IMG/VR virus record: IMGVR_UViG_3300038556_000046
Span: 1-34,258 of that record
Length of the DNA: 34,258 nt
Direction: 5' to 3' (one strand)
Source: a virus
Taxonomy: Duplodnaviria > Caudoviricetes
Shown here: in pieces, positions 1 to 34,258 of the stretch
How positions within the stretch are numbered: the first letter of the stretch is position 1
Layout: every line of letters starts with the position of its first letter
Notes under the pieces: model-generated
Seen by the model: only the letters and a program-made list of their open reading frames with translations
What the model was told of the DNA's origin: nothing
Databases searched by the model: none
Program-made: the position numbers and the translations under genes

Positions 1-1041
1 TCATGACTTTGGCTTTCCGGTTCGCTGGATATCCATAGTGGCCGCAGGTGTAAACGTACCTACGTCGAGCGCGGCGACGGCCTTTTTCAGGTACGATGGG
101 CTGAACTTCGCATAGGTCGTTTCGGTCACGCGGCTGTTTTTGTGACCGAGCACGGCGGCGATCTCGGCCATGCTGACCCCCTCCTCTGCCATCCAACGCG
201 CCGCGCTATGCCGCAGGACATGCGGCGACAGCCAAGGCAGGCCGACGCGGGTGCCAGCCGCCTTCACGCCGCGCACGATGCGCGCCAAGGGCTCGCCGGC
301 CTGTTCGATCACATGCTGGCCGATCGACATTTCCTTGGCCTGCGACAGCGCGGCCTTAAGCGTCGGCGTCATGGGCGCGACCGCTCGACCCTTCATTCGC
401 TTGAACACGCTCTTGCGCAGGTCGATCAGTCCGACGTCGAAGTCGACGCGATCCCATGTCAGCTCGAGGATCGCCGTTGCGCGGGCACCGGTCGAGATCG
501 CGATCAGCAGAAACAGCTTCACATGATGCGACGGGCAAGCGGCCATGATTGCGCCGAACTGGTCGCGCGTCAGGAACAGATCGCGCGCTGGCCCTTCGGC
601 AGGCATCGCAATGTGCGGGCGCTCGGCGATCAGCCGATCGTTCTTGGCGCGATTCAACGCTGTCGACAGCAGCGCGACCTCAGAACGGATCGTCCAGGGC
701 TTGCGACCCTGCGCGGTCCGGCCGGCGACATAGGCGTCGACCGCTTCCCGCGTGATCTGCATCGGCAGCAGGCTACCGAAGGCGCGCCGCAGAGGCTTTG
801 CCTGATGCTCTGCGATCTTGGCGCTGGCACGCCCCTCGAGCGCCTTCAAATGATGGTCGAGGATCGCTGACACGCTGGTCGCTTTCGGCGCGGCGAGGTT
901 GCGCTGGTAGGCCTCTAGGAACCGGGCGGCTGCAACAGCGTCAGACGTGCCAGTCGTGCGGCGGCGTCGCTCTCCTCTTTCGTCGATCCAGGTGACGGCG
1001 AAGTCGCCGCGGTGTCGGGTAAGCTTGAATTCGGGCGGCAT
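1..1041 (-). CDS. int: Tyrosine recombinase/phage integrase
   Basis: Catalytic motifs TGAR, HVLRHSAA, LGH and TTY. Start placed at ATG 1041 (MPPEFKL) with GAGGA upstream; the longer ORF to 1251 is an unlikely extension. Confidence 0.95.
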   Translation of the reverse strand: MPPEFKLTRHRGDFAVTWIDERGERRRRTTGTSDAVAAARFLEAYQRNLAAPKATSVSAILDHHLKALEGRASAKIAEHQAKPLRRAFGSLLPMQITREAVDAYVAGRTAQGRKPWTIRSEVALLSTALNRAKNDRLIAERPHIAMPAEGPARDLFLTRDQFGAIMAACPSHHVKLFLLIAISTGARATAILELTWDRVDFDVGLIDLRKSVFKRMKGRAVAPMTPTLKAALSQAKEMSIGQHVIEQAGEPLARIVRGVKAAGTRVGLPWLSPHVLRHSAARWMAEEGVSMAEIAAVLGHKNSRVTETTYAKFSPSYLKKAVAALDVGTFTPAATMDIQRTGKPKS

Positions 1042-1193
1042 GTCAGGGCTTCCTCGACGGCGGCTGCAGGGATGCGGATAAGGTCGCCAGACCGGAACGC
1101 TGGCAGATCGCCGCGCTTCACCATGTTGAGCACGGTTCGCGGCGAACACGCCAGCCGTTCGGCAACCTGGCGCGTGGTCAGGGCGGCGCTCAT
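915..1193 (-). CDS. xis: Excisionase / HTH_17-type DNA-binding protein
   Basis: LTTRQVAERLACSPRTVLNMVKRGDLPAFRSGDLIRIP is a typical Xis winged-HTH, immediately upstream of and overlapping int. Confidence 0.88.
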   Translation of the reverse strand: MSAALTTRQVAERLACSPRTVLNMVKRGDLPAFRSGDLIRIPAAAVEEALTCRPNSSLPDTAATSPSPGSTKEESDAAARLARLTLLQPPGS

Positions 1194-1288
1194 GGGAGAT
1201 CCCTCGAGGCGGACAGGATCGCGCAAAGGATGAAGCCGACAACGATCCCAAGCACCAGGACTAGGTAATGGGAGGCAAGCGCGGTCAT
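1190..1288 (-). CDS. 32-aa single-transmembrane peptide (not in ORF track)
   Basis: Translates to MTALASHYLVLVLGIVVGFILCAILSASRDLP*. ATGA overlaps with both neighbours (1285-1288 and 1190-1193). Confidence 0.7.
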   Translation of the reverse strand: MTALASHYLVLVLGIVVGFILCAILSASRDLP

Positions 1289-1476
1289 GACTGCAGCCCC
1301 TTCAATGTCTCGACGATCGCTTCCATCGCGGCCGTCTGCTCGTCGGCGAAAGCTTGCGTCATCTTCCCGTCGGCAACGCGCCGCGGATAGACGTGACGTC
1401 GCTGCCTGACTTCTCGCTCGGCCGCAGCGATCTGGACATGCAACGGCACTTTTCGGCGGTCGAAAAGGTCGCTCAT
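1285..1476 (-). CDS. Phage hypothetical protein (63 aa)
   Basis: MSDLFDRRKVPLHVQIAAAEREVRQRRHVYPRRVADGKM...; ATGA-coupled to the upstream ORF, GGAG upstream. Confidence 0.75.
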   Translation of the reverse strand: MSDLFDRRKVPLHVQIAAAEREVRQRRHVYPRRVADGKMTQAFADEQTAAMEAIVETLKGLQS

Positions 1477-1697
1477 GACTTGGACTCCTCGACGAAGCAC
1501 GGCGCGCGGCCTGGCGTCTCTTGGAAGGCGACGGCGTCGCTGGCGCTGGCGATCATGATGCGCCGACCGCCGCAGGCCGGACACGGCGACTTGCCGAGCT
1601 TGGCGACGTGCTCGACGGCGAGCGGGAGCCATGCGAGCGGCCAGACGTGGCGGCACTCTTCGCAGCGGGCAAGGAAGGGATGACGGGCGGCTACCAT
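1473..1697 (-). CDS. Small zinc-ribbon protein
   Basis: CEEC...CPAC cysteine pairs; fills the gap between the HNH gene and the next ORF with overlaps. Confidence 0.65.
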   Translation of the reverse strand: MVAARHPFLARCEECRHVWPLAWLPLAVEHVAKLGKSPCPACGGRRIMIASASDAVAFQETPGRAPCFVEESKS

Positions 1698-2218
1698 CTT
1701 ACCACCCCGCGAATGCGCGTGATTGTGGAGGGCGCCACGCCGTACCGAGCCGCCAGCACATTGCCCGCCTCTGCCGATGCCCGGATCTCATTCTGTTCGG
1801 CGACCGACAGCTTGGCATTGCCGGCGCGATGGCGTCCCTTGGCCATCATGTCGGCCGTGTTGTGAGCCTTCGTGCCAACGCGCAGATGATCGGGGTTGAT
1901 GCAGGCCGGATTATCGCACGAGTGCAGGATACAACCGCCCGGCGGGATCTCGCCTTTGTGGAAGATGTACGAAAGGCGATGCGCCAGCACTCCCCGCCCT
2001 TCGATGCGAAGCTGTCCATAGCCCTTGTTGTTCTTTGAGGCCTGCCAGTTCCAACAACCGTTGCGATCAACCTTTATGGGCGACAGCCTGTCAGCAATCG
2101 TCTTCCGAGGCTTGAGCCGCGCGCAAGCATGCGAGCAATATCTGCGGTTCTCCCATTGCGCCGATACTTCTCCCCGCAGGCGGACTAAATCTTTGTCACA
2201 GATGCAACAGCGTTTCAT
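1691..2218 (-). CDS. HNH endonuclease with N-terminal zinc finger and C-terminal HTH
   Basis: GCWNW...GYG...AHRLSY...ILHSCDNPACINPDHLRVGTKAHNTADM (HNH_3-type); C-terminal LAARYGVAPSTITRI. Confidence 0.92.
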   Translation of the reverse strand: MKRCCICDKDLVRLRGEVSAQWENRRYCSHACARLKPRKTIADRLSPIKVDRNGCWNWQASKNNKGYGQLRIEGRGVLAHRLSYIFHKGEIPPGGCILHSCDNPACINPDHLRVGTKAHNTADMMAKGRHRAGNAKLSVAEQNEIRASAEAGNVLAARYGVAPSTITRIRGVVRW

Positions 2219-2640
2219 GCGGCCACCGAATACGCTAAGGGATCATACCCGATGTGATCGGACAGAGCCGCCATCGCCATTTCGAAGAACCGGCCAAAGT
2301 CGTCCTCGCTCATGGCGTGAAGCGCGACGCTGTCAGGGATCCGCAGAACTTCGCCCGTCTTCCAATCGACGCACGACCTGGCGAAGCCGCAGACAAGTTT
2401 CAGCTCTTCGGAAAGATGCTCGGCTGTCGGCCAGCGGCCCGTCGCCTTCGCGACCTGACCGAGCGTCGCCCAATAGAGTTTCAGCTGCGGCCATAAGCGG
2501 CGATTGCGGCGGACCAGTTCGAACTGCGCGCCCATGGGGGCATCCATCAGCAATTCCTGGTCATAGGCCGCGACCGGGGAAAGGCCGCGCGGCGTCTTCA
2601 TCACGATCGGCGTCGGCGGCTTGTCGCGCTTCGTCGTCAT
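2215..2640 (-). CDS. DUF1367/NinB-like recombination accessory protein
   Basis: LYWATL...HLSEELKLVCG...PDSVALHAMSEDDFGRFFE pattern; located downstream of recT. Confidence 0.7.
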   Translation of the reverse strand: MTTKRDKPPTPIVMKTPRGLSPVAAYDQELLMDAPMGAQFELVRRNRRLWPQLKLYWATLGQVAKATGRWPTAEHLSEELKLVCGFARSCVDWKTGEVLRIPDSVALHAMSEDDFGRFFEMAMAALSDHIGYDPLAYSVAA

Positions 2641-2846
2641 GCCTGGCTCCTGCGCTTAAGAGTGCGGAAGATCGCGGCCTGCGGCGTCTCAAGGCCGGCG
2701 CTCAGCAGCCTGTCGGCTTCGGCCTCGGTCACGCTCAGCTTGCCGGCGATGTCGACAGTATCCATCCCCCAAAAGATGAACATGGCGGCGGCTTCGACCG
2801 GCGGCGACAGATGCCGGTCGTCCGGCTGTGCAAGGCTCGCGCTCAT
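2637..2846 (-). CDS. Small HTH-like hypothetical protein
   Basis: GMDTVDIAGKLSVTEAEADRLL; ATG 2846 is ATGA-coupled to the recT stop. Confidence 0.65.
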   Translation of the reverse strand: MSASLAQPDDRHLSPPVEAAAMFIFWGMDTVDIAGKLSVTEAEADRLLSAGLETPQAAIFRTLKRRSQA

Positions 2847-3946
2847 GACGGCGCCTTTCCGTCGGCCTCTGCGGCGAGCTCGGCAAAATCGTGCGGCGCG
2901 TCGTTCAACTCGGCTTGCTGCTGCGGATCCAGTCCGCCGAACCAAAGGCGGAAGCGCTTCGATCCCTGCGCAGCCTTGTCGCGCGCCGTCTGCCAAAGCG
3001 CGGGCTCTTCGGCCGGCGGCTCGGCAGATGCCGGCGCGTCGGGCTTGGCGAGCGCGGCCGACCGGGCTTCATAGGCGTTCTGCGCCGTGATGCGATCGGC
3101 CTGCGGCCATTCGGCCATGGCCGGCGCCCATGCCTCGAGGATGGACGACAGCGCTTCGTCAGTCTCGGCGGCTTCGATTTCGATCACCAACTGGCCGACG
3201 CCGACCGGCTCCGGCTCCGGCTCTGCCGGCGCATCTGTCGCGGCCTCGACGGGCTCGGCGTCGATCACCTTGGCCGGCTCGACCTTGGCCGGCTCGACCT
3301 TCGGCGGCGCCAGCGCGGCGGCCGGCGGCGTCGGCGGAACGGGCGGCGTCGGCGGCGTCGGCGGCTGCGGCGCCTGCGGGTAATCCTCGACCTCTTCCCG
3401 AATGGCGAGGCCGCGCAGGACGTCCGCGAACGCATCGCGCAGCGCGAAGCCGCGGGCGCGCATCTGCAGCATGCGGGCGGGATATAGCTTCCACGGGCCA
3501 GATTTTCCCCAAAGGCTCGCGGCCTTGGCGTCGGCGACGGAGAAGCGTCGGACAACGGCGCGCGGCTCGCCGACGCGCTTCGTCTCGCACGTCGCGACCA
3601 TGGCATCGCCGTCGCCTTCGATCTTTTCGTCGACGTACTCACAAAGGCCCGATCCTCGGACAAGGCCGATCGCGCCGTCGCCGAAGATCACGGCGCGGCC
3701 ATTCACGACGGCGATAACCTGGATGGCGTTCATGGGCGTCATCCCGACTTCAAGGCCGTGAAGGATGGCGGCCATCAGCGCCTCAGGCTTGCCTAAGCCG
3801 GTCGGCGCCATTCCGCTGGAATGCACCATCTGCGCGAAGCGAAAGGCCTGGTCGAAGTCCTGCGGCACGATAGGATGAACAGAAGCCGTGCCGCGCATGG
3901 CGCGCGTCTCAGGCTTGTCGATGATCTTGGCGATTGCGGTCGACAT
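2843..3946 (-). CDS. recT: RecT-family single-strand annealing protein
   Basis: GLEVGMTPMNAIQVIAVVNGR...FSVADAKAASLWGKSGPWKLYPARMLQMRARGFALRDAFADVLRG, followed by a Pro-rich linker and C-terminal domain. Confidence 0.88.
   Translation of the reverse strand: MSTAIAKIIDKPETRAMRGTASVHPIVPQDFDQAFRFAQMVHSSGMAPTGLGKPEALMAAILHGLEVGMTPMNAIQVIAVVNGRAVIFGDGAIGLVRGSGLCEYVDEKIEGDGDAMVATCETKRVGEPRAVVRRFSVADAKAASLWGKSGPWKLYPARMLQMRARGFALRDAFADVLRGLAIREEVEDYPQAPQPPTPPTPPVPPTPPAAALAPPKVEPAKVEPAKVIDAEPVEAATDAPAEPEPEPVGVGQLVIEIEAAETDEALSSILEAWAPAMAEWPQADRITAQNAYEARSAALAKPDAPASAEPPAEEPALWQTARDKAAQGSKRFRLWFGGLDPQQQAELNDAPHDFAELAAEADGKAPS
3268..3380 (-). repeat. Low-complexity coding repeats (PPT and KVEPA units) in the RecT linker
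   Basis: Tandem CCTTGGCCGGCTCGA copies and GGCGGCGTC units on the plus strand. Confidence 0.8.
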
Positions 3947-3958
3947 GTGCGGATCCTC

Positions 3959-4873
3959 TTAAGCGGCCTGTTGAACGACGGATTTCTTGACGCCGGGCGG
4001 CTCGACGCCGGCCGACACCATGCGCAGCGCCAGCATGTTGCAGACCGTGACCAAGTCCGGCGGCGGCGATTCCATTGCGGCGAGATAGGCGACGAAGGCC
4101 GGCAGATCCTCGACCAGCGCGACCGTCCGCGAGCGCAGCGCGACCTTGGCGCCCGTCCGGCCGGCGCTGGCGTTCCGCGGCGCCTCGAGCGCCTTGCCAG
4201 CCTGCGCGGACGCGGCGCGCGCCTCGGCTTCCTTGCGCTGTTCGGCGATCAGGTACGGCTCGAGGGCGCGCTTCAGGTTGCGCTTCATGGCGTCGGCCAT
4301 GGCGACCAGCGGCGACCATTTCGCCTGGACGGCCTTGCCCGCGTCGTCGTGCGGCTTTTTCTCGGCCGCGCGCTCGGCGTCGGCTTCCTTGGCCAGCTTG
4401 GCGACGCGCTCCGCCCATGACGCAGCCTTGTCGGCGGCTTCCTTGGTCGTGATCGGCACGGCAACGAACGCGGCGACGTCAGCGGCCTCGGCTTCGATCA
4501 GCAGCTTGGACCGCTCGAAAGGGTCCGTCGGCAGGTTGTGATCGCGCGCGGGCGGATCGTCGGGCCATTGGCCGCTTTCCAGGAAGGCGTCGTGCGCTTC
4601 CTTCGTGATCGCGCTGCGGTACATGCGGGGCCAGCGACCACAGACCCATGCGGGCTTCGTCGGCATGCCGTCGCGCAGGATGAATAGCGCGCCAGCGTCG
4701 TCGCGCCAGATCGCCACGGCGGCACGGTCGAACCGCCAAAAGCCCGACTGCAACGCCTCGACCGGGACGTCCCAAATCCCTTCGCCATCGGCGCCGGGAT
4801 GCAGCGGCGGCTCTGGCTTGTCGCCGGCCAGCGTGGCGGACCAAAAGGCCCATTGATCGGCGAGAATGTTCAT
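3959..4873 (-). CDS. Phage recombination-module protein with coiled-coil C-terminal half
   Basis: 304-aa ORF, ATGA-coupled, directly upstream of recT; long Ala/Lys/Glu helical segment. Confidence 0.8.
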   Translation of the reverse strand: MNILADQWAFWSATLAGDKPEPPLHPGADGEGIWDVPVEALQSGFWRFDRAAVAIWRDDAGALFILRDGMPTKPAWVCGRWPRMYRSAITKEAHDAFLESGQWPDDPPARDHNLPTDPFERSKLLIEAEAADVAAFVAVPITTKEAADKAASWAERVAKLAKEADAERAAEKKPHDDAGKAVQAKWSPLVAMADAMKRNLKRALEPYLIAEQRKEAEARAASAQAGKALEAPRNASAGRTGAKVALRSRTVALVEDLPAFVAYLAAMESPPPDLVTVCNMLALRMVSAGVEPPGVKKSVVQQAA

Positions 4874-5157
4874 GACGTGCTCCGGCGGTTAAGGGCATAG
4901 GCGCGCAGGCCGCCGAGAACGTCGGCAAAGCGCGAGGGGCGGAAGCCGGCGTCGATCAGCGCGCGGATGACGTCCTCGTCGTCGGCGAGCTGCAGGGGAC
5001 TGTCGGCGATCGCGATTGCGGCCTGGCGCTGTTCAGGCGTGAGCCGCGCGGCGCAATCCAGGTCGAAAGAGCCGGACGGCTTAAGCTCGGCATAAAGCTG
5101 GCGCGTTGTGCGATGCTTCACGCGCTCGAGGGCGCGATGTTCGATTGTAGAGGCCAT
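4870..5157 (-). CDS. Hypothetical protein
   Basis: Coupled to both neighbours in the leftward operon; GGAG upstream. Confidence 0.65.
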   Translation of the reverse strand: MASTIEHRALERVKHRTTRQLYAELKPSGSFDLDCAARLTPEQRQAAIAIADSPLQLADDEDVIRALIDAGFRPSRFADVLGGLRAYALNRRSTS

Positions 5158-5402
5158 TACGCGCGCTCCATCTGACGTAGGTCAGCGCGCAGCCAATTCA
5201 TGAAGCGCAGCGCCGTGCGCTTGGCGCGGGCGTCGCCGTCTCTATTGGCGGCGCGCAGGGCTTCGCGGCATTGGTCGAGCGCCAGCCGCCAGACCTTCGC
5301 GCAGCAGCTCGAACGCGCCCTCATGTGGTCGATCAGGGCGACGGCTTCGTCGAGCCGATCGAAGGCCTTCCAGCTGATGATGGAATTGCGATCGGGGGCC
5401 AT
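5157..5402 (-). CDS. Hypothetical protein
   Basis: TAATG overlaps with both neighbours. Confidence 0.65.
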   Translation of the reverse strand: MAPDRNSIISWKAFDRLDEAVALIDHMRARSSCCAKVWRLALDQCREALRAANRDGDARAKRTALRFMNWLRADLRQMERA

Positions 5403-5728
5403 TATGCGATCCCCCGGCGAGCGGCTTCGGTCTTAAGCGCGTTCCAGTCGCGCTCGGCGCTGGCGTAGGCGTCGCGGTCCGTCGTGCCGCTGAAATACAT
5501 GACGCGGCCGTAGGCGCTCTGAATGCGGCTCGGCAGCTCTTCGGTGGCGAACTGCGCGGCCCAACTCACAAGCGAGGCGGCTGCAGCTGCGGCGGCGCGG
5601 ATTTCTTGGTGAGCGCGGCGCAGCGCCTTCGCAAAGACCTCGCGATACGGCGTCGAGGTCCAAAGGAAAGCGCGCATGTTCCGCGTGATGCGGTGAGCGG
5701 CTTGGAAAATCTGAGCGGCGGAGGGCAT
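5402..5728 (-). CDS. First gene of the leftward early operon, hypothetical
   Basis: ATG 5728 (MPSAAQIFQAAHRITR) with GGAG 6 nt upstream, just downstream of the PL-like promoter. Confidence 0.7.
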   Translation of the reverse strand: MPSAAQIFQAAHRITRNMRAFLWTSTPYREVFAKALRRAHQEIRAAAAAAASLVSWAAQFATEELPSRIQSAYGRVMYFSGTTDRDAYASAERDWNALKTEAARRGIA

Positions 5729-5756
5729 CAGTGGCTCCATCGGGGTCGATGGAACC

Positions 5757-5810
5757 GTTGTAGCGCTACACCGCTACAACGTCAATACCATGCGCTACAA
5801 AATTAGCGCT
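5757..5810 (-). promoter_or_regulatory. PL-like promoter with OL operators
   Basis: Minus strand TTGACG (5785-5780)-N17-TACAAC (5762-5757). Perfect palindrome TGTAGCGCTACA at 5759-5770 plus CGCTACA/TAGCGCT partial sites. Confidence 0.8.
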
Positions 5811-6470
5811 TCACTCTCCGCCAAGCACTATGCGGTGCACGGCTTTCACTCGAGCTCGGTCGATCTCGATCTGCTTCGGGGGATTGAACTGCTCCAGGAC
5901 GAGCTTGCTGTCAGTCATCCGAACGAACCGCTTCACCATTCCGGAGATCGGCTCGCCGTCGTCTTCAGGCCACAGCTGGACGACCACATAACCGTTCCGC
6001 TGAACCGGCTTATTTGGATGGACATAAACCGTCTCGCCGGCCTCATAGCGAGGTTCCATGCTGTCGCCGACGACCATTACCGCGTAGGCGTTCTGGATCC
6101 CGATTAGGCCTGGCGGCGCCGCAACACGGTCGACGACTGACCCGTTAAGGTCAAACCGACCATCAGAACCGCCTACCGCAGTGCCAAAAACGGGAATGAG
6201 GTTCGCTCCTGTCACTAGTGGGACGGACAACATCTCCAACGGCAAAGGTTTAACGTCGTTGGGGTCGCCGCGTCCGGTGAAAAGCCATTCGCCAGATACC
6301 CCTAAAACGTGGCCGATGCGCTGGCACTTGTCGAGTGGCGGATGTGCATGGCCAGCAAAGTACGAACGCATTGTCACAGGCTGAATGCCGGACAGGCGCG
6401 CGACCTCAGCCTTATTCGTAAGGCCGGCCTTTCTCATCGCGAATTCAAGGCGGTCGATCACGGTTTCCAC
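5811..6470 (-). CDS. cI: CI-like repressor (XRE HTH plus S24 autoprotease)
   Basis: N-terminal HTH (NKAEVARLSGIQPVTMRSY...LGVSGEWLFTGRG); S24 motifs VGDSMEP and MVKR; divergent from the cro-like gene. Confidence 0.93.
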   Translation of the reverse strand: METVIDRLEFAMRKAGLTNKAEVARLSGIQPVTMRSYFAGHAHPPLDKCQRIGHVLGVSGEWLFTGRGDPNDVKPLPLEMLSVPLVTGANLIPVFGTAVGGSDGRFDLNGSVVDRVAAPPGLIGIQNAYAVMVVGDSMEPRYEAGETVYVHPNKPVQRNGYVVVQLWPEDDGEPISGMVKRFVRMTDSKLVLEQFNPPKQIEIDRARVKAVHRIVLGGE

Positions 6471-6478
6471 GATTCGCG

Positions 6479-6537
6479 ACTGTAGCGATCGATAGCGCTA
6501 CACACATATTGACGTAGTAGCGCTACATCTGTATCGT
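6479..6537. promoter_or_regulatory. OR operators with divergent PR and PRM-like promoters
   Basis: PR: TTGACG (6509-6514)-N17-TATCGT (6532-6537). PRM-like -10 TACAGT on the minus strand (6484-6479). Operator copies TGTAGCG (6481), TAGCGCTACA (6493) and GTAGCGCTACA (6517). Confidence 0.8.
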
Positions 6538-6545
6538 CTATGGTC

Positions 6546-6767
6546 ATGGACGCTTCAATCATATCGCTGTGGCCATCCGCAGAGCGCTTCGCCGAAGATC
6601 TTGGCCTGAAGTGGCCAGGACACGCACGGGTCATGCGCCTACGCGGCCGCATACCCGAAATGTATCGTGAACGCGTAATCGCCGCAGCCAAAAGGCGCGG
6701 CATTGCGCTGCCGGCGGATGCACTCGTGAAGCCGGCGCCCGCCGCTCCGTCCGAGAGGGCCGCATGA
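6546..6767 (+). CDS. cro: Cro-like DNA-binding protein
   Basis: IISLWPSAERFAEDLGL...MRLRGRIP pattern and position opposite cI. The start may be 6540 or 6546. Confidence 0.8.
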   Translation: MDASIISLWPSAERFAEDLGLKWPGHARVMRLRGRIPEMYRERVIAAAKRRGIALPADALVKPAPAAPSERAA

Positions 6768-7024
6768 GCAACGAGCCCAACGGCGAAGCGCTGCTGTCTT
6801 TCATCGAACGGATCGAGCGGCTGATCGAAGAGCGTAAGGCGCTCGATCAGGATATCGCCGAGGTTTATGCCGAAGTGAAATCCCACGGCTACGATCGAAA
6901 GATCGTCAAGCTGCTGGTGAAGGAGCGCGCCGAGGAACCGGCCGAGCGCTCCGAGCGCGAGACGCTGCTCGACTTGTATCGCGAAGCCCTCGCACGCGCA
7001 CGTACACGCGAGGCGCGGCCATGA
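6764..7024 (+). CDS. gapR: GapR/DUF2312-family nucleoid-associated protein
   Basis: LLSFIERIERLIEERKALDQDIAEVYAEVKSHGYDRKIVKLLVKER...LLDLYREAL matches the GapR family signature. Confidence 0.92.
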   Translation: MSNEPNGEALLSFIERIERLIEERKALDQDIAEVYAEVKSHGYDRKIVKLLVKERAEEPAERSERETLLDLYREALARARTREARP

Positions 7025-7383
7025 TCGCCCGTCAGTCAATCGCCTTGCTCGAGCGCACGTCTATGCGCGCTCGACCCCGTCGGAGCATGTCTCGCGTCCC
7101 GACGGGCTTCCCCTCGCCCGCGCCAACCTCAACGCTGTCCGGCGGCAGCGTTTCTGCCGTGATGTGTGTGACGCCCGGCGCGGGCGCGTCATCGGAAGGG
7201 CTAATCACGGCGCCCGCCGGCTCCGATTTCCAATGCAAATTGTCGTTCGCGGCGACCAGCCTCGCAAGCATGCGCCGCGACACGACACCTAACCGCTCCA
7301 TCCGTCGTCCCTCCTCGGTCCCTCACAGGACCACAGGAGCGACGGAATGCCTTTCCATCACCACAGGGAAATTTCTCCAATGA
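7021..7383 (+). CDS. Doubtful hypothetical protein (coupled at both ends)
   Basis: ATGA overlap with the gapR stop and with the ATG at 7380, but the sequence is Ser/Arg/Pro-rich and has no recognisable motif. Confidence 0.4.
   Translation: MIARQSIALLERTSMRARPRRSMSRVPTGFPSPAPTSTLSGGSVSAVMCVTPGAGASSEGLITAPAGSDFQCKLSFAATSLASMRRDTTPNRSIRRPSSVPHRTTGATECLSITTGKFLQ
7032..7301 (-). CDS. Antisense hypothetical protein containing AANDN
   Basis: Strong SD GAGGAGGG 7 nt before ATG 7301; translates MERLGVVSRRMLARLVAANDN... Confidence 0.5.
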   Translation of the reverse strand: MERLGVVSRRMLARLVAANDNLHWKSEPAGAVISPSDDAPAPGVTHITAETLPPDSVEVGAGEGKPVGTRDMLRRGRARIDVRSSKAID

Positions 7384-7727
7384 GTGCCGCCGTTCGGGCG
7401 CGGGACTGGACCCGCGCGCTCGAGGAAAAGGAGGCCCGTCGGAGAGGGCTTTCTGTGAAGGACGCCCGCGCCGTCGTCGCCCGCAAGATCGGCGCGACCG
7501 TCGCGGCGCTGGAGCACGTCGGCCGTGGCCGCGCCAAGCGGATCACGGTCGACCTTTTCGCCCGACTTCGATCCCTCATAATTGATGAGCTTCAGCGTGA
7601 AATCACAGCAGCGCAACACGAAATCGAGATCGCTCGCAAAGCTGGTCTGGACGGCGATTGCCCTGAAATGGCGGCGCTGGAAGCTGGTGCGGCGGCGGCG
7701 CGGCGGCTGATGGGGCGCGAGCCATGA
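7380..7727 (+). CDS. CII-position HTH transcriptional regulator
   Basis: ARAVVARKIGATVAALEHVGRGRAKRI is HTH-like; located between cro and the replication gene. Confidence 0.7.
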   Translation: MSAAVRARDWTRALEEKEARRRGLSVKDARAVVARKIGATVAALEHVGRGRAKRITVDLFARLRSLIIDELQREITAAQHEIEIARKAGLDGDCPEMAALEAGAAAARRLMGREP

Positions 7728-8068
7728 TCTGCCGCCCCTGGACAATTCCGGAGCTCCGGCGCGCTGCGGCATTGCAGCTCGACGGACGTTCGGCGAGCGA
7801 GATCGGCGCGCAGCTCGGCCGATCACGCAACGCCGTCCTGGCCGCGCTGATGCGGGCTCGAGCTGACGGCACCATCCCGCAGGCGCAGGGGCTGATCGGC
7901 CGCCACAAGACTTGGCAGCGCCGGCGCCGCGTGGCGCGCACGCTTCGCGCCACCGGTCACACTTATCGCGAGATCGGCGAGCGCCTTGGCGTCTCGCTGA
8001 CGCACGCCTTCGAACTGACGAAGATGGCGCCCGCCGCGCACGAAAACTATCAAGGCTTCGGCGGATGA
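7724..8068 (+). CDS. GcrA-like N-terminal HTH protein with a second HTH
   Basis: WT..EL......DGRSASEIGAQLGRSRNAV resembles the GcrA N-terminus; second motif GHTYREIGERLGVSLTHA. Confidence 0.75.
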   Translation: MICRPWTIPELRRAAALQLDGRSASEIGAQLGRSRNAVLAALMRARADGTIPQAQGLIGRHKTWQRRRRVARTLRATGHTYREIGERLGVSLTHAFELTKMAPAAHENYQGFGG

Positions 8069-8427
8069 CGGCCCGGCCCGAGCAAGCGGCGCAGCGCGCC
8101 ATCGTCGACTATCTCCGGCTGGCGGTCCCGCGCGCGGTCGTCTTCCACGTTCCGAACGGCGGATGGCGCAGCCGCGCCGAAGCCGGGATCTTGAAGTCGC
8201 TCGGCGTCGTCGCCGGCGTCTCGGACCTCGTCATCCTGTTTCACGACGGCCGCGTCGCCTTCGTTGAGATCAAGGCCGATAAGGGGCGCGTGTCGCAGGC
8301 GCAGAACGACTTTCTGGCCGCTGTCGCCGGCTTCGGCCACTTGACCGCGATCGTCCGCGGCGTCTCGGACATGGGCGACCGGCTGGCAGAATGGGGCGTG
8401 CGGACGCGCGTCAAGGTGGCGGCATGA
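8065..8427 (+). CDS. VRR-NUC nuclease (putative junction resolvase)
   Basis: FHVPNGG.R...GVVAGVSDL...FVEIKADKGRVSQAQ PD-(D/E)xK motif; ATG 8065 is coupled to the upstream stop. Confidence 0.9.
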   Translation: MTARPEQAAQRAIVDYLRLAVPRAVVFHVPNGGWRSRAEAGILKSLGVVAGVSDLVILFHDGRVAFVEIKADKGRVSQAQNDFLAAVAGFGHLTAIVRGVSDMGDRLAEWGVRTRVKVAA

Positions 8428-8624
8428 CGAAGGTGTCTATCGGTCAGCAGATCGAAGGCGTCGGCCAGGCGATGCGCGACCAGGCCAAGGACGCCGCGCG
8501 GACGTCGGTCGGCGCCTACCAACGCGCTCGCCTCGAGGCCGCGCGCTCGACGCTCGAGCTCGTCGCCGAGCATGCCGAGGATTTCCGCGCGCTGATCGAA
8601 CGCAAGAGGGAGGGCGCCCGATGA
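8424..8624 (+). CDS. Hypothetical protein (66 aa)
   Basis: MTKVSIGQQIEG...; ATGA-coupled at both ends. Confidence 0.7.
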   Translation: MTKVSIGQQIEGVGQAMRDQAKDAARTSVGAYQRARLEAARSTLELVAEHAEDFRALIERKREGAR

Positions 8625-9328
8625 CCGGTCCCTGGATGAAGTTCTTTCCGTCGGACTGGCGCGCCGATCCGTCACTGCGCATGTGCTCGGTCGGCGCGCG
8701 CGGCCTGTGGATGGAATTGCTCTGCATCATGCACGAAGCGCAGCCGCGCGGCTCGCTGGTCGTCAACGGCCGGTCTCTCAATGATCGCCAGATCGCAGCT
8801 CTTGCAGGCGCCCGGCTCGACGAAGTTTCAGCATGGCTCGCCGAACTCGAGGATGCTGGCGTCTTCAGCCGCGAAGACGACGGGACCATCTACAGCCGTC
8901 GGATGCGCCGGGACGTCGAGAAAGAGGAAGCCGACAAGGCGAACGGCCGCAAGGGCGGCAACCCCACCCTTAAGGCAGGGGTTAACCCCCCGGTTGGCAA
9001 GGGGGATAAAGCCCATATGCCAGAGGCCAGAAAGCTAGAACCAGATCCAGACAAGAAAGATAGATCATCCTATCTCTCTGGTTCAGTTGCCGCGAAGCCT
9101 GCAGCGTCGAGGCCTGTCGCAAAGGCCTTCCCGGCTGACGGCTCGATCTCATATGGCCCCTTCGCAGAGATCAGCCGGCGAGTGAAGCCGAACGTCGATC
9201 CAGATCGGATTGCGCAGGCCTTCCGCGACTTCTGCCACAGCCAAGCACCCCCCATCCCCTTCGACGATCCGCGCATTGAACGCCGCTTCGAAGGCTTCGC
9301 ACGCAATCACCAGGTCAGGGGGCATTAA
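8621..9328 (+). CDS. Phage replication initiator (DUF1376/YdaU-like N-terminus)
   Basis: PWMKFFPSDWRAD..LRMCSVGARGLWMELLCIMH...IYSRRM...NGRKGG; central palindromic and purine-skewed tract. Confidence 0.8.
   Translation: MTGPWMKFFPSDWRADPSLRMCSVGARGLWMELLCIMHEAQPRGSLVVNGRSLNDRQIAALAGARLDEVSAWLAELEDAGVFSREDDGTIYSRRMRRDVEKEEADKANGRKGGNPTLKAGVNPPVGKGDKAHMPEARKLEPDPDKKDRSSYLSGSVAAKPAASRPVAKAFPADGSISYGPFAEISRRVKPNVDPDRIAQAFRDFCHSQAPPIPFDDPRIERRFEGFARNHQVRGH
8960..9085. other. Candidate replication origin inside the initiator gene
   Basis: Palindromes CCTTAAGG (8968-8975) and GGGGTTAACCCC (8978-8989), related GGGGATAAAGCCC, then an A-rich strand-asymmetric CCAGA repeat tract. Confidence 0.55.
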
Positions 9329-9333
9329 GGGCC

Positions 9334-10005
9334 ATGAGCCGCAAGCAAGCAGACGGTTGGAAGGAAATCGACGCCACGGAAGACAATCCGTTGGTGCCGG
9401 TCCCTCATGGCGACCTCTGGTTTGTGGCCACGTGCCAGTCGGGAGGCGAGCGCGCCGCCGTCGCTGCGCTGCAGCGGTACGAGCATGTCGCATGGTTTCC
9501 GCAGATGACGCTCTGGCACAAGTTCGAGCGCGACAAGCGTCGTGTGAAAATGAACCGACCCGTCTTCCCCGGCTATCTGTTCGTCAGCCCGCGCGTGGAA
9601 AGCGAGCTCGTCCCGCTCGCTTCGACCGCTGCCGACATTTCGGACGTGGCGCTCCGTAATGGGCTGATCAGTCGGGCTCGACGACAGCGTGTCGTCGCTG
9701 GCGTGACCGAAGCCGGTCAATGGATCAAATGGCTCTGCGGCGACCTAGAGAAGTCCCGTATTGCTGCCGGCAAGCTTCGCGACCTGTCCGACGCACAAGG
9801 CCATGGCGTTTTCATCAAATGGAAGAACGCGCCACCCCCTACCCTGCAGGCTGGCGACAGAGTGCAAGCGACCTCCGGTCCATTCGCAGGCTTTGCTGGC
9901 ATCGTCGAAAAGTCAGCCGAAGGCCGGACCCGTGCGCTCCTGCATATCTTCGGCCGCCCGACGCCTGCAGACTTCGACACATCAGAGCTGCGAAAGATCG
10001 CGTAA
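9334..10005 (+). CDS. NusG/RfaH-like transcription antitermination factor (NGN plus KOW)
   Basis: WFVATCQSGGE...PVFPGYLFV (NGN) and GDRVQATSGPFAGFAGIV...LLHIFGRPTP (KOW); last early gene. Confidence 0.92.
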   Translation: MSRKQADGWKEIDATEDNPLVPVPHGDLWFVATCQSGGERAAVAALQRYEHVAWFPQMTLWHKFERDKRRVKMNRPVFPGYLFVSPRVESELVPLASTAADISDVALRNGLISRARRQRVVAGVTEAGQWIKWLCGDLEKSRIAAGKLRDLSDAQGHGVFIKWKNAPPPTLQAGDRVQATSGPFAGFAGIVEKSAEGRTRALLHIFGRPTPADFDTSELRKIA

Positions 10006-10010
10006 ATACG

Positions 10011-10110
10011 TTGACAAGCGCGATCGTTTCGGGCACGAAATGATTGTCGGACCTTGGACGCCTTCCAAGCGTCCCTGCTGTGCAATGGAGCGAAAAGCTC
10101 TGACATTGCG
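10011..10110 (+). promoter_or_regulatory. Candidate late promoter with structured leader
   Basis: TTGACA at 10011-10016 right after the NusG-like stop, with a weak -10. Hairpins at 10023-10044, 10056-10074 and 10082-10109. Confidence 0.5.
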
Positions 10111-10429
10111 CCTTACGCTAATCCCCTTGAGAGGCCGCTGCGGACGCTCGCATGGCTCAAATACAGCTGAATAGGGCCAGGACAGGCTGCGCCAAGCCTT
10201 GCGGCATAAGCCGGGCGATCCCGCCTCATTGAACCCGCCGCACGGCAAGTTTTCTTCGCTTTCGAATTATCTTTCTGCATTGCTTTGCCAACGATGTGAT
10301 TCACGAAACCCGGACGCCAACTCGATCAAGTCACTTTGGTGCCCAATTTGGTCACGGGCGCCTCTGTGTTATTCAGGGAGATGAATCGCCCCTGGTGCTC
10401 CCAGGCAAAGCCGTCTGGAGGACCAGTTC

Positions 10430-11848
10430 ATGGCTACCGTTCGTGACCACACTGCCCTGACATTCGGTGGACACTGGCTGGCAAATAGTGGTGGACCGTC
10501 AGCATATGGGCAGCCTGCCCTGCTGACGTTTTCATTTCCGACCTCTGCGCCACCATCAATGGTTGCGCGACCAGGGGCAGCTGCGGCGGCAAGTTTTCAA
10601 CCTTTCAACGAGATTGAAAAGGTCCAGGCGCGCTTAGCTCTCCAGCAATTCGCGGACGCATCGGGTCTCACATTCGTCGAGGTTTCGGGCAATGCCGGCG
10701 ATATTCGATTTGGCTATATCCAAGAAAACACCGTTAATCACGGCAACTTTGGAGGAATTGGCTTTGGACCGTATAACGCGTTTTATTCCTTCAATAACGT
10801 AACATATCCTAATCGGGATAGTTATCTTCTTACTTTAGGCACAGACTTAACTGCGGGAGGAGATACTTTCTACAATCTCAATTATCGGCAGCAGTGGCAA
10901 AATGACAACAATATGGTCCATACCCTACTTCACGAGATTGGTCATGCGATCGGCCTCAAGCACCCTCACGAAGGTGAAAATCAGCTCGATAAATTGATTG
11001 ATAATACGTCGACGACTGTAATGAGCTATGTCAACAATCAAAAGCGAGTTACTTCGCTCGGCCCTCTTGATATTGAAGCGATTCAAGTTCTTTATAGCAC
11101 AAATGACAAGGATGGAATTCAATATGCTAATTGGAGCTTTAATGGAACGACGGAAACATTCACTCTCATAGCTAAAGACTCGGGTGGCCCCCTGCGCGGC
11201 ACCGGGGCGCGTGACATCATCCAGGGAGGCCCAGGTGCCGATGTCGTTACGGCTGGCGACGGCAATGATGTCATCTCACCTGGAAAAGGTCTTGACAATG
11301 TCTCGGGCGGTCCTGGACTGGATTGGCTCATTCTTAATGTCGCTCGCAGCAGTGCAAGGCTGGAATTTCGGCCGAATGATTTTTGGACAGTGAGTTCGGC
11401 TGAGGGCAACAAGCTGATCTTCGACATTGAGCGGCTCCAGTTTCTCGACCAGATCGTCGCTTTCGATGCCGGCGCCGCGCAAACGTATCGATTGTATCAA
11501 GCGGCGTTCGCTCGCACGCCGGACCAGGGCGGCCTGAGTTTTTGGGTCGACAAGGTGGATGATGGCGCCGCGCTCCGAGACGTCGCAAGTGGCTTCATCG
11601 GTTCTCCTGAGTTTGAGAGCAGCTATGGGATGACTGCATCTCCGGAACGATACGTCGAGAAGTTCTATCAAAACGTGCTTGGACGATCCGGCGAGGCGTC
11701 GGGCGTCGTGTTCTGGACAAATGAGCTAAAGCGCGGCGTTCCACTAGCCGAGGTTTTGCTGGGATTCGCCGAGAGTTCTGAAAATGTGGCGCGGCTTGCT
11801 CCCATGATTGGGCAAGGCGTCGCGCTCGATCCTTCCTATTTCGTGTAA
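10430..11848 (+). CDS. Serralysin-like M10 zinc metalloprotease with RTX repeats and C-terminal DUF4214 domain (moron)
   Basis: HEIGHAIGLKH zinc motif, TVMSY Met-turn, GGPGAD/GDGND/GGPGLD repeats, and RLYQAAFARTPDQGGLSFW...FIGSPEF...YQNVLGR. GGAGG SD; low GC. Confidence 0.92.
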   Translation: MATVRDHTALTFGGHWLANSGGPSAYGQPALLTFSFPTSAPPSMVARPGAAAAASFQPFNEIEKVQARLALQQFADASGLTFVEVSGNAGDIRFGYIQENTVNHGNFGGIGFGPYNAFYSFNNVTYPNRDSYLLTLGTDLTAGGDTFYNLNYRQQWQNDNNMVHTLLHEIGHAIGLKHPHEGENQLDKLIDNTSTTVMSYVNNQKRVTSLGPLDIEAIQVLYSTNDKDGIQYANWSFNGTTETFTLIAKDSGGPLRGTGARDIIQGGPGADVVTAGDGNDVISPGKGLDNVSGGPGLDWLILNVARSSARLEFRPNDFWTVSSAEGNKLIFDIERLQFLDQIVAFDAGAAQTYRLYQAAFARTPDQGGLSFWVDKVDDGAALRDVASGFIGSPEFESSYGMTASPERYVEKFYQNVLGRSGEASGVVFWTNELKRGVPLAEVLLGFAESSENVARLAPMIGQGVALDPSYFV

Positions 11849-11998
11849 GCAGTACATCGCTAAATCAAAGTCTTCTGAGATTTTCGCATAGCCGCGACTG
11901 GTGTCTTTGAATTCCGCGGCACCGAATTCAGCAAAATCAATGATTACGGGCCGCGTATGATCGCCATCCCGTGCCTTTGCCAGAACACTGATCGGAGG

Positions 11999-12021
11999 CC
12001 GCGCCGCTCAGACCGGCGCGG
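11999..12021 (+). promoter_or_regulatory. CUCAGAC stem-loop copy 1, between SD and terS start
   Basis: CCGCGCCG-CTCAGAC-CGGCGCGG; GGAGG at 11994-11998, ATG at 12030. Confidence 0.7.
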
Positions 12022-12029
12022 ACAACGCC

Positions 12030-12302
12030 ATGCCTAAAGTAGGACTGGATAGGGCCAAGACCGGCCGCGCTAAGGGGACCCCGAACAAGACGACGGCGCT
12101 GCTTAAGGATGCGCTGTTGCAGGCCGCGACCGAAGCCGGCGGCAAGGATGGCCTTGTCGGCTATCTCAAAATGCGCGCGCTCGACACGCCCGGCCCGTTC
12201 CTCGCGCTGCTTGGCAAGGTTCTGCCGCTGCAGGTCACTGGCGAGGGAGACGGGCCGGTCCAGGTCGTGATCAAGCGCTTTGCCTCAGATCCAGCTTCCT
12301 AA
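12030..12302 (+). CDS. terS: Terminase small subunit
   Basis: GRAKGTPNKTT...FLALLGKVLPLQVTGEGDGPV; directly upstream of and overlapping terL. Confidence 0.8.
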   Translation: MPKVGLDRAKTGRAKGTPNKTTALLKDALLQAATEAGGKDGLVGYLKMRALDTPGPFLALLGKVLPLQVTGEGDGPVQVVIKRFASDPAS

Positions 12303-13656
12303 CGGCTGGACCCCGCGGCCTTACCAAAGGCCGATGTGGGATTATCTCGAGCGTGGCGGCGATCGTGCGATCGGGATCTGGCATAGGCGAGCCGGCAAGG
12401 ACGACGTTCTCTTGCACCGGACAGCCATTGCGGCGTTCGAACGGCCTGCAGCCTACTGGACCTGTCTGCCGGAATACGCGCAGGCTCGGAAGGCTCTATG
12501 GTCCGCGGTCGACGCTCACACCGGCCGGCGCCGCATTGACCAGGCCTTCCCGCATGAATTGCGCGAGGCCACGAATGAACAAGAGATGTTCATCCGGTTC
12601 AAGAACGGATCGACCTGGCAGCTGGTCGGCTCCGATCGTTACGACAGCCTGGTCGGCGCTGGCGTCGCTGGCGTCACGTTCTCCGAATGGGCTTTGGCCA
12701 ATCCGTCGGCATGGGGCTACATTCGGCCGATGGTCGAGGAAAACCGCGGATGGGCGGCTTTCATCACCACGCCGCGCGGCCGGAACCACGCCAAGGCCAT
12801 GCACGACATGGCCAAGGCAAACCCGCGCTGGTTTGCCGAAGTTCTGCCGGTCACGGCGACGGGCGCCCTGACCAAGCAGCAGCTCGACGAAGGCCTGGCG
12901 GAGTACAAGAGCCTGTACGGCGCCGACGTCGGCCAGGCGCAGTTCGAACAGGAATATCTCTGTTCCTTCAACGCCGCGATTCTCGGCGCCTTCTATGCCC
13001 GCGAAATGCTGGCGTTGCGGTCGCAAGGCCGAGTCATGGAATTCGAGCCGGTCGACGGCCTGCCGATCCATCGGGCTTGGGATATTGGCGTCCGCGACGA
13101 CACGTCAATTTGGTGGTTCCAGGTCATCAGCGGCCGACCCTGGATCCTCGACTGCTACACGGCGTCAGGCGCTGGCGTCGATCATTATGCCGACGTCGTC
13201 CAGAACCGCGGATGGGAATGGACGACCGGGACCGACTTCGTCCCGCATGACGCCAAGCAGCGCGTTTGGGCTATGGACGGCGCGCCGCAGACGCTTGAAG
13301 CCATGGTGAAGCACGGCCTGCGGCCGCAGCTCATCAAGGACGCCAGCAAGCTCGACGGGATCAACGCGGCCCGCGCGACGCTGGCCAAGGCCGTCTTCCA
13401 TCCGCGTTGCGAGGATCCCGGCCTGTCCGCGCTCGAGATGTATCGGCGCGAATGGGACGACGAACGCAAGATGTTCAAGGCCAACGAAATCCACGACTGG
13501 ACGTCGCACCTGGCCGACGCATTCCGCTATCTCGCGCTGTCATGGCGCGCCGCGCCGGCCCGCCTCGAGCTGCCGCGCGTCAGGGTACCGAAACCCGGTC
13601 AGCTCAGGCTACCGCCGCCGCCGGACGTCTCACGCAAGGGGAGAATTGCCGTATGA
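12280..13656 (+). CDS. terL: Terminase large subunit
   Basis: PRPYQ, Walker A WHRRAGKD, Walker B VTFSE, ITTPRG, nuclease WDIG..DDT and SHLADAFRY; TTG start. Confidence 0.93.
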   Translation: MPQIQLPNGWTPRPYQRPMWDYLERGGDRAIGIWHRRAGKDDVLLHRTAIAAFERPAAYWTCLPEYAQARKALWSAVDAHTGRRRIDQAFPHELREATNEQEMFIRFKNGSTWQLVGSDRYDSLVGAGVAGVTFSEWALANPSAWGYIRPMVEENRGWAAFITTPRGRNHAKAMHDMAKANPRWFAEVLPVTATGALTKQQLDEGLAEYKSLYGADVGQAQFEQEYLCSFNAAILGAFYAREMLALRSQGRVMEFEPVDGLPIHRAWDIGVRDDTSIWWFQVISGRPWILDCYTASGAGVDHYADVVQNRGWEWTTGTDFVPHDAKQRVWAMDGAPQTLEAMVKHGLRPQLIKDASKLDGINAARATLAKAVFHPRCEDPGLSALEMYRREWDDERKMFKANEIHDWTSHLADAFRYLALSWRAAPARLELPRVRVPKPGQLRLPPPPDVSRKGRIAV

Positions 13657-13668
13657 GGATGATCCCGC

Positions 13669-16002
13669 TTGGCTGACGAAGCCGATCCGCTCGACGACAC
13701 CGCCGACAAGCCGTCCAAGCGCAGCAAGAGCGCCAAGGGATGGCTTGACCTGATCGCGCAGGCCGAAAAGGCTTTCTCGGCGTGGCAGGACAAGGCCGAC
13801 GGGATCGAAAAGCTCTATGCCGACCTGGAAAAGCTGTCCGGCATTGGCCGCGACCGCGAGTTTCAGCTGTTTTGGGCCAATATCCAAGTCCTTGGACCGT
13901 CGATCTACTCGCGCGCGCCGGTCCCGGTCGTCGTCCCGCGCTTCAAGGATCGGCGCCCGCTGCCGCGGACCGCGTCCGAACTGCTTGAACGCTGCGCCAT
14001 CGTTCAATTCGAGCTCGAGGATATCGACAGCGTCATGCGGCTTGCCCGCGACGATCTCAACATCGTTGCCCGCGGCGCCTTGTGGGCCCGCTACGTCGAG
14101 AAAGACGGCGAGGATTCCGAGACGGTATGCGTCGAGCACGTCGACCGCCGCGATTTCCTGCACGACCCGGCCCGCAAGTGGAAGGAAGTCGATTGGGTTG
14201 CGCGCCGCTCATGGCTGACCAAGGAAGCGGCCCGCAAGCGCTTCGCCAAGACGTCCGGCGACGCCTACAAGACCCTGGCCTATGGCAAGCCGAAGGACCG
14301 CGACGGCGCCGACGACGGCCGGATGAAAGCAGCCGTTTGGGAACTGTGGAGCAAGAGCCAGGATCTCGTCGTTTGGGTTTCCGAGGGCTGCGACGTCGTT
14401 CTGGACCAGGACAAGCCGCATCTGAAGCTGCAGGACTTCTTCCCCTGCCCGCGGCCAGCCTACGCCACGACGAAGCCGCGGACCCTGCAGCCGATCCCTG
14501 ACGCGCTGTTCTACAAGGACCAGCTCGAGGAAATTAACGAAGCGACGGCCCGCATTGCCGCGCTGACCGAAGCGCTGCGCGTCGCCGGCTTCTATCCCGC
14601 AGGCTCCGGCGAAATCGCCGACGCCGTCGAAGCCGCCATGGCGTCGACCGACAGTCGCGTGAAGCTCATCCCGATTTCGAATTGGGCGGCGCTCGGCGGC
14701 TCCGGCGCCAAGGACATGGTCATCTGGTGGCCGATCGCTGACGTCGCCAAGGTCGTCAGTGAGCTCGTCGCCATTCGCAAGCAGCTGATCGAAGACGTTT
14801 ACCAGATCATGGGGCTGTCGGACATCATGCGCGGCTCGACCGAGGCCAGCGAAACGCTCGGCGCGCAGCAGTTGAAGTCGCAATACGGCTCGGTCCGGAT
14901 CCGCGACAAGCAGTCCGAACTGGTCCGCATCGCCCGCGACCTGACGCGCATCGTCGCCGAGATCATGGCAGAGAATTTCAAGGGCAAGACGCTCTTGGAT
15001 ATGTCGCAACTCGAGATCCCGACCGACGCCGAGATCGCCAAGCAGGTCGCGCCGCTCGAGAAGATGGCGCGCCAGATTACCGCCGAGCTGCGCCAGGCTG
15101 AAACCGACCCGCGACTGGTCGAGGCCGCGCAGAAGAACGCGGAAGCCGCTCAACAGATCCTGCAGGAGGCGCAACAGCGGCTGCAGGGCATTGGTCAGCA
15201 GATCGAAAAGCTGAAAGAGACGGTCACCATCGAAAAGGTCGTCGATTTCCTGCGCGACCAGCGGCTGCGGCCGTTCGTGCTCGACATCGAAACCGACAGC
15301 ACGATCGCGCCGGACGAAAACGCGGCCAAGCAGCGCGCTACGGAATTCGTCACGGCCGTCGGCGGCGCCATGAACCAGGCCGCGCCGCTGCTGATGCAAC
15401 TGCCGCAGGCCGGTCCGTTGCTCGCCGAGACGCTGAAATACCTGGCCAGCCAATACCGCGCCGGCCGCCAGCTCGAGCAAGAGATCGAGACGTTCGCGGA
15501 CGGCCTGAAACAGCAGGCCGGACAGCCGAAGCCGCCGGATCCCGCGCAGGCGAAGGCCGAAGCCGACGCCAAGGCCACTGCCGACGCCGCTGCGATCGAA
15601 CAGCAACGCGCGGCCGCCGAGCTGCAGGACAAGGAAGTCGAGCGCGCCGAGCGCGTCGCGGCGCTGCGCGAGCGCCAGGCCGAAGAGGCCGCGCGCGACG
15701 CCATGCGCCAGCGCGAGATCGCGAACAAGGACCGCGAGGCCGGGATCAAGCACCAGGCGCTGATCGACGCTGGCGACATGGCCGCGCGCAAGCACGCGCA
15801 GGACATGGATATTGGCGCGCTGCAGCTCGACAAGCTCCGGCTCGAGATTGGCCGCGTCCAGACGCAGACAGCCGCGACGATCGCCACGACGGACGCGAAC
15901 ATCGCCGCGACCGAGGCCAAGACCGACGCCAACCTTGAAGCGCAGGCCGCAGGGCTCGTCATGAAGCAGGACGCCGCGGCCCTAACGGCGATTGAACCAT
16001 GA
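13669..16002 (+). CDS. Portal protein (long C-terminal coiled coil)
   Basis: 777-aa ORF after terL; TLGAQQLK motif and a helical Gln/Ala-rich barrel-like C-terminus. Confidence 0.85.
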   Translation: MADEADPLDDTADKPSKRSKSAKGWLDLIAQAEKAFSAWQDKADGIEKLYADLEKLSGIGRDREFQLFWANIQVLGPSIYSRAPVPVVVPRFKDRRPLPRTASELLERCAIVQFELEDIDSVMRLARDDLNIVARGALWARYVEKDGEDSETVCVEHVDRRDFLHDPARKWKEVDWVARRSWLTKEAARKRFAKTSGDAYKTLAYGKPKDRDGADDGRMKAAVWELWSKSQDLVVWVSEGCDVVLDQDKPHLKLQDFFPCPRPAYATTKPRTLQPIPDALFYKDQLEEINEATARIAALTEALRVAGFYPAGSGEIADAVEAAMASTDSRVKLIPISNWAALGGSGAKDMVIWWPIADVAKVVSELVAIRKQLIEDVYQIMGLSDIMRGSTEASETLGAQQLKSQYGSVRIRDKQSELVRIARDLTRIVAEIMAENFKGKTLLDMSQLEIPTDAEIAKQVAPLEKMARQITAELRQAETDPRLVEAAQKNAEAAQQILQEAQQRLQGIGQQIEKLKETVTIEKVVDFLRDQRLRPFVLDIETDSTIAPDENAAKQRATEFVTAVGGAMNQAAPLLMQLPQAGPLLAETLKYLASQYRAGRQLEQEIETFADGLKQQAGQPKPPDPAQAKAEADAKATADAAAIEQQRAAAELQDKEVERAERVAALRERQAEEAARDAMRQREIANKDREAGIKHQALIDAGDMAARKHAQDMDIGALQLDKLRLEIGRVQTQTAATIATTDANIAATEAKTDANLEAQAAGLVMKQDAAALTAIEP

Positions 16003-16334
16003 AGCGCGGAAGCTGGATTTACGACAAGTCGACCGGCGAGCTCGTCGAGCGCGAGGAATTCTATGCGCGCCAGCCGGCGCCGAAGCGCTCCGGCCTCGCC
16101 GCGCCGCTGATCATGGGCGACAGCATGGCGCCCGTTCAATCGATGCTCGACGGCAAGATGTACGACAGCAAGTCGGCCTTGCGAGCAACCTACAAGGCCG
16201 CAGGCGTCGTCGAGGTCGGCAACGACCCGGCCCGGCTCCGGCCTCGCCAGCGTCCGAAGGTCGACCGGAAGGCGATCAAGGACACGCTCGACCGGGCTGC
16301 GGCCCGCTTCAACCGCGGCGAGCGCGCCGCTTAA
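15999..16334 (+). CDS. Hypothetical head-module protein
   Basis: SMLDGKMYDSKSALRATYKAAGVVEVGND; ATGA-coupled between portal and scaffold. Confidence 0.8.
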   Translation: MKRGSWIYDKSTGELVEREEFYARQPAPKRSGLAAPLIMGDSMAPVQSMLDGKMYDSKSALRATYKAAGVVEVGNDPARLRPRQRPKVDRKAIKDTLDRAAARFNRGERAA

Positions 16335-16342
16335 ACTTCGCA

Positions 16343-16357
16343 TCCTCTCAGACAGGA
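16343..16357 (+). promoter_or_regulatory. CUCAGAC stem-loop copy 2, sequestering the scaffold SD
   Basis: TCCT-CTCAGAC-AGGA; the AGGA lies 7 nt before ATG 16365. Confidence 0.65.
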
Positions 16358-16364
16358 ACAAGCC

Positions 16365-17543
16365 ATGTCCGATATCGACGCCGGCCAGCCGGACGCCGCG
16401 CCCGTTGCTGCGCCTGATGTAGTCTCGACGCCCAACCCGATTTCGACCGAGCGGGAGCCGGTCACCGACAATCAGCCGGCCGACGAAGGCAAGCCTGCGA
16501 AGGCGCCGACGGCTCGCGAAGCGCTCGAGCGCGCGGCCGCCAAGGTCGAGGCCGACGCGGATCCCGCGAAGCCGGTCAAGTCAGACCCGCCGCAGCGCGC
16601 CGACGACGGCAAGTTCGCGGCCAAGGATGGCGCTAAGGACGCCGGCAAGGACGCCGCGAAGCCTGCCGACGCCAAGGCGCCCGACGCCAAGGCCGATCCG
16701 GCGCGCCAGGACGCCGCTGCGAAGGGTCAGCCGCCGGAGGAAGGCCGCCAGCCTGCCGACCCCGCGCAGAAGCCGGCGAGCGGCCAGGGCGAAGCGCCCG
16801 CGCGCTTCTCTGCCGACGCCAAGGCCGCATGGGCGGCGGCGCCGGAGCCGGTCAAGGCCGAAGTCGCGCGCATGGAACGCGAGCTGACGCAGGGGATCGA
16901 GAAATACCGCGGCGACGCCGAGGCTTTCGAGCCGGTCCGCAAATTTCACGACATGGCCAAGGCCAGCGGCAACACGCTCGACAAGGTCCTGGAGACCTAT
17001 GTCGGCCTGGAGACCATGATCGACAAGAATCCGATCGTGGCGCTCGAGCGCATTTGCGAAATGAAGGGCTTCACGCTCCGCCAGGTCGCCGAGCATGTCA
17101 TGGGGCAGGCGCCGGACGCGCAGGCCGCGCAGCGCGACAGCGAAACGATGGCGTTGAAGCGCGAAATCCACGGCCTGAAACAGCAGCTCGGCCAGGTCAG
17201 CGGCACGCTCGAGCAACAGAAGACCGATCGCGTCAACGCGCAGGTCGCCGAATTCGCGGACAAGCATCCGCGCTTCGACGAACTGGCGCAGGACATCGCC
17301 TTTTTCATCGAATCCGGCCGGACGACCGACCTGGCCGAAGCCTATTCACTGGCGGAACGGTTGAACCCGGCGCCAGTCCCTGCATCCGCGCCGAAGCCGG
17401 CGCCGGACCCGTCCGCGGCTCAGACCCGCAAGGGCGAAAAATCGATCAACGGAGCGCCAACCCCCGGTTCAGACCCGGTCACCAGGCAACCGTCATCCTC
17501 AATCCGGGAATCGCTGCTTAAGGCCGCCGGCCGCGCAGCCTGA
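16365..17543 (+). CDS. Capsid scaffolding protein
   Basis: Disordered N-terminus with RADDGKFA, coiled coils, FADKHPRFDEL; immediately upstream of the capsid gene. Confidence 0.8.
   Translation: MSDIDAGQPDAAPVAAPDVVSTPNPISTEREPVTDNQPADEGKPAKAPTAREALERAAAKVEADADPAKPVKSDPPQRADDGKFAAKDGAKDAGKDAAKPADAKAPDAKADPARQDAAAKGQPPEEGRQPADPAQKPASGQGEAPARFSADAKAAWAAAPEPVKAEVARMERELTQGIEKYRGDAEAFEPVRKFHDMAKASGNTLDKVLETYVGLETMIDKNPIVALERICEMKGFTLRQVAEHVMGQAPDAQAAQRDSETMALKREIHGLKQQLGQVSGTLEQQKTDRVNAQVAEFADKHPRFDELAQDIAFFIESGRTTDLAEAYSLAERLNPAPVPASAPKPAPDPSAAQTRKGEKSINGAPTPGSDPVTRQPSSSIRESLLKAAGRAA
17415..17478 (+). promoter_or_regulatory. YUCAGAC stem-loop copies 3 and 4, at the 3' end of scaffold upstream of the capsid gene
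   Basis: GCGG-CTCAGAC-CCGC (17415-17429) and CCGG-TTCAGAC-CCGG (17464-17478). Confidence 0.6.
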
Positions 17544-17566
17544 ACCACAATTCAGGAGTGGCACCT

Positions 17567-18583
17567 ATGCCATTGACCAACGTCGAAAAGAACCAGGAAA
17601 TCCTGTCGCTGGCGCTCGAGGATCGCTCGACCGGCTATCAGGACCTGGTCAGCAACTCCAACGCGCTTCTGGCCGTCTTGAAGCGCAAGGGCAAGTTCAA
17701 GACCTATAGCGGCCCGACCATCCGCGAGCGGCTGCTCTACAATAAGACCGGATCGGCCGTTTGGTACAACGGCTATGACTTCCTGAATCCGGTCCCGGTC
17801 GAGCTGTTCAACGACGCGCAGTTCACGCCCAAGATGTGCGCTGTCGCCGTCGTCCTCACGAATGAGGAGATCCTGAACAATCAGGGTACGAACCAGCTCA
17901 TGGATGTGATGGAATCGCACATCCAGGCCGCCGAGAATGAACTGCTCGACGAAGTCGACATTTCGCTCCACGGCAACGGCACGCGCTTCGGCGGCAAGGA
18001 ACTCGGCGGCCTGCAGCTGGCCGTTCCGACCGTCGTCAACTCCGGCACCTATGGCGGCATTGACCGCGCGGCCAATCCGGTTTGGCGCACCAGCGTTTTC
18101 GACGCGCAGTCGGACTTCGCTGGCATTGGAACGCAGGTCAACGCGACGACCATCCGTCCGATGCTCAACAGCATCATGACGCGCCGGTCGCGCGGCCGTC
18201 AGGCGGCGGATCTGCTTCTCATGTCGCCGGAGCACTATGCCGCTTATGACGCCGCGACCGTGGCCATTCAGCGCATCAATGACGAAAACGGGCTCGGCAA
18301 GCTCGGTTTCTCGACGCTGAAATACACGGGCGCCGGCCGAACGGCCGACATCGTCCAGGAGGGCGGGATCGGTTCGAACATGGCGGCGAATACGACCTAC
18401 GGCCTGGACACGTCGAACATGTGGCTGCGGTACCATCCGGAGCGCAATTTCGACAAGATCGGCCGTTCGATGATGCCGATCAATCAGGACGCCGTCGTCC
18501 AGTATATCGGCTTCATGGGCGAGCTCACGATGACCAATCCGCTGTTTCAGTGGAAGCTCATCGACAGCAACCCGGCAACCTGA
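17567..18583 (+). CDS. Major capsid protein
   Basis: About 338 aa after scaffold; AGGAG SD before ATG 17567; GTYGGIDRA..WR and FMGELTMTNP segments; followed by a hairpin. Confidence 0.88.
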   Translation: MPLTNVEKNQEILSLALEDRSTGYQDLVSNSNALLAVLKRKGKFKTYSGPTIRERLLYNKTGSAVWYNGYDFLNPVPVELFNDAQFTPKMCAVAVVLTNEEILNNQGTNQLMDVMESHIQAAENELLDEVDISLHGNGTRFGGKELGGLQLAVPTVVNSGTYGGIDRAANPVWRTSVFDAQSDFAGIGTQVNATTIRPMLNSIMTRRSRGRQAADLLLMSPEHYAAYDAATVAIQRINDENGLGKLGFSTLKYTGAGRTADIVQEGGIGSNMAANTTYGLDTSNMWLRYHPERNFDKIGRSMMPINQDAVVQYIGFMGELTMTNPLFQWKLIDSNPAT

Positions 18584-18610
18584 CGCAAGCCTGACGTCGG
18601 AATGATCTTG

Positions 18611-18640
18611 GCGGCGCCCTACGGGGCGTCGCTTCCCCTC
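18611..18640 (+). terminator. Hairpin after the capsid gene (weak terminator or mRNA stabiliser)
   Basis: GCGGCGCCC-TACG-GGGCGTCGC followed by only TTCCCCTC. Confidence 0.55.
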
Positions 18641-18667
18641 ATCATGTCTTAGCGAAAGGGCTGAACA

Positions 18668-19015
18668 ATGCCTTACATCCCCGAAACTCCGAACCTTGGC
18701 TTTCCGAGGCTCGACCTTGCGCAGGCCGCGTCGAGCGCGGCCGGTCGATCGACGCCTTGGAAGGTCGGCGACATCATCCGCGTGACCAAGGACAATCAGA
18801 CCGCGTTCGAAGCGATCTATCTGGCCGGCGCCGCTGGCGTCACGGCCGGCGGCCAGGTCACTTACAATCCGACGACGCTCGTCGTGACCAACGGCGCCGG
18901 CACGCCCGGCCCGACGGCCATCGCCGCGACCGCGCTCGCTGCCGTGACCGCTGGACTTTACGGCTGGTTCCGGATCGGCCGCCGCGACAGCGTCCCGCCT
19001 GTCGGCCTTCCCTGA
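18668..19015 (+). CDS. Putative capsid decoration/cement protein
   Basis: 115 aa, Gly/Ala/Thr-rich with YGWF near the C-terminus; directly after the capsid gene. Confidence 0.65.
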   Translation: MPYIPETPNLGFPRLDLAQAASSAAGRSTPWKVGDIIRVTKDNQTAFEAIYLAGAAGVTAGGQVTYNPTTLVVTNGAGTPGPTAIAATALAAVTAGLYGWFRIGRRDSVPPVGLP

Positions 19016-19031
19016 CGCCTGACGCCTGACG
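19011..19031 (+). repeat. (CCTGACG)x3 tandem repeat
   Basis: Exact 7-mers at 19011, 19018 and 19025; the same 7-mer occurs at 18579 and 18590. Confidence 0.85.
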
Positions 19032-19043
19032 GCGCTTAACGAC

Positions 19044-19078
19044 GCTCGCCGCGGACCATCTGCGGCGAGCTTTTCCTT
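19044..19078 (+). terminator. Intrinsic terminator
   Basis: GCTCGCCGCGGA-CCA-TCTGCGGCGAGC followed by TTTTCCTT. Confidence 0.8.
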
Positions 19079-19082
19079 GCAA

Positions 19083-19097
19083 CCTCTCAGACAGGAA
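19083..19097 (+). promoter_or_regulatory. CUCAGAC stem-loop copy 5, over the SD of the 19105 gene
   Basis: CCT-CTCAGAC-AGG; the 15-mer CCTCTCAGACAGGAA is identical to 16344-16358. Confidence 0.65.
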
Positions 19098-19104
19098 TAG
19101 CCTC

Positions 19105-19932
19105 ATGTCCGCAGCAGCCGCAGCCGGCCCGACCTCCAACCTCACCGTCGTCACCTTCAAGACGATCGCCGTTCCGAACGAAGCCAAGTCGAGGAAGGAA
19201 GGTCGTCCCGTTTTCGACGATCTCGACGTCTGCGAAATCCGCTTCGCAGCGAACAAGATGACCGCGGCCGTCTTCCCGGCTCACGATCCGGAGCCGAACG
19301 CGACGCGCGAGCGCGGCGAGATCGTCACCTATGCCATGCTCTACAATGAGCAATTCCGGAAGTTTAAGGCGCAGGAGGCGCAGGACGTCGCCGGGACGCC
19401 GCTGTCGGAACTGACGTTCCTGACCGAGGCCAAGCGGCGCGAGCTGCGCGCGCTCAACATTCACACCGCCGAAGCGCTGGCCGCGCTCGACGGTCCGCCG
19501 CTGAAACAGCTCGGCATGGGCGGCCGCGAGTGGAAGAACCAGGCGCAGGCCTATATCGACGCCGCGGCCGGATCGGCTGATGTGACCGCCATGGCCGCGC
19601 AGATCGCCGAGCTGCAGCGCCAGCTCGCCGAGGCTACCGCGCCCGCTCCGGCGCCGGCCAAGGGCGGCCGCAAGGCCGGCAAGCAGGCCAAGGCCGCCGA
19701 GCCGGTCGAGGCTGACGAAGGCGACGACGGCGAGGATGACGCCGAGCCGGACGAAGACGCCGAAGACGACGACGTCAAGCCGATCGACGAACTGACCGAC
19801 GCCGAGCTGAAAGCCTACATCAAGGAAGCGACCGGCGAGGCTGTCCGCGGCAACGTCGGCCGCGACACGCTGATCGAACGCGCGACCAAGATCGCACGCG
19901 GCGAGGCCGACGACGAAGGCAAGGGCGCCTGA
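19105..19932 (+). CDS. Late protein with HhH-like and C-terminal HeH/Rho-N-like motifs (putative nucleic-acid binder)
   Basis: ELRALNIHTAEALAALDGPPLKQLGMGG, an acidic linker, and IDELTDAELKAYIKE...GRDTLIERA. Confidence 0.75.
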   Translation: MSAAAAAGPTSNLTVVTFKTIAVPNEAKSRKEGRPVFDDLDVCEIRFAANKMTAAVFPAHDPEPNATRERGEIVTYAMLYNEQFRKFKAQEAQDVAGTPLSELTFLTEAKRRELRALNIHTAEALAALDGPPLKQLGMGGREWKNQAQAYIDAAAGSADVTAMAAQIAELQRQLAEATAPAPAPAKGGRKAGKQAKAAEPVEADEGDDGEDDAEPDEDAEDDDVKPIDELTDAELKAYIKEATGEAVRGNVGRDTLIERATKIARGEADDEGKGA

Positions 19933-19934
19933 TC

Positions 19935-20645
19935 ATGAGCCTGCTTTCCGTCATCAGGCGCGTCAGCGTCCTGGTCGGCCTTCGCCGGCCGAACGTCGTC
20001 GCGACGGCGCCTGATGCGTCGCATGCGTCGCAGATGGCGGAATTCGCCCGCGTCGAGGCTGAAACCCTCGCCGGCCGACATGACTGGTCAGGGATCACCG
20101 TCCCTGGCCATCGCTTCACGACGTCCGGCGCCGCGCTGCAATATGGCGCGCTGCCGGACGACTTCGCGCGCTTCACCTTCGCGGGCGGGATCTATGGGCC
20201 ATGGGGGCGCATCAACGGCCCGCTGCAAAAGACGGACTGGTCGAGGATCACGGCTTATCCGCATGTCGCCGGATCGTTGAACGGCTCGTTTCGCCAGACG
20301 GCCCGCGGCGTCGAAATCTATCCGACGGCGCCAGCCGGCCAGCCGATGCGCTTCGACTATGTGTCGAAGAACCTCTACGCCGACAAGGACGGCAATCCCA
20401 AGCCCGAATGGAGCGCGGACACCGACGTCTGCTTGATTCCGGAGCGGCTGATCGAACTTGGCGTCAAGTGGCGATGGCTGCAGTTCAAGGGCTTCGACTA
20501 TGGCGAGGCCATGAAGGACGCGGAAATCGCGTTCGAACAGCTTGCCGGCAGCGACAACGGCGGCCGCGGCATTCTGAAAGCCGGTCGCGCTCGCCTCAAC
20601 GCGCAGGAATATGCCTATCCTGCCGTGCTCGGTCCGAAGCCATGA
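19935..20645 (+). CDS. Head-tail adaptor / tail tubular protein A-like
   Basis: Synteny; WSADTDVCLIPERLIELGVKWRWLQFKGFDY. Confidence 0.7.
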   Translation: MSLLSVIRRVSVLVGLRRPNVVATAPDASHASQMAEFARVEAETLAGRHDWSGITVPGHRFTTSGAALQYGALPDDFARFTFAGGIYGPWGRINGPLQKTDWSRITAYPHVAGSLNGSFRQTARGVEIYPTAPAGQPMRFDYVSKNLYADKDGNPKPEWSADTDVCLIPERLIELGVKWRWLQFKGFDYGEAMKDAEIAFEQLAGSDNGGRGILKAGRARLNAQEYAYPAVLGPKP

Positions 20646-22210
20646 GGAAGCCGCTCCGGCCGAACACGGCCAAGCGCAAGGTCGTTGGCGAGCCGCGGAC
20701 CGTCCTGGCGCCGTTCAAGGGCTGGTACACGCTCGAAGGCGACCTGCAGATGCCGATCGGCTCGGCGAAGCTGCTCGACAATTTCTGGCCGGAAGCCGAC
20801 GTCGTGTCGCTGCGCAAGGGCTCGCTGGCGCATGTCGACGGCATGCCGGGGCGCGTCGAAACGCTCATGGCCTATCGGACCGGCTCGACGGCGCAGCTGT
20901 TCGCGGCGTCGGATGGCGGGATCTATGACGTCAGCGCAGCCGGGACAGCCGCGGCGCCGGTCGTCCCGCGCTCGGTCGGCCGCTGCGCCTTTACGAACTT
21001 CGTCGGCTCCGGCGGCCAGTTTCTGATCGTCGTCAACGGCGCCGACGCGCCGCTGAAATACGACGGCACGAACTGGACCGGGATCGCCTTCTCCGACGGC
21101 GGCCCGACCAATCCGAACGACATCAGCGGCGTCTGGTCCTATCGCTCGAGGCTCTACTTTCTCGCGAAGGACAGCACGAAATTCTATTACCTGCCGGCCG
21201 ACAGCATCGGCGGCACGCTCAACACCTTCGACGCGGGCGGATCGCTGTCCAAGGGCGGCAAGCTGATTGCCGGCGGCCGCTGGACGATCGACGCCGGCAA
21301 CGGTCCGGACGATGCTTGCGTCGTCGTCTCCGACCAAGGTGAAGTCCTGGTCTATGGCGGCAACAACCCCGGCAGCGCGAACGGCTGGGGCCTGGTCGGC
21401 GTCTACACGACCGGCAAGCCGATCGGACCGCGCTGCCTGATCAATCTCGGCGGCGACCTATGCGTCCTCTGCGAAGACGGCGTGCAACCGCTGTCGACCA
21501 TTACCAAGCTCGACCGCTCGCAACAGAAGCGCGCGTCGGCGACGTCGAACATCGCGAAGGCCTTCAACGAAACCCTGCGCCAGCGCGGCGCCGGCAGCGA
21601 TTGGGGCCTTTACCTTTGGTCGAAAGGAACGATGCTCATCTGCAACGTTCCCGGCGTCGGCGGCCTGACCGAGCAATATGCCATGAACGTCCAGACCGGC
21701 GCATGGTGCCGCTTCAAGGGGCTACGCGCGACGTGCTGGGAAGAATTCGAAGGCGCCGTCTATTACGGGACGAACGACGGCCGCGTCCTGAAATTCTGGC
21801 ACGGCTCGACCGACGACGGCGCGCCGATCGACGCCGTCATGGTCCCGGCCTTCAATCAGTTGGGCTATGCCGGCGTGAAGACGCTTTCGCACATGCGGAC
21901 CGACCTTAAGGCGTCCTATGTCGCGCAGCTGTCGATCGGCGTCGCCGTCGACTTCGAAATCAACCTGGCGAATGTGATCGGCCTCGACTTCGGCGCGCTG
22001 TCTTCGCAATGGGACGTTTCGCCATGGGATACGACGCCATGGGCTGACACGGACGACCTGCGGCGCCAGGCGTGGCAAGGCGTCTCCGGCGTCGGCTATG
22101 CCTTCGCGCCGGTCCTGACCGCGACGACGCTCGACCGCGGCCCCAACTTCGAACTGACTTTCCAGGCGATTGCCTTCGTCCTGGTCGCCGCAAATGGCGG
22201 GATCCTATGA
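20642..22210 (+). CDS. Tail nozzle / DNA-stabilisation protein (P22 gp10 or T7 gp12 analogue)
   Basis: 522-aa beta-rich protein from coupled ATG 20642; NVQTGAWCRFKG; WDVSPWDTTPW. Confidence 0.75.
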   Translation: MRKPLRPNTAKRKVVGEPRTVLAPFKGWYTLEGDLQMPIGSAKLLDNFWPEADVVSLRKGSLAHVDGMPGRVETLMAYRTGSTAQLFAASDGGIYDVSAAGTAAAPVVPRSVGRCAFTNFVGSGGQFLIVVNGADAPLKYDGTNWTGIAFSDGGPTNPNDISGVWSYRSRLYFLAKDSTKFYYLPADSIGGTLNTFDAGGSLSKGGKLIAGGRWTIDAGNGPDDACVVVSDQGEVLVYGGNNPGSANGWGLVGVYTTGKPIGPRCLINLGGDLCVLCEDGVQPLSTITKLDRSQQKRASATSNIAKAFNETLRQRGAGSDWGLYLWSKGTMLICNVPGVGGLTEQYAMNVQTGAWCRFKGLRATCWEEFEGAVYYGTNDGRVLKFWHGSTDDGAPIDAVMVPAFNQLGYAGVKTLSHMRTDLKASYVAQLSIGVAVDFEINLANVIGLDFGALSSQWDVSPWDTTPWADTDDLRRQAWQGVSGVGYAFAPVLTATTLDRGPNFELTFQAIAFVLVAANGGIL

Positions 22211-22605
22211 AGACGATCGCAGGCGAGGATCTTCGCATCGCCGCTTTCGTCGCCGATCAATGCGGCTGCGGCTTCGTCCGTCCCTACACGACGTTGGGAT
22301 GGGAGCGGAACGGCGAGCTCGTCGGCGGCGTCGTCTTCAACTGCTTCACCGGCCACGACATCGAATTGACGCTGGCCGGCCGCGGCACGGTCACGCGCCA
22401 GGCCATGCGCGACATCGCCGACTATGTCTTTCGCCAGCTCGGCGCGTCGCGCGGTTCCATCCGGACGCGCGCCAGCCGCCGCGACATCATCGATCAGGCC
22501 GAGCGCATCGGATTCAAGCGCGAAGGCTATCACCCGCGACTGTTCGGCGACGACGACGGCGTCTCTTTCGGGATGACGCGCGACGACTGCCGATGGCTGG
22601 ATTAG
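22207..22605 (+). CDS. GNAT-fold protein
   Basis: YVFRQLGASR...AERIGFKREG...FGMTRDDCRW, a RimJ/RimL-like pattern; ATGA-coupled. Confidence 0.8.
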   Translation: MKTIAGEDLRIAAFVADQCGCGFVRPYTTLGWERNGELVGGVVFNCFTGHDIELTLAGRGTVTRQAMRDIADYVFRQLGASRGSIRTRASRRDIIDQAERIGFKREGYHPRLFGDDDGVSFGMTRDDCRWLD

Positions 22606-22617
22606 GAGGGCGCGAAA

Positions 22618-23907
22618 TTGAAAGCACCGAAGGCGCCGGATCCCTACGCCACCGCGCAGGCGCAAGCTCAGATGAACAAGGAAACCGCGATCAGCCAGGC
22701 CGGCTTGAACGCGATGAACCAATACACGCCCGATGGGAACCTGGAATACAGCCAGGAAAGCACATGGGCGGACGGAACGCCGAAATTCCGCGTCACGCAG
22801 ACGCTGTCGGACAGCAATAAGCGGCTCCACGATCTCGGCAATCAGACCGAAGAGAACCTGGCGACGATCGGCGTCGACCAGTCCAAGCGGATGGGCGACC
22901 TGCTTGCGACGCCGCTGTCGTTCGCGGGGCTCGGCAAGGTGCCGACCGGCCCGAATCTCGACGACCCGCGCTTCGCCATGCCGACCGGCGACGTCCCGAC
23001 CTTCAACGGTCCGGATGCGACGCTGGTCGACCGTCGCGCGATCGACGATAATCAGGCGCTCGAGGGGCGGCTGATCGACCTTGGCCGGCGCCGGCTCGAC
23101 CCTGCGATGGCGACGCGCCGCGCCGAGCTCGACGCGAGCCTGGCCGACAAGGGGATCAAGGTCGGATCCGCAGCCTATGGCGAGGCCATGCGCGGCAACG
23201 CCGAGGCGGAGAACGACGCGCTCAGTCAGCTGATCTTGACCGGCCAGGGCCAGGCCTTCGGCCAGTCCAGGGACCGCGCGCAGAGTGACTTTTCGCAGGA
23301 CATCGCGCGAACCGGGCAATTCTTCACGCAAGGCCAGACGAACGCGCAGAACGCCTTCGCGCAGGCTCTGGCCGCGCGTCAGCAGCTGGCGTCGGAATCC
23401 GACACCGGATGGCAGCGCGCGCTCGCGGCCTTTGGCGCTTCGATGCAGGGGCGGCAGCAGACGATCGACGAAATGCTGGCCGAACGCCAGACGCCGATCA
23501 ACGAACTGTCGGCGCTCATGTCCGGATCGCAGGTCGCCAAGCCGGCCTGGACCGCGACGCCTCAGACGCAGATCCAGCCGGCCGACCTCGCCGGCCTGGT
23601 CCAGTCCAACTATCAGGCGAAGATGCAGGGCTATAGCGGCATGCTGTCCGGCATTGGCTCGCTTGCGGGCAATATTCTCGGCTTCGGCCTGTCCAGGTCC
23701 GACCGCAGGCTGAAAACCGACATTCAGCGGCTCGGCGAGCTGCCGAACGGTCTCGGCGTCTATCTCTACCGCTTCAAGTCCGGCGGACCGTTCCAGATTG
23801 GCCTGATGGCCGACGAAGTCGCGCAGCTTCACCCTGACGCGGTTCATGTCATGCCCGACGGCTTCCTGGCGGTCGACTATGCCAAGGCAACGCAGGAGGC
23901 CGCTTGA
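22618..23907 (+). CDS. Ejection/pilot-type virion protein with C-terminal peptidase S74 chaperone domain
   Basis: KAPKAPDP...NQYTPDG N-terminus, Gln/Ala-rich body, SDRRLKTDI...GLMADEV....PDAV...VDY; AGGAGG SD. Confidence 0.8.
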   Translation: MKAPKAPDPYATAQAQAQMNKETAISQAGLNAMNQYTPDGNLEYSQESTWADGTPKFRVTQTLSDSNKRLHDLGNQTEENLATIGVDQSKRMGDLLATPLSFAGLGKVPTGPNLDDPRFAMPTGDVPTFNGPDATLVDRRAIDDNQALEGRLIDLGRRRLDPAMATRRAELDASLADKGIKVGSAAYGEAMRGNAEAENDALSQLILTGQGQAFGQSRDRAQSDFSQDIARTGQFFTQGQTNAQNAFAQALAARQQLASESDTGWQRALAAFGASMQGRQQTIDEMLAERQTPINELSALMSGSQVAKPAWTATPQTQIQPADLAGLVQSNYQAKMQGYSGMLSGIGSLAGNILGFGLSRSDRRLKTDIQRLGELPNGLGVYLYRFKSGGPFQIGLMADEVAQLHPDAVHVMPDGFLAVDYAKATQEAA

Positions 23908-26552
23908 TGCTCGGGATCTTCGATCCGAACGACCCGACCGCGGCCGCGCAGGCGCTCTTGACGCAGGAACAGCTCGCCGCGCAGCAGAAGGTCGCGCAGT
24001 CGCTCCTCGAGCGCGCCAAGCGCTCGCGGCCCATGACGCATTGGTCGCAAGCGCTGGCGCAGGCCGTCGAAGGTGCCATGGGCGGCCTTGCGCAGCGCGA
24101 GGCTGGCGACGCGGCGGCTCGCGCGGCGGCCTATGACCGGACCTTCCTGTCCGGCGACCTGTCGGCGCCCGGCTCGACGCCCGCGATTGTCCCGACGCCA
24201 TCCAGCATGCCGTCGAGTGACCCGGCCAATCCGATTGTCCCTGTCCAGGCCGGACCCGGCGGCGAGGGCGATACCGGCGCGCCGGCTTCGCTGATTGCGA
24301 ACGAAAGCGGCGGCCGCTGGAATGCGCAGAACAGCGTCGTCGGCGCAGGCGGCAAGGTTGGTCACTTCGGCCGGCTGCAGTTCGGCCAGGCTCGGATCGA
24401 GGAAGCGGCCGCGGCCGGCGCGATCCCGGTCGGCACGACGCCGGCGCAGTTCATGGCCAATCCCGACCTGCAGCGCGCCGCCGAGCGCTGGCATTGGTCC
24501 GATATCGACAACCACATTCGCGCCAACGGCTTCGACAAGATGCTGGGCCAGACCATCGCCGGGGCGCCGGTCACGATGGACGGAATGCGCGCCGTCGCGC
24601 ACCTTGGCGGCAAGGGCGGCCTGTCGCGATTCATCAAGACGGGCGGCCGTTACGATCCGGACGACGCCAACGGCACGCACCTGTCCGACTATTTCCGGCG
24701 CCATGGCACAAGCCGGCAGCAGCAGCGCGCCGAGGCGCCCGCTCCGGTCGTCATGGCGCAAGGCCCGTCGGCGACCATGTCCGACGCCGATCCAATCCAG
24801 ATCGATCGCGCTCCGGCGACCGTCAGCATAGTCGACGGCGGCCGCGTCGAGGCCATCCCCGGCGACGATCCGCGCCAACTGCGCGCGCAGGCTGCGGCTG
24901 TCCAGGCGACCGATCCGAACCTCGCGCGCCAGTATCTTGCCCGCGCTCAAATGGCCGAAGGCGCTGCCGGCGCGCCGATGCCTGCCATCGCTCCGGACGC
25001 GGCCGTTGGCATGGGCGGCCGTCCGATGGTGGCGCCTGCAGCCGTCGCTGGCCAGCCCGCATCGCCGTTCCGCATGCCGGAAGGCGCCGGCTCTTCCTTC
25101 GCGCCAGCTGGCACGGCTCCGGCCGCGCAGGTCGCATCTACCGGGCCAATCCTGCCGCCGCCCGTCGCGCGGGCCGACGTGCCGTTGCCGGCGCCGCGGC
25201 CGGCCGCCGCCTCGACGCCTGTCGAGCGCGTGGCGCAGGCCATGGGCGCCCCTGGCGTCGGTCCCGGCCTTTCAGCCGAAGACGGCGGCGCGCTGGCGTT
25301 CGCTCCCCAGATGCAGCCGGGCTCCAGCGCGCCGAGCGCGGCACCCGCAGCCATGGCCGCAGCGCCGGCGGCCGCCGCGCCTATGAACCCGATCCAGGCC
25401 GTCGCCGCTGCCCTGACGGGCCGCCAGCCGGCCGCAGCGACTCCGCAGGGCTCGCCGGGGCAGGCGGCCGTCGCGCAGGCGCTCGGCGTCAACCCGCGCG
25501 TGCTGGCGGCCGCTACCAGCCCCTACGCGAGCCCGGCCACGAAACAGGTTGCTGGCCTGATCCTGCGCCAGCAGATGGAAGCTTCGCAGAAGAACGCCGA
25601 ATACAACCGGCCGGACGCCGTCCAGCAGCGCCAGCTCACGATCGAGGGCCAGCAGCTGACGAACGACAAGACGCGCCGCGACCTGTCCCGCGTCGAGGTC
25701 GAGACGATGACCGCGCCCGACGGGACCGTCTTCGAACGGGAGAAAGGCAAGCCCGGCGCGCAATGGCAGCAGTCGCTGAAGCTGCCGCAGAAGCCGAAGG
25801 AGCCGAATGTCGAGATCATCCGCGACGCGGCGACGGGCGAGATCATCGCCGTCGACAAGAACGACGTCGGCGCTGGCGTGAAGAAGCTGCGCGAGGGCGG
25901 GCCGTCCAAGGAACCGCCTCCAACGCGCATGATCAAGCAACCCGACGGTTCCGAGGTTGCGGTTGAGTGGGATCGCGAAAAGCAGACGTGGGTCCCGATG
26001 CGGGCTCCGGAGGGTGGCGCTGCAATCAAGGCTCCGGCCAAGCTCACGGAACAGCAGTCCAAAGATCTCGTCTATTACAACCGCGGCCTGCAGGCTCTGG
26101 AGACGCTTGGCGACGGTTCGTCGCTCACCGGCAATGAAGGCTTGGTCGGCGCGACCATCGGACAGGTCCCGATTCTCGGCAACTATGCCAAAAGCGAAGG
26201 CTATCAGAAGGCTGAACAGGCCGGGCGCAACTATCTCAACAGCATCCTGCGCAAGGACACCGGCGCGGCCATCACGAAGCCGGAAATGGAAATCTACGGC
26301 GGCGTCTTCCTGCCGCAGCCTGGCGACGGTCCCGCCGTGCTCGCGCAGAAGGCCGAGGCGCGCAAGCAGGCGCTCGACGCGGTCCGTGACGGCCTTGGTC
26401 CGGCAGAAGTGCTGGCGCTCGGCCAGCGCCTGACGCGCCGCGAGGATGCGCGCGTTCCGGCGCCTGACAAGCCGGGACAGGTGCCAGGCTCGACGTCCAC
26501 GCCGACGGCCAAGCGTCCGGCCGACAAAGACCCGCTGGGGCTGTTCCAATGA
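23907..26552 (+). CDS. Large ejection/internal virion protein with lysozyme-like domain
   Basis: LIANESGG...GRLQF...AHLGG.GG...DANGT.LSDY at about 24290-24710; Ala/Pro-rich linkers; ends DPLGLFQ. Confidence 0.75.
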   Translation: MLGIFDPNDPTAAAQALLTQEQLAAQQKVAQSLLERAKRSRPMTHWSQALAQAVEGAMGGLAQREAGDAAARAAAYDRTFLSGDLSAPGSTPAIVPTPSSMPSSDPANPIVPVQAGPGGEGDTGAPASLIANESGGRWNAQNSVVGAGGKVGHFGRLQFGQARIEEAAAAGAIPVGTTPAQFMANPDLQRAAERWHWSDIDNHIRANGFDKMLGQTIAGAPVTMDGMRAVAHLGGKGGLSRFIKTGGRYDPDDANGTHLSDYFRRHGTSRQQQRAEAPAPVVMAQGPSATMSDADPIQIDRAPATVSIVDGGRVEAIPGDDPRQLRAQAAAVQATDPNLARQYLARAQMAEGAAGAPMPAIAPDAAVGMGGRPMVAPAAVAGQPASPFRMPEGAGSSFAPAGTAPAAQVASTGPILPPPVARADVPLPAPRPAAASTPVERVAQAMGAPGVGPGLSAEDGGALAFAPQMQPGSSAPSAAPAAMAAAPAAAAPMNPIQAVAAALTGRQPAAATPQGSPGQAAVAQALGVNPRVLAAATSPYASPATKQVAGLILRQQMEASQKNAEYNRPDAVQQRQLTIEGQQLTNDKTRRDLSRVEVETMTAPDGTVFEREKGKPGAQWQQSLKLPQKPKEPNVEIIRDAATGEIIAVDKNDVGAGVKKLREGGPSKEPPPTRMIKQPDGSEVAVEWDREKQTWVPMRAPEGGAAIKAPAKLTEQQSKDLVYYNRGLQALETLGDGSSLTGNEGLVGATIGQVPILGNYAKSEGYQKAEQAGRNYLNSILRKDTGAAITKPEMEIYGGVFLPQPGDGPAVLAQKAEARKQALDAVRDGLGPAEVLALGQRLTRREDARVPAPDKPGQVPGSTSTPTAKRPADKDPLGLFQ

Positions 26553-28825
26553 GCGCGAACCTATCGAGCATCCGCGAGCGCTTTCCGCAATACAAGGACG
26601 TCGACGACGCGACCTTGGCTGATGCGCTCTATCGCAAGCACTACAGCGACGTCCCGCGCGACGAATTCAATCGCCGGATCGGGCTGGCGCCAGTTGTCGA
26701 GCCGGACAAGGCAGCAATCGAGGCCGTCATCAGTCCATTGTCGGCCGGCCCAGGCGGCGAGACGGTCCGCGCGAACGCCGCCGGCAACACGCGATCGCAA
26801 ATGCCGCTGCCGGACATTCAGCGCGCCTATCGAGTGGCGCAGGAGCGCGGCGATCGGCCGGAACAGCGCGCGATGGCCGAGGCCTACGTCGAGCGAGAGC
26901 GACGCGACAGTCCCGTGATCATGGGCGTTGGCGACCGGGTACGAACGGTGGCGCGCGGCGTGCCGTTCGTGGGCGAATACCTCGACGAAGCTTCGGCGCT
27001 CACCAGCGGCATGTTCGATCCGAAGATGCGCGAGGAAGTCCGCGACTATCAGCGCGCGCGGGATCGGAGCTTCGATGCGGCGAACCCCAATCAGGCCATG
27101 GTCGCCAAGGCGATCGGCGGGATTGGCGGCACGATCGCTGCGATACCCTACGCGAGCGCCGTGAAGGGCGGGCAGATGGCGCTTGGCGTTGGCGCGAAGA
27201 GCGTGCCAGGGGCCATCGGCCGCGGCTTGGTGGCGGGGGCGCTGCAGGGCGGCGCCGGCGGCTACGGCAGGGCCGACGAAACGCAGGATGCCGGCAAGAT
27301 GGCCGCGACCGACGCTGCGATCGGCGCGGCCTTCGGCGGCGTCGTCCCGGCAGCGCTCGCCACCGGCAAGGCAGCGTGGGACAAGCTCGCCGCGATGGTC
27401 ACGCCCAACGACGTGCTCGACAGCGTCCCGAAAGCAGCTCGCAAGTTCTTCGTCGACCAGTTCGGCAAGCGCGCCGACGTGGCGGCGCTGCGCGGCAAGC
27501 TGGACGAGCTCGGGCCGAACGCCGTGCTTGCGGACGTGTCGCCGGAAATGCTTGGCATCGCGCAGGGCGCATCCTCGCGGCCCAGCTCGCGACAGGCTGT
27601 CGTTGATGCGCTGACGGCTCGCGACGCCGGCAAGAGCACGCGATTGGCGCAGGCGACCAATGAAACGCTCGGCCCGGTCGTCGAGCCGTCGAGGATCAAT
27701 CGGGCAATCGCCGAAAACATGGACGAAGTCGGAAACCAGTATGGCGACGTCATCCGGCGCAACGCGCAGGCGGTCGATACGAAGCGGATCGCGGACGAGC
27801 TTGATACCCTCGCCGTCGACCTGCGCGGCCCGGCGCAGAAAGTCGTCAGGGAAATCCGATCGGATCTCAACATTCCTGGAACGAAGGAACTCGACCCGTC
27901 GCCGGGCGCGCTCTGGCAAACGCGGCAGTCGATCGATGGCAAGATGCGGACCGAAACGGACCCGAAAGCGCTTGGTCAGCTGCAGGCGGCGCGCGACAGG
28001 ATCGACGCCGAGCTGGCCAGCTCCGTCCCCGGCATAAAGCAGGTGGACGGCCGCTTCGAAGAGCTGGCCAGGCAGCGCGACGGCTTGAAGGAAGGCGCGA
28101 CGATCTTCCGCAGTGGTCCGGAAGCGGTTCGGCCGGCCGACTTCGCCGAGCGCATCGCGGCGGCGCCGCAGCCGAAGGGGCTGACCATCGGGCCGTCAGC
28201 GGAGCCGCTGCGTCTCAGTCAGGGCGCACGCGCCGAGATCGATCGCATCGTCGGATCGAACAGCAACGACGTCGCGGCCATGCGCCAGCTGCTGAAGGGC
28301 GAAGGTGACTGGAACCGCGACAAGCTGCGGATGACGTTTGGCGCCGACAAGGCCGACCGGCTGTTGCGCGTGCTCGACGCCGAAGGCGTCATGGAAAGCA
28401 CCTTCCGTCAGGTCGTCGGCGGATCGCAGACCGGCGTCAAGGAGGGCTTTCGCACTTTCATTGACGATGCCAGCAAGGGCGTGAACGTGCCGGCCGAAGC
28501 TTCCGGCGTCGGCTTGCTGCTGCGCGGAGGCAAGAAAGTACTCGAGCGCGTGACGGGGTCGAACAATGAGGCCAAGGCCGAGCAGTTCGCGGATGAGCTG
28601 GCGCGCCTCTCGGTAGCTGGCGGCTCCGAGGCGCAGGCGATCATCGCGGCGGTCCTGAAGCGCCAGTCGCGCGCTGCAAACGATCTATCGTTCAACGATT
28701 TCGCTGGCCGGCTTGGCGCGGGCGCCGGCCGGGCCGACGACCCGATGGGGATGAAATCGGCCGTCGTGCTCTCGCTTATGGCTCGCGATCGCGCGCGTCA
28801 GGAAGCAGAAGCGCGGCGCCGATAA
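26549..28825 (+). CDS. Ejection/DNA-transfer protein
   Basis: RERFPQYKDVDDATLADALYRKHYSD N-terminus and Gly/Ala-rich hydrophobic segments; third gene of the ejection trio. Confidence 0.72.
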   Translation: MSANLSSIRERFPQYKDVDDATLADALYRKHYSDVPRDEFNRRIGLAPVVEPDKAAIEAVISPLSAGPGGETVRANAAGNTRSQMPLPDIQRAYRVAQERGDRPEQRAMAEAYVERERRDSPVIMGVGDRVRTVARGVPFVGEYLDEASALTSGMFDPKMREEVRDYQRARDRSFDAANPNQAMVAKAIGGIGGTIAAIPYASAVKGGQMALGVGAKSVPGAIGRGLVAGALQGGAGGYGRADETQDAGKMAATDAAIGAAFGGVVPAALATGKAAWDKLAAMVTPNDVLDSVPKAARKFFVDQFGKRADVAALRGKLDELGPNAVLADVSPEMLGIAQGASSRPSSRQAVVDALTARDAGKSTRLAQATNETLGPVVEPSRINRAIAENMDEVGNQYGDVIRRNAQAVDTKRIADELDTLAVDLRGPAQKVVREIRSDLNIPGTKELDPSPGALWQTRQSIDGKMRTETDPKALGQLQAARDRIDAELASSVPGIKQVDGRFEELARQRDGLKEGATIFRSGPEAVRPADFAERIAAAPQPKGLTIGPSAEPLRLSQGARAEIDRIVGSNSNDVAAMRQLLKGEGDWNRDKLRMTFGADKADRLLRVLDAEGVMESTFRQVVGGSQTGVKEGFRTFIDDASKGVNVPAEASGVGLLLRGGKKVLERVTGSNNEAKAEQFADELARLSVAGGSEAQAIIAAVLKRQSRAANDLSFNDFAGRLGAGAGRADDPMGMKSAVVLSLMARDRARQEAEARRR

Positions 28826-28964
28826 TCATCACGGTCATCCCGATAAAGATGCCCCAAGCCCAAGTGCTACCGGTTTCGAAAGCCGCGCGGCCGGCGCCGA
28901 TGATGAAGCCGCCGACCAGCAGCGCAAAGACGGTCGCGAAGATATAGCCCAAGCGGTTCATCAT
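28776..28964 (-). CDS. 62-aa two-TM membrane protein, candidate superinfection exclusion factor
   Basis: MMNRLGYIFATVFALLVGGFIIGAG...WAWGIFIGMTVMIIGAALLL; GGGAG upstream; antisense to the late operon. Confidence 0.65.
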   Translation of the reverse strand: MMNRLGYIFATVFALLVGGFIIGAGRAAFETGSTWAWGIFIGMTVMIIGAALLLPDARDREP

Positions 28965-29066
28965 AGCCGCTACGTCTCCCTGACATCGCCGAGCGTCCCA
29001 CAACCGCGCGGCGTCGCGCATGTCCGCACCGTAACCTGAAATCCCTGCATCTAATAGGAGGGCCCA

Positions 29067-30362
29067 TTGCCATTTGATCCGCTGACGGGGGTATTTTCTC
29101 CGCTGCATGATTGGTCCGAGGATCGCGACAACGGCCTGGACATCCTCGCCGATCGCCACACCGCGAACGATGCGGACATCGCAGCGGCGATCACGATGGC
29201 GCTGCGGAAAGACGGCGGGAACGTCCCGACGCAGAACCTACCGATGGGCGGCAAACGCCACACTGGCGCCGGCGCAGCCGTCAGTCCGGCCGACTATGTG
29301 ATCAAGCAGCAGCTCGACGACGCGCTGTTTCCGGGCGTGTCGAACGTCGGCGATTACCTGACGACCGAACGTGATCCCGGCTCGAATTGGCTGCGGCGGA
29401 ACGGCGGGATCTATGCGAAGGCGTCCTATCCCGCGCTGGCCGCTCTGCTTGGCACGAAATACGCCAAGATTGCCGGTTTCACGCTGCTTTCATTCGGCGT
29501 CTCGACGGATATTTACGGCATAGCCTATGGCGCCGGCCTGTTCGTCGCCGTCGGCGGCGGCGGCATGATCCGCACCAGCGCGAACGGGACCAGTTGGGCG
29601 CCGCAGGTCAGCGGCACGACGAACGAATTTAAGGCCGTTGCCTTCGCCAATGGGATCTTCGTCGCCGTCGCGACCGGCGGCAAGATCGCGACGTCGCCGG
29701 ATGGCATCACCTGGACGCAGCGCACGTCGGGAACAGCTGTTGCGCTGAATGGCATCGCCTTCGGAAACAGCAAATGGGTGGCCTGCGGCGACGGCGGCCT
29801 GATCCTCGTTTCGACCGACAATGGCGTGAACTGGTCGCCGCGGCCGACGCCGATCGGCTTCACGGACAAGATGACCGCTGCAGCCTATGGCAACAGCCGC
29901 TTTGTCCTGGTCGGCGGCGCAACGGCCGGCGTCGCCTTCACGTCGCTCGACGGCGACACCTGGACGGCGTCGCTGACCGGATCGCCGACGACGCACACCA
30001 GCCTAGCATTCGGCAAGGGCAACTTCCTCGCGCCAAGCAGCGCTGGAATTTACATGTCGGCGGCCGGCTCCGGCGGCTGGCGCGCGACGGCGGCCAAGGG
30101 GTCGACGTTCGGCGCCAGCTTCGGCCTGAACAACTTCCTGGCCGTCGGCACGAATTACACGGCGTCGTCGCTGAGCGGCGAGGCCTGGGATGATCATTCG
30201 GCCATTGCCGGGATCTTCACCAGCGTCGGCGTCGGACCAAGCTTCGCGCTGGCCGGCGGGACGTCCGGATCGCTGGCACGGTCCAATTACGCGCTCGACA
30301 CCGTCACGCAATTCCAGGTTCCGGCCGACGCTGCCGAACTTGGCTGGATCAAGGCGCTCTGA
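29067..30362 (+). CDS. Tail fibre/receptor-binding protein 1 (anchor, collar, beta-propeller)
   Basis: Collar-like WLRRNG...SYPALAALLG; repeated blades AYGAGLFVAVG..G.I.TS.DG.TW; AGGAGG SD, TTG start. Confidence 0.8.
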   Translation: MPFDPLTGVFSPLHDWSEDRDNGLDILADRHTANDADIAAAITMALRKDGGNVPTQNLPMGGKRHTGAGAAVSPADYVIKQQLDDALFPGVSNVGDYLTTERDPGSNWLRRNGGIYAKASYPALAALLGTKYAKIAGFTLLSFGVSTDIYGIAYGAGLFVAVGGGGMIRTSANGTSWAPQVSGTTNEFKAVAFANGIFVAVATGGKIATSPDGITWTQRTSGTAVALNGIAFGNSKWVACGDGGLILVSTDNGVNWSPRPTPIGFTDKMTAAAYGNSRFVLVGGATAGVAFTSLDGDTWTASLTGSPTTHTSLAFGKGNFLAPSSAGIYMSAAGSGGWRATAAKGSTFGASFGLNNFLAVGTNYTASSLSGEAWDDHSAIAGIFTSVGVGPSFALAGGTSGSLARSNYALDTVTQFQVPADAAELGWIKAL

Positions 30363-30364
30363 AC

Positions 30365-30718
30365 ATGGCTGGACCCGGATACAAGGATCTTCCCGTCTAT
30401 CACGGCGACACGCTGACCTTTTCGGTTGTGATCGCCGAGGTCGTCGACATGACCGGTCACACGCCGCTGTTTCAGGTCAGGAACGCGGCCGGTGCGCTGA
30501 TCGCCGACTGGTCGGAATTCGTGACTATCGCGACACCGCAGCGGCTCGATATCGTCGTCCCTGGCCAGCCGGACGCGGACGGAACGACCAAGCTGCCGCG
30601 GCCTCGAGGAACGCAGACGCTCGACTATGACCTGCAGCTGACGGCGCCGATTACCGGAACCGTCCGGACGATCCTGCGCGGCAAGGTGATCGTGACGGGA
30701 GACGTTTCGCATGGCTGA
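30365..30718 (+). CDS. Putative fibre adaptor (Ig-like)
   Basis: YHGDT...YDLQLT...[15 protein letters not shown]; precedes the collagen fibre gene. Confidence 0.65.
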
Positions 30719-31928
30719 TCTTCCCGAAACCCTGACGATCTCGGTCCAGTTTCCGCCGACTGCAATCTCGGCCGGCTCGACGGTCCAAGCCGTTTCAACG
30801 ATCGGTCTCGGCGTGCCTGGATCGCCTGGCCCGCAAGGCGCGCAGGGACCGCAGGGGATCCAAGGCCCGATTGGTCCGCAGGGCGATCAAGGCCCGCAGG
30901 GCATTCAAGGCCCGCAGGGGATCCAGGGACCGCAGGGCTTGCCTGGCGCCGGCTCCGGCGACGTCGCCGGACCGGCGGCGTCCGTGGATGGCCGCGTCCC
31001 TGTTTTCAGCGGAACGACGGGCAAGCTGATCGCCGACGGCGGCGTCTTGCTGGCCAGCCTGGTCGCGACGACCGGATCGAACTTCGGCAACCTTGGCCTG
31101 CGCGTCCGCGACACCGACAATTCGCATTCGCTGGTCATTGCGCCAGGATCGAACCTGACGGCCGACCGGACGCTGACGGTCACGACCGGCGATGCGAACC
31201 GCACCTTTTCCATGGGCGGCAATGTCACGCTGGCCAACGGCTTCGCGACGTCGGGCGCCTTCGTCATCACCCTGACGGCGACCGCGACCACCAACGTCAC
31301 TTTGCCGGCGAGCGGGACGCTGGCCATTCTCGGCGCGAACACGTTCACCGGCAAGCAGACGAAGCCGGCGAGCGCGGCCGGCGCCGCCGGCCTCAACCTG
31401 CCTCACGGCGTCGCGCCGACGGCTCCGGCGAATGGTGACGTGTGGACGACGACGGCGGGGCTGTTCGCGCAGATCAACGGCGTGACGTTCACCTTCGCCA
31501 CGCTCGGCGCCAACAGCTTCACGGGCAAGCAAACCGCGCCGGCCAGCACGACAGCCGGTGCCAGCTTGAATGTGCCGCATGGCGCGGCGCCGACGACGCC
31601 AGCCAATGGCGACGTCTGGACGACAACGGCCGGCATCTTCGTTCGTGTCAACGGCGCAACAGTCGGACCGCTCGCGGCTGGTGCGCCGGACCTGTCCACC
31701 TATGCGCAGTTCACGACAAGCACTAGCGCAACAGAAACCAACTTCCCGATCGGTTCGGTGATCATGGTGAAGAATGTGAGCGTTGGCATCAATGACAGCG
31801 CAACAGTCTCGACAGGCTTTTCACCTGAATTCGAAGCCGGCTCCTCTAATCCTCTAAGCGGGACTTGGCGGGCGCGCGGCAAGATTTCAACAACGCCGAA
31901 CTATACGCTCATGCAGAGGGTTGCCTAA
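30711..31928 (+). CDS. Tail fibre 2 with collagen-like segment and internal 58-aa duplication
   Basis: 15 Gly-X-Y triplets; [12 protein letters not shown]; duplicated LGAN.FTGKQT...[10 protein letters not shown]; C-terminal LSGTWRARG. Confidence 0.8.
30810..30944 (+). repeat. Collagen (Gly-X-Y)15 coding repeat
   Basis: [45 protein letters not shown]. Confidence 0.95.
31329..31676 (+). repeat. 174-nt (58-aa) diverged tandem duplication
   Basis: Units start at 31329 and 31503; many differences fall at synonymous positions. Confidence 0.9.
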
Positions 31929-32425
31929 TGCTTACAATCGCAGAAGCGCGGTCGCCTCAATACGTCAACGACACGCAGGACGCCATCATGCTCCAAGTTC
32001 GGTTCGAAGGCGAAGACGACTGGCATTGCTACGTCTGCCGCTCGGATGATCCCCATGGCGACAGCGAAGCGCTGTTTCTCGCCAGCATCGAAGGCGTCTT
32101 CGGCCCGGTCGCCGCGCCGGTCCCGGCGCCGAAAGCCATCCCGCAGGAAATCGAGAAAACGCAGTTCATTCGCGCTTGCGTCCAGCTTAGAATCATCACG
32201 GCCGACGAAGGCGAGGCCTATCTTGCCCGCGGCGAGCTGCCGGCCATGATGTCGGGCGCGCTCGACAAGCTGCCGGAAGAGGTTCGCGCCGACGCCAGAT
32301 TGAAGGCGATCGGCTCGACGTCGTTTTCCCGCGGCGACGATATTTTCAAGGCGCTGGTCGCCTTCAACGTCACGACCGACGAAGCGATCGACGCGGTTTT
32401 CACGCTCGGCGCAGTCCTGAACTGA
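31928..32425 (+). CDS. Tail fibre assembly chaperone-like protein
   Basis: ARSPQY...I...V.F...DDPHG..LF...G.FGPVA; TAATG-coupled to the fibre gene. Confidence 0.7.
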   Translation: MLTIAEARSPQYVNDTQDAIMLQVRFEGEDDWHCYVCRSDDPHGDSEALFLASIEGVFGPVAAPVPAPKAIPQEIEKTQFIRACVQLRIITADEGEAYLARGELPAMMSGALDKLPEEVRADARLKAIGSTSFSRGDDIFKALVAFNVTTDEAIDAVFTLGAVLN

Positions 32426-32498
32426 CCGCATCCCATCCGCAGAACAGCACTCGCCGCGCCAGCGGCCGGCGATGCACGTCACCAGGAAAGGCCTCGCC

Positions 32499-33350
32499 AT
32501 GGCTTCGACGAACTATGACCGCTCGCTCGCTCGCGTCCTTGTCTTCGAAGGCGGCAAGGTCGACGACCCGCAAGATCCCGGCGGCCGGACCAATCAGGGC
32601 GTGACCGAGCGCGTCTATCACGGCTGGCGCGCGCGGCGCGGCCTGCCTAAGCGCGACGTCTATCTGATGGAAGCCGCCGAGCGTGATGCAATCTATCGCG
32701 AAGGCTATTGGACGCAGGTCCGCGGCGACGATCTGCCGGCGGGCGTCGACCTGGTCGTCTTCGACGGCGCCGTCAACAGCGGTCCCGGCCAGTCGATCAA
32801 ATGGCTGCAGCGCGCGCTCGGCGTGACGAAGATCGATGGCGTGATCGGTCCCGTCACGCTGACGGCCGTCGCCGCGCATCCCGACCATGACAAGCTGGTC
32901 GCGGCCATCATCGAACGCCGCTTCGCCTTCCTGCGCACGCTGAAAACGTGGAAGCGCTATGGCAGGGGCTGGACCAGCCGCTTGAACCAGGTCCGGACGA
33001 TGGGGCAGGCCATGGCGACCGGCAGCGTCGTCCCGCAGGCGAAGAGCGTCGAGGGCGGCAACGCCAAGGCGCCGATCGAAAAGGCGAAGCCGCTGCCGAA
33101 CATCGCGCCGGCCGATGCGGCGACCGGCGCCGGCATGGCGACCGGCGGCGCTGGCGCGGCGCTGCAGCAGGCCAAGGAGGCGCTGCTGCCGCTCGCCGGC
33201 AACGGCGGATGGATCGACACGACGATCGCCGTCCTGACCGTCGGCGGCGTCGCGATGGTCATTGGCGGGATGGGCTGGCGCTGGTACGCGAGCCGCAAGG
33301 CGCACGACCAGGCCGACGCGCTCGACCTGCCGGCGGGAGTGACCGCATGA
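32499..33350 (+). CDS. Endolysin, glycoside hydrolase family 108 with PG-binding domain and C-terminal TM
   Basis: FEGGKVDDPQDPGGRTNQGVT, FDGAVNSG, LQRALGV..DGVIGPVTL, YGRGW..R; hydrophobic tail. Confidence 0.92.
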   Translation: MASTNYDRSLARVLVFEGGKVDDPQDPGGRTNQGVTERVYHGWRARRGLPKRDVYLMEAAERDAIYREGYWTQVRGDDLPAGVDLVVFDGAVNSGPGQSIKWLQRALGVTKIDGVIGPVTLTAVAAHPDHDKLVAAIIERRFAFLRTLKTWKRYGRGWTSRLNQVRTMGQAMATGSVVPQAKSVEGGNAKAPIEKAKPLPNIAPADAATGAGMATGGAGAALQQAKEALLPLAGNGGWIDTTIAVLTVGGVAMVIGGMGWRWYASRKAHDQADALDLPAGVTA

Positions 33351-33580
33351 TCGGGCTCGCCAGAAGCCTATGGGGCTTTGTCGCGACGCCGCTCGGCGGC
33401 GTCCTGATCGCCGGGGCGCTGGCCGCCTCGATCTATGGCAAGGGCTGGACCGACGGTCGCGCCGCATTGAAGGCCAGCATCGTCGAGGTCCAAGGCAAGG
33501 CGCAGGCCGGCGCCAAGCAGGAAGCCGACCGCGTGATCGGCGGCGACCGAAGCCGCGTGAAAGGATTCGACCGTGATTAG
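33347..33580 (+). CDS. Inner-membrane spanin (Rz-like)
   Basis: N-terminal TM followed by a short helical domain; ATGA-coupled to the endolysin. Confidence 0.7.
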   Translation: MIGLARSLWGFVATPLGGVLIAGALAASIYGKGWTDGRAALKASIVEVQGKAQAGAKQEADRVIGGDRSRVKGFDRD

Positions 33581-33752
33581 GATTTTCGCCGTCACGACAT
33601 GCCTGGCGCTCGGCGCCTGCGCGAGCAAGGTCGACGAATGTTCGATCTTTTCGGCGATCCGCGGCAGCTCGCGCGACACGGCCGAAACCCGGCAACAGGT
33701 CGACGTTCACAACGCCAAGGGCGTCGGCGCCTGCAAATGGCGGCCGTCATGA
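33573..33752 (+). CDS. Outer-membrane lipoprotein spanin (Rz1-like; not in ORF track)
   Basis: GTG start; MIRIFAVTTCLALGA-CASKVDECSIF...HNAKGVGACKWRPS*; lipobox LGAC; AAGGA upstream. Confidence 0.8.
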   Translation: MIRIFAVTTCLALGACASKVDECSIFSAIRGSSRDTAETRQQVDVHNAKGVGACKWRPS

Positions 33753-34258
33753 TGCGCGAGCCAATCACGATCGAAGCTCACGGGTCCGGAATCGTCTTCC
33801 TGCGCGTCGTGCGGGATATCAAGGCACACTTCCCAGCCCGGCGCTCGGAATGGGCGACAGCGTCCATGATGATCGGATGGGGCGCGATCGTCAGCATGTC
33901 TTTCCCGATCTTTCAGCAGTCGCCGGCCTGGGGAATCATGGCCAAGCTCGCCAGCGAAGATCTATGGGGCGCGGCCGCGATCAGCGTCGGCCTGATGCGC
34001 CTGATCGCGCTCATCCTCAACGGCACGTTCTGGCAGACTTGGTACGGCCGATGGTCACCGCACGTTCGCGCTGCAGGCTGCGGAGCATCCGCGCTCGTTT
34101 GGCTCGCGATCACGCTTGGCCTTTCGGCGTCGCCTTATGTCACGACCGGCCTGCCGATATACGCAGGCCTCTTCGCCTTGGACGCGGTCAACGCCTGGGG
34201 CGCATCGCGTGAAGCCGGCGCTATGGACGGAGCGCGGGCGCGTGCAACAGATTCTTGA
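33749..34258 (+). CDS. Multi-TM membrane protein, holin candidate
   Basis: About 4 hydrophobic segments; ATGA-coupled to the o-spanin within the lysis cassette. Confidence 0.6.
   Translation: MMREPITIEAHGSGIVFLRVVRDIKAHFPARRSEWATASMMIGWGAIVSMSFPIFQQSPAWGIMAKLASEDLWGAAAISVGLMRLIALILNGTFWQTWYGRWSPHVRAAGCGASALVWLAITLGLSASPYVTTGLPIYAGLFALDAVNAWGASREAGAMDGARARATDS

Follow-up and report, generated by a model that had tools for sequence, protein, structure and literature searches.

How a tailed phage draws unequal amounts of terminase, scaffold and capsid protein from one late transcript has been explained in few cases. The question arises for the 34,258-nt stretch of viral DNA analysed here (the window; IMG/VR record IMGVR_UViG_3300038556_000046), in whose packaging and head module an initial annotation pointed out five hairpins with a common 7-nt loop and different stems, and proposed them as RNA sites bound by a phage protein. 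We find that this hairpin is a family-wide element of podophages resembling Brucella phage Tb. Judging from sequence comparisons, it may well control the translation of terS, scaffold and gene 19105 through pairing of its CUCAGAC loop with a GUCUGAG RNA loop. We favour such loop-loop pairing over a protein operator, itself a serious if lesser possibility, because an exact and co-varying complement of the loop is found inside the scaffold gene of the Tb branch.

The five hairpins lie on the + strand where the annotation had placed them (Table 1), with 8, 4, 4, 4 and 3 Watson-Crick pairs. As it had cautioned, the 7-mer alone is at chance level: 6 matches in the window against 6.04 expected, the sixth, which it left out, standing at 23561 with a 2-bp stem. 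A shuffled control gives another picture: once 3 or more flanking pairs are required, 5 copies are observed against a mean of 0.136, and 5 was reached in 0/500 shuffles. In a post-hoc check, the best 7-mer with at least 80% of its copies stemmed had at most 3 of them (100 shuffles), against 4 for CTCAGAC. Site A is predicted to be paired with a probability of 0.95–1.0; in isolation the hairpin amounts to −1.4 kcal/mol at site B, whose loop ends 11 nt upstream of the scaffold ATG, and to +0.5 kcal/mol at site D, whose loop ends 12 nt upstream of the 19105 ATG. The two hairpins annotated as preceding the capsid start are present, but they lie inside the scaffold CDS, in two different codon phases, and leave the capsid SD (ATG 17567) uncovered; the capsid start has no hairpin of its own in any of 58 clusters.

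Table 1. Hairpins and neighbouring features of the window.
Feature	Coordinates	Strand	Description
Prophage NusG paralog	9334-10005		Precedes the late operon; contains NusG and KOW domains
Site A	11999..12021	+	8-bp hairpin, CUCAGAC loop; loop end 16 nt upstream of terS start
Putative small terminase (terS) gene	12030..12302	+	Identity inferred from position before terL; PHROG 11043, unknown function
Site B	16340..16357	+	GCA flank and 4-bp hairpin; the scaffold SD (AGGA) makes up its 3' arm
Putative scaffold gene	16365..17543	+	PHROG 25516 'virion structural protein'; carries both C sites
Site C(-150)	17415..17429	+	Hairpin within scaffold CDS, Ala-Gln-Thr phase
Site C(-100)	17464..17478	+	Hairpin within scaffold CDS, Gly-Ser-Asp phase; UUCAGAC loop in the window
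Major capsid gene	17567..18583	+	PHROG 9953
Intrinsic-terminator-like hairpin	19044..19078	+	Immediately 5' of site D
Site D	19079..19095	+	GCA flank and 3-bp hairpin; 3' arm begins the SD of gene 19105
Gene 19105	19105..19932	+	275 aa; function unknown

The gene at 16365..17543 is presumably the scaffold gene, judging from its position and a helical model; the fold search gave no PDB match, and a fragment gave no match at all at Z of at least 5. Atlas searches returned no family name. For the product of gene 19105, the model (pLDDT 85.9) comprises a beta domain, a HhH/SAM-like helical domain (residues 97–157), a long helix and a small C-terminal helical domain. Foldseek returned no PDB match for it; it has a VIA Z of ~8 to the RAD51C N-terminal domain and to NusA-AR2, with an rmsd of ~2 over 57–61 residues. 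At the place equivalent to 19044..19078, phage Tb has an annotated terminator.

When positions were counted first and the motif looked for afterwards, the hairpin stood directly upstream of the scaffold start in 49/52 clusters (lineages) and of gene 19105 in 47/58; the same count for five control genes gave 0–2 of 42–58 clusters. Of the 47 clusters with enough flank, 31 have a site-A-like hairpin ahead of their first late gene. Conversely, 213 of 249 matches from motif-first scans of IMG/VR sit immediately upstream of a scaffold, 19105-like or terS-like gene. In the branch of the window, the scaffold 3' end holds 1–4 additional copies (C), and the cultured Rhizobium phage RHph_I3_18 has B, C-like copies and E (the element described below), while a sister clade displays a CAUCAAY loop instead. 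Among the core head genes, no gain or loss of a gene accounts for the presence of the hairpin.

The annotation recognised no named motif, and neither did we. Rfam 15, searched with 11500–20000 of the window at E up to 5, gave only a chance match (18.9 bits, the cut-off being 60), and literature searches yielded no description of the motif. An unnamed earlier candidate may nevertheless exist in the structure sets of PMC5737381 and PMC10690425; DNAVirus_1057, with Brucella, Chelativorans and Ochrobactrum as listed hosts, is an example.

The SD forms the 3' arm of the stem, and the loop ends 6–19 nt upstream of the start. Stems covary in related phages, as the annotation had proposed to check: 105 double-sided changes were counted, matched by 0/500 shuffles, at sites chosen for at least 3 pairs and falling mostly into two SD registers. 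Some Tb-branch stems are closed by a U-G pair. The loop begins with C-U-C-A, a YUNR motif, in 96/96 B and D sites of the window branch, a selection that allowed one loop mismatch, and its position 4, invariant in these 96, changes only where E changes. The part of the initial proposal that stands is thus an RNA element that is conserved, covarying, strand-specific and placed at head-module starts; the bound phage protein was not established.

Both in-gene C copies fix rare codons. At C(-150) a T ends the codon before Gln in 46/46 cases; at C(-100) the Ser codon is TCA in 50/51, against 4.7% in capsid genes. In a scan of synonymous constraint over nine late genes, C(-100) is the top peak and C(-150) the second-highest. 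CsrA/RsmA sites show GGA in the loop; this feature is absent here, GGA being in a stem arm and the loop being CUCAGAC.

In the Tb branch, a covarying hairpin of ~80 nt, element E, lies 300–450 nt into the scaffold CDS, and its loop, GUCUGAG, is the exact complement of the hairpin loop; E is also found in the scaffold gene of RHph_I3_18. It is present in 33/33 hairpin-bearing and in 0/33 hairpin-less clusters, and in 8/8 and 0/8 respectively of held-out clusters. On the capsid tree this co-occurrence corresponds to 7 changes and to 5/5 independent pairs (p = 0.0625, five pairs being too few for p < 0.05). L380 and L386 retain B, D and E though most of their genes resemble those of hairpin-less phages. 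E is fixed at the nucleotide level (Ser TCT in 33/34, Glu GAG in 34/34), and both of its helices, outer stem included, covary (59 double-sided changes; 0/500 shuffles). There are also matched changes: in L431 the loops are YUCGGAC and E is GUCCGAG, in L419 they are CUCAGAA and UUCUGAG. In L430 loop and E are both altered and the pair is not restored. The strand on which E folds is ambiguous: the outer stem has 18 G-U against 11 A-C wobbles, and the sense strand folds lower in only 10/28. In the CAUCAAY sister clade, no E-like complement was found in the scaffold gene.

Loop-loop pairing could operate as follows. The stem over the SD is marginally stable and stands at a fixed spacing from the start. 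Pairing would begin loop to loop and then extend into the pyrimidine anti-SD arm, predicted E-site duplexes being mostly of 7–11 bp and reaching into the 5' arm; this would free the SD, though pairing may instead close it. Cofolding opened the SD in 1/3 cases tried, with a program unable to form kissing loops. Ribosomes translating scaffold would melt E, so that initiation at the hairpin genes would be tied to the state of scaffold translation. Tentatively, we envisage a circuit of RNA only, where a hairpin in the scaffold CDS kisses identical loops over the RBSs of terS, scaffold and a post-capsid nucleic-acid-binding gene, and where ribosome traffic on scaffold, unaided by any protein regulator, would determine both the stoichiometry and the timing with which heads are assembled and packaged; in the window branch an antisense RNA with several such loops would take this role.

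For that branch the partner is predicted to be an antisense RNA running across C, B or D. Sense-strand GUCUGAG is absent from the window, no sense-strand partner was found in the branch up to 9 kb from the capsid gene, and the synonymous-constraint scan shows no peak marking one; an E-like 7-mer occurs in only 3/49 loci of the branch, in no common context. With no sense-strand partner in the window or across most of its branch, the antisense transcript is only inferred there. A sigma-70 scan, which may miss alphaproteobacterial promoters, found no antisense promoter near the sites. As to an antisense RNA over C, concordance for CUCAAAC was 12/16 against 14/40 (Fisher p = 0.009), which is not significant on the tree, and wobble pairs at the C sites leave the strand ambiguous.

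In the window's own branch, which is without a sense-strand E, a protein operator is a strong rival, and we hold it as possible overall. A phage protein would bind the loop, stabilise the weak stem and repress terS, scaffold and 19105. The likeliest binder would be free scaffold, by autoregulation as in P22, then the 19105 product, with its modelled HhH/SAM-like domain; the C copies would act as a sink, and E as an accessory anti-operator or antisense-RNA decoy. A hairpin over the RBS is indeed an operator-type feature, of the MS2, T4 gp43 and P22 scaffold type, and the MS2 coat operator, though its loop differs, also places a hairpin whose loop has fixed bases at a translation start. Here too the loop is constant and the stems are free, those of B and D being too weak to close alone; the loop is kept across capsids only ~40% identical; a single-stranded CA flank accompanies 74/96 sites of the window branch (1/47 in the Tb branch); and the window would need no partner RNA. 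Moreover, an exact complement such as E equals the motif itself read from the opposite strand, and E could accordingly mark where a protein binds an antisense RNA. The factor would be phage-encoded since no host regulon was found: the pattern occurs in 4/401 host-order genomes (two prophage pairs, two singletons), against 2 for the reversed control.

However, no candidate protein tracked the hairpin once codons were checked, and in a co-variation scan of 8 genes the strongest signal is at the RNA level. Scaffold residues S-E-G...P-A-R-F seemed at first a near-perfect RNA-binding determinant; their codons showed that they are element E, conserved at the nucleotide level. The rule based on the scaffold Arg was broken by held-out loci, this residue being present in hairpin-less phages and missing in one hairpin-bearing phage. 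Neither the 19105 protein nor the small gene before scaffold follows the hairpin. A 111-aa gene was rejected as determinant, its N-terminus being variable among hairpin-bearing phages and common to phages with another loop. Finally, the invariant loop position 4 is altered only alongside E, which counts against a protein operator.

Three further explanations are each very improbable. The partner of the sites might be a host RNA complementary to loop and 5' arm, namely 16S rRNA, whole or as a fragment: host 16S matches window site B together with its CA flank through a perfect 13-nt complement, a score reached by 0/300 shuffled 16S, and one host with the GUUUGAG variant has a phage with only AAAC-type loops. 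Yet this match is post hoc (p ~0.01 over the 6.8-kb rRNA operon, ~0.1 without the anti-SD arm), positions -1 (52/96) and -7 (1/96) misfit, and the 16S segment is itself a hairpin, which we take to be probably buried in the mature 30S. Prophages in GUUUUAG and GUUUGAG hosts keep CUCAGAA, CUCAAAC or CUCAGAC loops and do not follow the host, and we disfavour this reading; few prophages were obtained when sets of 401, 301, 101, 3, 301 and 1 genomes were screened for further host-prophage pairs.

Loading of an antiterminator, which the annotation had also put forward, would use boxB- or ops-like sites and the prophage NusG paralog, whose NusG/KOW domains lie upstream of the late operon; the terminator-like hairpin adjoining site D would fit. 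Such loading sites (lambda boxB, RfaH ops) are promoter-proximal, their spacing to start codons is irrelevant and the cognate factor is always present. Our hairpins do not have these features, and the reading is disfavoured, because their spacing to start codons is fixed, the SD lies within the stem, and phage Tb has B, D and E yet no annotated NusG paralog; besides, the copies are scattered across 7 kb instead of adjoining a single promoter, and E is inverted. Double-stranded DNA sites (for packaging or a transcription factor), or chance, would agree with an inverted copy such as E and with the frequency of the bare 7-mer, but the arms vary freely with complementarity kept, 95 sequences hold 294 stemmed sense copies against 4 antisense ones, and the gene that follows site A encodes anything between 69 and 215 aa, the window terS matching only some of these genes.

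The element offers a family-wide handle, with three regulated starts, lineages of natural gain and loss, and natural matched changes. If the RNA reading is true, it would be a multi-target kissing-loop switch encoded within a structural gene; if a protein is the effector, scaffold feedback of the P22 type would be widened to a regulon including terminase. On either reading, the uncharacterised 19105 family would join the group under head and packaging control. What is new here is the scaffold-gene hairpin of the Tb branch, showing the exact loop complement GUCUGAG.

Loop-loop antisense recognition is exemplified in phages by the C4 RNA of P1 and the CI RNA of P4. In MS2, the Min Jou long-distance pairing joins a coding segment to a translation start, represses, and is melted by ribosomes; it belongs however to a ssRNA phage, with one target and linear pairing, whereas here hairpin loops would pair with several targets in the late operon of a dsDNA phage. 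Antisense systems that recognise their target loop to loop typically use YUNR loops (PMC4485353), and the plasmid copy-number and toxin-antitoxin RNAs treated there share with our case the YUNR loop, an exactly complementary loop, matched changes and a target at translation starts. They differ in that the partner here shares the strand of its targets, within a structural-gene CDS (Tb branch), is only predicted in the window branch, and is complementary over just 7–11 nt to several targets up to 2.3–2.6 kb off. The T4 gp43 and RegA operators (PMC3014915) likewise control translation starts, RegA on many mRNAs, but their loops differ, RegA sites have no structure, and here the binder is only a candidate. 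Translational autoregulation by the P22 scaffolding protein (10.1101/2022.12.13.520362) is known as protein-mediated and limited to a single gene. The present scaffold has no PDB match; what the two cases would share is control after transcription with the scaffold gene of a podophage at its centre, and the difference is that here three genes carry one motif and an RNA complement is present.

All five hairpins that the initial annotation had described, with a CTCAGAC or TTCAGAC loop, are present in the window: A before terS, B at the Shine-Dalgarno (SD) sequence of the scaffold gene, two copies C within the scaffold gene upstream of the capsid start, and D at the SD of gene 19105. The bare 7-mer occurs at chance level (6 observed vs 6.04 expected), but stem plus 7-mer is found 5 times vs 0.136 expected, which none of 500 shuffles matches. 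The hairpin matches no Rfam family; the initial annotation did not recognise it as a named motif either. Isolated B and D have marginal stability (-1.4 and +0.5 kcal/mol).

The window is a temperate podophage with the gene order integrase, repressor, NusG paralog, terS, terL, portal, 111-aa gene, putative scaffold, capsid, 115-aa gene, gene 19105 and tail genes; the names terS and scaffold come from position and a helical model, with no family match behind either. Its capsid is 57% identical to that of Rhizobium phage RHph_I3_18 and 39% to that of Brucella phage Tb.

Hairpins and neighbouring features of the window
Feature	Position	Remark
NusG/KOW paralog	9334-10005	prophage type, likely late antiterminator; protein matched in L033/L085 only, among 94 related loci
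Moron	10430-11848	between NusG paralog and terS; matrixin-type metalloprotease, RTX calcium-binding repeats, C-terminal DUF4214 domain
Hairpin A	11999-12021	before terS
CTCAGAT 7-mer	12283-12291	terS/terL overlap; flanked by 3 pairs that begin one position beyond the loop
111-aa gene	15999-16334	basic, core conserved, invariably upstream of scaffold; N-terminus interchangeable (Cys-bearing in some relatives, other short motif elsewhere)
Hairpin B	16340..16357	scaffold SD
Hairpins C	17415..17429, 17464..17478	in scaffold gene
CCTGACG repeats	18576-18600	right after capsid stop
CCTGACG repeats	19011-19032	three in tandem, after 115-aa gene stop
Hairpin D	19079..19095	SD of gene 19105
Sixth 7-mer copy	23561	stem 2 bp

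In the window segment and 94 related loci, redundancy left in, stems of 3 or more pairs enclose 294/410 sense copies of the loop vs 4/81 antisense copies. When loci were clustered to 60 capsid groups and positions were examined first, the hairpin was found upstream of the scaffold start in 49/52 groups and of 19105 in 47/58, several of the misses being loop variants, vs 0/58 for capsid, 0/42 for the 115-aa gene, 0/48 for portal, 0/55 for a tail gene and 2/53 for the 111-aa gene. Of the 47 groups with enough flank, 31 have an A-like site ahead of the first late gene. C copies, 1-4 per locus and 60-260 nt upstream of the capsid start, exist in 59/60 groups and, in two phases, impose rare codons (TCA in 50/51, a codon ending in T in 46/46). 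Motif-first scans of IMG/VR gave 249 matches, 213 of them directly upstream of scaffold, 19105-like or terS-like genes; host chromosomes revealed no regulon (4/401 genomes).

B and D follow the consensus RCA-N-YCY-CUCAGAC-RGR, the 3' arm being the SD and the loop ending 6-19 nt upstream of the start; CUCAAAC and CUCAGAA are the commonest loop variants. The three pairs of the stem covary, with 105 double-sided changes (0/500 shuffles), at sites preselected for pairing and mostly by switching between two SD registers; the stems of A and C are more diverse. In our view it is very probably a genuine element of translational control.

Among the nine named phages that were examined, the element is present in Tb, Mwe-JY13 and RHph_I3_18 and absent from Mx8, Mx9, BUCT555, ppBjS10J-1, 45A6 and ctMlz233. 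Mwe-JY13 (L100), a Microcystis phage, has B, D and the element E described below as in Tb-branch phages of alphaproteobacteria, so that its stated cyanobacterial host is worth checking. In L378 a gene inserted ahead of the 19105-like gene bears its own D-type hairpin (1392 and 1717 nt downstream of the capsid start). Relatives of ppBjS10J-1 (L458-L511) display another shared loop, CAUCAAY, in small hairpins before the scaffold and 19105-like genes (23/54 distinct scaffolds), which may be an orthogonal variant of this system; they covary little, and no E-like complement of this loop was found in their scaffold gene.

Relatives of Tb form 52 groups: 21 with both B and D, 22 with neither, 1 with B alone and 8 in which one site could not be scored; core gene content is identical in hairpin-bearing and hairpin-less relatives. 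A residue scan singled out the scaffold segment S-E-G...P-A-R-F. A P22-like RNA-binding determinant was ruled out there by the codons, since the segment is fixed at the nucleotide level: Ser is TCT in 33/34 and Glu GAG in 34/34, giving GTCTGAG, the reverse complement of the hairpin loop. This element, E, sits 300-450 nt downstream of B, usually at the tip of a hairpin of ~80 nt with a covarying closing stem that overlaps the P-A-R-F codons. Of 66 groups, 33 have both E and the hairpins and 33 have neither. Sixteen of these groups were held out; for them, presence labels were assigned by hand, E was scored from the peptide pattern and one negative lacked a locatable segment, while 6/22 new groups were excluded for want of a clear state. 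The co-occurrence spans 7 state changes along the capsid tree and holds in 5/5 independent pairs (p=0.0625). Loop position 4 is altered at B and D in L431, and loop position 7 in L419, E being altered to match in each; in L430 loop and E are both altered and the pair is not restored.

We give an even chance to RNA pairing. The hairpin loop would pair with its complement, helped by the YUNR motif (PMC4485353); pairing running on into the anti-SD arm would open the SD, and ribosomes passing through E would undo it, providing scaffold feedback and coupling to 19105 and terS. Predicted E-site duplexes are mostly 7-11 bp, and cofolding opens the SD in 1/3 cases. The partner is less evident in the window's own branch: as a rule, the Tb branch carries E but lacks a C array, and the window's branch carries C but lacks E. 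Sense-strand GTCTGAG is absent from the window, an E-like 7-mer lies downstream of B in only 3/49 loci of its branch, and no further synonymous peak in late genes marks a partner; RHph_I3_18, of this branch, carries B, C-like copies and E together. GUYUGAG loops would be shown by an antisense RNA over C. This idea is weakly supported: CUCAAAC at a start site is matched by CUCAAAC in C in 12/16 vs 14/40 groups (p=0.009), which loses significance on the tree, and wobble pairs at C have no clear strand preference.

A protein operator setting head-protein stoichiometry, as first proposed, seems to us possible but less probable than RNA pairing. The conserved start-site RNA element has stood; the scaffold determinant suggested by the residue scan has not, its signal being E, at the nucleotide level. 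As the folding strand of E is ambiguous, E may be the hairpin motif itself, carried on an antisense RNA and recognised by a protein. The product of 19105, with a borderline HhH/SAM-like domain (Z ~8), is a candidate, but it fails to track the element. All remaining readings are improbable even jointly. Pairing with host 16S rRNA, which has a 13-nt complement to B and agrees with one host-phage pair, is disfavoured: the match is modest across the whole operon (29/3000; 292/3000 without the anti-SD arm), and in two prophages of variant-16S hosts the loops do not follow the host. The antiterminator loading also envisaged initially fits poorly.

Conserved SD-containing hairpins occur at three starts, with in-gene copies and, in one branch, a co-varying complementary hairpin. 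No description was found, in Rfam or in the literature searched, of a seed loop common to three late-gene starts whose complement lies in the scaffold gene, though the supplements of PMC10690425 and PMC5737381 may list it as an unnamed candidate. The ingredients are already known: SD-occluding hairpins, antisense kissing, and the Min Jou pairing reported for MS2. So are the autoregulation of the P22 scaffold, as described in 10.1101/2022.12.13.520362, and the operators of T4, as described in PMC3014915.
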